64,000 bases of DNA. Origin: an uncultured delta proteobacterium. Its GTDB lineage: Bacteria > Desulfobacterota > Zymogenia > Zymogenales > Zymogenaceae. Of the stretch, positions 1-64,000 are shown piece by piece. The DNA lies in assembly GCA_963809875.1 (NCBI GenBank), contig CAWELC010000011.1, positions 1,275 to 65,274 of the forward strand, read 5' to 3'. The notes beneath the pieces are model-generated. The model had not been told where the DNA came from. It ran no database searches and saw only the letters and a program-made list of their open reading frames with translations. Made by a program: the position numbers and the translations under genes. Positions within the stretch are counted from its first letter, which is position 1. Each line of letters opens with the position of its first letter.

Positions 1-164
1 TCAATAAGATCATTGGCGCCGAAGGACCCCCAAAGAAGTAGCGGTCCCGGACAATCAGTGAGTGAGACCGGTCCGGCGACGGAGGGAACCGGGAGGGGTC
101 CGGGGAGGATACGTATCCCGGTCAAAGGCCGGGCGTGAAGGTCTCCACGAGAAAGGGGAAGGTT

Positions 165-632
165 ATGGCCGACAGGAAGATTATCGCATCGTATCTCGTG
201 CTCCTCTTCTTCCACGTCGCCCACGTTTTTGAGGAAACGTGGGGCCACTTCTGGATACTGGACAGGATGGGCGAGGGTCTCTATCTCATCGGCAACCTGA
301 TCCTTTTCTCCATACCGCTGGTTTTGTTCTATTTCATCCTGACGGGCAGGCGGTCGGGCTACATCCTCGGGATCGTCTACGCCGTCTTCATGGTGCTCAA
401 CGGTCTGGGGCACAACGCGGCCGTGATTGTGACCGGCTCCTACTTCGGGGGTTTTGCGGGATCGCTTTCCGGGATCGGCCTGATTATCGCCGGCGTACAG
501 ACGGCGCTCTACCTGAGAAAGGGACTTCCGGCGCGGAGTGCCGGTGCGCAGGGGGAGCTGAACGTGGCTGGACCACCGGGACTAAAGGCGCACGAAGGCC
601 GACGACCCCTTACACCCGCCGATCGGGCTTGA
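165..632 (+). CDS. HXXEE-domain membrane protein
   Basis: ATG at 165 after purine-rich RBS; about 4 hydrophobic segments; HVAHVFEE motif and later NGLGH. Confidence 0.7.
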   Translation: MADRKIIASYLVLLFFHVAHVFEETWGHFWILDRMGEGLYLIGNLILFSIPLVLFYFILTGRRSGYILGIVYAVFMVLNGLGHNAAVIVTGSYFGGFAGSLSGIGLIIAGVQTALYLRKGLPARSAGAQGELNVAGPPGLKAHEGRRPLTPADRA

Positions 633-641
633 GAGCTTTTC

Positions 642-1305
642 ATGAGTAACGATAGGGACACCGCAGACAGGGACCTTGCCGGGGAATTCGAGCAGTTCGG
701 GGAAACCGAGAGGAAGATCCTGGCGGCCGCCGTAGAGGTATTTGCCGAAAAGGGGTTCGACGGAGCGCGTACCGACGATATCGCTTCCCGGGCCGGCGTG
801 AACAAGGCCATGATCTACTACTACTTCAAGTCGAAGGAGAACCTCTATACCGTGATCGTTGAGACCGTCTTTGGGAAGGTCTCGCTGATACTGGCCGCGC
901 ATCTCTCGCGAGTCGACGTGGAGGCATCCGGAACAAGGGGTCTCTTCCTTCATCGACAGCTATATCGATTTTATCTACGGCCACCGCATCTTCGTAAAGG
1001 TCATGTTGTGGGATCTGGCTCGAGGGGGATCGACCATTGCGCGGGTGGCGGGCAGCGTCCTGCACGATAAAACAAAACAGCTCGAAACTGTTTTTGAAAA
1101 GGCCGCTCGAACGGGTTACCTCCGCCCTATCGACCCGAAACATCTGTTCGTGAGTATTATCGGGATGACCCTTTTTTTCTTCTTTGCCGAGCCGGTCGTT
1201 CGCGCTATCTGGGGCGAGGAGCCGATCACGCCGGAACATATTTCCAAGAGAAAAGAGGAGATAAGCCAGCTTATTATTCATGGAATATTGCCGAAACGGG
1301 GGTAG
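642..1305 (+). CDS. TetR-family transcriptional regulator (one apparent frameshift near 925)
   Basis: N-terminal HTH ILAAAVEVFAEKGFDGARTDDIASRAGVNKAMIYYYFKSKENLY; C-terminal half continues in ORF 1003-1305. Confidence 0.85.
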
Positions 1306-1308
1306 GGT

Positions 1309-2115
1309 ATGGCAGTTAAGAAGAAGATACTTATTCCGGTTATCGCCGTGGCCGTCATCGCTGCGGCGGCCGTCACAGCCGCTGTCTTCCTTCATAAGGA
1401 AGACAACGCAAATGTCATCACCGGTTCGGGGACCATCGAGGCGACCGAGGTCGACGTAAGCCCCCGCATCTCCGGGGATATCACGGCGATCAAATTCGAC
1501 GAGGGTGACGCCGTTAAGGCCGGCGACCTCATGATCGAGATCAGGGCGAAGGAATTGCTGGCCCAGCGGATAGGCGCCCAGGCGATATTTACTAACGCCG
1601 AGGCCAACCTGAGGCGCGTCAGGAGCCTCTATAACGCGGGCGGCGTATCGAGGATGGACTTCGATAATGCCGATACCGCCTACCGCAGCGCGAAGTCGCA
1701 GCTGGATTTCATCGACGCGACCCTGTCCAACTCCGAGATATACGCTCCCATGGATGCTGTCGTACTCACCAAGAATTCGGAGGTGGGCGAGGTGGCGTTT
1801 CCCGGATCGCCGATCCTGACCCTTGCCGATCTTTCACTGGTCTGGATCAAGATCTACGTGGAAGAGCCGGTCGTGGGGCTGATCAAAACAGGCGACAGTG
1901 CAACCGTAAATGTTGATACGTGGCCGGGCCGGGCCTTCCCGGGGAAGGTTGTATTCATCTCCGACGAGCCGGAGTTTACCCCCAAGACCGTGCAGACCAA
2001 AGAGGAGCGCACCAAGCTCGTCTTTGCCGTGAAGATAGACCTGGAAAACCCGGAGGGCCTGCTGAAACCCGGTATGCCCGCCGACGCCGAGATTACCGTC
2101 GGCGCGAAAAGGTAG
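1309..2115 (+). CDS. HlyD/membrane-fusion periplasmic adaptor (YbhG-like)
   Basis: N-terminal TM anchor, GTIEATEVDVSPRISG lipoyl half, EFTPKTVQTKEER and LKPGMPAD motifs. Confidence 0.9.
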   Translation: MAVKKKILIPVIAVAVIAAAAVTAAVFLHKEDNANVITGSGTIEATEVDVSPRISGDITAIKFDEGDAVKAGDLMIEIRAKELLAQRIGAQAIFTNAEANLRRVRSLYNAGGVSRMDFDNADTAYRSAKSQLDFIDATLSNSEIYAPMDAVVLTKNSEVGEVAFPGSPILTLADLSLVWIKIYVEEPVVGLIKTGDSATVNVDTWPGRAFPGKVVFISDEPEFTPKTVQTKEERTKLVFAVKIDLENPEGLLKPGMPADAEITVGAKR

Positions 2116-2119
2116 CGCA

Positions 2120-3043
2120 TTGAACGAATCGGCCATCCAGACAAAAGGCCTGATTAAACGATACGGGGATGTCTCGGCCGTGGACGGACTGGACCTGACG
2201 GTCGGCCGCGGGGAGGTCTTCGGGCTCATCGGGCCCGACGGCGCGGGAAAAACGACGACCATGCGGATGCTGGCGGGGATTCTCAAACCCGACGGCGGGC
2301 AGGCCCGGGTCCTCGGATCGGACGTTATCTCCGATCCCGAGCGGGTCAAGGAAAAGATCGGCTATATGTCCCAGCGCTTCGGGCTTTACGAGGACCTGAC
2401 CGTGTCGGAAAACATCGATTTCTACGCCGATCTCTACCTCGTGGACAAGAAGGAGCGGGAAGTTCGTTTTGAGCGTCTCATGGAGTTCTCGCGGCTCGCC
2501 CCCTTTCTCGGGAGGCTGGCCGGTAAACTCTCGGGCGGCATGAAGCAGAAGCTGGGGCTTGCATGCGCCCTCATCCATACGCCGGAACTGCTGCTGCTGG
2601 ACGAGCCGACCAACGGCGTCGATCCGGTCTCGCGACGCGAATTCTGGAAGATCATCTATGATCTGCTGGCCGAGGGGGTCACCATATTCGTCTCTACCCC
2701 CTACATGGACGAGGCCGATCGGTGCCACCGGGTGGGTATCATGGAAAAGGGAAAGCTCCTGACCTCTGATACCCCGCAAGGGATCAGGAAGCGCATGAAG
2801 ACAAGGATCATGGAAGTCAAGTGCGCAAACCCCAAGCAGGCCGTGGCCGTCCTGCGAAAGATGGAGGGGGTGGCCGAAGTCGTCTTTTTCGGCGACAAGA
2901 TCCATGTCTCGGTCAGGTCGGCCGAACCGGACGAATCGTCGATCAGGAGGCTCCTCGAGAAGGAAGACGCCGGCCCGCGTTCGGTGAGGGCGATCGCCCC
3001 GTCGCTCGAAGACGTATATTTTGAGTTGTCGGGGAAATCATGA
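2120..3043 (+). CDS. ABC transporter ATP-binding protein (YbhF N-half-like)
   Basis: Walker A GPDGAGKTT, LSGGMKQ signature, LLLLDEPT. Confidence 0.95.
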   Translation: MNESAIQTKGLIKRYGDVSAVDGLDLTVGRGEVFGLIGPDGAGKTTTMRMLAGILKPDGGQARVLGSDVISDPERVKEKIGYMSQRFGLYEDLTVSENIDFYADLYLVDKKEREVRFERLMEFSRLAPFLGRLAGKLSGGMKQKLGLACALIHTPELLLLDEPTNGVDPVSRREFWKIIYDLLAEGVTIFVSTPYMDEADRCHRVGIMEKGKLLTSDTPQGIRKRMKTRIMEVKCANPKQAVAVLRKMEGVAEVVFFGDKIHVSVRSAEPDESSIRRLLEKEDAGPRSVRAIAPSLEDVYFELSGKS

Positions 3044-4170
3044 AGATACGACGCATCCGGGCGGTCACCAGAAAGGAGTGGAAACAGATCGTCAGGGACA
3101 CGAGGAGCCTGATGCTTTCCCTCGGTATCCCGATGCTGCTCATCGTCCTCTTCTCGTGGGCCCTGAAACTGGACGTGAGCAATATCAAGACCCTCATTAT
3201 CGATCGGGACAAGACCCCCGCCAGCCGGGATTACGTACGGAGATTCGCGCACATCGAGTATTTCAACATCGTCGGCTACACCGACAAATACAGCGACGTG
3301 AACAGTGCGATAAACCTCGGCGATATAGAGGCGGCCATCGTCATCCCGAGGAAATTCGGCGCCGACCTCAAGGCAGGACGGGGGGCCGAGGTGCAGCTGA
3401 TCGCCGACGGGACCGACCCCCTGACGGCCCAGGTCCTGGTGGGGTACGTATCGGTGATCACGTCGGTCTTCTCTCAGGAGTATATTCTCGAGTCGGTATC
3501 GCGGGCGGGCTTCAAGGTCGGCAAGACGCCGCTGGACGCCCGCGTCCGGGTCTGGTTCAATCCCGAGCTGGAGAGCAAGGACTTCATCATCCCCGGGCTG
3601 ATTGCCGTCATCATGATGGTCATCGCCGGTCTCCTCACGTCATTGACTGTCGCCCGGGAGTGGGAGCGGGGGACGATGGAACAGCTCATCTCCACGCCCG
3701 TGAAAGTCTCCGAGCTTCTCATCGGCAAGCTCATCCCCTACGTGGAGCTGGGGCTCATTGATTTTGTGCTCGCGCTCCTCGTCGGGACCCTGATCTTCAG
3801 CGTCCCGCTCAAGGGGAGCCTTGTCCTCCTCTTCCTGCTCACTCTGATATTCCTCGTGGGCGCGATGTCCCTGGGCATCCTCATCTCGATCGTCGCCAAG
3901 AACCAGGTGCAGGCCAGCCAGATGGCGATCCTGGCCACGTTCCTCCCCTCGTTTATCCTCTCGGGCTTCGTTTTCCCGATCGGGAACATGCCGCTGATCC
4001 TCAAAGCGATCACCTACCTCGTCCCCGCGCGCTACTTCGTGACGATCCTCAAGGGAATATTCCTCAAAGGCGTGGGGCTGACGATCCTCTGGTGGGAAGG
4101 GCTTCTCCTTCTCGTTTTCACTCTGGTCATCTTTACGATAGCCCTGAGAAAGTTTAAAAAGGAGCTTTAG
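3040..4170 (+). CDS. ABC-2 permease (YbhS-like)
   Basis: RVWFNPEL, AREWERGTMEQLISTP, multiple TM helices; ATGA overlap with previous gene. Confidence 0.92.
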   Translation: MKIRRIRAVTRKEWKQIVRDTRSLMLSLGIPMLLIVLFSWALKLDVSNIKTLIIDRDKTPASRDYVRRFAHIEYFNIVGYTDKYSDVNSAINLGDIEAAIVIPRKFGADLKAGRGAEVQLIADGTDPLTAQVLVGYVSVITSVFSQEYILESVSRAGFKVGKTPLDARVRVWFNPELESKDFIIPGLIAVIMMVIAGLLTSLTVAREWERGTMEQLISTPVKVSELLIGKLIPYVELGLIDFVLALLVGTLIFSVPLKGSLVLLFLLTLIFLVGAMSLGILISIVAKNQVQASQMAILATFLPSFILSGFVFPIGNMPLILKAITYLVPARYFVTILKGIFLKGVGLTILWWEGLLLLVFTLVIFTIALRKFKKEL

Positions 4171-4178
4171 GCGATCCT

Positions 4179-5327
4179 ATGTGGGAGCGTATCGTCCATA
4201 TCTTCAAAAAAGAGATGATACAGATCTTCCGCGATAAGCGGATGCGGCTGTTGATTTTTCTCCCTCCCGTGGTGCAGCTGGTCGTCTTCGGATACGCCGC
4301 CACCACCGACGTAAGACACATCTCGCTGGCGCTCCTGGACCAGGACCGGACGACGGTCAGTCGCGGATTTGTCGAGAAGTTCGAGGCCGGCGGATACTTC
4401 TCGGTCACGCGGTATCTCTCGTCTCCCGGGCAGGCCGACAGCCTCATGGATAACGGGACCGTCGACGCCTTTATCTATATAAAGAAGGGCTTTGAGAAAG
4501 CCATCAAGAAGGGGGACAGCGCCGAGGTATTCATCGTCGTGGATGGGACGAACTCCAACGTGGCCTCGGTTACCCTGGGATATGTCAACCTCATCGTGAA
4601 CGGATACTCCCAGGACATCCTGCTGGATAAGATCAGGCAGATCAGGGGGCTCAGAACGGATTCGATCGTCCCTCTCAGGGTCGGCCCGGCCAATCTTGTT
4701 CAGCGAACCTGGTTTAACGAAGATCTCGAAAGCCGCAACTACTTCGTCCCCGGTATCATCGCGCTTCTATTGACGCTTATCGCGGTCATGATGACCTCCA
4801 TGGCCATCGTCAAGGAGCGAGAGGTCGGGACAATGGAACAGCTCATCGTAACCCCCATCCGGCCCATCGAGCTCATCACCGGCAAGCTCCTCCCGTTTAC
4901 CCTTATCGGGTATGTCGACGTGGCCCTCATCACGGCAATCGGGACCCTCTGGTTCGGGGTCCCCCTCAAGGGCAGTATCCTGCTCCTCTTCTTCTCAACG
5001 GGTTTCTTTCTCCTGCCGGCGCTCGGGGTCGGGCTTTTCATCTCGACGATATCGGCGACCCAGCAGGAGGCGATGATGAGCACGTTCCTCTTCTTCTTCC
5101 CGGCGATGCTCATGAGCGGGTTTGTTTTCCCGGTCGACTCGATGCCCCCGGCCATGCAGATCATCACCTACGTGGATCCCATGAGGTATATGATCCACAT
5201 CCTGCGAGGGATCTTCCTCAAGGGAGTGGGCGTGCGCTATCTCTGGGTCGATTTCCTGGCGCTCCTCGTGCTGGGAGTTGTGGTAATCGGTTTTGCCGCA
5301 GCGCGGTTCCGAAAAAGGCTCAAATGA
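4179..5327 (+). CDS. ABC-2 permease (YbhR-like)
   Basis: KEREVGTMEQLIVTP, multiple TM helices. Confidence 0.92.
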   Translation: MWERIVHIFKKEMIQIFRDKRMRLLIFLPPVVQLVVFGYAATTDVRHISLALLDQDRTTVSRGFVEKFEAGGYFSVTRYLSSPGQADSLMDNGTVDAFIYIKKGFEKAIKKGDSAEVFIVVDGTNSNVASVTLGYVNLIVNGYSQDILLDKIRQIRGLRTDSIVPLRVGPANLVQRTWFNEDLESRNYFVPGIIALLLTLIAVMMTSMAIVKEREVGTMEQLIVTPIRPIELITGKLLPFTLIGYVDVALITAIGTLWFGVPLKGSILLLFFSTGFFLLPALGVGLFISTISATQQEAMMSTFLFFFPAMLMSGFVFPVDSMPPAMQIITYVDPMRYMIHILRGIFLKGVGVRYLWVDFLALLVLGVVVIGFAAARFRKRLK

Positions 5328-5453
5328 CGCAACAACGCGTGCCGCACGGCGGCAACGCGATCAAGGGGAAACGGCGGTAAGGCGCCGGACACTCCCTTTG
5401 TGCTGCGTCACTTCCGGCATACGTAACAAATGCGCGCGAGCGAGGCGGTCCTG

Positions 5454-6422
5454 ATGGACTATGCGGTTGTTGTAAAGGATCTCACGCGGGTCTTCGGCGA
5501 TTTCGTGGCCGTGGATCATGTGAGCTTTTCCGTTTCACCGGGCGAGATATTCGGGTTCCTCGGGCCCAACGGGGCCGGGAAGTCGACCACCATTCGGATG
5601 CTCAACGGCATCCTCATGCCCACATCGGGACAGGCCGAAGTTCTCGGGTTCGATATCTATACCGAGGTCGATCGGATCAAGGAGAATATCGGGTATATGT
5701 CCCAGAAATTCTCCCTCTACGACGACCTCAAGGTAATCGAAAATATCGAGTTTTACGGGGGCATTTACAGGGTCCCCAAAGAAAAAAGGCACGACAGATA
5801 CGAGTGGGCCCTGCGGATGGCGGGGCTCGCCGATAAGCGGGAGATGATCACCGGGGCTCTGCCGGTGGGATGGAAGCAGCGACTCGCGCTGGGGTGCGCC
5901 CTGTTGCACGAGCCGAGACTCCTCTTCCTGGACGAGCCGACCAGCGGCGTGGATCCTAAATCGCGGCGTGATTTCTGGGACCTGATCGGGGAGATCGCCG
6001 ATCGCGGAACGACGGTATTCGTGACGACCCACTATATGGATGAAGCCGAGCATTGCGACCGTCTCGGCCTGATCTACCGGGCAAAGCTCATCACCATCGG
6101 GACGCCCGAGGAGCTCAAGTTCGGCTCCATGCCCGGCAGCGTGCTGGAGGTGGCGGTGTCGGACGTTGTCGCTGCGTCGAAGGTGGCAGAAGGCGTGAAA
6201 GGGGTGCTGGAGGCGGCGATCTTCGGCACGAACCTGCACGTTGTCGTACGGGACGTGGGCAAAGGGAGGCAAGAGTTGTCGCGCGCCCTTGCTCAGCGGG
6301 GCATTAACGTCCTATCGATGGAGCAGATCGAGCCGTCGCTCGAGGACGTCTTCGTCTCCCTGATCCGCAGCCACGACCTTGCCGAGGAGAACGGCGCCGC
6401 GGGTTTGCCGACGGGCGGGTAA
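5454..6422 (+). CDS. ABC transporter ATP-binding protein (YbhF C-half-like)
   Basis: GPNGAGKST, degenerate signature LPVGWKQRL, FLDEPTSG, TTHYMDEAE; ATG at 5454 after GAGG. Confidence 0.93.
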   Translation: MDYAVVVKDLTRVFGDFVAVDHVSFSVSPGEIFGFLGPNGAGKSTTIRMLNGILMPTSGQAEVLGFDIYTEVDRIKENIGYMSQKFSLYDDLKVIENIEFYGGIYRVPKEKRHDRYEWALRMAGLADKREMITGALPVGWKQRLALGCALLHEPRLLFLDEPTSGVDPKSRRDFWDLIGEIADRGTTVFVTTHYMDEAEHCDRLGLIYRAKLITIGTPEELKFGSMPGSVLEVAVSDVVAASKVAEGVKGVLEAAIFGTNLHVVVRDVGKGRQELSRALAQRGINVLSMEQIEPSLEDVFVSLIRSHDLAEENGAAGLPTGG

Positions 6423-6450
6423 AGAGCCTCCCCTTCTGACACGGGCTCGA

Positions 6451-6870
6451 TCAGCGGCGCGATGGGCTGCCCGGAGACGCGCAGAAAACGTCGGCCCGCT
6501 CCTTGGCCTCCCGCTCGATGGGGTTTCCCGCGTACCCCCGGGTCAGGTGGTAGAACAGGTAGGCGATGGAGATCCGCATCGGGCCCATCCGGCGCCACTG
6601 GATCACGTGGAAAAGCTCCTCGGCCATAACATGGGGGTCGGTGAGGAGCGATTCCGACCCCCGGCGGATATTAATGCTATTTCCGAAGACAACGGCCGAA
6701 TAGGGGAAGGGAACGATATAGGGGAGGATGCCGCCCCGCCGGAATCGGACAGCGGAAAAATCCCGGCCGAAGAAGGAGCCGACGGAACGAACGATTGCTT
6801 CATCGGCAAGAGACGTGATATCCTCGCCCCAGAGTCGATCTCGCAGCCGGTCAAACGGACGTTTCGGCAC
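6451..6870 (-). CDS. DUF4157 (eCIS core)-like small protein
   Basis: FGRDFSAVR, AVVFGNSI, MAEELFHVIQW, NPIEREA resemble the DUF4157 pattern. Confidence 0.7.
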   Translation of the reverse strand: MPKRPFDRLRDRLWGEDITSLADEAIVRSVGSFFGRDFSAVRFRRGGILPYIVPFPYSAVVFGNSINIRRGSESLLTDPHVMAEELFHVIQWRRMGPMRISIAYLFYHLTRGYAGNPIEREAKERADVFCASPGSPSRR

Positions 6871-7448
6871 TATTCTTGCCTGCCCTCGATGATGGCCAGC
6901 AGCATCGCCGCGGCCGCCCCAAGACGGCGGTCAAGCCTGCGGCCCATGTCCATCCTGAAATCGATATCCATCTGATAGACAAACGGATTGAATCTCTGCC
7001 GGTAGTCCGCAACCCGGATATCGCCGACGGTCATGTCGTAATCCTGAGGAAGCAGGCTGCCCAGCAGGAAGCGCCGGAGAAGGGCCAGGCCGATCGTGTC
7101 TTCAAAGAGGATCCCGATGGGCCGGTCGTTTTCGTCAAACACGTCCCACTCGTCACGAAGCATCGATTTCAGGCCCTTGCGGCGCAGGGCGCCGACCTTA
7201 CTGCCGTCGGCGGCGTCAACGACGTCGTAGGCGGCGGAAAAATCGATGATCGTGCGCGCCTTGATGAGGAGGACTTCCCGGGTCTTTGCCTCGTCGCTGT
7301 AGACGCGGATGTCCTCTTTCAGGCGCAGAAGCTTTTGCTCGACAAAGAGCACCAGATCACCCCGGGGGCCGTAGAGGCGGAGTTTCCCGGTCAGCGCAAA
7401 GAACTGCCGCTTGAGCAGATAGGAGTCGTACTGAAAGGCGTTATCCAT
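6870..7448 (-). CDS. LURP-one/scramblase (Tubby C-like) family protein
   Basis: FVEQKLLRLKEDIRVYSDE, IKARTIIDFSAAYDVVD, LDRRLGAAAAMLL pattern. Confidence 0.7.
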   Translation of the reverse strand: MDNAFQYDSYLLKRQFFALTGKLRLYGPRGDLVLFVEQKLLRLKEDIRVYSDEAKTREVLLIKARTIIDFSAAYDVVDAADGSKVGALRRKGLKSMLRDEWDVFDENDRPIGILFEDTIGLALLRRFLLGSLLPQDYDMTVGDIRVADYRQRFNPFVYQMDIDFRMDMGRRLDRRLGAAAAMLLAIIEGRQE

Positions 7449-7505
7449 GGAGTGTCTCCTGTTGCATTGGCTTGTTTCGAGTTCTTACGTGCGGTCGGAG
7501 CGCCG

Positions 7506-8731
7506 TCATCCGACCCTGACCGGCTCCTCGGGGGCATCGGTCAGCAGCTCGGGCCCCGCGATGCCGAGGTAGAAGGTGTTCTCCACGCCAACCGCGCCGA
7601 TGTCCGCGAAGACGAATTTCGGCTCGAGCGCGAAGACGTTTCCCTCGACGAGCGGTTCCGTGGAGCCCCTCGCGATGACCGGGGACTCGTCCACTTCCAG
7701 TCCGATCCCGTGGCCGATATAGGAAAGCCTGCCCTCACCGATTCCCATGAGGTGATCGAGGAGGCCGTGCTCCTGGGCGACGCGCTCGGCGGCGGCAAAG
7801 AGCTCTCCCGCCGGCACGCCCGGCCGTGCCAGATCCACCGCCGCCTGCTGAGTCTCGAGCGAGGCCTCGTAGGCCCGCGTGCCTTGGCGGGAAGCTCCTT
7901 CCGGTAGAAGAGGCGGGCCCCGTCGGCCAGATACCCCCCCCACGCCCCCACCATGTCGATGAGGACCGGCTCGTTGTCGCCGATGATCTTCGGGGACGCC
8001 CCCTGGGGGAAGGCCGGGGAAAGACCCATGACCCGATACCGGACCGTCCAGCGATGAGCCGACGGCGCCGGACGGGCCGGATACCACCACTCCGTAGAAG
8101 AGCTCCTGGCAGAAGGCCCTCAGGCGGATGATGCCCCTGGTGGCCGAGGCCCCGGAGGTGGGCCTCGGCGGCTATCGCGATATCGATCTCCCGGGCGTTC
8201 GGGGAAGAAGAAGGAGGGCACCGCGCCAAAAAGCGAGACAAGCTGGCGAGCCGCGCGGCGAGATCAACTTGTCTCTCGAGGGGCGATTTGACCGCCCGGA
8301 GTCTTCCTGATGAGCCCGGAGGCGTCACGAAAGCGTCGTGCCGGGAAAGAGCTCCGACAGAAAGAGATAGTTCTTGACCGGCAGCACGTCCATCTCGAGG
8401 CCGATAGACGCCAGGTCTGCCAACCCCTCGCGGGCGAGCGCATCCGGGGAGGTCGCGCAGTCTTGGGAGCGGCCGGATGACGCGGGAACTTTGACTCGGC
8501 GGCGGCCCGCCGCACGTCCTTGATGACGAACAGGACGCCCGCGCGGCCCCTTCGGCGTCCGCGGGGATAAACAGGACGCCCCTCTGGGCCGTGCCGGTAA
8601 AGTAGTAGATGTCGACGTGTTGAAAGATCAGGAGACCCGAAAGCCCGGCCGCGTGAGGCGGCCTCCGACGCCCTGCGGACGCGGTCCGTGATCTCGCCGG
8701 ACGGGAAACCGCCGAAACGCTCCAGCCTCAC
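7506..8731 (-). CDS. M24 (Xaa-Pro) peptidase family protein (several apparent frameshifts)
   Basis: GTG at 8731 after GGAGG; C-terminal GHGIGLEVDESP, FALEPKF, VGVENT and DMVG..GGYLAD metal-binding motifs spread over frames. Confidence 0.8.
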
Positions 8732-9473
8732 GGTTCCTCCTTCATGCCGAGCGCCGCAAAAGAGGAGCTCGCACTCCCGGGCGGTAAGCTTTCTTAATTC
8801 GCCCGGGGCCAGCCCCTCCAGCGAGAGCGGCCCGATGGCGATCCTCCTGATCTTGAGTGACCCGCTTGCCGAACAAGCCGAACATCTTCTTGATCTGGCG
8901 GTTCCTCCCCTCGGAAAGCGTGACCTCGTACCAGGCGTTACTCGGCCTGACCTCGAGGGGGTTGATCTTGTGCCGGGAGGGTCTTTTTGCCCTCGATGGT
9001 TATGCCGCCGGCAAACCGCGCCAGCTCGCGCTCGGAGAGGGCGCCGGCGACCTTGACCTGATAGGTCTTGGGGACCTTTGAGCCGCGGGTGCATCGCGAG
9101 GTTGGCGATCCGGCCGTCGTTGGTCAGTAGCATCAGGCCGTCGGCGTCGTAGTCGAGGCGGCCCGCCGGGAACACCCTGATCGAAAGCCCCGTGATAAAG
9201 TCGGAGATCGACGGACCTGCCCTGGGGGTCTTCCATGGTGGAGACGACGCCCTTCGGCTTGAAGAAGAGGTAGTAGTGTTTCTTCTTCGGGCCGCCGACC
9301 GGCTCACCGTCCACCGTGATCCGGTCTGGTGCGCGGGTCGACCATGGTGCCGAGCTGCGGTTACGGCCAGCCCGTTGACCATCACCCGGCCCTGCCGTAT
9401 GAGCTCGTCTGCCTCCCGAACGGAGAGCCAGCCCGTCCTGGGATATAACGCGGTTAAGTCTGATCTTTGTCAT
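8728..9473 (-). CDS. rluB: rRNA pseudouridine synthase RluB-like (apparent frameshifts; 3' end approximate)
   Basis: S4-like N-terminus, FFKPKGVVSTMEDPQGR, GRLDYDADGLMLLTNDG; follows scpB. Confidence 0.8.
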
Positions 9474-10051
9474 CGGTTGAGAAAGAGGGTCTTCTGCTCC
9501 TCTATGTCTCCCTCCGTGAAAAGGGCCCCCATCTCCCGTATCGTCGGGAGAGACTTGAGGTCCTTGAGGCCGAAGGTTTCGAGGAAATCCTTGGTGGTGC
9601 CGTAGAGGAGGGGCTTGCCGGGGACGTCTTTCTTCCCCAGTATGCGGATGAGGCTTCTCTCCAGCAGGATTTTGACGACGCCCCCCGAGTCGACCCCCCT
9701 GATCCGCTCGATATCGGAGCGGACGATGGGCTGGCGATAGGCGATGATCGCCAGGGTCTCGAGGGCGGCCCGGGAAAGCCTCTTGGGCTTTTCCTCGAGC
9801 ATCAACTTGATATATTCAGAGAAATCCGGGCGGGTACGAAACTGATATCCCCCGGCTACCTCGGCGATGAAGATACCGCCACTCCCTTCCTCGTAGATCT
9901 TCTTGAGATCGGCAATGGCCTCTCTGATCTCCCGGGGCGCGATGTCCGGTACGATCCGCCTGATCTCGTCTTCGGTGATGGGCTTTTCCGACGCGAAGAT
10001 CAGCGCCTCTATGATCCCGATGAGTTTCTCCTTTTCCACGGCGTCAGACAT
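9470..10051 (-). CDS. scpB: SMC-Scp complex subunit ScpB
   Basis: IEALIFAS, VAGGYQFRT, LSRAALETLAIIAYRQP, LYGTTKDFLETFGL. Confidence 0.95.
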   Translation of the reverse strand: MSDAVEKEKLIGIIEALIFASEKPITEDEIRRIVPDIAPREIREAIADLKKIYEEGSGGIFIAEVAGGYQFRTRPDFSEYIKLMLEEKPKRLSRAALETLAIIAYRQPIVRSDIERIRGVDSGGVVKILLERSLIRILGKKDVPGKPLLYGTTKDFLETFGLKDLKSLPTIREMGALFTEGDIEEQKTLFLNR

Positions 10052-10759
10052 CCTCATTGACCGCCCTGAAGAGGCGGATTGTCCCAAAGGGCTGCGCCTG
10101 GTAGATACGCACGACCCGGCTCTTTATCAGCTCCAGCAGCGCCAGGAACGTAATGACGATGGTCATTCGTGAGGGTTCACCCACGAAGAGCTCCTCAAAG
10201 ACCATCTCGCCCCGCTCATATATCAACCGGGAGAGCTCGACCATTTTTTCCTGGATCGTCAGCTCCTCGAGGCTTACTGGTGAATCGTGTCTTTCGGGGC
10301 GGCCAGCAGTACCTTCTGAAGGGCCGCCACAAGCTCGAAGAGGGTAAGGTCGGTGAGCTTCTCGTCTTCGACCTCCAGCACCATTTTGCCGCCCCGGAGG
10401 AATACGTCCCTGAGCAGGATGTCGAAGTCATCAAGCTGCCGGGCCGCTTCTTTGAACCGCTCATACTCGGCGAGCTTCAGGGCAAGCTCCATCCGGGGGT
10501 CCATCTCTTCTTCTTCCTGGTCCTCCGTTCGGTCCGGCGGCAGCAGCATCTTGGACTTGATGTGGGCCAGGGTCGCGGCCATTACGAGATATTCCCCCGC
10601 GACGTCGAGGTTGAGGACCTTCATGATCTCGATATGTTCCATGTATTGACGAGTAATCTCGGCGATCGGGATGTCGAAAATGTCATACTCGTTTTTCTTG
10701 ACCAGGTAGAGGAGCAGATCGAGCGGCCCCTCAAATATCGGGAGCTTCACCCGATACAT
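10044..10759 (-). CDS. scpA: Segregation/condensation protein ScpA (one apparent frameshift near 10275)
   Basis: FEGPLDLLLYLV, EYLVMAATLAHIKSKMLLP; C-terminal TFLALLELIK in ORF 10044-10244. Confidence 0.92.
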
Positions 10760-10763
10760 GCCC

Positions 10764-11547
10764 TCATCGGTGATGAAACTCTTCCATGCCGGTTTCCCTT
10801 ATCTCAGGGTCGTCATGAGGACCTGAAAGAGATCGCTCCCCAGCAGGAGCCATGAGATGAGCCCCCGTTACGGCCGACAGGATTCTGCTGAAAATATGCG
10901 AAACGGGTCGAGGAAGAGGATCGCCACCACGATGATCATCCCGAACGGCTCGATGTTGGAGTAGGCCCGCGCCGCGCCCTCCGGGAAGCAGCCCGACGGC
11001 GATTCTGCCGCCGTCCAGCGGAGGGATGGGTATCAGGTTGAAGATGGCAAGGATCACCGACAGGAAGAAGGTGTAGAAGAGTATATAGGCGGCCGAGACG
11101 CAAGGGCGCTCGAGCACTCCCACCGAGGCGCCGTGCGACATGATCTGTTCGATCAGACCCGGATCGGCCGATCACCAGGAGCCTGAGCAGGACGGCCGCG
11201 ATCAGGGCGATGAGTATGTTGGTCGCCGGCCCCGCCAGGGCCACGAGGGCCATCCCCCGTTTGGGATTCCTCAGACGCATGAAGTTCACCGGGACGGGAC
11301 GGGCGTATCCGAAAACGAAGCCGGCCTTGAGGAGAATAAGGATTCCGGGGATGAGTATCGTCCCGATCGGGTCGATATGGGGCAGGGGATTGAGGGTAAG
11401 CCTGCCCGTATCGCGGGCGGTGGTGTCCCCGAGCTTGAGGGCGATGTATCCGTGGGCGACCTCGTGAAAGATCACCGCGATCATGATCGGGATGATCCAG
11501 AGGAGCGCCTCCCTGATGAGTGCGAGAATATCCAGAATGACCTCCAA
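10764..11547 (-). CDS. Site-2 protease (M50) family protein (apparent frameshifts; ends approximate)
   Basis: FHEVAHG zinc motif, LTLNPLPHIDPIG, ALAGPATN, FNLIPIPPLDGGR. Confidence 0.88.
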
Positions 11548-11675
11548 AACGACGCCGGGCCGCGCGCCGTGTCGTCACGTCCGTGTCATGTCCATGTCCA
11601 TGTCATATACCGGCGGCCCGCCGGTAAAAAAACCGGCACCGTCCGCGGCTGCGGATCGCGCGACGGTTAAACCCT

Positions 11676-11706
11676 ATTATAACCACAGCGGAAACCCGTT
11701 CGTCAA
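11676..11706 (-). promoter_or_regulatory. Possible sigma70 promoter for S2P-scpAB-rluB
   Basis: Minus strand TTGACG-N19-TATAAT; spacer is longer than ideal. Confidence 0.4.
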
Positions 11707-11713
11707 GGAGAAA

Positions 11714-14415
11714 TTACGCGGGCGGCCGGTTCCTGCTGAGTGACAGTAGGTCTTCTTGACGTAGAGGAGCTCCGATCCCCGATCGGCGACCCTTCCGTCG
11801 AGCCGCTGCATCAGCAGGTCTTTCAGGATGACGGAGAATATCTCTCCCGGCTGCAATACCGAGGGATCGGAGATCGTCGCCGGTTATCTCCACCTGTGTC
11901 GCCTTGAGACGGGTAATAAAGAGCGAAATGTAGCGCCGGATCGTGTCCCTCGGGCTGATGGCCATCATGAACAGGAGCGTTTCGAGCACCGAGGGGATTG
12001 AGGATCTGGTAGATCTCGCTGGGGGCAAGCTCCCGGGCCACCGAAAGCCTCCGCATCGCCGAGGCAACCCGGTCCAGCTGCCCGATCATCTTCTTCTGAT
12101 CCTGCCGGCCGACCATAAGTCGGGCGAGGAGCTCCTTTCGCTCGTCAGCGTCCAGCTCCCAGATCAGCGCCAGCAGGTAAAGCCTCCTCTTGTCGTATGG
12201 CTCGGGCAGGAAGAGGAGATCGTACCAGGAGCAGACCTCGCCGACCTTCGAGAAGCGGGTCTCCATCTGTTCGCTGATCTTCAGGTTCGGATGGAGGAAC
12301 TTGAGAAGGTCAAAGGTGGAAAGCCGCTCGATGATGGCATACGGGTCTTCCTCGTCGAAGATGAGCTCCAGCTCCGAGAGAAGCCTGATACCGGCCAGCC
12401 GGTCGAAGACGTTGAGCTTGACGGCGTTCTTGATGAGTTTTTCCGTCTGTTTGCCAATGGTGAAGTCAAACCGCTTTTCGAAACGGATTGCCCGAAATAT
12501 CCGGGTGGGGTCCTCGACAAACGAGAGGTTCTGGATGACCCGGATGACCCTCTCTTTGAGGTCCCGGATCGCGCCAAAGAAATCGATAAGGGTGCCGAAC
12601 ACCCGGGGGTTGAGCTTTACCGCCAGGGTATTGATGGTAAAGTCGCGCCGGTAGAGGTCCAGCTTGAGCGTCGATCCCTCGACGACCGGCAGCGCCCCGG
12701 GGTATTCGTAATACTCCGTTCGAGCGGTGGCGATATCCACCTTGAAATCGTCGGGATAAACGACCACCGCGGTTCCGAATTTCTCGTGAGACCTGACGTG
12801 TACCCCGACCGTCCTTTCGAGGTGGCGTGCGAACGCGATCCCGTCTCCCTCGACGACCACGTCGATATCGAAATTATCCCGCCTGAGCCATAGATCGCGG
12901 ACAAATCCTCCGACGGCATAGGCATTGAATCCCAGGTCATCGGCCGACTTGCCGAGATTTCTCAGGATTTCCATGATGCGGGGCGTCGAGCCGCTCCTCC
13001 ATCAGCTTGACCACCGATTTTGTGCGCAGCATGGACCCGGCCTCCAGCTCCTCGTCCGGAGAGTGGCCCCGAGGGGCGGCACCGTAGTAGAGAGCGCGCA
13101 GCAGGTCGGTTCTCGTGATCGCTCCCATGAGACGGGAATCCTGAACGACGGGCAGGAACCGCTGGTTTCGGTCGATGATCAGGGCCTGGATATCCCTCAG
13201 GGGGGTCTGGGGAGTTACCGTGGCCACATCGGTGTTCATCAGCTCCCGCACCGGCAGCTGCCCGATGCCGTGGAAGAACCCCCGCTCTATCGTCTGACGG
13301 GAGATCGTCCCCAGGAGGCGGTCGCCCTCTTCGACTACCGCCAGGACGTTGACGTTGTACCGGGAGAGAATTTCCGCCGCGTCCTTGAGGGTGACCTCAG
13401 GAGAAACCGACTTGACCGGAAACGACATGATCTCGCCGGCGGTCCTGACGGGGTTCACCTTTTCGTGGAGCACCCGGATGAGCTTTTCCTTTGCCTCGAC
13501 GAGCGTCATGCCCGTGATCGTCGCCGAGGCCGCCGTCGAATGCCCGCCGCCCCCGAAGGCGAGCGTGATCTCGCCCACGTCCACTTCTTCCAGGCGGCTC
13601 CGGGCCACCAGGTACGTCCGGTCGCCCAGAAGCGCCAGCACAAAGAGGACGTTGAGGTTTTCCATGTCCTTGATCTTATGGACAAGGATGGCCAGGTCCC
13701 CGACGTATGATTCGTTGCTGATGGCAATAATCGTGATGTCAACGCCGTTTACGGTAAGGGTTTCACGGTTCCTCAAGAGCTCTCCCAGCATCTCGACCTG
13801 GTCGGCCGTCAGCTCCTGGGTGAGCATGTCGGAAACGGTGTTGAGGTTGGCGCCGTGTTTGAGCAGAAAGGCGGCCGACATGAGGTCTTCGGGCGTCGTG
13901 GACGTAAAGGAGAGGGAGCCGGTATCCTCATAGATGCCCAGCATCATGACCGTGGCTTCGTCGGGGGTCAGGGTGATAGCCCGCTCCTCGAATATCTGAG
14001 CGAAGATCGTCGTGGTGGCCCCGACCGGACGGATAACCTCGTAGGACCCGGTAATGTCTTTTTCACTGTCGGGGTGGTGATCGTAGATGTGAACGTCTAT
14101 GCCCGGCTTCTCGAGGAGCCGTTTGAACGGACCGATTCGGTCTTTTTGACGGATGTCCACGAGGATCAGCCGGTCGACCGTATCGAAGTCCACGTCTTTG
14201 AGCCGCACGAAATCGAAGGCGTAGAAGGTGGAGCGGACGAAAAAATCCCTCAGCCCTTTTTCCTGAGAACCGGAAAAAGTCATCATCGCGTCGGGATAGA
14301 GCTTTTTGGCGGCCAGCATCGACGCCATCGCGTCAAAGTCGGCGTTGACGTGCGTGGTGATTACTTCCACGACACCGCTCCCGGGCGCGCGATCGGCGCG
14401 CCGCTCCTTATTCAA
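11714..14415 (-). CDS. DHH-DHHA1-CBS-nucleotidyltransferase fusion, A-adding tRNA nucleotidyltransferase type (apparent frameshifts)
   Basis: THVNADFDA, YDHHP, GGGHSTAASA, CBS pair, then VGGFVRD, DIDVVVEGD, DLYRRDFTIN, EDPTRIFRAIRF. Confidence 0.88.
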
Positions 14416-16076
14416 GCCACCGTCGGGAGATCTTCTTGAGGGTGCCGTCGTCCTTCATCGACTTGAGCGTCGCGTCGATCTCTCCGAGAAACACGTGATC
14501 TCCCGGCCGCGGCATCGCCACCGAATAGGGGGATATGATCATCGGCTTTTCGATCGTAATGAGGTCCTCATCTTCCAGAGCGTCCGAGAGCAGAAAATCG
14601 GCGGCGTTCTTATCGACGATCGCGGCGTCGACCTCTCCCCTGCCCGAGGGCCAGAAGGCAGATTTCCGTGGACGAGTATCCTTTAGAGAATATCCCCGGG
14701 AGCTTCCGAACGTAGAGCTCCTCAACGCTGCCGGAGACAACGCCGACCTTTTTACTGATCAGCTCGAAGATCTCCTTTGGCACCAGTTTACTCTTCCTGA
14801 CCATGAGGACGGATTCCACGACCCCCCAGGGCTCGCCGGTGAGAAAAGAGGCGGTCCGCTCCTCGTCGATCATCACCATCGGCTCGATATCCGAACGTGT
14901 CGCCGCCAATCCGCTCGGGATGCGACTTCCCGAGAAGGAATTGAAGATAACCTCCCGGCCAAGCCTCCGGCCCACCTCGTTCATGGCGTCTATGACGTAT
15001 CCCACAAGGCGCCCGTCCTCATCGACATACTCGTAGGGAGGCGTCTTGACGTTGAGGGAGACGACGAGCTTGGTCTTCCTTCGCTCGGTCAGGTATTCGG
15101 GAACGTCGATTTTTCCCCAGGCCAGGAGTGATTTCCGGTCCGCTATCCTCCGGGCGGCCTCGGCCCCGAGAGTCGCGGAGAGATCGGAAAGGTCAAGCCC
15201 ACCGTTTTCGAAGGTCATCAGATAGACGCCGCCGACGGCGTTGCCTGTCAGGGCGTCGGTCAGGATCTTCTTGACGGCCGTATCGTACCGATAGATGACG
15301 GAGGCGGGCACGTATCCCGGCGCAAGTTTTCTTGCATCGTTTCCAAGCCCGATGACTGATATCTTCATCTTCCCGGCGGCGGCATAACCGCCGAGGGCGC
15401 CGGTTCCCGAGACGATAAAGACGACGTCGGCCCCCTTCTTGGCGACCTTCGTGACCGCCTCGTTCGTCTTGTCGCGGTCGTAGAGACCGTTGACGTCACC
15501 CTGGCCGGCGACGTATGCGATCATCGTCTCGGCGTCCTTGTTTGCGTCGGCTACGCCTCCCGCAAACCCGTACTCAAACCGCCTGATCGGATCGAACGGG
15601 GCGGCCCCGACAAAGGCGATCTTGTCGGTCTTGGTGATAGTTCCGGAAATGTACCCCGCCAGATAGCCCGCCTCGTTTTCCTCAAACAGGATCGATGCCA
15701 GATTGGAGAGGGGGGCGGCTTCGGCGCCGACGAGGATAAACTGCACGTCGGGATTGGCCCGGGCGGCGTCGCCAAGCGCGCCGATCATGTCGCCTTCATC
15801 CGGGGCAATAATGATATTGGCGCCGAGCGCAAGGAGGTCGCCGATGGTCTTGTCGGCGTAGAGGTCAAGACGGGGAACCCGAATGATATTGACCTTTGTA
15901 TCTTTGGCGACGGCGGCCAGGACGCCGTCTACCGCGTCGTTGTAACCGCCGTCCCCCATGCCGCGGCTGTCCATGACCCAGCCGATCGTGAGGGGGTGTT
16001 CAGCATCCTGTGCAAAGGAAAGGGGAACGAATAAGAAAAGGAAAAAGACGAAAAGCAATAGCCTGGTGCGCTTCAT
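14408..16076 (-). CDS. Secreted BMP-family substrate-binding domain fused to a family-3 (amino-acid) SBP domain (apparent frameshift near 14660)
   Basis: Signal peptide; GMGDGGYND, EAGYLAGY, GADVVF (BMP); TPPYEYVDEDGRLVGYVID and GEVDAAIVD...MKDDGTLKKISRRW (SBP_3). Confidence 0.75.
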
Positions 16077-16144
16077 AGTTCCTCCGGAATACTAAAAAAA
16101 TCGTTGCCGGCGTCCAGGACAACGCCGGCGCGCAGTACATGTCC

Positions 16145-17302
16145 CTAGATGTATCCGTCCATCAGGGAGCGGACCTTGACGGCCGCGTCTCTGCCAACTG
16201 GCGATGCCCAGCCGCTCCCGTATCCGCTCGGCCCTCGTCCTTATTTCCGGGTCCGAGATATCCCCGACGCCCCGGGCAAGCCCCGCCCTCCGGGCCAGCA
16301 CGAACAGGAGACGCTCGGACTCGGGCAGGCCCAGATACCGGTCGACGGCGGCAAGCAGTTTCTCCTTGTCGTCGGGGAGGCTTCCCCTCGACTTCCTCCA
16401 GGAGATTGAGGATATGGTCCGATACGATCGTGCTCGAAATCCCCGAGAGCCCCTCGATCAGAAGATGGATCTCGGCCGCTACCTCGTCGTCGGTCAGAAG
16501 CTCGAACTCGCCCGATTCGACGGCCTCCCACAGCGGCATGACCCGGTGGACGTGCAGCGACCTCAGCCGGATGAAATGGGGGTTAACGGCGACCAGCACC
16601 CGGGCGGTCTCCTGTCGCGTGTTCCTTCGTCCAGCGCTTCCCCCCCAGCCCCGGCATGACGTACTCGGAAAGCTCCAGCCCCGCCTCTCTCGACGTTTCG
16701 GCCGCCGCGGATGTGCTGATCTGCGGTCGTCCCCTTCTTCATGTATTTCAATACGTCGTCGGCGCCGCTCTCCATCCCGATATGGACGCGGGTCAGACCC
16801 GCCTCCCTCAGGGACGCGAGGTCCTCCGGCTTCATCCGGGCCACGGTGGACGATCGGGCATAGGTCGTGATTCGGCTGACGTGCGGAAACGCCCCTTCAG
16901 ATGGGAAAGGACCTCTGCCACCTGGGCCGGCTTCATGACAAGGCTGTCGGCGTCCTGAAGAAAGACGCTGTGACCGCCCGAGAAGAGCCAGAAGGCGACA
17001 TATTTCGCTCCCTGCCCGCCGCCCACGGCCCCCGAGAAGACCTCCCGGGCCACGGCCTCGGTCACCTCGCCTCCCTCGCCCATGCGCCGGGAGAGGGCCC
17101 TGATCTGGTCTGCCGCGGCCGCCATGGTGTCGATATCGCCCTTGATGTCGTCGACGTCGCGGATCGAAAATCGCTGCCCCTTGTAGACCGGGCAGAAGGC
17201 GCACTTGTTCCAGGGGCAATTGCGCGTCAGGCGCACAAGGAGGCTCTTCGCCTCGCTCGGCGGACGGATGGGACCCTGTTCGAAACTCGCTGAAAACACC
17301 AT
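16145..17302 (-). CDS. Radical SAM protein (several apparent frameshifts)
   Basis: EQGPIRPPSEA, CPWNKCAFC (CxxxCxxC), FLQDADSL, HIGMESG, NPHFIRLRSL; likely end VRSLMDGYI*. Confidence 0.85.
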
Positions 17303-17311
17303 AATTTTTTA

Positions 17312-17341
17312 AGTATAGCAGATAGCGGTTGTCGATGTCAA
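17312..17341 (-). promoter_or_regulatory. sigma70 promoter of the radical SAM gene
   Basis: Minus strand TTGACA-N18-TATACT with TGn extension, about 10 nt before the ATG at 17302. Confidence 0.65.
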
Positions 17342-17362
17342 TCAGAAGGAATTCGGGATTCC

Positions 17363-17446
17363 GAGTTTTGGGGACACCATACTTAATTCCGATTTCTCAA
17401 CTTGATCAAAGTATATAACGAATTAAGTATGGTGTCCCCAAAACTC
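17363..17446. repeat. REPIN-like inverted-repeat doublet, left
   Basis: GAGTTTTGGGGACACCATACTTAATTC (17363-17389) and its exact reverse complement (17420-17446), 30-nt spacer. Confidence 0.95.
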
Positions 17447-17475
17447 TTGACTCGTCGTAATGCTTTGTATATATT
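17447..17475 (+). promoter_or_regulatory. sigma70 promoter of the transposase, probably leaderless
   Basis: TTGACT(17447-52)-N17-TATATT(17470-75); ATG starts 7 nt after the -10 box; no SD. Confidence 0.7.
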
Positions 17476-17481
17476 CGTGTC

Positions 17482-18126
17482 ATGGCCAGACTGGCACGAG
17501 TCATCGCGCCCGGCTTTCCTCACCATGTCATCCAACGCGGCAACAGGCGCCTACAGACCTTCTTCTCCGACAGCGACTACCGGGCCTATCTTTCGTTTCT
17601 TTCACTCTACTGCGATAGATACTCTGTTGAGGTATGGGCGTATTGCCTCATGCCGAATCACGTCCACCTCGTCGCGATACCCCATGACGAACAAGGGCTG
17701 CGACAGGCGGTCGGCGAAACACATCGTAACTATACGCGTCTCGTCAATGCGCGGGAGGGATGGAAGGGGCACCTCTGGCAGGGACGTTTCTCGTCCTATC
17801 CGATGGATGAGCGGTACACGCTGGCCGCGGTAAGATATATAGAGACAAATCCCGTGAGGGCGAATCTTGTTAAACGGCCCGGCGATTGGCTGTGGAGCAG
17901 TGCGGGCGCGCACTTAAGAGGGGAAGTTGACGGTCTTGTAGTAAGATCACCCCTCTCGGATATGGTGGGCAATTGGAGCGACTTCCTGGCCGAAGTAACC
18001 GATTACGGCAGGGAGTTTCGGCGGAATGAAAACACCGGTAGACCTCTCGGGTCAAGGGAGTTTGTCGGCCGGCTGGAAAAGGAGCTCGAACGTCGGTTGC
18101 ATAAGATGAAAACCGGCCCAAAATAG
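17482..18126 (+). CDS. REP-associated tyrosine transposase (RAYT/TnpA-REP, Y1 HUH family)
   Basis: MARLAR..PHHVIQRGN, YCLMPNHVHL (HUH), LWQGRF, RYIETNPVRA (catalytic Tyr), WSSA, GRPLGS. Confidence 0.93.
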   Translation: MARLARVIAPGFPHHVIQRGNRRLQTFFSDSDYRAYLSFLSLYCDRYSVEVWAYCLMPNHVHLVAIPHDEQGLRQAVGETHRNYTRLVNAREGWKGHLWQGRFSSYPMDERYTLAAVRYIETNPVRANLVKRPGDWLWSSAGAHLRGEVDGLVVRSPLSDMVGNWSDFLAEVTDYGREFRRNENTGRPLGSREFVGRLEKELERRLHKMKTGPK

Positions 18127-18133
18127 GAATTAA

Positions 18134-18218
18134 GAATTAAGGGGACACCATACTTAATTACCACTTCTATTTGTCTAAACTGAAGGTTTACTAATTAAGT
18201 ATGGTGTCCCCTTAATTC
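18134..18218. repeat. REPIN-like inverted-repeat doublet, right
   Basis: GAATTAAGGGGACACCATACTTAATTA (18134-18160) and its exact reverse complement (18192-18218), 31-nt spacer. Confidence 0.95.
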
Positions 18219-18235
18219 CCCATTGTACTTCTCTA

Positions 18236-19216
18236 TTAGACATAGGGCCGTCCGTTTTCCCCGTACACCCGGCATCCGGGAAACGTAAGGGCAAAGCCGA
18301 ACCAGCGCGAGACGAGCTGCATCGGCCGGGGGGTGAAGAGCTGGTTGCCTTTTTCGTCCCGCAGTACGCCGTCCCGAACCACCTCCCCGCCGGGTAGCAC
18401 GATCTCGTCTCCCTCCCGCCGGGCCGAGGCGTCCTCGATGAAGAGCGCCGCGGGGATGTTCGATCGTGGATCGAGGTAGACCAGGATCCGCCTTCCCCCA
18501 AACTCGTCGATGATGAGGCCGCCCTTGTCCTGGATGACCTTCTTCGGGTAGTAGACGGCCGCCGTGTCCGACCAGACGCCCAGCCCGATCTCCCACCGGG
18601 GCAGACGCCGGTCCTCCTTTCCCATCGTCGATTTGGCAAGAGGGACCAGGAACCACCCCGCCCATCGGCGCATCCGGTCGAAGAAGCCGGACATAAGGCG
18701 CTCGAGGATGGATTGCCTCCCGACGGCGATCCGCGCGTCCGGGTGGGACGCAAGCGCCGAGGACGCCGTCGTATGCAAAAGGGGCGATATCGAAAGGCGC
18801 TTTCCGGCGAGCTTGCCGTGGACGCACTCGCCCGTCATATGGTCCCACCACGAGCCGGTCTCGCGGTCGCCGATCAGGACCATCCCGTTATAGGTCCCGG
18901 CCACCCGGAAAGAGAGCGGCCTGCCGTCGACTTCCGGGGTCATGACCACCCCGGTGTTGCAGGAGGGTCAGAAGAAGACCCCCCAGGCTTTGCCGGCGAG
19001 CTCTCCCTGGGCGACGTGGTAGTAGGACATCTGGGAGGTGAGCAGGACGATCGCCCCGCCGCCCCGCTCGACCACGAGGACGGGGGTGTCGGCCCTGATT
19101 TCCCCGGTCTTCAGGACGTCGGAAAGCGGCCGGGTCTCGCGGACCCGAAAAGGCCGGATCAGGCCGCCGCCGGCGGTGATGACCCGCGTGGGGTCGAACG
19201 CCGCGGTCACGGTCAT
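18236..19216 (-). CDS. DUF3179-domain probable selenoprotein (TGA at 18970-18968 read as Sec; 326 aa)
   Basis: ATG 19216 after GGAGG; ORFs 18968-19252 and 18236-18949 are in frame; reads GVFF-U-PSCNTGV; GTYNGMVLIGDRETGSWWDHMTG and RWFGFALTFP resemble DUF3179. Confidence 0.85.
18934..18954 (-). promoter_or_regulatory. Candidate bacterial SECIS element
   Basis: mRNA hairpin CCGGGGU-GGUCAUG-ACCCCGG; apical loop starts with G, 20 nt after the UGA. Confidence 0.7.
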
Positions 19217-19297
19217 GGGTCTCCTCCGTAATGTACGGTGCCCGAGCAGCACGGGCGCGTCCCGGGACCTTTCGTAGCGCGCCTTCGCGGGCGGGTC

Positions 19298-20188
19298 CTA
19301 TCCCCCCGTCCTTTCGATGAACTCGAGTATGTGTCCGGCGATCTGTTCGCCTTTCTCTTCCTGGAGGAAGTGGCCCGCGTCGGCGATAGTGATTTCCGGC
19401 TGATCGGCGGCCGTCGGGATGAGTCTCCTGAAGAACGCGTCGGCGCCTTTCGATATCGGGTCCTTGTCCGAGAAGAGCACGAGGGCGGGCTTCTCCCAGT
19501 GGGCCAGCGCGTCGCGGGTCTTCTGATTATAGACGGCCACGGGGGAGTCGGGCGCGATGGGTACCATCAGCGGCCATGCCCGGGCGCCGGCCTTGAAGGT
19601 GCCGTCGGGGAACGGGGCGGTGTAACCCGCGATGACCCGGTCGGTCACTGCCTCGGGGTGAAAGAGCCCCATCTTGATGACGAGATCGATGGGCAGGTCG
19701 GGCGTGTTCTGAACAAACTCCCGCCACCGCATAAAGGCCTCCGGGGGCTTCTTACCGGTAGGGAGCCCCGTGTTGAGAATCACCAGGCGCTTGACGAGGT
19801 GCGGGTTTTGCCCGGCAAACCACAGCCCGATCATCCCCCCCCAGTCGTGGACAACCAGGGTGATATTGGCCAGGCCGAGCTTCTGCACGAAACCCCAAAG
19901 CGTATCGGCATGTAACTGAAAGGAATAGTCGGAGGGATCGGCCGGCTTGTCGGACCTGCCGAACCCGACGAAGTCGGGCGCGACCACCCGATGGGTGCGG
20001 GCCAGCGGCCCGATCATTTTTCGATAGAGAAACGACCAGGTCGGCTCTCCGTGCAGCATGAGGACCGGCTCTCCCGACCCTTGGTCGACATAGTGGACGG
20101 TGAGCCCGCCAACCTCCACAAATCGGGGCGCGAAGGGAAAATCGGGGAGATCGTCAAACCTGCCTTCGGGAGTCCGTAGGATGTCCAT
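19298..20188 (-). CDS. Haloalkane dehalogenase-like alpha/beta hydrolase
   Basis: LRTPE.RFDDLPDFPF, HGEPTWSFLYRKMI, GFGRSDKP, nucleophile HDWGG, AGHFLQE. Confidence 0.92.
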   Translation of the reverse strand: MDILRTPEGRFDDLPDFPFAPRFVEVGGLTVHYVDQGSGEPVLMLHGEPTWSFLYRKMIGPLARTHRVVAPDFVGFGRSDKPADPSDYSFQLHADTLWGFVQKLGLANITLVVHDWGGMIGLWFAGQNPHLVKRLVILNTGLPTGKKPPEAFMRWREFVQNTPDLPIDLVIKMGLFHPEAVTDRVIAGYTAPFPDGTFKAGARAWPLMVPIAPDSPVAVYNQKTRDALAHWEKPALVLFSDKDPISKGADAFFRRLIPTAADQPEITIADAGHFLQEEKGEQIAGHILEFIERTGG

Positions 20189-20376
20189 GGCGTCCTCCTG
20201 TAAATAGTCTCTGGAGGTCTCCTCACTATTATTATCCCATCTTTCAGAGGTAAGTCAAAACCTTTCTCGGCCGTGATCGAGCGTGCCCCAGCGCGAACGC
20301 CGGCCCGGATATTTTTCCTTGACTTAACCGGTAAATTGAGCTAATTAAATGCTTTAAAACTATTACGGATTTCTGG

Positions 20377-21126
20377 ATGGACTTTGACTTCGGCGGGCGG
20401 GCAGCCCTCGTCACCGGCGGCTCCAAAGGGATCGGCGGGGCCGATTAGCCGCGCGCTGGCCGCCCGGGGCGCGTACGTCGTGGTAAACTATTCGAGTGAC
20501 GACGACGCGGCCGAAAAGACCGTCTCGGACATCATCGGGATCGGGGGGAAGGCCGTTGCCGTCAAGGCGGACGTGGCCGATGCCTCTCAGGTCGAAGACA
20601 TGTTCGGCAGAATCCGCAAAGACCCGGGGCGTCTGGATATCCTGGTGAACAACGCGGGGATCATCCGGGACAAGCTCCTTATGTTCATGGGGCCCGACGA
20701 CTGGGACCGGGTGATAGCCGTCAATCTCACGGGGGTCTTCAATACCTCAAAGTCGGCCTCACGGCTCATGATCGGACAGAAATACGGCAAGATCATCAAC
20801 ATCGTCTCGCCGTCGGCCATCGTCGGAAGGGCCGGCCAGACGAACTACGCCGCGGCAAAGGGGGGGGTCATCAGCTTCACCAAGTCGCTGGCCAGGGAGC
20901 TTGCGCGTTTCTCGATATGGGTCAACGCCGTCTCGTCCCGGGATCATTCAGACCGAGATGCTGGAGGGCATTACCGACCAGATGAAGGAGTCGTTTCTCT
21001 CGGCGGTCCCGATGGGGCGTTTCGGCAACTCCTCAGGAGGTCACGGGCGCCGTCCTCTTTTTGGCGTCGGAACGATCAGCGTATATAAGCGGTCAGGTGA
21101 TCTCGGTCGACGGCGGCCTGACCTGA
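20377..21126 (+). CDS. fabG: 3-oxoacyl-ACP reductase (FabG-like SDR; apparent frameshifts)
   Basis: MDFDFGGRAALVTGGSKGIG, LVNNAGI, GQTNYAAAKGG, SGQVISVDGG*. Confidence 0.85.
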
Positions 21127-21175
21127 CCCAAGACAGCACTTAAACATCCTTATTGCTTCGAACCAGGAGGACTAT

Positions 21176-21443
21176 TTGGAAGACAAGAAGGCGCTGGCCG
21201 AACGGCTCAAGAAGCTGATCATCGACAGCCTCGGACTGGAGGACGTAACTCCCGACGATATCAAGGACGACGATCCCGCTCTTCGGCAACGGACTGGGGC
21301 TGGATTCCATCGACGCCCTGGAGCTGGTGGTGGCCCTCGAGAAGGAGTTCGGGATCGTCATAGCCGACGAAGAGGTGGGCAAGAAGATATTCGTCTCTAT
21401 CAATACACTTACCGATTTTGTGGCAAAGGAGCGCAAGACGTAA
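21176..21443 (+). CDS. Acyl carrier protein (one apparent frameshift near 21275)
   Basis: AGGAGG RBS, TTG start; LFGNGLGLDSIDALELVVALEKEFGI phosphopantetheine motif in the shifted frame. Confidence 0.85.
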
Positions 21444-21546
21444 GATAAGACATCGGGTCCCGACAGCCGTCGGCCAGGAGCCCGGCCCCCGGCCCCCGGC
21501 CGTCCGGCGCGGCCGATTGCCGTCGCCCGATGCCATTGGTTCCGCT

Positions 21547-21994
21547 ATGAGATTTTCCGTCAATGAAATCACCGCCGTCATCCCCCACCGGCCGCCGATC
21601 CTGCTGATCGACGAGATCCGGGAGGTCGAGTTCAAGAAACGGGGCGTGGGTGTGCGGCGGGTCACGATAGCCGATGACTTCGTGGGGTCCTACCTCCCCG
21701 GGGAGGGGCTGATGCCCCGAACCCTGTTGATCGAGGCATTGGCCCAGACGGCGGCCTTCGTGACGGCGGGGGGGAGGCTCGCGCCCGGCGCCGACCAGGG
21801 CGACTATCCAACGATCGGCTATCTTGTCAGGGTGGCGGATTTCGTCTTTTCGGGGGACGTGAGGAAGGACGATACGATGCAGCTTGGCCGTTGACCTGGT
21901 CTCGTCTCTCGGCAGCATCTACAAGTTCGCCGGGGTTGTCCGGGTGGGAGAGAAGGAGATCTGCCGGGGTAATCTCACCTTTTCCGTATCCTAG
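21547..21994 (+). CDS. FabZ/FabA-like hotdog dehydratase homolog (apparent frameshift near 21888)
   Basis: IPHRPPILLIDEI, MPRTLLIEALAQ, C-terminal ICRGNLTFSVS*. Confidence 0.78.
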
Positions 21995-22012
21995 CCGGTC
22001 AAAAATAGATAT

Positions 22013-22043
22013 AAAAAGCCCTCTATCATGAGGGCTTTTTTTT
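22013..22043. terminator. Bidirectional intrinsic terminator
   Basis: AAAAAGCCCTC-TATCAT-GAGGGCTTTTTTTT between convergent genes. Confidence 0.88.
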
Positions 22044-22077
22044 CATCCGCATTGCGTGTTGACAGCATCGGGTCCGC

Positions 22078-22752
22078 TCAGTCGTTTTCCAGCGATTCCC
22101 CGGGACCGAGCATGTGGAGCTCCGGGGCGAGCACGGCCCCGTTATAGATCAGCTTGGCCACGCCTCCGGTCTTTTCGACTATGAAGACGGCCGAAGTCCC
22201 GTCGTCCCACTTCGCACTGATACTCCTGCCGTCAAATGTATAGGTCCCCAGGACCGGCGGGTAGGTGACGACCCGGTCGCCGCCGCCCACGAACGTCGAT
22301 TCGACGAACCTGGCGGTCATGTTGGGATAGAACGAAAAAATGATCCTCGGGTCCGTATAGTACGTCGGCCAGTCGCCGACGATATCGGAAAGCGTCGCGG
22401 AACCGCCCCCGGAGACCGGCGGCGCGGTCGCCCGGTAGTCCCTCTCGGAGGGGATGGACGTACCGATATCGATCTTGACGTACTTTCCGAAGATGTAGCC
22501 GAAGACTCCCCGGTAGTTGATGTAGTACCAGTACCCGGTGAAACCGTCGATGGAGTCGGTGCTGTCGGTGTGGGCGAGGGCCTCTACCCGCATCCCCTTG
22601 TCGAGCGACCCGATGACCGTGCCGCTCGAGTTCGGCCGGTCCCATATCCTCAACGAGTCGCCGGTGACGGTCGCGTTTTCGGAGGCAAAACTCGCCGCGG
22701 ATGCGGCCGAGAGAAAGAGGAGGGCGGCCACGAGAAAGAGATATCTTTTCAT
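22078..22752 (-). CDS. Secreted SH3b-domain protein
   Basis: Signal peptide MKRYLFL..ASFA; VTGDSLRIWDRPN, YWYYINYRGVFGYIFGKY. Confidence 0.72.
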   Translation of the reverse strand: MKRYLFLVAALLFLSAASAASFASENATVTGDSLRIWDRPNSSGTVIGSLDKGMRVEALAHTDSTDSIDGFTGYWYYINYRGVFGYIFGKYVKIDIGTSIPSERDYRATAPPVSGGGSATLSDIVGDWPTYYTDPRIIFSFYPNMTARFVESTFVGGGDRVVTYPPVLGTYTFDGRSISAKWDDGTSAVFIVEKTGGVAKLIYNGAVLAPELHMLGPGESLEND

Positions 22753-22861
22753 AACGGCACCTTCATGATCAGTCAATTAAAAAAGTCTTCCCGCACACCG
22801 CCCGAAAAGTGGTCCGAGGCAGAGGGACGGGGCGGCCGACATAACGTCTCGTGGGGATAAT

Positions 22862-23968
22862 TTAATACAGGCCCCTCAGAATCTCAAGATATTTCTTAAA
22901 ATTTTCAAGCGAAACCTCCGGGGGTACGTTGTGGTCGAGCGACGGGATGAATCCGCCCCGGGGCAGCATCTCCGTGACCTTCGGCACCACCTCACGCTCA
23001 ATGGCCGCCACGTCGGTGAAGAGGGCGCGCTTGTCCAGGCCGCCGAGGATGACCAGGCCGGGATAGCGTTCCCTGACCCGCCTGATGTCCATGCCCGCCT
23101 GCACCTCGAAGGGGAGCATCATGTTTATCCCGGTCTCCATGAACAGCGGGATCAAGAGCGACACGTCACCGTCCGAATCGACGGCAAAGACCCGGATGTC
23201 GGTATCACTTTTGACCTCCTCGACGAGACGCCGGTAGTAGGGGGCCATGAATTCGGCAAAGGTCCGGGGCGAGATCATCGGGCCGTTCTTGTAGGACATG
23301 TCCTCAAAACAAAAGACCCAGTCGACGGGGACCTTCTCCCTGACCTTCCTGATCAGCGCCGTGTTCATGGCGAGCCACTGTCCGGCGATCGCGTGCAACA
23401 GAGCGGGGTCCCTCCTGGTCGCGATCGAGAGTCCCGTCAGCCCGAGGAGGAGCCGCAGCATACCGAAGAGCCCGCAGCAGTGGGCGCAGGTATAGGTCTC
23501 GTCTCCCCTGGCCCGGGCCATATCGATCATAATATCGAGGAACTGGGTGAATCGCTCCGGCGTGTCGGGGTCAAGACGCCACCTGAGATCCTCGAAGTCC
23601 TTCAGGTTTTTCACGGGATGGTCGAGATACTGGGGGATGGTGGAGTGGCCGTCGGTCTTGACCCTCACGGTGTTGCCGCCGACGTCCCGCTTGATGAGAT
23701 AGTCGGGGCCCTCTTCGATAGTCACTTCCTCAAAAGCGGGCCAGAACCCCGGCTCGTAGTCAGTATTGGCGGCGATGGGGAGCCACGAGAGCGAGTCGAA
23801 GCCGAAATGGTCCGGCGCGGTGAAGGTGGCGTCGATTACCGTCTCGGGCAGCCCCTCCTTGTGCCAGCGGGTCAGCGTCTCGTCCCAGAAGCCGAGGGCG
23901 TCAAAATAGATCGGCCGATCGATCTTCTCGAATCTGCATGTTGCGTGAAATCTCTCTCGAACGTTCAT
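22862..23968 (-). CDS. Uroporphyrinogen decarboxylase (URO-D/MtaA-like) family protein
   Basis: EDMSYKNGPMISP, DSDGDV, LPFEVQAGMD, GGLDKR, GGFIPSLDHNVPP. Confidence 0.85.
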   Translation of the reverse strand: MNVRERFHATCRFEKIDRPIYFDALGFWDETLTRWHKEGLPETVIDATFTAPDHFGFDSLSWLPIAANTDYEPGFWPAFEEVTIEEGPDYLIKRDVGGNTVRVKTDGHSTIPQYLDHPVKNLKDFEDLRWRLDPDTPERFTQFLDIMIDMARARGDETYTCAHCCGLFGMLRLLLGLTGLSIATRRDPALLHAIAGQWLAMNTALIRKVREKVPVDWVFCFEDMSYKNGPMISPRTFAEFMAPYYRRLVEEVKSDTDIRVFAVDSDGDVSLLIPLFMETGINMMLPFEVQAGMDIRRVRERYPGLVILGGLDKRALFTDVAAIEREVVPKVTEMLPRGGFIPSLDHNVPPEVSLENFKKYLEILRGLY

Positions 23969-24070
23969 GTCGGTCCGTGCCTTGAGTCTTTAAACAAGAA
24001 AAAGGGTTCATCCCGGTGACCGTCACGATTGCCCGCGAGGTTTCCGGAAGGCCCTGGTCTCATAAACGGA

Positions 24071-25492
24071 CTAGATCACCTCGGCCTTGATGAGGTTGGT
24101 CGTCCCCGGCCTCCCGCCGGGCAGGCCCGCCGTGATCACCACGAGGTCCCCCGTCTTGACGAGTCCCGTTTTGACGGCCTCTTCCCGAGCCGCCCGGGTC
24201 ATGTCCTCGACGTTTCCGGCAAAGGCCGCCTGCCGCGGGATGACCCCGAAGGTAAGGGTGAGCTGCCGCACCGTCTGGATGTCGGCCGAGAGCGCGATGA
24301 TCGGCTGCCTTGGCTTATAGCGGGCCACCAGCCGGGGGGTCGTGCCCGACGACGTGGGGGTGATGATAGCGGCGGCCTTAAGGCGGTCGGCCGTGTGGTA
24401 GGCCGCGTGACACACGGCCGGCGTGATGTTGTCTTCCCGGTACGTCTGGGTCTTGAGAGACCAGTGCTCGGGAAACGTGGCGACGGCCGCCGCCGCTATT
24501 CGCGCCATGACGGCCACGACCAGGGCCGGGTTCTTGCCCACCGCCGTCTCTTCCGAGAGCATGACGGCGTCCGTCCCGTCGATGACGGCGTTGGCGACGT
24601 CGGCGACCTCCGCGCGGGTGGGGCGCTGCTCCTGGACCATGCTCTCCAGCATCTGGGTGGCGGTGATGACCGGCTTACCCAGGGCGTTGGCAAGGTCGAT
24701 GAGCCTCTTTTGAACGAGCGGCACCTCCTCCAGCGGCGTCTCGACGCCCAGATCCCCTCGGGCGATCATCAGCCCGTCGGCCGCCTGCATGATCGCCTCG
24801 ATGTCGGACACGGCTTCGGCCTTTTCTATCTTCGCGATAACGCGGGCCTTATTGCCCCGCGACGTGATGATCTCCTTGACCCGAACGACGTCCGCGGCCG
24901 ATCGCACAAACGAGACCGAGACCCAGTCGACACCCGCCGCAAGTCCGAAGTCGAGGTCCTGCTCGTCTTTTTCGGTCAGGGACGGGGCCGAGAGCCGGGT
25001 GTCGGGAAAGTTGACGCCCTTTCTCGAGGTCACGACGCCCCCCTCCACAACGCGGGCGACGACGAAGCTCGCGGTGACTTCCTCAACCGCCAGCTCGATG
25101 GTGCCGTCGGCAATGAATATCCGGTGCCCGCTTTTCACCTCCCGGGAAAGCGCGGGATAGGCGATGGGGATGGTTTTCGGCCCGGCGGATTTCCCCCCGT
25201 AGCTGTCGGACCCTGTCAGATGGACCGTTTCGCCCTCGACCAGATCAATCGTGTCGTCGCCGATATCACCCACCCGGATCTTGGGACCGGGCAGGTCCAT
25301 GATGATCCCGATGGGGCGCTTCAGGATCGTCTCGACGTTTCTGATGCGCTCGATGACCTGTCGGTGCTCGTCCTGGGTGCCGTGGGAGAGGTTGAGGCGC
25401 GCACAATCCATCCCGGAGCGTGCCATCTGCTCGATCATCTCGGGAGACCGGGAGGCCGGCCCGATGGTACAGACAATCTTGGTCGGTCTCAT
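24071..25492 (-). CDS. pyk: Pyruvate kinase
   Basis: TKIVCTIGPAS, RLNLSHG, DLPGPKIR, IAKIE, ARGDLGVE, ATQMLESM, DAVMLSEETA. Confidence 0.96.
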   Translation of the reverse strand: MRPTKIVCTIGPASRSPEMIEQMARSGMDCARLNLSHGTQDEHRQVIERIRNVETILKRPIGIIMDLPGPKIRVGDIGDDTIDLVEGETVHLTGSDSYGGKSAGPKTIPIAYPALSREVKSGHRIFIADGTIELAVEEVTASFVVARVVEGGVVTSRKGVNFPDTRLSAPSLTEKDEQDLDFGLAAGVDWVSVSFVRSAADVVRVKEIITSRGNKARVIAKIEKAEAVSDIEAIMQAADGLMIARGDLGVETPLEEVPLVQKRLIDLANALGKPVITATQMLESMVQEQRPTRAEVADVANAVIDGTDAVMLSEETAVGKNPALVVAVMARIAAAAVATFPEHWSLKTQTYREDNITPAVCHAAYHTADRLKAAAIITPTSSGTTPRLVARYKPRQPIIALSADIQTVRQLTLTFGVIPRQAAFAGNVEDMTRAAREEAVKTGLVKTGDLVVITAGLPGGRPGTTNLIKAEVI

Positions 25493-26301
25493 TTCTTTTG
25501 ACCTTTTCGGGCAGGTTCCGGCTTTACCTTCCCGTGCAAGAGATAGGCGATCATGACGCCGCCCGCTACGATCATCGGGAACGACAGGAGCTGTCCCATG
25601 GTGAAGGGGCCGAAGATAAACCCGAGCTGGGCGTCCGGCTGCCGGAAAAACTCGCTGCCAAACCGGAACAACCCGTAGAAGAAAAAGAAAGACCAGAAGG
25701 GGACGCCGCGCCTGGCGCCGCGCACGTTCATGAGAAAGAGGATCAAAAACAGCAGGAGTCCTTCCGTGAGCGACTCGTAGAGCTGCGACGGGTGGCGGCA
25801 AACCGGGCCGCCTCCGGGGAAAATCATGCACCAGGGGACGTCGGTGGCCCTCCCGTAGAGCTCGCCGTTGATGAAGTTCCCGATGCGTCCGAGGCCGATC
25901 CCGAGAGGGGCGGCGGCCACGGCGATATCGGCCACGTCATAGAACGCCACCTTCTTCTTCCAGCAGTAATAGAGAGTGCCGATGAAGACCCCGATGAAAC
26001 CCCCGTGGAACGACATCCCCCCCTCCCAGAGCGCAAATACTTTGAGAGGATGGAAGATGTAGTAGCCGGGGGCGTAGAAGAGGCAGTAGCCGAGCCTCCC
26101 CCCGATAATCACGCCCAGCATGGCGTAAAAGATGAAATCCCAGAGGTCATCCCCGACCAGCCTGACCTTCTTCTTTATAGCCAGGTACCTCATCACGAAG
26201 AAGGCGATGATAAAGCCGAGGAGATACATCATCCCGTACCAGCGGATCTGAAACTTCCAGACCGTGAATATGACGGGGTCAATATTCGGATAGGGTATCA
26301 C
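25489..26301 (-). CDS. lgt: Prolipoprotein diacylglyceryl transferase
   Basis: IRWYG, GGRLGY, WEGGMSFHGG, GRIGNFINGELYGR, HPSQLYE. Confidence 0.96.
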   Translation of the reverse strand: MIPYPNIDPVIFTVWKFQIRWYGMMYLLGFIIAFFVMRYLAIKKKVRLVGDDLWDFIFYAMLGVIIGGRLGYCLFYAPGYYIFHPLKVFALWEGGMSFHGGFIGVFIGTLYYCWKKKVAFYDVADIAVAAAPLGIGLGRIGNFINGELYGRATDVPWCMIFPGGGPVCRHPSQLYESLTEGLLLFLILFLMNVRGARRGVPFWSFFFFYGLFRFGSEFFRQPDAQLGFIFGPFTMGQLLSFPMIVAGGVMIAYLLHGKVKPEPARKGQKK

Positions 26302-27792
26302 GACTCTTCCTCTCAAGAAAATTCAGAGATATCGGAGGCCGACCGCTCATTCGGGTTTCCTCCTCTGCCGGCGGCCCGCCGCGAGGGACGTCGGGCGCCA
26401 TCCGGTCCCTAAACCGCGCATACGCTACCAGCGCCCGGGCGGCCCAGACGGCCCGGCCGGGGTCGGGGAACACCGGTACGCGCTCTTCCTCGAAGGCGGC
26501 ATACCACCTCAGAAAGATCGAATTTTCGCCGCCCATGAAGCAGGCGATGATAGGCTTACCGGGGTGCTCGTCGCGGATCTGAGCAGATTACCCGGGCGGC
26601 GTCAAAGTCCGACTCCGGGATGAGGGTAAAGATCAGAATCAGGATATCCACGTCGGGCTGGGCGATCAGGGCCCGGGCGATGACCTCGTAGGCCCGCTCG
26701 GGCCCCACGTTCTCGATGGCAAACCACATGTCCACCGGGTTTTTAACCCGAGCCCACGACGGAAAGACCGTTTCCATCTTCCGTTTGGTCTCTTCGGACA
26801 GGGGAGGAGTGACCAGGCCCGTCTCACCCATGCGTCTGCGGTCAGCACGCACCCCACCCCGGTGATGGAGACCACTCCGATGCGCCCGCCGCCCGGGATG
26901 CCGCAGAACGAGAAGACCTTGAGGGCGTCATAGAACCGGTCAAAATCGGCGGCGCGGGTAACCCCGAGGGAAGAGAAAACGCCGTCGTAGATACCGTCCT
27001 CGCCGGCGAGGCTTCCGGTGTGCGAAGAGATCGCGTCGGCCCCCCGCTCGGTCCTGCCCGACTTGAGGGCGACGACCGGTTTCTTTTCCGAAACGGCGCG
27101 GAGCGTCTCCAGGAAGCGCCTGCCGTCCCGGACCCCCTCGAGATAGATCGCCCACCACATCGGTAGCCGGATCGTCCCCCAGAAACGAGAGGATCTCTCC
27201 CTCGTCCACGTCGGCCTTGTTGCCCAGGCAGGCGACCTTGGCCACGGAGAAGTTCTGCGAGGAGGTTATCCATCGGAAGAATCCGGAGGCGAACATTCCC
27301 GTCTGCCCGAAAAAGGAGACGGTCCCCGCGGTCGGGCTTCGTAAGGGTCGTGATGGAGGTGACGAACCCGTCCTTGACGTTCACCGTCCCGATACTGTTG
27401 GGCCCCATGAGGCGCATACGGTAGCGCGTCGCGATGTCGACCACTTCGCGCTCGAGCCGCCTTCCCACCTCGTCCCCGGAGTCGGAGAAGCCCGCCGTGG
27501 AGATGATGACCCCCCTGACGCCCTTCCTGCCGCATTCGTCCATCGCCTTGGGCACCAGGTCACGCGGGATGACCATCATGGCCAGCTCCAGATCGCCGGG
27601 CACGTCACATACGCTCGGGTACGCTTTGTGGTTGAGGATCGTCCCGCCCCGCGGGTTGACCGGACATATCGTCCCCTGCCAGCCGAATTCGTGGAGGTTC
27701 TGGATGACGATATTACCTCCCTTCTTGGGGTTGTCGGAGGCCCCGATGACGGCGAAGCTCGAAGGGTTAAAGAAGATCTCGATGGAATGCAT
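26279..27792 (-). CDS. ADP-forming acyl/acetate-CoA ligase alpha-type subunit (several apparent frameshifts; 3' end approximate)
   Basis: AVIGASDNPKKGG, GPNSIG, LGNKADVDE, SSHTGSLAG phospho-His motif, NPVDM. Confidence 0.82.
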
Positions 27793-27861
27793 GAAACGTG
27801 TCCGCTCCCGCTGAATGATAACGTGTCAGAATCGGTTCAACTCGGCCGCGCCGAATTTCGG

Positions 27862-28543
27862 CTACCTGGCTGTCCCTTCCTTTGCCCGCATCATCGCGTC
27901 CAGCTCATCTATCCTTGCTCCGAGGGTCGTCCTGTCGGGCAATACGGTTCCCGGATCATAGCTCTGCAGCTGCTCCCGGATCTTGCCCGCGTCCTTGCTG
28001 TCCCCGGTCCCGGCGTATCCTAGCGGCGAGCGACCAGACCGCAAAGAGCCGGTAGGGCTCAAGGGCGCCCGCGTAGCTCGAGAGGATCGGGTCTTCGGCC
28101 ATCTCCTTGATGTCGGCAAGGAGGAGGCCGGAGTCGTCGACAAGGGCGTCATAGATCTTGGCGTCTTTAATAGTGATGAGGTTCTTGGTCGCCTGATCGC
28201 AGTAATCGTTCATCTCGTCGGCCGAAAAGATGCGGGCAAGTCCGCGCCCGCCGGAGGAGAGCAACATGAACTGCCCGAAGACCCAGCCCGTCTTGCCCCG
28301 ATAGCCGACCAGATACCAGTAGTCTGTGAAATTACCCACGTCAACCGGCCTGGGCTGTCGTCCGAGGATTGCCACGGGGATACCTTCATTGAGGAGCCAC
28401 ACCGCTGTGGAGTCACCGGCGGCCGACTCGTGCATCTGCACCCGGGAGCCGATAATGGTGGCGCTTCGCTCTATCGCCGGGGACGATTCGGCCGCAAGGA
28501 TTGCGGCGGCAAACATGAGCACAGAGATAATCACGTTCTTCAT
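27862..28543 (-). CDS. Secreted SH3b-domain protein (apparent frameshift near 28030)
   Basis: Signal peptide; DYWYLVGYRGKTGWVFGQF; helical C-terminus continues in ORF 27862-28152. Confidence 0.65.
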
Positions 28544-29364
28544 GGTACCTTCCTTTCCCGATGCGATGGGACGGCCGGAGTCATGTCGGGGACCTTACCG
28601 TACCACGTCTCTATCTCGCAAAAGAGGATGGTTGCGCCGACAACAGTCAGGGGGATCACGACAAAATTAAGAAACGGGATCACAACCGATACGAGCGCCC
28701 CGGCCCCGAACCCGAGGGAGGATGGGATATGCCTGAAGATGAAACGCCACTTGACGGCAAACGGAAGCCTTCTCCTGGCCAGGGGATAGTCAAGGTTATC
28801 ATATGCCAGAAAGAACATGGTGGCGATGTTGCCGAAGATGAGATAAAAGATCTTTCCGACAACCGGAATAATGAATATCACGACGAGAGACAGGAGGAGG
28901 ACCAGCATGATGCCCGTTCGCATGATCTCGTTCTTAAGTGAGATGATGATGTCTTTTGCCAGAAGGCGAACTGAGAAGGGCTCGTCCTTCCTGTGTCCCT
29001 TGCATATCTGCTCCGTTCTTTGGGAGAGGACCTCGTTGAAGGGGACGCAGATAATCCCCGCCAGGATGTAGAAGATGACTGCCCCGAAGATGAGGAGCGC
29101 CAGTACAAGGACGATCTGAACGGCATAAGATAGGACGATCCAGTACCATTGACCCTGGTTCGGGATCAGATGGCCCGCCAGCTCCTGCGAGTAGTGCATG
29201 CCGATAACGAATAACGCCACCACCAGGATGATATTGATGAGGGTGGGGAAGGCGGCGTACGGGAGGAGCCGGGGGTGGGACAGCAGAAAACGCAGTGCCC
29301 GCAGGGGGGCAAAGAGCCCTCCGGCGAACCTGCTTACGATGCCGGGGACGCGCGCCTGGTTCAT
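28540..29364 (-). CDS. EI24/CysZ-like membrane protein
   Basis: PFNEVLSQRTE, LAYDNLDYPLARR, IPFLNFVVIPLTVVGAT; several TM helices. Confidence 0.8.
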   Translation of the reverse strand: MNQARVPGIVSRFAGGLFAPLRALRFLLSHPRLLPYAAFPTLINIILVVALFVIGMHYSQELAGHLIPNQGQWYWIVLSYAVQIVLVLALLIFGAVIFYILAGIICVPFNEVLSQRTEQICKGHRKDEPFSVRLLAKDIIISLKNEIMRTGIMLVLLLSLVVIFIIPVVGKIFYLIFGNIATMFFLAYDNLDYPLARRRLPFAVKWRFIFRHIPSSLGFGAGALVSVVIPFLNFVVIPLTVVGATILFCEIETWYGKVPDMTPAVPSHRERKVP

Positions 29365-30686
29365 CGCGGGGCCTCCCCGGTTATGAATACCAGGCGGATA
29401 TCCATGACGTTGGTCCTTGTGGGCCCGGTTTTGATCAGATCACCGAGGGCCTGAAAGAAGGTATAGGAGTCGTTGTTGGCCAGATAGCGGTCGGCATCGA
29501 GGCCCTTTTCCCGCGCCCGCGAGATGGTGTCCGGTGCCGCGAACGCCCCGGCTGCGTCGGTGGGACCGTCGGTGCCGTCGCTGCCGCAAAAGAGGCCGAA
29601 GGTCCCGGGGGTTCCCGCCGTCTCGCGGGCAAACACCAGGGCGCATTCCGTGTTCCTGCCGCCGACGCCCGATCCCGTGACGGTAAGAGTCGTCTCACCC
29701 CCGGAGATAAGGCAGGCGGGTGGCGGCGCGGGCCTCCCGTAACGTGAAACTTCCCGGGCCACGGCCGCGTGAAACCGCGCAAGCTCGTGCGTGTCGCCCG
29801 TGAATGAGGATGAGAGGACGAGGGCCGAAAACCCGAGGTCGCCCGCCCGACGCTGGGCCGCCGACAGCGCCGTTGCGGCGCTTCCGACGATAAGATTGGT
29901 CACCCCCTCGAAAACGGGGTCGCCCGGCTTGGGGGTATCGGCGACACGACCCGCCGCACCCGCGGCCAGATGCCGGGCCACCGGGGCGGGAACCTTATCG
30001 GCCAGACCATATTTCCTGAGCACGCCCAGGGCGTCGGCAAACGTCGTCGGGTCGGGGGCGGTAGGCCCGGAGGCGATAGACGGAGATGTCATCGCCGACC
30101 ACATCCGAGAGGATGAGCGCGATCACGCGGGCCGGCCGAATGAGCCGGGCGAGCCTTCCGCCGGAGAAGGCCGAGAGGTGCTTCCGAACGGCATTGATCT
30201 CCCGGATATCCGCGGAGGAGTCGATGAGGAGCCGGCTGGTCCGGGCGAGATCGTCCAGCGTCAGGCCGTTATCGCCAAGACCCGTCATGGCCGAGCCTCC
30301 GCCGGAAATCAATACGAGCACGAGATCATCGGGATCCTCTGCCCGTGACCATGTCGATAATCCTGCGGGCGCCCGCGGCCCCGTTCTCGTCGGGTATGGG
30401 GTGGCCGGCCTCGATGACCTCGATTCCCGGTATACTCCCCCCGTGACCGCGCTTGGTGACGACGACCCCGCCGGCGATCCGATCTCTCATGACGTCACGG
30501 GCCGCCTCGGCCATAGGCAGGGCGGCCTTACCGATACCGGCCACGTATACGCGGGAATATCGCCCGGATTTCGTCGTCGAGCTCCGACAACGCCCGCTCA
30601 ACGACGCCCCCGGGGTTCACGCCGGCTACCGCGCTCCTGAAGATATCGAGGGCCTGTTCCTTTATCCGCTGGCGGGGCACGTTCAT
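29361..30686 (-). CDS. Glycerate kinase type 2 (DUF4147 + MOFRL; apparent frameshifts)
   Basis: GIGKAA, EAGHPIPD, LISGGGSA, LSDVVGD, SGGETT, GGRNTE, DGTDGPTDAAGA, TGPTRTNVMD. Confidence 0.88.
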
Positions 30687-30735
30687 GACGTGACGAAATC
30701 CGAAAAGGGTTTCGGAGAAGCGCCGCCAAAAAACC

Positions 30736-30764
30736 TTGCTTTTTAGACGACGATTCCCTATAAT
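30736..30764 (+). promoter_or_regulatory. sigma70 promoter
   Basis: TTGCTT-N17-TATAAT upstream of 30836. Confidence 0.65.
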
Positions 30765-30835
30765 TTGACAATTCTTGCATAACCGAGGGGCAAAATCAAC
30801 AGCTAAATTCTTCCGGTGACGTTTGGGGGTGTGTT

Positions 30836-32116
30836 ATGAATATCACCTGCCCGCATTGCGGCCTCGTCGGTAAGATCGACCGGGACAAGCTGAAGGCGTC
30901 GTCGGGAACCGTCAAGTGCCCCCGCTGCCACAAGGCCTTCACGCCGATCGAGGAAAAACCCCCCGCACCCGGACGCTCCGCCTCCCCGAAAAAAGGGACG
31001 CCGAAAAAAGAGCCCGTGCTTTTCGGCGCCCGATCCAGTGACGACCTCCCGTTTACGAAGATAATGCAGGGAGACGATCTGCGTTCGGAGCATGACCTCG
31101 ATATAGAGATCGAGACCGTCGATATGCCGGATTCCCTTGGCGCGGATAGGGCCGAGGAGATCATCTCCCTCGGTGAAGAAGACATCGTCTCGACGGGGGA
31201 TGACGGGTTTGGCCCGGCGCAAGCCGGCCCAGCGGAACTCCCGGAGGAAATTCCCCTGGGAGATACCGCCGCCGGGGCACCCGGTGAGATTCCGGATTCG
31301 GCGATGCCGGTCCCAATGGAAACCCCGCCGTCCCCGAAGCCGAAGCGGGGCCTCTTCGGGCTCTTCGGGGGAGGTCCCAAGCCCCCGAAGGAGACAGTGT
31401 CCCCGCCGGCCGCCCGGCCGGCCCCGCGGAGGGCGGGCATCAGGAGGGGGTTGATCCTCTTTTTCATCGCCGTGCTTGCCCTGTGGGGGGGATACCGTTT
31501 TTTTTCTACCTACTGGCCGCCCTATGTCCAGGAGAAGGAATTCCTCACCGACTCCCGCGCCCTCTTTGATAAATACCATGAATTAAGGGTCTATCTCAAA
31601 GTGGGGATGCCCGATCCCGTGTTCGCCACAAAAGTGGCGGAGACCGCCTACTTCTGGGAGGTCTACCGTGAGAAGCACGATTCGAAGTATCGCAAGGATC
31701 CCCTGTTTGCCTCGCTGATGATCATGGGAAGGCTCTTTCTGACGATCAAGGAGCTGTTGGACAGGGATATGTACCCGGATAACTACCTCGGTCTCGAGTG
31801 GGGCGAGGGGTTTCCTTTCCTGACCAAGGAGGAATACGTCAACGCGATGGTGACGGGTATCCCCATCTGCATCAATGCCGCCGAGGATAACTTCCTCTTC
31901 GCAAAGCAGCTGCTGGATCTTTCGGGTAACTTCAACTTCGTATCCATGACGACCGGCGAGATCCTTAAGCGTCCCTCCGGGACGTCACGTGCCGACTACG
32001 CCCCCGACCTGAAGCGGGCAAACAATGCGTTCATGACGCTCGATACCCAGATGCCCGTCCTGAAGAAGGCGGTTGCCGAGGTTCGCAGTACTGTAACCAG
32101 CGTGTCAGGAAAATGA
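30836..32116 (+). CDS. Zinc-ribbon (MJ0042-type) bitopic membrane protein
   Basis: N-terminal CPHC...VKCPRC, acidic/Pro-rich linker, single TM, unrecognised C-terminal domain. Confidence 0.75.
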   Translation: MNITCPHCGLVGKIDRDKLKASSGTVKCPRCHKAFTPIEEKPPAPGRSASPKKGTPKKEPVLFGARSSDDLPFTKIMQGDDLRSEHDLDIEIETVDMPDSLGADRAEEIISLGEEDIVSTGDDGFGPAQAGPAELPEEIPLGDTAAGAPGEIPDSAMPVPMETPPSPKPKRGLFGLFGGGPKPPKETVSPPAARPAPRRAGIRRGLILFFIAVLALWGGYRFFSTYWPPYVQEKEFLTDSRALFDKYHELRVYLKVGMPDPVFATKVAETAYFWEVYREKHDSKYRKDPLFASLMIMGRLFLTIKELLDRDMYPDNYLGLEWGEGFPFLTKEEYVNAMVTGIPICINAAEDNFLFAKQLLDLSGNFNFVSMTTGEILKRPSGTSRADYAPDLKRANNAFMTLDTQMPVLKKAVAEVRSTVTSVSGK

Positions 32117-32123
32117 GGTAGCG

Positions 32124-32927
32124 ATGAAAAAGATCGTGACGGCCCTGTTCATTTCGGTTGCCCTGTTGACGTCGTTGGGAGCCATGAACGCCCAAGCCGG
32201 CGTGTATGAGGATATGGTCCTGATCCCGGCGGGAGAGTTCGTCATGGGCAGCGCCCTGGGTGATGCCGACGAGCGGCCCGAGCACCGGGTCTTTGTAAAG
32301 GACTTCTTTGTAGACCGTTTTGAGGTAACCAACGACGAGTTCGCGGCCTTTCTGAACGAGGTGGGAAATCCGCTCGTGGAGGGAGCGCACTACCTGTTCA
32401 TCGACAGCCCCGACTGCAGGATCGATGAGATAAAGGGGAAATTTGTCGCCGAGGAAGGATACGGCGATCACCCGGTGACACAGGTGAGCTACTACGGGGC
32501 GGAGGCCTACGCGGGCTGGGCGGGCAAACGCCTTCCCACGGAAGCCGAGTGGGAGAAGGCCGCCCGCGGTGGTCTGGGAGGAAAAGAGTATCCGTGGGGT
32601 GACGATATCGATACGCTCTCGGCCAACTATGGGCGGAAACGAATGGGGACGTCGCCGGTGGGGATATTTGCGCCGAATGGGTTTGGCCTCTATGACGTGT
32701 CGGGAAACGTCGCCGAGATGGTGAGCGATTATTACGGCGAGGGCTACTATCGGTCGTCCCCCGCCGCGGACCCGAAAGGGCCCGAGACGGGCGAGACGCA
32801 CGTCGTGCGGGGAGGAAGCTGGCTTTCGGATGCTCTGGGTGTCAGGGTCTTTGCGCGCGCGCCCGGAAACCTCCCCTACGTATCGCTTCCAAACGTCGGG
32901 TTTCGGTGCGCCAGGGACGCGCAATGA
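32124..32927 (+). CDS. Secreted FGE-sulfatase (SUMF1/EgtB/PvdO) domain protein
   Basis: Signal peptide; [48 protein letters not shown]. Confidence 0.9.
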
Positions 32928-33009
32928 TTCCCCGCACCACTCCAAATCCTCAGCCGGGCACCCCGCGCTCCCGGCCCGATTCCCTCAACCCTTCCTGCTG
33001 CGGCCGCAC

Positions 33010-33786
33010 GTGCACACCGTAGGGATCATCGCGGCCCTCAAGCTGGAGGCCGATCCCGTCATCAGGAGTCTTGACGGGCGCCGTCAGGTCCGGGCCGGGC
33101 CGTTTTCGATACACCAGGGTGCCGTGGCCGGAAGGCAGGTCTCGGTAATCGTCTCCGGCGTAGGGAAAAAGGCGGCCCGCAGCGCAACCACGGCCCTCAT
33201 CGAAACCGCACGCCCGAGGCTCATCATCTCAATCGGCTTTGCGGGGGGACTCTCGGAGGCGATGGTGGCAGGGACGATCGTCGTGGCAGACGAGCTGGTG
33301 GATGACGAAGGGACCCGCGAGACCTTTCGCGCACCGGCACGGCTCGTCCCTCCTCGGACGGGCCGCCGGGGAGTCGTCCTTACCTCTCGGCACTTCGTGT
33401 CGGCCGTGGGTCACCGCAGAGAGCTCAGGGATCGGTTCGGCGCGGCGGCCGTCGATATGGAGAGCATCCACGTCGGTCGTATCGCCCGGCAGGCGGGCGT
33501 CCCTTTTCTGGTGGTCCGTATCATCTCAGACGACCTCTCGGCTGAGCTCCCCGTTATGGGCTCGGTTATGACGACAGACGGGCGGCTCGATATCCGACGG
33601 GCGGTCTTCTACTTTCTCGGGAATTTCCATACCATCGTTGGGTTCGTGCGGTTCATGAGGGGCTTGAGCCTTCACGCCGCCACTCTCAACCGGTACCTCT
33701 TGGAGCTGATCGCCGCCCTGCCGGCATGCGGGTGCGAGGGGATTGACGGCGCATCGACAGGAGTGATACGGATTCCCGAGCCCTAG
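33010..33786 (+). CDS. Nucleoside phosphorylase/MTA-SAH nucleosidase family protein (start uncertain)
   Basis: [31 protein letters not shown]. Confidence 0.8.
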
Positions 33787-33883
33787 ATCGATCGTCTCCA
33801 GATAGAGCGGAAAGGCCGTATCGACGCTGTATATCGGCGATGATCTATGGTATACTGGTTTATCACATACCTCCGGGGCGGCG

Positions 33884-34120
33884 GTGGACACCATCCAGAA
33901 ATACTACCGGGTAAACAGGGACGGCATAGCCCTTCTCAAATTCATACTCGAATCATACGATAACGCGGCCGTCATGAGAACGGTCGACGAGCCGGGCTCG
34001 ATTATCGAGCTGCTCGTGTCCCCGGGGTTTCTGATCGAGGTGGAGGCGGTCATTGAGGAGTTTCGGGACGAGCTCAACATCCAGGAGGTTGCGCGTCCGG
34101 ACTGCCTCGATCCGCTCTGA
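33884..34120 (+). CDS. DUF4911-like small protein
   Basis: IALLKFILESYD..AVMRTVD pattern; TGGTATACT extended -10 upstream at 33848-33856. Confidence 0.65.
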   Translation: MDTIQKYYRVNRDGIALLKFILESYDNAAVMRTVDEPGSIIELLVSPGFLIEVEAVIEEFRDELNIQEVARPDCLDPL

Positions 34121-34134
34121 GAGGAGGCGGAGTC

Positions 34135-34695
34135 ATGGGTAACTTCAGTCTCTCCGACAGCCAGAAGAAAGAGCTTCTGGCCGCGGCCCGAAAGACCATC
34201 GAGGAGGGCGCGCACGGCAGGAAGAAGCCGAAGGTTGAGCCGACGGACGCGGGCCTGAAGGTGCCCGCCGGGGCCTTCGTGTCGCTTCACAAGCGAGGCA
34301 GGCTCAGGGGCTGTATCGGGAGGTTCGAGGCGGACAACCCCGTATGCGATACGGTCGTCGACATGGCCTGGGCGGCTTCGAAAAACGATCCCCGGTTCAA
34401 CGAGGTAGGGCCCGAGGAGCTTGACGACATCGACATCGAGATATCGGTCCTTTCTCCCCTGAAGAAGATCGCGGATGTCAAGGAGATCAAGGTGGGCAGG
34501 CACGGGCTTTTCGTCGCCCACGGATATCGGCGGGGGACGCTCCTGCCGCAGGTCTGTGTCGAGCAGGGGTGGGACCGCGATACGTTCCTCTGTCACACGT
34601 GTCTCAAGGCGGGGCTTCCGAAAGACGCCTGGAAAGACGAGGGCACCGAGATTTTCATCTACGATGCCCTGATCTTCGGGGAAAAGGAGCCGTGA
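34135..34695 (+). CDS. amrA: AMMECR1-domain protein (AmmeMemoRadiSam protein A)
   Basis: GAFVSL, LRGCIG, DPRF, IEISVLSP, GTLLPQV, CLKAGL. Confidence 0.9.
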   Translation: MGNFSLSDSQKKELLAAARKTIEEGAHGRKKPKVEPTDAGLKVPAGAFVSLHKRGRLRGCIGRFEADNPVCDTVVDMAWAASKNDPRFNEVGPEELDDIDIEISVLSPLKKIADVKEIKVGRHGLFVAHGYRRGTLLPQVCVEQGWDRDTFLCHTCLKAGLPKDAWKDEGTEIFIYDALIFGEKEP

Positions 34696-34805
34696 TCGAT
34701 CGCCGTTCACCTCCCCGGTGAAACGGACCGGCCGCGCTGCCGGCCGGCCTATCGTCACGTTCCGCCCGTCGGCGTACTCGCCTGCTTCCGACTGCTCTCC
34801 GAGTC

Positions 34806-36005
34806 CTACGTGAGCTTTTTGACCGCCTCTCCGATCCTCTTTACGCCCTCGGTGATCTCGGCCGTCGAGGCCGCGTACGAAAGGCGTACGCACGTATCGT
34901 CGCCGAACTCCGCCCCCGGCACCAGCGCCACCTTGGCCTCGGTCAACAGGAAAGCCGCAAAACCGATCGATCCGGTGATCTTCGTGCCCGAGAATGACTT
35001 TCCGAAAGTCCCCGACACGTCGGGGAACGCATAGAAGGCTCCCTCCGGATTGCGGCAGGTCACTCCCGGTATCGCGTTGAGGCCGTCGACGATGAGCTTT
35101 CGCCGGGCCTCGAACTCCCGCCTCATCCGCTCCACCTCGTCCTGGGGTCCGCTGATCGCCTCCACGGCCGCCCATTGAGCGATGGAAGACGCGTTGGTGG
35201 TGCTCTGGCTCTGGATCTTGGTCATGGCCGAGATGAGGGCCTCGGGACCCGCGGCGTACCCGATGCGCCAGCCGGTCATGGCGTACGTCTTGGAGACCCC
35301 GTTGACGACGATGGAAAGCTGCCTGATCTCGTCCCCAAGGGAGGCAATGCTGACGTGCCTGAAGCCGTCGTAGACCAGTTTCTCGTAAATCTCGTCGGAG
35401 ATGACGTAAATATTATTCTTGACGCAGAAGTGTGCGATGTCGGACAGCTCCCGTTCGCTATAGGACACCCCGGACGGATTGGACGGATAGTTGAGGATCA
35501 GGGCCTTGGTCGCCCCAGTAGTGTAACGGGCCAGATCGTCTGGGTCGATCTTGAAGTCCCTGTCCCTCCCGCTGGGGATGATGACCGGTGTCCCGCCCGC
35601 AAGCCCTACCATCGGGGGATAGGATACCCAGTAGGGTGCGGGAATCAGCACCTCGTCGCCCGGCTCAAAAAAGGCCATGCAGAGATTATAGAGGGAGTGC
35701 TTGCCCCCGCAGGAGACGAGGATCTCGGAGGGCTTGTAGGCGATACCATTGTCGCGCATGAACTTTTCGACGATGGCGGCCTTGAGCTCTTTAATGCCCC
35801 CCACGTCCGTATATTTGGTCTTGCCCGCTTCAATGGCTTTGATGCCCGATTTCTTGATATTGGCCGGCGTGTCGAAGTCCGGCTCGCCCACCCCGAACCC
35901 AATGACGTTTTCGCCCTTGGCCTTGAGCTCATTGGCCTTGGCGGTGATGGCAAGCGTCGCCGACGGCTTGAGGCTGATGACCCGGTCGGACAGTTTACGT
36001 TTCAT
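34806..36005 (-). CDS. PLP-dependent aspartate aminotransferase (class I/II)
   Basis: GEPDFDTP, PSNPSG, SDEIYE, NGVSKTYAMTGWRIGY. Confidence 0.95.
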   Translation of the reverse strand: MKRKLSDRVISLKPSATLAITAKANELKAKGENVIGFGVGEPDFDTPANIKKSGIKAIEAGKTKYTDVGGIKELKAAIVEKFMRDNGIAYKPSEILVSCGGKHSLYNLCMAFFEPGDEVLIPAPYWVSYPPMVGLAGGTPVIIPSGRDRDFKIDPDDLARYTTGATKALILNYPSNPSGVSYSERELSDIAHFCVKNNIYVISDEIYEKLVYDGFRHVSIASLGDEIRQLSIVVNGVSKTYAMTGWRIGYAAGPEALISAMTKIQSQSTTNASSIAQWAAVEAISGPQDEVERMRREFEARRKLIVDGLNAIPGVTCRNPEGAFYAFPDVSGTFGKSFSGTKITGSIGFAAFLLTEAKVALVPGAEFGDDTCVRLSYAASTAEITEGVKRIGEAVKKLT

Positions 36006-36006
36006 G

Positions 36007-36513
36007 TTATCCTTCTCTCTTCTGATAGAGGTCTTTGAATTTTTCCTTGAGCTTCTCCGCGACGTAGTCGGTTACGAGATCCTGGACCGATCCCCCGGCC
36101 ATGGCGGTGGCCTTGATGATGTTGGAGCTGACGTAAAGATACCGATAGCCGGTCATCATGAAAAAGGTCTCTATGTTCCGGTTAAGCTTCCGGTTCATTA
36201 GCGCCAACTGGAGCTCGTACTCGAAGTCCGAGACGGCCCTCAGACCCCGGATGATCGCCTTTGCCTTGATCGAGGCGGCGTAGTCGACCAACAGGCCGTC
36301 GAACGTGTCGACGACGATCCGGTCGTTGTGCTCGGAGAGCGCCTGCTTGATCATATCCATCCGTTCCTCGGGGCTAAACAGCGTGACCTTGTAGGGATTT
36401 ATTCCGATGGCGATAATGATCTTGTCGAATACCTTGAGCGCCCGCTCGGCCAGGTCAATATGCCCCATCGTGATAGGGTCGAAGGTCCCTGGAAGAATCG
36501 CAAGACTGGGCAT
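36007..36513 (-). CDS. coaD: Phosphopantetheine adenylyltransferase
   Basis: PGTFDPITMGHID, RGLRAVSDFEYE. Confidence 0.96.
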   Translation of the reverse strand: MPSLAILPGTFDPITMGHIDLAERALKVFDKIIIAIGINPYKVTLFSPEERMDMIKQALSEHNDRIVVDTFDGLLVDYAASIKAKAIIRGLRAVSDFEYELQLALMNRKLNRNIETFFMMTGYRYLYVSSNIIKATAMAGGSVQDLVTDYVAEKLKEKFKDLYQKREG

Positions 36514-36521
36514 GGTTCACC

Positions 36522-37073
36522 TCACGCTCGTGTAAAAAAGGTAACACCCGTATCTCCGTAGAATCTGGTGTGGTCCGATTTCAGCTCTCCATATGAGGGA
36601 TGGGGGAGCGTCTTTGCGCTGTGCTGCCAGATCAGCACGCCCCCCGGCGCAATCAGGTCGTGCTCGACCAGAGAAAAGATGATCTCCACGGTTCGGTTAT
36701 ACGCATACGGGGGGTCCAGGAACACGATATCCGCCGAAACACCGAGCTTTCCCAGCGCCTTGACGCCCTTGATGGCGTCCAGCATCATGACGGATGCCCG
36801 GTCGGCCAGGCCGAGATTCTTTATGTTCCGTTTGAGGATCTCGACCACTCTCGGATTGCGCTCGATAAAAAAGGCGCGGGCCGCACCGCGGCTGATGGCC
36901 TCTATCCCGATGTTGCCCGTGCCCGAAAAGCAGTCCACGAAGGTAGAGTCGATGATCCTGTCGGCGATAATGGAAAAGAGCGCCTCCTTCACCCGCGAAC
37001 CGGTGGGCCTGACCATTGTCCCATCAGGATTGATAAGGCGCCGCCCCTTGAGATCCCCCGAAATGACTCTCAT
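36522..37073 (-). CDS. rsmD: 16S rRNA m2G966 methyltransferase
   Basis: MRVISG, RPT..RVKEALF, FLDPPY, YGDT; upstream of coaD. Confidence 0.93.
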   Translation of the reverse strand: MRVISGDLKGRRLINPDGTMVRPTGSRVKEALFSIIADRIIDSTFVDCFSGTGNIGIEAISRGAARAFFIERNPRVVEILKRNIKNLGLADRASVMMLDAIKGVKALGKLGVSADIVFLDPPYAYNRTVEIIFSLVEHDLIAPGGVLIWQHSAKTLPHPSYGELKSDHTRFYGDTGVTFFTRA

Positions 37074-37116
37074 CGCCCGCATATCCTCTGACCCGGCCGC
37101 CTATAACCCGGCCGGC

Positions 37117-37941
37117 CTATAACCTGACCGGCACTCCGCGCTCCTTCAGATAGTGTTTGGCGTCGCGGATGGAATATTCGCGGAAGTGAAAGATGGACGC
37201 CGCCAGTGCGGCGTCGGCCCCGGAGACCGAAAGCCCCTCAAAGATATGCTCCAGGTTGCCCACGCCGCCCGAGGCGATGACGGGAATGTCGATGCAATCG
37301 ACGACCGCGCGGGTAAGCCTCAGGTCGTATCCTTCCCTGGTTCCGTCAAAGTCCATGGAGGTCAGCATGATCTCACCCGCCCCGAGCTTCTCCATGGTGA
37401 CGACCCATTCCAGGGCGTCGATTCCCGTCGCCTCCCGACCGCCGTGGGTCACTACCTCCCAGGTGAGCTCTTCTTCATTGTCTTTGCCGGGTATCCTCCG
37501 ACGGCTCTCCCCGATTTGACGGCCCCACTCGCCGGCTCTGCGTCGCTTGGCGTCCACGGCCACGACGATGCACTGGGAGCCGAAGCGCTGGGCCGCCTCG
37601 AAAACGAAGTTCGGGTCCTTGACGGCGGCGGTGTTAATGGAGACCTTATCGGCGCCCGCCACCAGAAGCTTCCTGATATCCTCGATGGTGCGGATGCCGC
37701 CCCCGACGGTCAGCGGCATGAAGATCTCCTCGGCCGTCCTTCTGACCACGTCCAGGATGATGTCCCGCTTGTCGGACGACGCGGTGATATCCAGAAACGT
37801 CAGCTCATCGGCCCCTTCCCGGTCATAGAAAGAGGCATTTTCGACGGGGTCTCCCGCATCGGTCAGGTCGATAAAGTTGACCCCCTTGACGACACGTCCG
37901 TCTTTTACGTCCAGACACGGTATGATTCGCTTGGCAAGCAT
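37117..37941 (-). CDS. hisF: Imidazole glycerol phosphate synthase cyclase subunit
   Basis: [36 protein letters not shown]. Confidence 0.97.
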
Positions 37942-38010
37942 GGTCGATCCGTTACTCGCATGTCTGATCTACTTCGTTTGCGCGTTCCCGGACGCGCCCC
38001 CATCGCCGCC

Positions 38011-38757
38011 TTACCCTTCCCGGGCGATCTCATCTGCCGCGGCGTTGGCCCGGGCCAGGTCCACCTTTCCTTCGTAGAGCGCCCGTCCTACAATCACGCC
38101 GATCACCCCGTCGGGATTCAGCCGGGCGGCCGCCTGGACGTCACTGATATCCCTGACTCCCCCGGAAGCGACTACGGGTATCCCCCCCTCCCGGGCCATC
38201 CGGCGCGTCCCGGGGATGTCCAGCCCCGTACCGAGCCCGTCGCGGGCGATATCGGTATAGATGACGGCCGCTATCCCCGATCCTTCGTAGGAGCGGGCGA
38301 GCTCCACCGCCGATATTCCCCCTTCTTCCCGCCAGCCCTTGGTCTTTACCAGGCCGTTCCGTGCGTCGATACCCAGGATAACCCGGCCCGGGTAGCGGGA
38401 GGCGGCCGAGAGAACAAAATCGCGACTTTCGACCGCTGCCGTCCCTACGACGACCCACTGGACGCCCGCCGTCAGATAGGCCTCAACGGCCTCCATCGAT
38501 CGGATGCCCCCCCCGATTTCGACGGGGACCCCGACCTCGCGGGCGATTCGTTCAATTACCTCCCGGTGGGCGGACGAACCGTCCTTTGCGGCGTCGAGAT
38601 CCACCAGGTGCAAACGCCGCGCCCCCATCCCGACCCAGCGAAGGGCGGCCGCCAGCGGGTCGTCAAAATAGCGTGTCTCCCGATCGAAGTCGCCCTCGGC
38701 AAGCCTGACGGCCTTGCCTCCCCGCATATCGACCGCCGGGATGACTACGAAGCCCAT
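38011..38757 (-). CDS. hisA: ProFAR isomerase
   Basis: IPAVDMRGGKAVRL, LHLVDLD, GGGIRS, YTDIARDG. Confidence 0.95.
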   Translation of the reverse strand: MGFVVIPAVDMRGGKAVRLAEGDFDRETRYFDDPLAAALRWVGMGARRLHLVDLDAAKDGSSAHREVIERIAREVGVPVEIGGGIRSMEAVEAYLTAGVQWVVVGTAAVESRDFVLSAASRYPGRVILGIDARNGLVKTKGWREEGGISAVELARSYEGSGIAAVIYTDIARDGLGTGLDIPGTRRMAREGGIPVVASGGVRDISDVQAAARLNPDGVIGVIVGRALYEGKVDLARANAAADEIAREG

Positions 38758-39384
38758 CGGTCGGTGATCTCCGTAAAGGACTTGAGGATCGAGAGCCCTC
38801 GGTCCTGGCTCTTTTCCGGGTGAAACTGGGTCGCAAAGACGTTGTTATGCCTCACCGCAGAGACGAAATCCATGCCGTAGTCGGTCGTCCCGGCCGCGTC
38901 CTGACGCTCTTCGGGCACGACGTAAAACGAGTGAACAAAATAGAAATAGTCGTCGTCCGAGACGGCGTCAAAAGGCGCCGCGTGCGTGTTCCACCGTACC
39001 TGATTCCACCCCATGTGGGGGACCTTGAGGCGGCCCTCTCCCTCGAAGGGGGGGCCGGAAAACCTTACGACGCTCCCCCCGATGACCCCCAGCCCGTCGT
39101 GCCTGCCGAACTCGAAACCCTCGGTGAAGAGGAGCTGGAGGCCCAGGCAGATCCCGAAAAAGGGCCTGCCGGTCCCGATAAAGTCGAGGATCGGCTGGAT
39201 CAGGCGGGCGTGGTCAAGGTTTCTCATGCAGTCGGCAAATGCCCCGACGCCGGGCAGCACGATCCCCGCGGCGTCGGCAATCACGTGGGCGTCGGAGGTG
39301 ACTACCGCGTCGGCCCCGACCTTCTCGAAGCGCCTTGGCCACGCTCCTCAGGTTTCCCATTTCATAGTCGATGACGGCGATCAT
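38745..39384 (-). CDS. hisH: IGP synthase glutaminase subunit (one apparent frameshift near 39335)
   Basis: [43 protein letters not shown]. Confidence 0.93.
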
Positions 39385-40555
39385 GCCGCCCCCTCGAAGA
39401 AGGCCCCGATTTCGTCCACCACGTATCGCTGCATCTCGGCCGTCAGCTCCGGGTAGATGGGCAGCGCCAGGCTGCGCTTTGCCGCGGACTCGGCGTGGGG
39501 GAAATCTCCCGCCCGGTAGCCGAGATAGCGGTAGCACTCCTGCAGGTGCAGCGGCAGCGGGTAATAGATCTCGGAGCCGATTTCGGCTCGCGAAAGGTGC
39601 TCGCGCAGGGCGTCGCGTCGATCGACCATGATGACGAACTGATTGTAGATATGGCGGTACCCTTCGATCTCCGTCGGCAGCGTGACCGGGCCTTCGGGCG
39701 ATGCAAGCCCGCGGGCGGCAAAGAGCTCCCGGTAGCGGGCGGCGTTGGCGTTTCTCTTTTCGCTCCAGGCGTCCAGATGCCTGAGCTTGACCCGAAGAAC
39801 GGCCGCCTGAAGCGCGTCGAGCCGGCTGTTGAGCGCCGACCAGCTTATGGTAATATTTGGGTTTGCTGCCGTGGTTCCTCAATACCTTGAGACCGTCGGC
39901 CGTCTGTGCGGACGAGGTGGTGATCATCCCGCCGTCGCCGAAACCACCGAGATTCTTGCTGGGGAAAAAGGAAAAACATCCCATGTCCCCCATCGATCCC
40001 GCGTTACCGGTCGGGCAGCGGGAACCGATGGCCTGGGCCGCGTCTTCCACCACGAAGAGGCCGTGTCCGAGAAGCCGTACGGATGATGGAGGCCATATCG
40101 GCCGTCTGGCCGAAGAGGTGGACCGGCATGACCCCTTTGACAACCCTGCCGTCGGCGGCCACGGGAGCCCCCCCGTTTTTTGTGAGCTCCTTCATGAGGT
40201 CCTCGAAGCGGCCGGGATCCATGTTGAAGGTTGCCGGATCGATGTCGACGAAGAGGACAGACGCGCCGGTCCTCGTGATGGAGCCGGCGGTGGCAAAAAA
40301 CGAGTATGGAGTCGTCACCACGGCGTCTCCGGGCCCCAGCCCTTTGACCATCATGGCCAGGAGTATGGCGTCGCTTCCCGAGGCTACCCCGATCCCGTAT
40401 GCCGCCCCCGTGTATGCGGCGATCTCGGCCTCGAGGGCCTCCACCTCCGGGCCGAGGATGAAATACTGGGAATCGATCACGCCGTCTACGGCGCTTTTCA
40501 CCTCATCTTTAATCGTGGCGTGCTGTGCTTTCAGATCCAGGAGTGGGACTTTCAT
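39381..40555 (-). CDS. DegT/DnrJ/EryC1/StrS nucleotide-sugar aminotransferase (WbpE-like; apparent frameshifts)
   Basis: [49 protein letters not shown]. Confidence 0.9.
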
Positions 40556-41154
40556 CGCTTTTCTTCATATCCTTTCTCGGGGCGCACCGTGCCATCTTCC
40601 TTCCGGTACGTCCTTGAGCACTCGGCGCATGTGGCTTGGCTCCTATTGTTAAACTTCATGACTGCACCGCACATGCAGACCCATCCCGAAGGCCGGGCCG
40701 GATTGCCCGTGACCAGGGCAAAATCGTCGACGTCCCTGGTTACGACGGCCCCCGCGCCCACCAGGCAGTAGCGGCCCAGAGATATTCCACAGATGATCGT
40801 GGCGTTTGCCCCGATCGTCGCCCCCCGGCCGACGACGGTCTTGTTGTACCTGTCCTTGCGGGGGAATTCGCTTCGGGGGGTCTTTACGTTGGTAAAGACG
40901 CAGGACGGCCCCAGGAAGGCGAAGTCCTCCACGACGACCCCGTCGTAGATCGAGACGTTGTTCTGTATCTTCACCCCGTCGCCGATGACGGCGGTCGGTG
41001 CAACGTACACGTTCTGACCGATGTTCACGTTGCGTCCGACCCGTGCGCCGCGGCAGACGTGCGAGAAATGCCACACCTTCGTCCCGGGGCCGAGTTGGGC
41101 TCCCTCGTCGATTACGGCAGTCGGGTGCAGGAATATATCATCGGTCTCTGTCAT
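40552..41154 (-). CDS. Hexapeptide-repeat N-acetyltransferase (WbpD-like) with C-terminal Cys pairs
   Basis: TKVWHFSHV, KIQNNVSIYDGV, GPSCVFTNV..PRS, GNPAR..GWVCMCG, CAEC. Confidence 0.88.
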   Translation of the reverse strand: MTETDDIFLHPTAVIDEGAQLGPGTKVWHFSHVCRGARVGRNVNIGQNVYVAPTAVIGDGVKIQNNVSIYDGVVVEDFAFLGPSCVFTNVKTPRSEFPRKDRYNKTVVGRGATIGANATIICGISLGRYCLVGAGAVVTRDVDDFALVTGNPARPSGWVCMCGAVMKFNNRSQATCAECSRTYRKEDGTVRPEKGYEEKR

Positions 41155-41176
41155 GGTCTGTCCACTTTCGGCCCGA

Positions 41177-42034
41177 TCACATCCTTCTTCCCCGGAAGAG
41201 GAGAGGCACCCCCGCGGTGACCCAGAGGCCGATGATCAGATAGCGCACGAGGTTCGAGACGGGGACGTCGGGCAGCAGTTTCTTCACGAAAATCTTGATC
41301 GCAAAGACAACCGCAAGGCCCACGACCACCTTGACAATCTGGTACCACCAGACCGATTTCGGCTCGAAGACGAAATACTCCTCCTCGAGGATAAAGCCAA
41401 TCGCCATGCCCGCCAGCGTGCCGGTTACCCGCACGGCGGTATCGCCGGAATAGATGACGAAGAGGATGGCGCTAAAGGCGATAACGATGATAATCAGGGG
41501 GATGGTCTTGGGTACGAGGCCCCGCACCGGATGGGTCGTATCGTAGATGATATAGAGCCCCAGGATCACCGCACCTATAAGCCAGCCGCCGACGACGTCT
41601 ATGGGCCAGTGGACGCCCAGGTAGAGGCGCGAGATGCCGATGCCGATTATCAGTAGTAAGGCCAGGACCCACACCCATGCCCGCTTGAGCTGCCAGGCGA
41701 TCGTTCCCCAGAAGACCGCGGCTCCCTGCGCGTGGCCGCTCGGGAACGCGTATCCGCCCCCCGACTCGGGATAGAGCACGCGCACCATTGAGGGATCGGG
41801 CCGCGGGGTCTGGAATATCTCCTTCAGGAGGTCATTGACGTACGCGGACAGGAGAAAGACCATCCCCAGTTTGAAGGCGAACTTCTTCTCCACGCACCAG
41901 TAGAGGATCGGGATGGCGATCAGGTAAAACTCCTCGCTTCCCAAAGTGGTGACGCCGATGGACAACCAGTCGAGAATCGGACTGGCTGCCCTCTGGATAA
42001 AAAGAATGATGTCGGGACGTGACAGGTATTCCAT
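41177..42034 (-). CDS. PAP2-family phosphatase, membrane protein
   Basis: K......RP, FPSGHAQ, SRLYLGVHWPIDV. Confidence 0.9.
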   Translation of the reverse strand: MEYLSRPDIILFIQRAASPILDWLSIGVTTLGSEEFYLIAIPILYWCVEKKFAFKLGMVFLLSAYVNDLLKEIFQTPRPDPSMVRVLYPESGGGYAFPSGHAQGAAVFWGTIAWQLKRAWVWVLALLLIIGIGISRLYLGVHWPIDVVGGWLIGAVILGLYIIYDTTHPVRGLVPKTIPLIIIVIAFSAILFVIYSGDTAVRVTGTLAGMAIGFILEEEYFVFEPKSVWWYQIVKVVVGLAVVFAIKIFVKKLLPDVPVSNLVRYLIIGLWVTAGVPLLFRGRRM

Positions 42035-42116
42035 AAGACATTTCCCCTCAAAAAACGTACGTGCATTTTATACACTGTTTTGAGCAAAACGGCAACGAAT
42101 TTCTAAGGCGAGAACG

Positions 42117-43052
42117 TCAGCGGATACCGTACAGCGATGTGACATATTCAAAGCTTGCCGTGATCTTGAGCCTTTTTGTGCCGATGGAGGCGGGGATGGG
42201 ATTAAACGGGGAGGCGATTTTCACCGCGTTGAGCGCATATTCGTCAAGGATCTCGTAGCCCGATGATTTGAGGAGCTTGACGCTCGATACGTTTCCGTCC
42301 GATTCGATGGTAAAGGCGAGGGTGAGCCTGCCCCCCACGTGTCGCTCCTGGGCCTCGAGGGGATAGTTCCACGCCAGCTCGATCTGCCGCTTGATGTGGG
42401 CGAAGTACGCGTAGTATTTGAACTCAGAGGTTTCCAGCGAGACTTCCTCTTCCTCGGTGACACCCGGAGCGGTTGTCCCAAAGGGTTGGTTGAGCCGCGC
42501 CACGTCGTCCGCGCCGGGTATCAGGTCTTCCACCGTGAGGCGCTCCTTCTGGGTACGCGGTGACGACTCGTTCTTCTTTCTGGCGAGCTCTGAGGTCGTT
42601 TCCTTCTTGGCGAGAAGCCGATCTTCGGTCTGAGGCGTAGTGCGGTCGTTATCCTTGGTGGGCGTGTCGCTTCGTGGGGTCGGCGGGGGGCTGACGGAAG
42701 GCGGACGGGAAGAGCCGCCGCCCAGCGGCGTGCCGCGCCGAATAGTCTCTCTGTCTACCTCGCGGTTCTTGTCGGAGAGCCGATGAGAATCGACTTCTTT
42801 GTCGGTCTCGTTTTTCTGGGGGAAGTCGTTAAACTCGTACGGATCCTTATTCCGGTCTTCTTCGAGGCTTACGATCAGGGGTTTGTCGGGCTTTGAAGCG
42901 GCGTCAATCGTGAAGAGGGAAAAGGTCGCAAGCAGGATGACATGAAAAAGGATGGAACAAATCAGAAATATCTCGGCTCTTCTGGCCGAGTCTTTTCGAT
43001 CTCTTTTCGTGGCAAGAGAATATTTTGACTCGGTAACCATGGTGACTGCCAA
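42117..43052 (-). CDS. TonB-family energy transducer (start uncertain)
   Basis: TM with SILFH motif, Pro-rich linker, WNYP..A, SSGYEILD..A..AV..ASPFNPIP. Confidence 0.85.
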   Translation of the reverse strand: MAVTMVTESKYSLATKRDRKDSARRAEIFLICSILFHVILLATFSLFTIDAASKPDKPLIVSLEEDRNKDPYEFNDFPQKNETDKEVDSHRLSDKNREVDRETIRRGTPLGGGSSRPPSVSPPPTPRSDTPTKDNDRTTPQTEDRLLAKKETTSELARKKNESSPRTQKERLTVEDLIPGADDVARLNQPFGTTAPGVTEEEEVSLETSEFKYYAYFAHIKRQIELAWNYPLEAQERHVGGRLTLAFTIESDGNVSSVKLLKSSGYEILDEYALNAVKIASPFNPIPASIGTKRLKITASFEYVTSLYGIR

Positions 43053-43076
43053 TACCTGAAGGGTTCATACAATTAG

Positions 43077-43105
43077 ATTATAGGTCATAAAGTGTGGAGT
43101 GTCAA
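43077..43105 (-). promoter_or_regulatory. sigma70 promoter (perfect consensus) for the TonB-like gene
   Basis: Minus strand TTGACA-N17-TATAAT. Confidence 0.85.
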
Positions 43106-43130
43106 CGGTAAAGCCCTCTCCGATCTCTCC

Positions 43131-43159
43131 TTGACAACAGACAGCGCTTCCTCTAGAAT
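43131..43159 (+). promoter_or_regulatory. sigma70 promoter for the sirtuin gene, back-to-back with the TonB promoter
   Basis: TTGACA-N17-TAGAAT. Confidence 0.8.
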
Positions 43160-43265
43160 CAAAAAAGACGGGGAGGGCGGACGTGTGTGACGTGTGGAGT
43201 CGGGCGGGCAGGCCATCTGTGGTCGGGCCGGCTGCGGCCTGGGCCGACAACATGGAGTAACGGGG

Positions 43266-44030
43266 ATGCTTGAGCGGGTTCGCCGATGTGCGCAGCTGAT
43301 CTACTTTTCAAAAAACGCCGTCGCCCTGACGGGGGCGGGTGTCTCCACGGAGAGCGGGGTCCCCGATTTTCGGAGCGACAAGAGCCTCCTCTGGGAGCGG
43401 ATCCATGCCTACCGGTTCATGCCGATCGACGCGTACCGGGACGGGGTGGACAACTATATCGGGATGTTCTGGCGATACTGGTTCCCCCTCCTTCTGCCGA
43501 TGATCCATGCCCTGCCCAATATTAACCACTACTTCCTCGCGCGGCTGTCAGAGCTTGGCCTCCTTTCTGCCGTCATCACCCAGAACGCCGACGGCCTCCA
43601 CAGCAAGGCCGGCAGCGCGGACGTCCTGGAAATCCATGGAAACCTCCGCGGGGGCCGCTGCTTTTCGTGCGGGGCGGCGTGCGGTATGGACTATATCCTC
43701 GGTGAGATCCAGGCCATGAGCATACCGCCGACCTGCGCCGCGTGCGGCGGAGTCGTCGGGCCCAATATCGTATTCGCCTTCGAGAGGACGCCCGACTACG
43801 ATACGGCGCTGGACCGGGCGCGGCAGACCGACCTGTTGGTTGTAATGGGCTCATCGCTTCTGGTGGATCACGTCAAGGAGGTCGTGGTGGCGGCGCTCAC
43901 CAACGGGGCGCGCCTTGTCGTCATAAACAACCAGCCCACCCCCTTTGATGACGCGGCCGACGTCGTCATCAACGAGCGCCTCTCGCAGGTGACCAGAAGC
44001 CTGTGGGACACGGTGGAGCGCTACGTGTAA
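43266..44030 (+). CDS. Sir2/CobB-family NAD-dependent deacylase (divergent)
   Basis: TGAGVSTESGVPDFR, ITQNADGLH, EIHG, CFSC..CAAC, GSSL, INNQPTPFD. Confidence 0.88.
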   Translation: MLERVRRCAQLIYFSKNAVALTGAGVSTESGVPDFRSDKSLLWERIHAYRFMPIDAYRDGVDNYIGMFWRYWFPLLLPMIHALPNINHYFLARLSELGLLSAVITQNADGLHSKAGSADVLEIHGNLRGGRCFSCGAACGMDYILGEIQAMSIPPTCAACGGVVGPNIVFAFERTPDYDTALDRARQTDLLVVMGSSLLVDHVKEVVVAALTNGARLVVINNQPTPFDDAADVVINERLSQVTRSLWDTVERYV

Positions 44031-44155
44031 CCGTACGTCTGCGGCCGCCCGGCGGTGCGATGAATCTCAGGGATTTACGCGGCTCCGGGTAACGGAGCGT
44101 GTCAAAGATAACCCGAGTGCTGGAGTCCAAGCCATGGCCCGGGGGCAGATATACC

Positions 44156-44884
44156 ATGACTGAGCAGAGAGAAACGATATCCGATTACCTCTTTTCGAGA
44201 TACGCGCTCCTTTCCGACTTCAGGGAAGTTATCCGCTGGCCGATGTTGATGTTGCTCAATCACCTGATCTTCCCGCGCCGGTCCTGGCACGCGGCGGCCG
44301 CCCGGGGCACGATCATCAATGCGGTGGGGGGGCGGTTCTGCGTCGCCTTCGTGTATAAGGACGTGGAGGCGTCGTCCTACCGCGAGCTCGTCCTCGGAAA
44401 AGACTCCGTCATCGAGGAGGGGACGACGATCATGGGCCCGCTGACGCTGGGGAGGCTGGCGGTCATCGGGAGGCGGGTGGCGATCGAGGGGCCGGTAACC
44501 CTCGGCCTCGGCGCGACGCTCCGGGAGGGGTGTGTGGCCATCAACCATACGACCCTCGAAGACTGGGTGGGGATATCATCCAACGTTCACTTCATCACCT
44601 TCACCCACGACATCGGTGACGTCACGCGGCGGGTGGGGAAGATAAAATTCAAGCCCATCCTCGTGCGCGCGGGAACCTGGATCGGGACCAGGACGACGGT
44701 GCTGCCGGGCGTGACGATCGGGGTGGGATGCGTCATCGGGGCGGGGTCGCTGGTAACTAAGGACATCCCGGATAATTCCCTTGCGGTGGGCCGTCCCGCG
44801 CAGGTGATCCGAAAACTCGGTCCCGGCCCCGGAGGTGATTTGCCCCCGGAGATGGAGAAGTTCTGGAAGTGGGAGAAATGGTAG
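44156..44884 (+). CDS. Hexapeptide-repeat O-acyltransferase
   Basis: WIGTRTTVLPGVTIG.GCVIGAGSLVTKDIPDNSLAVGRPA. Confidence 0.82.
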   Translation: MTEQRETISDYLFSRYALLSDFREVIRWPMLMLLNHLIFPRRSWHAAAARGTIINAVGGRFCVAFVYKDVEASSYRELVLGKDSVIEEGTTIMGPLTLGRLAVIGRRVAIEGPVTLGLGATLREGCVAINHTTLEDWVGISSNVHFITFTHDIGDVTRRVGKIKFKPILVRAGTWIGTRTTVLPGVTIGVGCVIGAGSLVTKDIPDNSLAVGRPAQVIRKLGPGPGGDLPPEMEKFWKWEKW

Positions 44885-44972
44885 ACCTTGACGGCCGCCC
44901 GTCATGACGCGGGGCAGACCGGTGAATGTCGGACGATCGGCCGGGAGGGCGTGAGAAGCGGGGTGGGGTGCC

Positions 44973-45831
44973 ATGAAAGATAAGACACGGGGTACGAAGG
45001 AAAGCGCTCGGGACGAGGCCTTCGGTGACGAGCTCGGGAAAAAGGTCCGGGACGTCCGCGAGATAGTGGCCGCCCTTGGAAGGGTGGTCGTCGCGTTTTC
45101 CGGGGGAGTTGACAGCACGCTCCTCCTGGCGTTGTCGTCGGAGACCCTCGGCAACGAGAACGTCCTTGCCGCCGTCGGGATCTCCCCGAGCCTTCCCTCC
45201 GGGGAGCGCGAGGAGGCCCGGCGGCTCGCCGGATCGGTCGGCGTCGAGCTCGTGGAGTTCGAGACCAACGAGTTTGACGACCCCAATTTCACCCGGAACC
45301 CCGTCGATCGCTGCTACCACTGCAAGAGCGCCCTCTACGCGGAGATATGGCGCATCGCCCGGGAGCGCGGCTTTCGCTCGGTGGTAAGCGGGGCCAACGC
45401 CGACGACCCCGGGGACTACCGGCCGGGGCTGAGCGCCGGAAGCGAGATGGGAATCGGAAATCCCCTCATGGACGCCGGGCTTACCAAGGCACGATGTCAG
45501 GAGCGCGTCGCGGATCATGGGGCTTCCCACGTGGGACAGGCCGTCAATGGCCTGTCTGGCCAGCCGCATCCCCTACGACAGCCCGATCACTCCCGAGCGC
45601 CTCGCGCGGGTGGATCGGGCGGAGCGGGCGTTGCGCACGCTCGGATTTTCGCGGTGCCGCGTCAGGGATTACGAGACGCTCGCGCGCATCGAGGTCCCCC
45701 CGGACCTGCTGGAACTGGCGGTGGCGCGGCGCCGCGACATCGTCTCGTCGCTAAAGGCGCTGGGATACGTCTACGTGACCCTCGATCTGGCGGGGCTGAG
45801 GAGCGGCTCGATGAACGAGGTCCTCTTGTAG
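44973..45831 (+). CDS. larE: LarE-family ATP-dependent sulfur transferase (one apparent frameshift near 45490)
   Basis: PP-loop AFSGGVDS, DRCYHCK, DDPGDYRPG, PSMACLASRIPY, RSGSMNE. Confidence 0.88.
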
Positions 45832-45962
45832 CGGCTCCTTTCTATCCATACAGCGCCGGCGGACCCCGATACCGGTTTGCCTACCCCCTCAAATCTCTAT
45901 CCCGGATCGATTCATCGCCCTGCCGCGGGTCCGGGTACGGTACGGGATTAAACGGCCGGGTA

Positions 45963-46790
45963 TCACGAGTTGACGGCGCAGAACGCGATCACCCGCGCCG
46001 ATGCCTCGCAAATCAGCATTCCGTAACCCCGGTCATCGACCCCGACGCCGGGACCTCTCCCTGCCGGGATAAAGGGAAATACCTCAACCTCCACGTCAAA
46101 GACCTTCTTCAGGATATCGACCGTCTCTCCGCGGCGAACGGCGACCCTTTCTTGTTCTGCATAGCTGTCACCCTGTTGCTCGTTGGCCCCGAAGTCATCG
46201 ACGACCAGGAGCCGCTCGAAACGTTCCGGCAGGCTCAGTCCCCTGACCGCCTCCCAGTACGGTTCAGACGCCTTGTGGGATCCGATGTCGGCCGAATTTG
46301 CGACCAGAAACGAGACGTTTCGAATCTCGGGAGCATCACGCCTCATTGAGACAGCCGCGATCCCCATCCGGGAAAGCGAGCCGACAATGACGTCGGTGGC
46401 TTCGGCATAATGATCGGAGGCGATGACTGTCCTCGCGGAGGGATCGGCCGCCAGCTTCTTCAGCAGGGGCCGCCAGCGGGGGTCGATGGTCGATTGTTCG
46501 AAATAGGCATCGACGAAGCGCGACGCGGCGCCGAGTGCGACCGGCGGCTCGTGGCCGAAGAGTCCCGAAAGCCTATCGGCCATGAGCTGTTTATATCCCA
46601 CCGACGTTGTGCTGCCTGTCTCCCAGGTCGGGTTGACGATCTGATCCCAGAAAACGGCGGGTGTCGTTACCCCGAGGCCGGCCAGTCCACTTTGCCTCAG
46701 CGCCCGCGCCAGCCGTTCGGGAGTGGAAAAGAGGACGGCCCCGATGCTCAGCGTCCCCGAATAATCCAACACGATCCCCTTGGCAGGCAC
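45963..46790 (-). CDS. HAD-like hypothetical protein
   Basis: LDYSGTL (motif I variant), ASD, SADIGSHK, LVVDD. Confidence 0.55.
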   Translation of the reverse strand: MPAKGIVLDYSGTLSIGAVLFSTPERLARALRQSGLAGLGVTTPAVFWDQIVNPTWETGSTTSVGYKQLMADRLSGLFGHEPPVALGAASRFVDAYFEQSTIDPRWRPLLKKLAADPSARTVIASDHYAEATDVIVGSLSRMGIAAVSMRRDAPEIRNVSFLVANSADIGSHKASEPYWEAVRGLSLPERFERLLVVDDFGANEQQGDSYAEQERVAVRRGETVDILKKVFDVEVEVFPFIPAGRGPGVGVDDRGYGMLICEASARVIAFCAVNS

Positions 46791-46794
46791 GGCG

Positions 46795-47424
46795 CTACCC
46801 CCTCACCGCCGCATTCCGGATCGCATCCGCCAGCTCCCGGGCCGCGGTCTCGGGATCGGGAGCGCTGCAGACGGCGGAGACGACGGCGACACAATCGGCC
46901 CCGGCCGCGACGGCGGCCCCGACGTTGTCCCGGTTCAGCCCGCCTATCGCCACGAGGGGATGTCGTGAATAGGCCTTGACCCGGGCCAGACCGTCAAGCC
47001 CCCAGGCGCCCTTCGTGTCACTCTTGGTCGGCGTTTCAAAAACGGGGCTGACACCGAGGTAGTCCACGTCCAGATCCTGTGCCTGCTCCACGTCCTGCCA
47101 TGTTTCCACTGAAAGGCCGATAATCGCCCGCGGTCCCATGAGCATCCTGGCGATGCCGTAGGGCATATCGTCCTGGCCCACATGCACGCCGTCGGCGCCG
47201 ACGGCTAAAGCGACGTCCACCCGGTCATTGATAATCAGGGGCACGGCCAGAGGGGCCAGGATATCCCTGATCCTGAATGCCTGATGGATGAACAGTCTCG
47301 TCGACAACTCCTTTTCCCGAAGCTGAACGTACGAAACCCCGCCCCTCACCGCCGCGAGCACGACGTCCTCCACGGTGCGATCCCCGCACAGGGCGCGATC
47401 GGTGACAAGATACAATCCGTGCAC
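46795..47424 (-). CDS. thiE: Thiamine-phosphate synthase
   Basis: LYLVTD, QLREK, INDRVD, GVHVGQDD, TPTK, VAIGG. Confidence 0.95.
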   Translation of the reverse strand: MHGLYLVTDRALCGDRTVEDVVLAAVRGGVSYVQLREKELSTRLFIHQAFRIRDILAPLAVPLIINDRVDVALAVGADGVHVGQDDMPYGIARMLMGPRAIIGLSVETWQDVEQAQDLDVDYLGVSPVFETPTKSDTKGAWGLDGLARVKAYSRHPLVAIGGLNRDNVGAAVAAGADCVAVVSAVCSAPDPETAARELADAIRNAAVRG

Positions 47425-47425
47425 G

Positions 47426-48232
47426 TCAGGGCTCCACGTCGAGGAGTTGAGCGATATCCCGGTCCGACAGCGTGTAAAGCGCGTCCAGAAATCGGACCTG
47501 GAGAGAACCCGGCCCGGCCGCCCCTTCGGCGGCTTTTTGCCCCGCGATGCCCATCACCGCCATGGCCTGGGCCGTCGCCCGGGTATAATCGCTATTGACG
47601 GCGGCAAAGGCGCCGCAGAGGGCGGTGGCCGTGCAACCCATGCCCGTCACGCGGGTCATCAGGGGATGGCCGTTCTTTACCTTGATCACGCTATCCCCTC
47701 CGACGATATAGTCGGTCGGGCCGCTGACACAGACGACGGCGCCGCATGCCCGATGGATGGCGGCCGCGGCCGAGAGCGCGTCGTGCGATGCCTCGGTACT
47801 GTCCACCCCCTTTGTCGTCTTCATCTCCCCGGAGACGGCCATGATTTCCGACGCATTGCCTCTGATAACGGCAGGCCGTATGGCGCCGATCAGCTCGCGG
47901 GCGGTTTTCGTCCGGTAGGCGGTTGCCCCGGCGCCGACCGGATCAAGGACGACGGGAATCCCGCGCTTTGCCGCCTGATCCGCGGCCGTGAACATGGACC
48001 TGACCCACGGCGCGCTGAGGGTGCCGATATTAATCACCAGGGCCGATGCAATGTTGACCATGTCTGCCATCTCTTCCTCGGCATGGGCCATCACCGGGGA
48101 GGCCCCGATTGCCAGGAGGGCATTGGCCGTGGTGTTCATGACCACGAAATTCGTTATGTTGTGGATAACCGGCGACGCTGCTCTGATGTCCGCGAGCGTC
48201 TTGCCGATACCCAGTATATCGGTTCGGTCCAT
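47426..48232 (-). CDS. thiM: Hydroxyethylthiazole kinase
   Basis: HNITNFV, GASPVMA, INIGTL, LDPVGAGAT, IRGNASEI, VTGMGC. Confidence 0.95.
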   Translation of the reverse strand: MDRTDILGIGKTLADIRAASPVIHNITNFVVMNTTANALLAIGASPVMAHAEEEMADMVNIASALVINIGTLSAPWVRSMFTAADQAAKRGIPVVLDPVGAGATAYRTKTARELIGAIRPAVIRGNASEIMAVSGEMKTTKGVDSTEASHDALSAAAAIHRACGAVVCVSGPTDYIVGGDSVIKVKNGHPLMTRVTGMGCTATALCGAFAAVNSDYTRATAQAMAVMGIAGQKAAEGAAGPGSLQVRFLDALYTLSDRDIAQLLDVEP

Positions 48233-48334
48233 TTTCCCAACTCTCCTTTACTTCTTTTTCTTCCGGGCGTCGGGACGCCCTTACGCGTGACCGGCCCCGT
48301 ACGGGGCGGGCGGCCCCGGGCGCCACAAATCGCC

Positions 48335-49630
<1,296 letters not shown>

Positions 49631-49755
49631 ATATCTTCTCCTTGCGATCTCTCTATGCTGTGGACCGGCATCGGGGCGTGATTGAAATCACCCCTTATCG
49701 GGTCACGGCGGGCGGCCGGATAAGGTATTACTACCATTTAGATAGTTTTAGTAGT

Positions 49756-49784
49756 ATATTAGTGGAGGCCGACTTTTTTGTCAA
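49756..49784 (-). promoter_or_regulatory. sigma70 promoter for metY
   Basis: Minus strand TTGACA-N17-TAATAT. Confidence 0.65.
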
Positions 49785-50184
49785 GGCATATTTTATCCTA
49801 TTTCCCGCCAATAGGGAAGCCGACAGGCTCAGGGATACACAAGCCGCTCCCGCACGATGCGTACGGACGGCAGGCAACGAAGAAGCCGGGCGGATACTAC
49901 AGACCTTCCTTTTTCAGATATCTCCTCTTGTAAAACTGCACATGTGATGATAGTATGAAAAAACCCTTTGTGGCCTTATTCATGCGACCTATCGACAATC
50001 ACATAGTATATCCGGACACCGGAGGGGGACGAAGCCCGCGCAGTCCCGGATCCCGGTGGCGAATGGCGGTACCCCTTTTGCCCTCGCGTCTTGTTGGAAA
50101 GCACGGTGCGCGGAAATACGAAGACGAAGACCCATCGGCCTTCAGCGTACCGCACGACTTAGAGCGGCGGAAGACGGACGTGAC

Positions 50185-51066
50185 GTGATCGATACGACTA
50201 CACTGCTTCACGGGCTGATTGCTCTATTCGTTCCTCTCGGGTGGGTGATAATCCTCTATCCCCTGTACCGCAGGGACCGCCGGGAATGGAAGAAGACGCT
50301 GGTGTTTGTCGTCGTACTCTCCTTTTCGGCTATGGTCGCCAAGGAGATCGTACTCGACCCCCAGATCTCGCCGGACGACATCGCCGCGGACCTTCTCGGG
50401 CTCTTCTTCGGGACGGCGATCGTGTCGGCGGCGATCTATCTGGAGCGAAAGGTCTCCTCAAGGCAGGCGGTAGTGACGGCGGAGACGCTCCCGAAGGGAG
50501 AACTACCCACCCCGGGGCGAAAAGCACTTCCCGCCGTGAAGCCGAAGGGGCGCGTATCGCTGAGGGATACGTTGTCTGCCTGGGCACGGGTTCAGGAGCG
50601 GGCGGTGGCCTTCTACGAGGCCTCGGCGCCGCGCGCCGGCGATGCGTCGCTGAGCGAGGCATGGAGGGACCTGGCCCGGGACAAGCGGTCGCGCGTTCGG
50701 GAGGTACGGGACCTCCTGTCCCGCTGGCCCTCCAGAGCGCCCGACGTCGCCTTCCTGGACTGGATGGATGAAGAGGCGGCGCGTTATGAGCTTTATACCG
50801 CACCACCCGCGCAGGGGCTTTCCCGGGGAGAGCTTCTGGACACGGCCCTTGCCCACGAGCGCGACGCTTATCACCTCTTCTTCGGCCTGCGAGACTGTTT
50901 CGGGTCCCAATCGTGGAAAACCGGGCAGATGGATCAGGTGATCCAGGCGCAGGAGCGCTGGCTTGCCCGCATCGAGCGTCTGGCGGCCGCGGCGGCAGGC
51001 CCCCCGGGTTCGCGTTCGGGCGCGGATGAGGGAAACGAGGGAAGTACACCCGGGCATGAGACGTGA
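50185..51066 (+). CDS. Membrane protein: three N-terminal TM helices (VanZ-like) plus ferritin/rubrerythrin-like helical domain
   Basis: TM segments ending SPDDIAADLLG; C-terminal pattern A....E.A..FY....LA and ALAHERDAY..F. Confidence 0.55.
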   Translation: MIDTTTLLHGLIALFVPLGWVIILYPLYRRDRREWKKTLVFVVVLSFSAMVAKEIVLDPQISPDDIAADLLGLFFGTAIVSAAIYLERKVSSRQAVVTAETLPKGELPTPGRKALPAVKPKGRVSLRDTLSAWARVQERAVAFYEASAPRAGDASLSEAWRDLARDKRSRVREVRDLLSRWPSRAPDVAFLDWMDEEAARYELYTAPPAQGLSRGELLDTALAHERDAYHLFFGLRDCFGSQSWKTGQMDQVIQAQERWLARIERLAAAAAGPPGSRSGADEGNEGSTPGHET

Positions 51067-51195
51067 ATAGAGACGGCCATCGGCCGTCAGCTCCCCGGGT
51101 GGGTTTAGACCTTTCACGGCGGTTTTTTTCTTGGATCCGTTTTTCCCCGGGGAGTTGGGCGCTGAGCCGCCCATGACGTCAGGAAGGAGACGACG

Positions 51196-52203
51196 GTGGA
51201 TACCATGAGCCCGACCGCCACGATCCTCGTGGCCGACGATGAGCCAAACATCCGCGACGTGATAAAGATGATGCTCTCCGACGAGGGGTATCGCTTGATT
51301 TTTGCGGAAAACGGCATGGATGCCGTCAATAAGGCGCACGAGATCGTACCCGACCTGATTCTTCTGGACGTCATGATGCCGAAGATGGACGGCTACGAGG
51401 TGTGCAGAAACCTCAGGGCGGAGCCGGCGCTGGCTCAGGTGCCCATTATCATGATCACCGCCCTCGGCGACACGGCTTCGAGGATACGGGGGATCACCAG
51501 CGGAGCCGACGACTTCATCTCAAAACCGTTCGATTTTGCCGAGCTCTCCGCCAAGATAAAGAATATCATCAGGCTCAACCGTTTTCGGGAGATCCTCACT
51601 GACCGGGAGAATCTCAAGCGCGCCCACGCCGATCTCCAGAGGGCCTACGACGCGACGCTCGAGGGATGGGCGGGCGCCCTCGAGATGAGAGACGCCGAGA
51701 CCCAGGGGCATTCGCTGCGGGTGACTCAGGAGACCCTGCGGCTTGCCCGTGTGATGGGCGTATCGGGCGGCGACCTGGACCACATCCGCCGGGGGGCTCT
51801 GCTGCACGACATAGGTAAGATGGGAATCCCCGACGCGATCCTCCTGAAACCGGGGCCCCTCACCGAGGAGGAATGGAAGGTGATGAGAAAGCACCCGGAG
51901 TACGCCTACCGGCTCCTATCCCCGATCGAGTATCTGCGGGCGGCCCTCGATATCCCCTACTGCCACCATGAGAAGTGGGACGGGACGGGATATCCGAGGG
52001 GGCTGAAGGGGGAGGAGATCCCGCTGGCCGCACGCGTCTTTGCGGTAGTGGACGTGTACGATGCCCTGAGCACGGACCGCCCTTATCGGCCGGCTTTCTC
52101 GAAGGATCAGATCACCGCCTACCTTACCGAGAACGCGGGAGCCCACTTCGATCCCCGGGTGCTGCAGGCCTTTCTCACAACCAGCGACCGCAACGGTTTA
52201 TGA
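51196..52203 (+). CDS. REC + HD-GYP cyclic-di-GMP phosphodiesterase (RpfG-like)
   Basis: VADDE, LLDVMMPKMDG, KPF; LHDIGK, HHEKWDGTGYPRGL. Confidence 0.95.
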   Translation: MDTMSPTATILVADDEPNIRDVIKMMLSDEGYRLIFAENGMDAVNKAHEIVPDLILLDVMMPKMDGYEVCRNLRAEPALAQVPIIMITALGDTASRIRGITSGADDFISKPFDFAELSAKIKNIIRLNRFREILTDRENLKRAHADLQRAYDATLEGWAGALEMRDAETQGHSLRVTQETLRLARVMGVSGGDLDHIRRGALLHDIGKMGIPDAILLKPGPLTEEEWKVMRKHPEYAYRLLSPIEYLRAALDIPYCHHEKWDGTGYPRGLKGEEIPLAARVFAVVDVYDALSTDRPYRPAFSKDQITAYLTENAGAHFDPRVLQAFLTTSDRNGL

Positions 52204-52318
52204 AACGCGGCCGGTCGCCGGGGTCCGGGGGGAATGTCTTTCCGATCGAGTCGTCCCCCCCCCTTTTTTCCGCCTTATCCCCCCGCTCCCGATGCCGATG
52301 GGGCGCCGCGTGCGGGCC

Positions 52319-53119
52319 TTACGGCCCCAGGGAGGCCTTGAGCGCTCCGACAAGAGCGCTCACTTCTTCCAGCATTCGTCCCTCATCGCTACCGTGCCGC
52401 TCGATCAGGCTCATGAGGGCGCTTCCCACCACGACACCGTCGGCGGCGGCGCCGGCTCGCCGGGCCGTTTCGGGATTGGCAATCCCGAACCCGACCGCCA
52501 CCGGCAGATCGGTGATATCCCGGATACGGGATATCCGCTCCTCGAGATCGGCGGGCAGGCCGTCCCTCGCCCCGGTCACTCCTGTCACCGATATATAGTA
52601 GAGGAAGCCGGATGCGCCGGCAACGATCCTCTGAAGGCGCCCCCCGCCGCTCACCGGGGAGACAAGATTGATAAAATCGATACCGGCGCGGTCGGTGTGC
52701 TGTCTTATCTCGCCGGCCTCCTCGAAGGGGAGGTCGACGATCAGCAGCCCGTCGATTCCCGCCTCGCGGGCCCGCTCGGTAAATCGTCCCACCCCGTATT
52801 TCATGATCGGGTTGAAGTACCCGAAGAGAACCAGCGGCGCCGGGAGGCGCGGTCTGATCTCCTGGACCATATCAAGGATGCCGGACAATGTCGTCCCGTT
52901 TCGCAGCGAGCGCGTTGACGCCCGCTGGATAGTGGGCCCGTCGGCCGTCGGGTCGGAAAAGGGGACCCCGATCTCGATGAGATCGGCCCCGGCCCGGCCG
53001 ACGGCCGTGAGAAGCTTTTCGGTCGCGGTGAGGCTCGGATCACCGGCCGTAAGGTAGACGACGAGCGCCTTTTGACCGCGCGATTTGAGTCTCTGGAACG
53101 TGTCGGCGATTCTGCTCAT
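52319..53119 (-). CDS. trpA: Tryptophan synthase alpha
   Basis: [37 protein letters not shown]. Confidence 0.96.
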
Positions 53120-54312
53120 CTGAGAGTTACCTCCATGAGGGAGGCGATCGTATGTATGTCCTTGTCGCCTCGTCCCGATAGGTTGACGATGATGTCCCCC
53201 CTCTTACCGATGTCCCGGGCGATACGGACGGCCGCCGCCACCGCGTGGGCGCTTTCCAGGGCGGGGATAATTCCTTCCAGGCGCGTGAGGGTATGGAAGG
53301 CCTCGACGGCGGCGTTGTCGTCAACGGCCCGATAGGAGACCCGCCCGGTGTCCGCAAAGAGGCTGTGCTCCGGCCCCACCCCGGGGTAGTCCAGGCCGGC
53401 GGAGATCGAGTGGGTTTCGGTGATCTGGCCGTGCTCGTCCTGCAACACGTAGGTCTTGGCGCCGTGCAGCACGCCGATGCTCCCGCCGCAGATCGATGCA
53501 GCATGTCGGGATGATTGGACGCCGTCGCCGGCGGCCTCGACCCCGATCATGGCCACACTGTTGTCATCCACGAAGGGATAGAAGAGCCCCATGGCGTTCG
53601 ATCCCCCCCCGACGCAGGCCACCAGGCAGTCGGGGAGGCGGCCGATGGCCTGTCTGATCTGGCGCTTTGCCTCACGTCCGATGACGGCCTGGAAGTCCCG
53701 CACGATCATGGGGTAGGGGTGGGGCCCCGCCACGGTGCCGATTACGTAGAACGTATCCCGGACGGTGCCGACCCACTCCCGCATGGCCTCGTTCATGGCG
53801 TCTTTCAGGGTGGCCGACCCTGATTCCACGGGCCGGACCCCGGCCCCCAGCAGCTTCATCCGGAAGACGTTGAGGGACTGGCGCTCGATATCCACGGTCC
53901 CCATGAAGATCTCGCACGACAAACCGAAGAGGGCCGCCGCTGTGGCGGTGGCGACCCCGTGCTGGCCCGCCCCCGTCTCGGCGATGAGGCGCGACTTGCC
54001 CATGCGGCGGGCGAGGATCGCCTGGCCCAGCGTATTGTTGATCTTATGGGCGCCGGTGTGGCAGAGGTCCTCGCGCTTGAGCCAGATGCGCGCCCCGCCG
54101 GCGTGTTCGGTGAGGCGTCGCGCAAGCCAGAGGGGGGTGGGCCTGCCCGCGTATTTTGCGAGGTAGGGGGCGATCTCCGCAAACAACCCTCTTTTCCGTT
54201 TTTCCCGCTTATAGGACTCCTCAAGCTCGATGAGCGCGGGCATCAGGGTCTCCGCCACGTACCGGCCGCCGTACGGCCCGAAGTGCCCGCGGGCATCAGG
54301 ATATCTCGTCAT
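53116..54312 (-). CDS. trpB: Tryptophan synthase beta
   Basis: [37 protein letters not shown]. Confidence 0.97.
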
Positions 54313-54940
54313 TGGTTGTGCCTCCGTACCGCCTTACGATCTCGATGAAGCGGCGCATCTTAGCATGATCCTTGATCCCCGGGCTTTCCTCTACTCCCGA
54401 GGCCACATCGACCCCGAAGGGCCTCAAACGGCCGACGGCCTTCCCGACGTTTTGGGGCGTCAGGCCGCCCGCGATAATGATCCGACACCGGGCGGCATCC
54501 GCGCCCAGGAGGTCCCAGTCGAAGGGGACGCCGGTGCCGCCGTAAGACCCGGGGGTAAACGAGTCCAGCACGATGGTGGAGCCGGGCGGGTAGGCGGCCA
54601 GCGACCTGACGTCGCCCCTCTCCCTGACGCGCACGGCCCTGATGATCGGGAAAGGCGCCCCGGCCAGGAAATCCGCCGGCTCGTCCCCGGAAAGCTGCGC
54701 GGCCGAGAGGCCGCATCGGCCGACGGTCTCGATAATGAAATCCTCCGTCCGGTTCACGAAGACGCCCACCCGGGCGATGAACGGTGAGATCTCCCGACAG
54801 ATCATCCGGGCGTCTTCGGGAGAGATGTATCGCGGGCTTGCGGGATGAAACACGAACCCGAGGGCGTCGGCCCCGGCCTTCTCGGCGGCAAGGGCGTCAA
54901 TGGGCCTGGTAATACCGCATATCTTTACACGTACGGTCAT
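54296..54940 (-). CDS. trpF: Phosphoribosylanthranilate isomerase
   Basis: [35 protein letters not shown]. Confidence 0.95.
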
Positions 54941-54949
54941 CTCGCCTCC

Positions 54950-55787
54950 TTACGATGTCTCTTCGGTCGTTTTTCGGGTCAGTTTGCGCAGCGCCCGGCC
55001 CATATCCCGGATATCGGGTATCTGCATGAGCATCTCTCCGATCAAAAACGATCGGATGCCCAACCGTCCATACCGGTCGATGTCCGCCCGGGACCTGATC
55101 CCGCTCAAGGCCACGGTCGTGACGCCGTCCGGGATAAGCCTGCCCAGGCGCACGGCCGTATCCCTGTCAACGTCGAGCGTCTCGAGATTCCGATTGTTTA
55201 TCCCGATCAGAGCCGGATCCGGCCGCGAGCGCCGTTTCAAGCTCATCTTCGGTGTTTACCTCCACGAGGGGTTCCATACCCAGATCGCGGGTTAGTCCGA
55301 TGAGATCGGCAAGGAGCGGTCGGTCAAGGATCTTGACGATGAGAAGGAGGGCGTCGGCCCCCAATACCCTGGATTCGTATACCTGATACGGGTCCACGAT
55401 AAAGTCCTTTCTCAAAAGCGGCAGGCCCACCGCGGCGCGCACCTGCCCCAGATAGGCGGGATCCCCGAAGAAGAAGTCCGGTTCCGTGAGCACGGAAAGG
55501 GCGGCCGCGCCGTTTTCCGCAAGACAGCGCGCCAGCTCGGCGGGGGGGAAGTCCGTTCTGATGACGCCGCGAGATGGGCTTGCCTTCTTCAGCTCCGCGA
55601 TAACGGCGACGTCCGACGGCTCGGGGGATACGGCGGCGCGAAACCCCCTCGGCGGTTCGAGGTAACCTATCTGATTCCGTAGCTCCTTTATGTCGATCAG
55701 GCGCCCGGCGTCTTCGACGTGCCGCCGCCGGCCTTCGACGATCCGCCGGAGGATCGGCGTCGGGTCGGTTGCATGGGTTGCGCTCAT
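54950..55787 (-). CDS. trpC: Indole-3-glycerol phosphate synthase (one apparent frameshift near 55235)
   Basis: [32 protein letters not shown]. Confidence 0.92.
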
Positions 55788-55806
55788 GGGTGGTTACCTC
55801 CCCTCA

Positions 55807-56832
55807 TCAGCAGTTGACGCCGGCCGTGAACCGGCGAAGCGCACAGAGTTTTCGGTGAGCGGCGCCGCTGTCCACGGATTCCTCCGCTTTGGCCAGTCCC
55901 GCTGCAAGACTCGCGGCCACCCCGCTGACCACGAGACCCGCGGCGGCGTTGAGCAGCGTCACGTCCCGTCTCGGTCCCCGCAGTCCCCTCAGGAGATCTT
56001 CTATGATCCGGGCGTTTTCGGCGGGCGCCCCGCCCATGAGATCCTCGACGCGCGAGGTCCTGATCCCGTACTGCCCGGGGTCCAGGGTAAATTCGCTCGA
56101 TTGTGCCGTCATGAACGTACGAGACGTTGGTGGTCCCGGTGGTGGTGATCTCGTCCAGCCCGTCCCCGTGGACGATCATCGCCCGCTTGGTCCCGAGCAT
56201 GACGAGCGCCTCGGCCATCACGCGGCAGAGCGCGGGGTCGTAAACACCCAGCAGCTGAGCATCGGCGCCGGCGGGGTTGGTGAGCGGGCCCAGGATATTG
56301 AATATCGTGCGAAAGCCCAGCTGTCTGCGCGGCTCGCTCACGTGTCTCATGGCGGCATGCAGCCTTGGCGCAAACAGGAACCCGATGCCGACTTCGTCGA
56401 TGCATTGCTCGACCTGCGCCGGCTCGATCGTGATGTCCACGCCGAGGGCCTCCAGGACGTCTGCGCTTCCCGATCGGCTCGATACCCCCCGGTTGCCGTG
56501 CTTTGCCACGCGGGCGCCGGCGCCGGCCGCCACAAAGGCCGCAGCCGTCGAGATGTTGAATGTCCTGCTGCCGTCCCCCCTGTCCCACAGGTATCCAACA
56601 GCGCGTTGCCGTTGAGCGGGTGCGGTGATATTCTCACCGCCTTCTTGCGCATGGTCGCCGCGGCACCGGCGATCTCCTGGACCGTCTCGCCCTTCAGCCG
56701 GAGTCCGGTCAGGAACGCGCCGATCTGGGCCTCAGAGGCCTGGCCGTTCATGATATACTCCATAGCCGTCTCCATCTCCTCAAAGGTGAGGTCCTGGGCG
56801 TCGGCCACCTTCTGCAACAGGGACTTAATCAT
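55807..56832 (-). CDS. trpD: Anthranilate phosphoribosyltransferase (apparent frameshifts)
   Basis: [46 protein letters not shown]. Confidence 0.92.
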
Positions 56833-57401
56833 GAGTGCCTCCCATTAATAGAAAGTTCTTAAGTATGTGTCTGCCGTGTTCGGTCATGATAGACTCGGGA
56901 TGAAACTGGATGCCGAACGTCGGGTAAAGCCGGTGCCGCACGGCCATGATCTCGCCGTCCTCTGTCGTGGCCGTGACCTCCAGACAATCGGGAACCGAAC
57001 CGGGATCGATAACCAGCGAGTGGTAGCGCGCGGCGGAAAAGGGCCTGGGTATATCGGCGAAAATGCCGTCCTGGTCGTGGTAGACGGGCGAGCACTTGCC
57101 ATGCATGATCCGCCGTGCCCTGACGATCCGGGCGCCGAAGGCGGCGCCGACGGCCTGATGGCCGAGACACACCCCGAGTATCGGCACCCTCGTGCATTTC
57201 CTGATCAGATCCACCGATACGCCCGCGTCCTGCGGGGCGCCGGGCCCGGGGGAGATCACGATATAGTCGGGAGAGAGCTCCCGCGCCTGATCGGCCGTTA
57301 TTGCGTCGTTGCGGAAGACTGCCGGGCTCCCTGCCCATTTCCCCGAGGTACTGGACAAGGTTATAGGTAAACGAGTCGTAATTATCGATCACCAGGATCA
57401 T
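56825..57401 (-). CDS. trpG: Anthranilate synthase component II (one apparent frameshift near 57325)
   Basis: [34 protein letters not shown]. Confidence 0.93.
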
Positions 57402-57410
57402 TGGGTTCCC

Positions 57411-58903
57411 CTATCTATACGCCATGTTATCGGCGGCCATCTCGATGGCCCTGATCATCCCCTGTGCCTTATCAGCGGTTTCCTGATACTCCCGCTCGGG
57501 ATCGGAGTCGTAGACGATCCCCGCGCCGGCCTGAATGTAGACCGATCCGTTCTTAATCACCATGGTGCGGATCGTGATGCACATGTCCATGTTTCCCGAG
57601 AACCCGATATATCCCACCGAGCCCCCGTAGGGTCCCCGGCACGACGGCTCCAGCTCATCGATGATCTCCATGGCGCGTATCTTCGGCGCGCCGGTCAGGG
57701 TGCCGGCGGGAAAGGCGGCCCGCAGGACGTCAAAGGCGTCCTTGCCGTTGATGAGTCTTCCCTCGATATCGGAGACGATATGCATCACGTGGGAGTATTT
57801 CTCTACCCGCATCAGCTCCGTGACGCTGACGCTGCCGAATTCGGATACCCGCCCGAGATCGTTTCTCCCCAGATCGACGAGCATGATATGCTCGGCCAGC
57901 TCCTTTGGGATCGGCCAGGAGATCTCGCGGCCAGCCGGTCGTCCTCGGCCGGACTCTTTCCCCTCGGACGGGTGCCGGCAATGGGCCTGATCTCGACCTT
58001 CTGCCCGTCGAGCCGGACGAGGACCTCGGGGGATGAGCCGACGAGGGTCACCGCGTCGAATTTCAGGTAGAAGAGATAGGGAGAAGGGTTGATGGTCCTC
58101 AGCGCGCGGTAGAGATCGAAAGGGTCGGCGGTCGATCTTGACCTCCAGGCGCCGGGAGAGCACGACCTGGATGATGTCACCGTTTTCGATATACTCCTTG
58201 CCGCGGGCGACGGTCCTGAGAAAGTCTTCCTTTGTGGTGGGTGACACCGGCGACGGCGACTCCGGCCTTTCCGGCCGGCGGCGCGTCGGCCTTGAGGGGG
58301 CGGGTCAGGCGCCGCTCAATCGCCTCGATCCGCCGGGCCGCCTCTTCGTACGCTGAGGCCGTGTCGGCGTCGTCCTCGAGAGATATATTGACCGCCACCT
58401 TGATGCTGTTTTTGACGTTGTCGAAGATGACGATCGTCTGGGCGATCATAAAGTACATATCGTACGCCGTGAGATCGTCGGACTCCTTTTCGGGAAGGCG
58501 CTCTATGAACCGGACCATGTCATAGCCGATATACCCGACGGCGCCGCCGAAGAAGCGGGGCATACCGTCCACTTCTACCGCCCGGTACCGTCCCATGAAC
58601 TCCTTCAGCTTTTCGAGGGGGTCATCGACCTCGCCCTCGAAGATCGTTCGGCCGAGACGCTTTATCTCGACGAGTCGTCCGCGGCTGCGAAAAACGGTGG
58701 AGGGTCCGATCCCGATGAAGCTGAACCGCCCCCATTTGTCTCCCCCTTCCACGCTTTCGAGGAGAAAGGAATGGTAGGGGCCGTCCAGTTTCCTGAAGGC
58801 GCTGACAGGGCGTCTCCATATCGGCGAGAAATTCGCGGTAGACCGGGACGAGGTTACCCGTCCGGGATAACCGCTCGAACTCGGAAAACGACGGGGTAAG
58901 CAT
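57411..58903 (-). CDS. trpE: Anthranilate synthase component I (apparent frameshifts)
   Basis: ATG 58903 after GGAGG; [42 protein letters not shown]. Confidence 0.93.
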
Positions 58904-58922
58904 GACCAGATACCTCCATAAC

Positions 58923-58953
58923 AAAAAAAGCCGCGGGCATACTCTCCCGCGGC
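58923..58953 (-). terminator. trp attenuator terminator, distal copy
   Basis: Minus strand GCCGCGGG-AGAGTATG-CCCGCGGC-T7. Confidence 0.85.
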
Positions 58954-58962
58954 CGAGCAAAC

Positions 58963-58996
58963 AAAAAAGCCGCGGGTGTTGAGATTCACCCGCGGC
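58963..58996 (-). terminator. trp attenuator terminator, proximal copy
   Basis: Minus strand GCCGCGGGTG-AATCTCAA-CACCCGCGGC-T6. Confidence 0.85.
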
Positions 58997-59038
58997 CTCT
59001 ATTATCTTGTCTTTCTTCTTATATAAGGGTAGACGATA

Positions 59039-59116
59039 TTATGGGGCGGACGAACCTCCTCGTATGGTGCCGCGCCACACCCAGCAGATACCGTTGAGCA
59101 CTACCTGAAACAACAT
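59039..59116 (-). CDS. trpL: trp operon leader peptide (25 aa; 31 aa if started at 59134)
   Basis: MLFQVVLNGICWVWRGTIRGGSSAP*; two Trp codons, GAAAAGG upstream, terminators downstream. Confidence 0.7.
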   Translation of the reverse strand: MLFQVVLNGICWVWRGTIRGGSSAP

Positions 59117-59218
59117 GGGGACCTTTTCGTTCATCGTTATTCGGTTAATCGTTCAATCTCATTTAGATTCAATCGCATCAATCGCACGAACGCACAAGAT
59201 CTATCTTGGATTTTCGCT

Positions 59219-59246
59219 ACTATAGCACGATGCGGCTCTCTGTCAA
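59219..59246 (-). promoter_or_regulatory. sigma70 promoter of the trp operon
   Basis: Minus strand TTGACA-N16-TATAGT with TGn extended -10. Confidence 0.7.
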
Positions 59247-59300
59247 TATATTTTTTACACGTATCTCGATATTTTTATCACGTAAGAATATCCGCCCGGG

Positions 59301-60845
59301 TCACCGGTCGGTTGACGGCGGCCCCGTCATGGCCCGAATCCGGTCGATCGCGGGGCCGATCCTCACGAACCGTTCGTAGAGTTCATCATAGGGCCCCCGT
59401 TCCCGCGACGGCTCCACCATTTCCGAAAAGAAATCGATGCGGGAAAGCGCCTCGTCGTGATCCCTGAACAGGCCCATCCCGATAAAACCGAATATAGCAG
59501 CGCCGACGACCGTGTTTTCGACCTGACGGGTCAGCCTGACGGGGACGCCCAGCACATCGGCGCGTATGCGGTTCAGGAGCCGGTTTCTTGACCCTCCACC
59601 CACGACCGTCAGCCGGGAAAAATTCGTCCCGGTCAGCCCGCCCAAAAGGGTCAGCGCCTCGCGCAGCTGAAATGACAGCCCCTCCAGGAATGCTCGATAG
59701 ATGGCACCGCGCCGGCTCTGGAGCGTAAGGCCCGTTATCGTCCCCGCGGCGTCGTATCTTCGGGCAATTCCCGAGCCTCTGATAAACGAGGGGTAGACCA
59801 TGATTCCCTCCGCGCCCCGCTGGACGTGCTCGGCCTCGGCGATCATCAGGTCATAGACGTCCTTCTTTCGTCCCGGGGACCTGAAAAAGGTATCGGCCGC
59901 CCATTCAAGGGCCCCGGAGCCGATCCACTGAAAGCCGGCGTTATAGAGACCGGGCACTGCGTCGCACTCGTTCTTGAGCCCGAGGGCCCTGGCCCGGTCG
60001 GAGGTATCGGGTGCGGTTCGTCGTACGAAGAGGATCTCCCAGGTGCCCGAGCTCAGGACCGCCTCACCGGGCGGGCATCCGGACCCCGCGATCGCAAACT
60101 GCGTATCGTGGCCGGCCGCCACCACGGGGACCTCCTCGGGAAGACCCAGGCGCCTGGCGGCGGGACCGGTTAGCCTCCCGATGATCGTGCCCGGCTCCAC
60201 GAGGGGGGCAAACAACGACCGGTTAAGGCCGATCCTTCCGATCAGATCGGTCGAATAGTCGCGTCGGCGTATATCCAGGAGCATCATGCTGTCGGCGGTG
60301 GTGGGGTCGTTGGTCATTGCGCCCGTCAGGCGGAAGTTGATGATCCCGGGCGTCATCAGGTATCTATGAGCCCGGGCAAGCGTCCCGGGGGCGTTTTGTT
60401 CGAGCCAGATCAGGCGGAAGAGGGTATGCTGGGTCATGACCTGTTCGCCGGTGATCCGAAAGAGGTCGGCCGACGGGATATATTCCTCGACGCGATTGGC
60501 GATATCGACCGTGCGCGGACACTGCCACGATATGACCGGATAGAGGAGGTTCCCGTTTTCATCGACCGGCGCCCCGTCGTCCGAAAATGCGGTGACGACG
60601 ATCGATCCGACGGCGTCTTTCCCCACCGCGGCAACCGTCTTTCTCCCGCAGTCGATCAACTTGCGCCAGACGGCCTCGATATCCCATATGAGCCAGTCTC
60701 GATCCGGCCGCTGGCGCACCGCGGCGTTGGGTCGGACCTCCCGATGGACGATATCACCCCTTTCGTTTACCGCGATCGCCCGGACGTTGGTGGCGCCGCA
60801 GTCGAACACGAGCACGAGCTGTTCCATTAAGCTTGGCGTTGTCAT
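59301..60845 (-). CDS. fucK: FGGY kinase, L-fuculokinase-like
   Basis: LVFDCGATNVRAIAVN, YPVISWQCPRT, GHDTQFA, LSSGTWEIL, VGGGSRN. Confidence 0.82.
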   Translation of the reverse strand: MTTPSLMEQLVLVFDCGATNVRAIAVNERGDIVHREVRPNAAVRQRPDRDWLIWDIEAVWRKLIDCGRKTVAAVGKDAVGSIVVTAFSDDGAPVDENGNLLYPVISWQCPRTVDIANRVEEYIPSADLFRITGEQVMTQHTLFRLIWLEQNAPGTLARAHRYLMTPGIINFRLTGAMTNDPTTADSMMLLDIRRRDYSTDLIGRIGLNRSLFAPLVEPGTIIGRLTGPAARRLGLPEEVPVVAAGHDTQFAIAGSGCPPGEAVLSSGTWEILFVRRTAPDTSDRARALGLKNECDAVPGLYNAGFQWIGSGALEWAADTFFRSPGRKKDVYDLMIAEAEHVQRGAEGIMVYPSFIRGSGIARRYDAAGTITGLTLQSRRGAIYRAFLEGLSFQLREALTLLGGLTGTNFSRLTVVGGGSRNRLLNRIRADVLGVPVRLTRQVENTVVGAAIFGFIGMGLFRDHDEALSRIDFFSEMVEPSRERGPYDELYERFVRIGPAIDRIRAMTGPPSTDR

Positions 60846-61143
60846 CGAAAAAATAATACGTCACCCGCAGAAAATAATCCATAGAAAAGAGGCAAAATAT
60901 CTGGTACAATCCCAGGCAACCGGCAAACGGCACATCCCTTCTATCCTCCCTTCGGCTTCTCCTGCATGTCCGGTAGCGTCAACCAGAGAGCCAGCGCAGC
61001 ACAAAAATATATATATGCAGCATTACTGGATGGTGGTGCCGTCGTGAACGGGGGCCACGTGCGGCCGGAGTGGCGAGGTCTTCCGGACGCCAACGCTCCC
61101 CAACGACACGGTGTGCGTGGTCACTTTAGCAGGAGGCATGTCT

Positions 61144-61674
61144 ATGAGCGACGAGAACATCTTGACGGGCTTTCGGCCGTCCCGGCGGGTCTTCTTGAAG
61201 GGGCTTGCCGTGGCATCGGCCGCCGTGGGGGCGGGCGGCGCCCTGTCTTCCTGCGGCGGCTATGAAAAGGCGCCCGAGGGACTCAAGTTCCTCGACGATA
61301 AGGGATATGCCGTCATCAGGGCGTTTGCCGACCGGGTGGTCCCGCGGGGAGGAGTCTATCCTGAGGGGGCGCTCGATACCGGCGTGGTGGAGTTCTTCGA
61401 CGGCTTTGCCGCCACCGACTATCCCGAGGTTCAGAAAGATTTCAAGAGCGCGATTGCCCTGATCGAGCACGGGCCGCTCTTCATCAAGGGGAAATTCACG
61501 CGCTTCAGCCTGATGACCCCCGAGGAACAGGACGACTACCTGGCCGCATGGCAGACAAGCTCCGTGACGCTGTTGAGAGGGGCATTCCTGGGGTTCAAGC
61601 GGCTCTGTTTCATGGGGTTTTACATCAACGAAAAGGTGTGGCCTTCCATCGGATACGAGGGTCCGCTGGTCTAG
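61144..61674 (+). CDS. Gluconate-2-dehydrogenase subunit 3-like Tat (lipo)protein
   Basis: SRRVFLKG twin-arginine motif, LSSC lipobox-like, C-terminal GFY....WPSIGYEGP. Confidence 0.8.
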   Translation: MSDENILTGFRPSRRVFLKGLAVASAAVGAGGALSSCGGYEKAPEGLKFLDDKGYAVIRAFADRVVPRGGVYPEGALDTGVVEFFDGFAATDYPEVQKDFKSAIALIEHGPLFIKGKFTRFSLMTPEEQDDYLAAWQTSSVTLLRGAFLGFKRLCFMGFYINEKVWPSIGYEGPLV

Positions 61675-61705
61675 TCCCCATTTTATCGAGTGGAGGAGTA
61701 GTGTC

Positions 61706-63244
61706 ATGTTTATAAAGCCTGACGATATCGTGTCGGACGTCAACCGCTCGTGTGACGTCTGCATTATCGGCGCGGGTTCCGGGGGATCCGTTATGGCCTG
61801 GGAGATGGGCCGGGCGGGGCTCTCGGTCATCGTCCTGGAGGACGGCGGGTATCACCGGGGGGCGGACTACAACCAGCGCGAGGCCGACATGTTCGGCGAG
61901 AACTATGTCGCCCGCAACGCCCGCGCCACCAAGGACATGGCGATCGCAGTCATGCAGGGACGCGGGGTAGGCGGGGGCTCGACGATAAACGTCTGCGACT
62001 GCGTGCGCATCCATGACGCGGTGCTTTCCCACTGGGCGAGCAAATACGGCGTGGTCGATTTGACCCCCGAGATTATGGCGCCCTATTTCGAAAAGGTCGA
62101 AAAAATCCTCTCGGTCGACCGCATCAGCGAGGCCCAGATCAACACCAACAATTCCCTCATCAGGAAAGGGGCCGATGCCCTCGGCTACGCGGGAGAGCGG
62201 TTCAACAACAACCGGGTCGGGTGCGTGGGGTGCGGCTACTGCCTGATCGGCTGCGCGTACGACGCCAAACGCGCCGGTCACACCGTCTACGTCCCCGAGG
62301 CCGTGGATGCCGGCGCCGATGTGTATACCTACGCGCGGGCGCAAACCATTACGGTGAAGGATGGGAAGGCCTCCCTGGTCACGGGCTCGATCATGGATCG
62401 AAAGACCAACCAGCCGAAGGTCGCCCTCGGCATCGAGGCCAAGGTGGTAATGCTCGGGGCCAACAGCGTCAATAGTGCCCAGATACTCCTCAATTCCAAG
62501 ATCTCCAATTCGAGCGGGCAGGTCGGCAAAAACCTGTCGCTCCAGCCCCAGAGCGCCGTATTCGGTATCTTCGACGAGGTGGTCAAGGGTTATCGGGGGA
62601 TTCCCCAGGCCTATGCGGTGACCCATTTCGAGGAGGCAAACGAGGAAGTGGGGCTTTCCGGCTTTCGGATCGAGGGGATCTTCGGCAGTCCCGGCATCGC
62701 CGCCGCCCAGCTGCCCGGGTTCGGGATGGTGACCAAGGAGCTGATGACCTTCTATCCGCATTTCACCGGCGTCCTGGTACTGGTCCCCGATCATCCGTCG
62801 GGCGAAGTGTCGGTCAATAAATATGGAAGACCCGTCATATCCTACTCGTTCACCGACGAATATAAGGGGCGCCTCATGACGGGAATAAAGGAGGCGGCAA
62901 AGATATTTTTTGCCGCCGGCGCCAGGAAGGTGCTGCTGGCCTACACGGAGCCGACGATCGTGGAAAATGTTTCGCAATTAGATATTATCGAGAAAAAAGG
63001 GATAGAGCCCGCATCCATCTCACTGATCTCGGCCCACCAGTACGGCACCTGCCGCATGGGGGAAGACCCGAGGACGAGCGTTGTCAACAGCTACGGGAGG
63101 AGCCACGACGTTGGCAACCTTTTCGTAGTGGATGCCTCCACCAATCCCACCTCCTCGTCGACGCACAACATGATCCCGATAATGGCGATGGCCCATCGCA
63201 CGGCCGACTACATTCTCCAGGACCGCGATCACTATTTCGCCTAG
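61706..63244 (+). CDS. GMC-family flavoprotein oxidoreductase
   Basis: IIGAGSGG, GRGVGGGSTIN, CVGCGYCLIGC, AHQYGTCRMG, NLFVVDAS. Confidence 0.92.
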   Translation: MFIKPDDIVSDVNRSCDVCIIGAGSGGSVMAWEMGRAGLSVIVLEDGGYHRGADYNQREADMFGENYVARNARATKDMAIAVMQGRGVGGGSTINVCDCVRIHDAVLSHWASKYGVVDLTPEIMAPYFEKVEKILSVDRISEAQINTNNSLIRKGADALGYAGERFNNNRVGCVGCGYCLIGCAYDAKRAGHTVYVPEAVDAGADVYTYARAQTITVKDGKASLVTGSIMDRKTNQPKVALGIEAKVVMLGANSVNSAQILLNSKISNSSGQVGKNLSLQPQSAVFGIFDEVVKGYRGIPQAYAVTHFEEANEEVGLSGFRIEGIFGSPGIAAAQLPGFGMVTKELMTFYPHFTGVLVLVPDHPSGEVSVNKYGRPVISYSFTDEYKGRLMTGIKEAAKIFFAAGARKVLLAYTEPTIVENVSQLDIIEKKGIEPASISLISAHQYGTCRMGEDPRTSVVNSYGRSHDVGNLFVVDASTNPTSSSTHNMIPIMAMAHRTADYILQDRDHYFA

Positions 63245-63271
63245 AAAGGACACAAATCTGCCGGCGACTGT

Positions 63272-63300
63272 ACGGGGGGCGCACGCCCCCCGTCTCTTGT
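63272..63300 (+). terminator. Probable intrinsic terminator
   Basis: ACGGGGGGCG-CA-CGCCCCCCGT followed by CTCTTGT (weak U tract). Confidence 0.55.
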
Positions 63301-63419
63301 CGCGCGCAAGACTTCCGATAACCCTCGCCTAATAGTTCTTCCGCTCTGCGGGGAAGTGTGGATCGCTCGATATTTTCCGGACTTCCTCCGCCTATCGCCT
63401 GACCATCAAGAGAAAATGC

Positions 63420-63449
63420 TTGACTCGCTGGGCATATAAAATATATACT
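63420..63449 (+). promoter_or_regulatory. Possible sigma70 promoter
   Basis: TTGACT-N18-TATACT in an AT-rich intergenic stretch. Confidence 0.5.
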
Positions 63450-64000
63450 GTGGACGAACAACGATAATAACAGTTGTTATATATCACATTAGGAATCACT
63501 AATAAGCCATGCACGGGCGCGACAGTCAGCACGAGACAAACCGAGGCGGAGACGGTGTCATCCGATGACTCGTAAACCTGTGCCGTCCTCAGGGGAACAC
63601 GTGGAGATATCCGGACAAATACCCTGTCTTTGCCCCCGGAGCGTGCTGCGTTGGCGCGACGGGAGCCATCCTGTCATTATCGACGCCTTTGGGATTGTCC
63701 GCCGCGCTTTTTCGACGGAGGGGACAGGGAATCCCGGTCATACGTCACCCTCTATTTCAGTTTCATGCAATGTTTACGGGTGACTTGAAACGGGATTGTT
63801 TCAACATTGTAACGCTACGCGGGGGAGTCTTTTGCGTGATTAAGTTGGTACCCCGATAACATATCGATATCGTTGACATATTATAAATCATCCGACGAGG
63901 CCGCACATGGTATGAGATTTGCTTATTATATCCTCTGGTGTTCTATGTGCAACGTGCACTCTCCATGCACTCTCCATGAATGATTCGGAACAGACCTGTG

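Follow-up and report, generated by a model that had tools for sequence, protein, structure and literature searches.

A TIRtron-like Y1 nuclease locus with doublet terminal repeats and a small REPIN-like repeat population

The module and its inverted doublets

The window, which is the whole 64-kb stretch of DNA that was analysed, belongs to a 3.77-Mb assembly in 12 contigs with a completeness of 89% (G000). It contains a compact module in which a nuclease gene and a predicted promoter lie between two inverted doublets. The features, in window coordinates, are:

17363..17389, + strand: outer arm of the left doublet, 27 nt, with the core GGGGACACCATACTTAATT on the + strand and a GAGTTTT-type 5' end
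17390..17419, no strand: spacer of the left doublet, 30 nt, which is the hairpin loop
17420..17446, - strand: inner arm of the left doublet, a perfect complement of the outer arm, the end of which directly abuts the -35 box
17447..17481, + strand: predicted sigma-70-type promoter, with TTGACT (17447-17452), a 17-nt spacer, TATATT (17470-17475) and 6 nt before the ATG
17482..18126, + strand: Y1/HUH tyrosine nuclease gene of the RAYT/TIRYT type, 214 aa, ATG start, open reading frame
18134..18160, + strand: inner arm of the right doublet, GAATTAAG...CTTAATT, with a self-pairing 7-bp stem
18161..18191, no strand: spacer of the right doublet, 31 nt
18192..18218, - strand: outer arm of the right doublet, with a TTAATTC-type end

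A 19-bp core present four times, as two perfect 27-bp inverted pairs, had been described in the first-pass annotation, and both the coordinates and the complementarity were reproduced by an inverted-repeat search. The arms of the left pair (17363-17389/17420-17446) and of the right pair (18134-18160/18192-18218) are 27 nt long and 100% complementary, with gaps of 30 nt and 31 nt, respectively. Exact copies of the 19-mer core occur twice on the + strand and twice on the - strand of the window, compared with a chance expectation of 0.02, and none of 100 shuffles reached four copies. No arm begins with GTAG, as had been pointed out; the arms begin with GAATTAAG or GAGTTTTG, and the 5' GT[AG]G at the palindrome foot of canonical REPs is absent from them.

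When folded as single-stranded DNA, the two doublets form long hairpins of -29.8 kcal/mol (z -9.95) and -28.5 kcal/mol (z -8.86), and for both of them 0 of 200 shuffles were equally stable. It had also been proposed that each arm of the right unit can fold alone and that the left arms form a degenerate version of this fold. The first half of this proposal holds, as a single right-unit arm forms a 7-bp stem (-3.2 kcal/mol, z -5.1); a single left-unit arm showed no significant fold (z -1.6), with 14 of 200 shuffles being as good. A comparison with Rfam gave no match at the gathering score, only sub-threshold, generic hairpin-like matches.

The unit bounded by the doublets is 856 nt long, so there is no space for a tnpB inside it, in line with the absence of this gene noted at first. 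The module is flanked by a radical-SAM-like gene and by a DUF3179 gene on the opposite strand. The genes adjoining the module look frame-split. Among the listed sequencing runs there was none of RNA, and only small shares (0.05-0.08) were seen in 4 DNA runs.

The predicted promoter has mismatches at 2 of its 12 consensus positions, and there is no Shine-Dalgarno motif upstream of the gene. Because the -10 box TATATT lies 6 nt before the ATG, the mRNA is predicted to be leaderless or near-leaderless, with a start site that we infer from the promoter layout.

The nuclease

The first-pass annotation had called the gene an intact RAYT-type ORF, and the reading frame from 17482 to 18126 is indeed open, encoding a 214-aa protein that matches the Pfam family Y1_Tnp (PF01797) with an E-value of 4e-13 and 49.9 bits (cut-off 23). 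The same family was matched by all 43 aligned homologs. Against the NCBIfam equivalog model for REP-associated tyrosine transposases (NF047646, REP_Tyr_transpos), the protein scored 64.7 bits, which is below the cut-off of 80. It therefore appears to be related to the canonical RAYT proteins without being their equivalog.

The HUH motif is H60-V-H62 and the catalytic tyrosine is Y119, within a Y-x-x-x-N-P motif. In an alignment of 43 homologous sequences (A1), H60, H62, W99, Q100, Y119, E121, N123, P124 and W138-S139-S140 were invariant in 43 of 43, as was a C-terminal G186-R187...G190 motif; the conserved C-terminal tail reads TGRPLG. The tyrosine motif reads Y119-I-E-T-N123-P124 in the window protein and YVELNP in the family consensus, in which Y, E, N and P do not vary.

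The AlphaFold2 model of the protein (pLDDT 91) was closest in fold to E. coli TnpAREP (PDB 4er8_A; Foldseek E 1e-8, TM 0.74), followed by structures of ISDra2 TnpA (2xm3) and IS608 TnpA (2a6m), and TnpAREP 4er8 was also the nearest solved structure by sequence (E 1.3e-4). The Foldseek alignments span approximately 158 columns and leave the C-terminal tail unmatched. A C-terminal helix-turn-helix (HTH) domain (Bac_DnaA_C, HTH_23 or HTH_28) was found by Pfam in 0 of 43 family members at E-values up to 1.

Among the three copies known in the genus, dN/dS was 0.10-0.12, with dS being saturated in two of the three pairs, so the window gene and its paralog (below) appear to be under purifying selection. 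Together with the invariant HUH and tyrosine residues, this argues that catalysis has been retained.

The doublet population of the genome

In the window, the core was found nowhere outside the two doublets, even when 3 mismatches were allowed, as the initial annotation had stated; genome-wide, however, there were 36 matches at up to 2 mismatches, compared with 0 for a reversed control. At up to 4 mismatches, the 45 core matches resolved into 19 inverted doublets and 7 singles. One extra, divergent doublet lies beside a paralog of the nuclease gene on another contig (C9), giving approximately 20 doublets of 70-85 nt in total. The canonical arm is GAATTAAG-GGGACACCATA-CTTAATT, and the spacers of the 19 doublets are 20-32 nt long and vary far more than the arms do.

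Perfectly complementary 27-nt arms were present in 12 of the 19 doublets despite the existence of at least 6 arm variants, which means that changes in one arm are mirrored in the other. One asymmetric variant occurs three times, in both orientations, and this recurrence suggests that whole doublets have been copied. Doublets also tend to lie near each other, with 7 pairs within 5.5 kb where 0.54 would be expected, a number that none of 5000 random placements reached. The paired doublets cluster around variable gene sets, in regions that congeners lack or have in rearranged form.

REPINs, as Bertels and Rainey reportedly defined them in 2011, consist of two inverted units, separated by a short spacer and folding into a hairpin, and occur in many dispersed extragenic copies. 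The doublets have the inverted units, the short spacer, the hairpin as single-stranded DNA and multiple copies, with an extragenic position in the five regions for which it was examined. In this genus, each terminal repeat is an inverted doublet of approximately 70-85 nt that folds into a 27-bp single-stranded DNA hairpin, and the approximately 20 doublets scattered in intergenic DNA are a small REPIN-like population, this being a low copy number for a REPIN family.

Only two Y1_Tnp genes are present in the genome, the window copy and the C9 paralog. The latter, at 68% identity, shows the same doublet-promoter-gene-doublet layout, with CAATA-variant doublets and a promoter with 1 mismatch in 12 positions. 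The several near-identical copies, often with tnpB, that would be expected of an IS200/IS605 element were not found in this genome.

Related genomes and footprints of gene loss

The core was also searched for in a sample of 41 genomes, including three congeners (G001, G002 and G003) and a member of another genus of the same family (G005). There were 33 matches in G001, 33 in G002, 19 in G003 and 10 in G005. Two genomes from other families of the phylum had 11 (G014) and 12 (G031) and both hold close homologs of the nuclease; they were the only genomes outside the window's family with at least 5 matches. The other 34 sampled genomes either lacked the core (30) or had 1-3 matches (4).

Close homologs (at least 57% identity over the full length) were present in G002, G014, G031 and G035. 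The search yielded none in G001, G003 or G005, the assemblies of which are 93%, 91% and 88% complete; the best Y1 protein there has 36% identity and is of a different, 320-aa type with other repeats. In a quick IQ-TREE tree, the window copy, the C9 paralog and the G002 copy formed one clade (SH-aLRT 96).

At the window site, the doublet following the radical-SAM-like gene is kept in all three congeners, and the GAGTTTT-type left outer arm occurs at the orthologous site of each. The first-pass annotation had suggested looking for an empty radical SAM/DUF3179 site in relatives. Such a site exists in G002, where a single doublet, directly followed by DUF3179, stands exactly in place of doublet-gene-doublet. 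This doublet, which has 5 arm mismatches, is chimeric and combines the outer-left type of the window, as its left arm, with the outer-right type as its right arm; it is the product expected of a recombination between the flanking doublets that deleted the gene. In G001 and G003, everything from the end of the left doublet to beyond a hydrolase gene is missing, and the left doublet itself is decayed. The paralog site holds an orthologous module in G002, with 79% identity at the nucleotide level; only a solo chimeric arm is left there in G003, and a decayed remnant in G001; in G005, two doublets enclose an unrelated Cys-rich ORF. Beyond these two sites, approximately 8 of 20 repeat sites of G001 are syntenic with a repeat in G000, according to a reading of BLAST coordinates.

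Exact insertion boundaries were sought in the empty sites. G001 shares approximately 75-83% nucleotide identity with the window genome, and no target sequence could be derived because its intergenic DNA aligns poorly (for example at L112).

Based on the syntenic sites and the chimeric or decayed footprints in the congeners, both genes appear to be old residents subject to loss rather than hopping elements, and no movement of the genes as a unit is apparent. Of the two options offered initially, a module mobile as a unit is therefore unsupported, since there are only two copies, which are 68% identical, syntenic and under purifying selection, while a domesticated system for processing single-stranded DNA fits better. 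If the locus were an active IS200/IS605-like insertion sequence, still mobile as a repeat-gene-repeat unit, it would have the Y1_Tnp fold, catalytic residues and inverted repeats at both ends that are seen here. It would also be expected to show the patchy distribution over phyla of horizontally moving DNA, and group 1 of the RAYT proteins, to which the window protein is compared below, was rated by Bertels 2017 (PMC5581495) as the most IS-like group after group 6. Such an element should, however, have left near-identical copies in the genome and not two divergent ones at sites common to congeners with a dN/dS of approximately 0.1; it is moreover at odds with the lack of tnpB and with ends that are symmetric instead of asymmetric subterminal hairpins, and the differences between congeners are explained by deletions leaving chimeric repeats. 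We therefore regard an active insertion sequence as very improbable.

The symmetry of the arms also differed between these genomes. Perfect arms were found in 12 of 19 doublets in G000, in 4 of 16 in G001 and 1 of 9 in G003, where no gene was found, and in 2 of 18 in G002, which has the paralog-type gene. Gene presence was considered as an explanation of this symmetry, and the result was ambiguous, as G002 has a gene and yet so few perfect doublets.

Homologous loci across phyla

A scan for relatives, with one genome per species, found 513, of which the best 80 are 54-67% identical to the window protein; the closest named record was a Candidatus Zymogenaceae bacterium. These best 80 represent at least 10 phyla, with ten named phyla among the 43 rows of the tree. 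A 13-mer form of the core, GGGGACACCATAC, was present with up to 2 mismatches at 69 of the 80 best loci, and the core of the terminal repeat is conserved across phyla. Among the 75 loci with readable flanks, inverted copies were found on both sides in 42, upstream only in 16, downstream only in 6 and on neither side in 11.

The spacing of the repeats is also conserved. In 35 of the 58 upstream cases, the distance from the end of the 13-mer copy to the start codon is 41-43 nt, and the inverted downstream copy usually begins 14-40 nt past the gene match. At the homologous loci the upstream repeat runs directly into a TTGAC -35 box, with the -10 box following after 16-18 nt. A promoter with at most 3 mismatches in 12 positions was found at 26 of 79 loci, compared with 1.4 expected from shuffles, and in 20 of those 26 best-scoring loci 6 nt separate the end of the -10 box from the start codon. 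Shine-Dalgarno-like motifs were present at 9 of 80 loci.

Most relatives carry single repeats, and gene-flanking doublets were seen again in a Caulobacterales locus (L080). The per-arm hairpin was considered as a family-wide feature and rejected. In 167 distinct repeat copies from the 80 loci, the only covarying pair in the flanks was -4:+16 (T:A in 77, A:T in 40, other in 50), and position -4:+16 covaried equally with the unpaired column +13, which indicates a subtype signal and is not evidence of structure. The available alignments thus do not support the single repeat as a convincing palindrome outside this genus.

These loci bear on two other explanations. Chance similarity or an assembly artefact might be suggested by the 89% completeness and 12 contigs of the assembly and by the apparent frame splits next to the module; four exact 19-mers against 0.02 expected, and the same architecture in independent assemblies of many phyla, make this explanation hardly credible.

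In the other, the repeats serve mainly as regulatory or structural elements of the host, such as operators, terminators, or recombination or nucleoid sites, two of which the gene merely keeps as its promoter-operator and terminator, with the doublets spreading or persisting without its catalysis. The fixed distance of the upstream repeat from a conserved promoter could be understood in this way, although an inverted downstream copy at a conserved distance is rather what is expected of element ends. Doublets are still present in three genomes in which a cognate gene was looked for and not found (G001, G003 and G005), and are mostly asymmetric in G002 in spite of its gene; outside the window's family, however, high copy numbers were only seen together with the gene. 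The pairing of doublets around variable gene sets, in excess of expectation, and the absence or rearrangement of such regions in congeners would also suit host elements. On the other hand, the invariant HUH and tyrosine residues and the purifying selection argue for retained catalysis, and the asymmetric variant found in both orientations points to the copying of whole doublets. Taken together, we consider host elements an unlikely explanation, if a less remote one than a mobile insertion sequence.

Relation to known systems

RAYT-like genes located between terminal inverted repeats were described as TIRYTs, or TIRtrons together with their repeats, by Di Nocera, De Gregorio and Rocco in 2013 (BMC Genomics 14:522, PMC3733652). 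According to their text, TIRYT repeats share the sequence GGGGWSAS and a constant distance to the gene, and in some genomes they form moderately abundant repeat families, often as dimers. Quentin 2018 (PMC6006769) places most TIRYTs in TnpAY1 subclass 2.1, corresponding to Bertels group 1. The description given there for subclass 2.1 includes the motifs NHVH, W[EQ] and YIELNP, an SS tail motif, HTH-like C-termini, a median length of 238 aa and a low-copy, patchy distribution across phyla, and in that part of the text no REP-like sequences are reported for it. Class 2 as a whole is defined there by Y-x-x-x-N-P, and subgroup 2.1.2 is said to be heterogeneous in its C-terminal tail, so an HTH may not be obligatory for subclass 2.1. 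For group 1, Bertels 2017 (PMC5581495) gives flanking 16-mers that occur approximately 12 times per replicon, and a preprint by Bertels and Rainey restricts the REPIN association, in the passages relevant here, to groups 2 and 3.

The first-pass annotation had proposed a distinct new class of repeat and had itself allowed that a match to a catalogued class would remove the novelty. Such a match exists between the core GGGGACAC and GGGGWSAS, the consensus of the TIRYT terminal repeats. The terminal inverted repeats lack GTAG and occur on both sides at 42 of the 75 evaluable loci, as in TIRtrons, and the window protein has the motif set of subclass 2.1 in N59-H-V-H62, W99-Q100, YIETNP and W138-S139-S140. 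Because the core fits the consensus and the protein fits the subclass motifs, the repeat class is one already catalogued, and by motif comparison the protein would be of the TnpAY1 subclass 2.1/RAYT group 1 type, minus the HTH tail, and thus a short-tailed form of TIRYT. The earlier REPtron-like reading stands, as the cognate repeats are of a non-GTAG kind, dispersed genome-wide and co-occurring with the gene across phyla; this feature is real and belongs to the published class TIRtron/subclass 2.1/group 1. As the class is known, the locus opens no new category.

The locus shares with TIRtrons a RAYT-like Y1 gene, non-GTAG terminal inverted repeats, GGGGWSAS and a similar distance to the gene. 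In contrast to TIRtrons as they are described in the text of the 2013 paper, the core here is longer (13-19 nt) and was traced over at least 10 phyla, the gene-flanking repeats are themselves doublets, and a conserved leaderless-type promoter abuts the upstream repeat. The word "leaderless" is absent from Di Nocera 2013 and Quentin 2018. The exact 13-mer string was not found in a literature text search, which does not cover figures, where it may still be published.

With subclass 2.1/group 1, the window protein has in common NHVH, WQ, YIE(T/L)NP, the SS motif, a low copy number and a patchy distribution. It differs in the absence of an HTH tail (0 of 43), in its length of 214 aa compared with the median of 238, and in the population of approximately 20 doublets, whereas no REPs or REPINs are reported for this group in the sources cited above. 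The REPIN-RAYT systems of groups 2 and 3 (E. coli TnpAREP, 4er8; Pseudomonas fluorescens) resemble the locus in that dispersed hairpin doublets flank a low-copy, vertically inherited Y1 gene, that footprints remain after gene loss, and that 4er8 is the nearest solved structure. Unlike them, there is no GTAG here, the copies number approximately 20 compared with tens to hundreds, the single repeat is no strong palindrome outside the genus, and the NCBIfam RAYT score is below the cut-off. The TnpA proteins of IS200/IS605 (IS608, ISDra2) share the HUH/Y1 fold and the catalytic residues; they are distinguished by a Y---Q motif, as stated for this family in Quentin 2018, where the window protein has Y---NP, and the window system is low-copy, without tnpB, and has symmetric ends in place of asymmetric subterminal hairpins.

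Proposed function and significance

The reading that we favour, with a probability of roughly 75%, is that the locus is a TIRtron (REPtron-like) in which a vertically inherited, single-locus group 1/subclass-2.1 nuclease acts on its cognate repeats, including the REPIN-like doublets, and in which the gene no longer transposes and is lost by recombination. It builds on what was observed directly, namely the anatomy, the fold, the catalytic residues, the genome-wide repeats, their association with the gene, the synteny and the loss footprints.

For binding, cleavage, copying and autoregulation we infer the following scheme. By analogy with E. coli TnpAREP and IS608 TnpA, the protein would recognise the conserved core, and single-stranded DNA would be nicked and rejoined via a 5'-phosphotyrosine on Y119, with a metal held by H60 and H62. 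The 27-bp doublet hairpins could present the site once the DNA becomes single-stranded, and the nicking and rejoining may occasionally copy or correct doublets. As the -35 box of the leaderless-type promoter directly adjoins the upstream repeat, binding to this repeat probably represses the transcription of the nuclease gene itself. The gene would no longer transpose and could be lost via recombination between its flanking doublets.

With terminal inverted repeats, the motif lies on one strand at one end and on the other strand at the other end, an arrangement that differs from the ends of IS200/IS605 and is not obviously suited to a strand-specific single-stranded DNA enzyme. The repeat populations of G001, G003 and G005 persist without a detected cognate gene, and the symmetry of the arms does not track gene presence cleanly, given the 2 of 18 in G002.

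Within the known class, the locus adds a REPIN-like doublet population, a site and a promoter conserved across phyla, and a series of loss footprints. A nuclease of the group 1/subclass-2.1 type, for which REPs and REPINs are not reported in the literature compared above, is found here amid dispersed hairpin-forming doublets, and its predicted recognition motif, conserved over at least 10 phyla, keeps a constant spacing to a conserved promoter. The stages of gene loss can be followed in four related genomes: an intact module, a chimeric doublet, a solo arm and a decayed remnant. This could be a convenient system for determining which DNA these widespread enzymes recognise and cleave, and whether their repeats are maintained by them.

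A more far-reaching possibility, which we put forward tentatively and regard as rather doubtful, concerns the short-tailed group-1-type RAYT clade as a whole. A single near-invariant site, GGGGACACCATAC, could serve both as the operator of a leaderless promoter under self-repression and as a DNA-processing site, and in this lineage could have founded a genuine REPIN-like population, of a kind that group 1 lacks according to the literature, in which the window enzyme would keep the arms symmetric and paired doublets would bound the gain and loss of cassettes. The symmetry part of this proposal is based on the share of perfect arms, which is 12 of 19 in the window genome and 7 of 43 in the three congeners without the window gene.

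Gene sets bracketed by paired doublets

In the window's own assembly (G000), gene sets of 1-5 kb were found bracketed by paired doublets, each doublet comprising two inverted 27-nt arms and a spacer. In seven pairs the two doublets lay within 5.5 kb of each other, against 0.54 such pairs expected, and none of 5000 random placements of the doublets reached this number. The following paired-doublet segments of G000 lie outside the window:

C2:138088-142617, paired-doublet segment
C6:325801-327143, paired-doublet segment
C6:341012-346374, paired-doublet segment
C6:420288-426197, paired-doublet segment

The segment on contig C2 is an island of low GC content (44%, compared with 62% in its flanks) which contains a split AAA_13 ATPase, and a search for its DNA in four relatives gave no match. 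For the cargo at C6:420-424 kb, much of it was missing from the corresponding locus of the congeners G001 and G003.

A doublet-bracketed ORF was also seen in another genus of the same family (G005), at L141 (G005:C16:120240-120900), which is orthologous to the site of the second Y1_Tnp gene of G000 on contig C9. Here, two doublets surround a Cys-rich ORF of approximately 130 aa, in place of the nuclease gene.

Neighbouring genes and partial repeat copies

Both genes adjoining the window's module, at 16162-17302 (-) and 18236-19252 (-), had a split appearance:

16563-17219, minus strand, ORF with the Radical_SAM Pfam match; its frame differs from that of the Cys-motif ORF
16832-17302, minus strand, Cys-motif ORF without a Pfam match
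18236-18949, minus strand, DUF3179 ORF, its profile match beginning at position 74 of 292
18968-19252, minus strand, second ORF upstream of the DUF3179 ORF

The splits on the radical-SAM and DUF3179 sides may stem from frameshifts, pseudogene formation or errors in the assembly.

Within the module, the direct repeat shared by its left and right sides extends 13 nt past the arms with 77% identity. At 18121-18141, immediately before the right doublet, there is a partial tandem duplication of the arm's 5' portion (GGAATTAA GAATTAAG). Many relatives carry one or two additional partial direct copies approximately 20 nt upstream of the main repeat, which correspond to its 5' half (GGGGACA...) or to the 7-10 nt preceding it; such upstream flanks include those of loci L035, L039, L051, L055, L067, L090, L101 and L107, among others.

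Repeat families in relatives

Two congeners encode 320-aa Y1 proteins, at L021 (G001, contig C5) and L022 (G003, contig C6), with an NHYH motif and a tail judged by eye to be DnaA_C-like. The repeat bordering these genes contains AAGGGGTCAA and differs from that of the window; they are a second type of TIRYT (a RAYT-like Y1 gene flanked by terminal inverted repeats), non-cognate to the window's repeat.

In two Magnetococcales records, L075 and L076, the core motif of the window's repeat occurs in dense arrays by the homologous gene, with 8 and 13 matches in approximately 3 kb, which suggests a far larger repeat family in that lineage.
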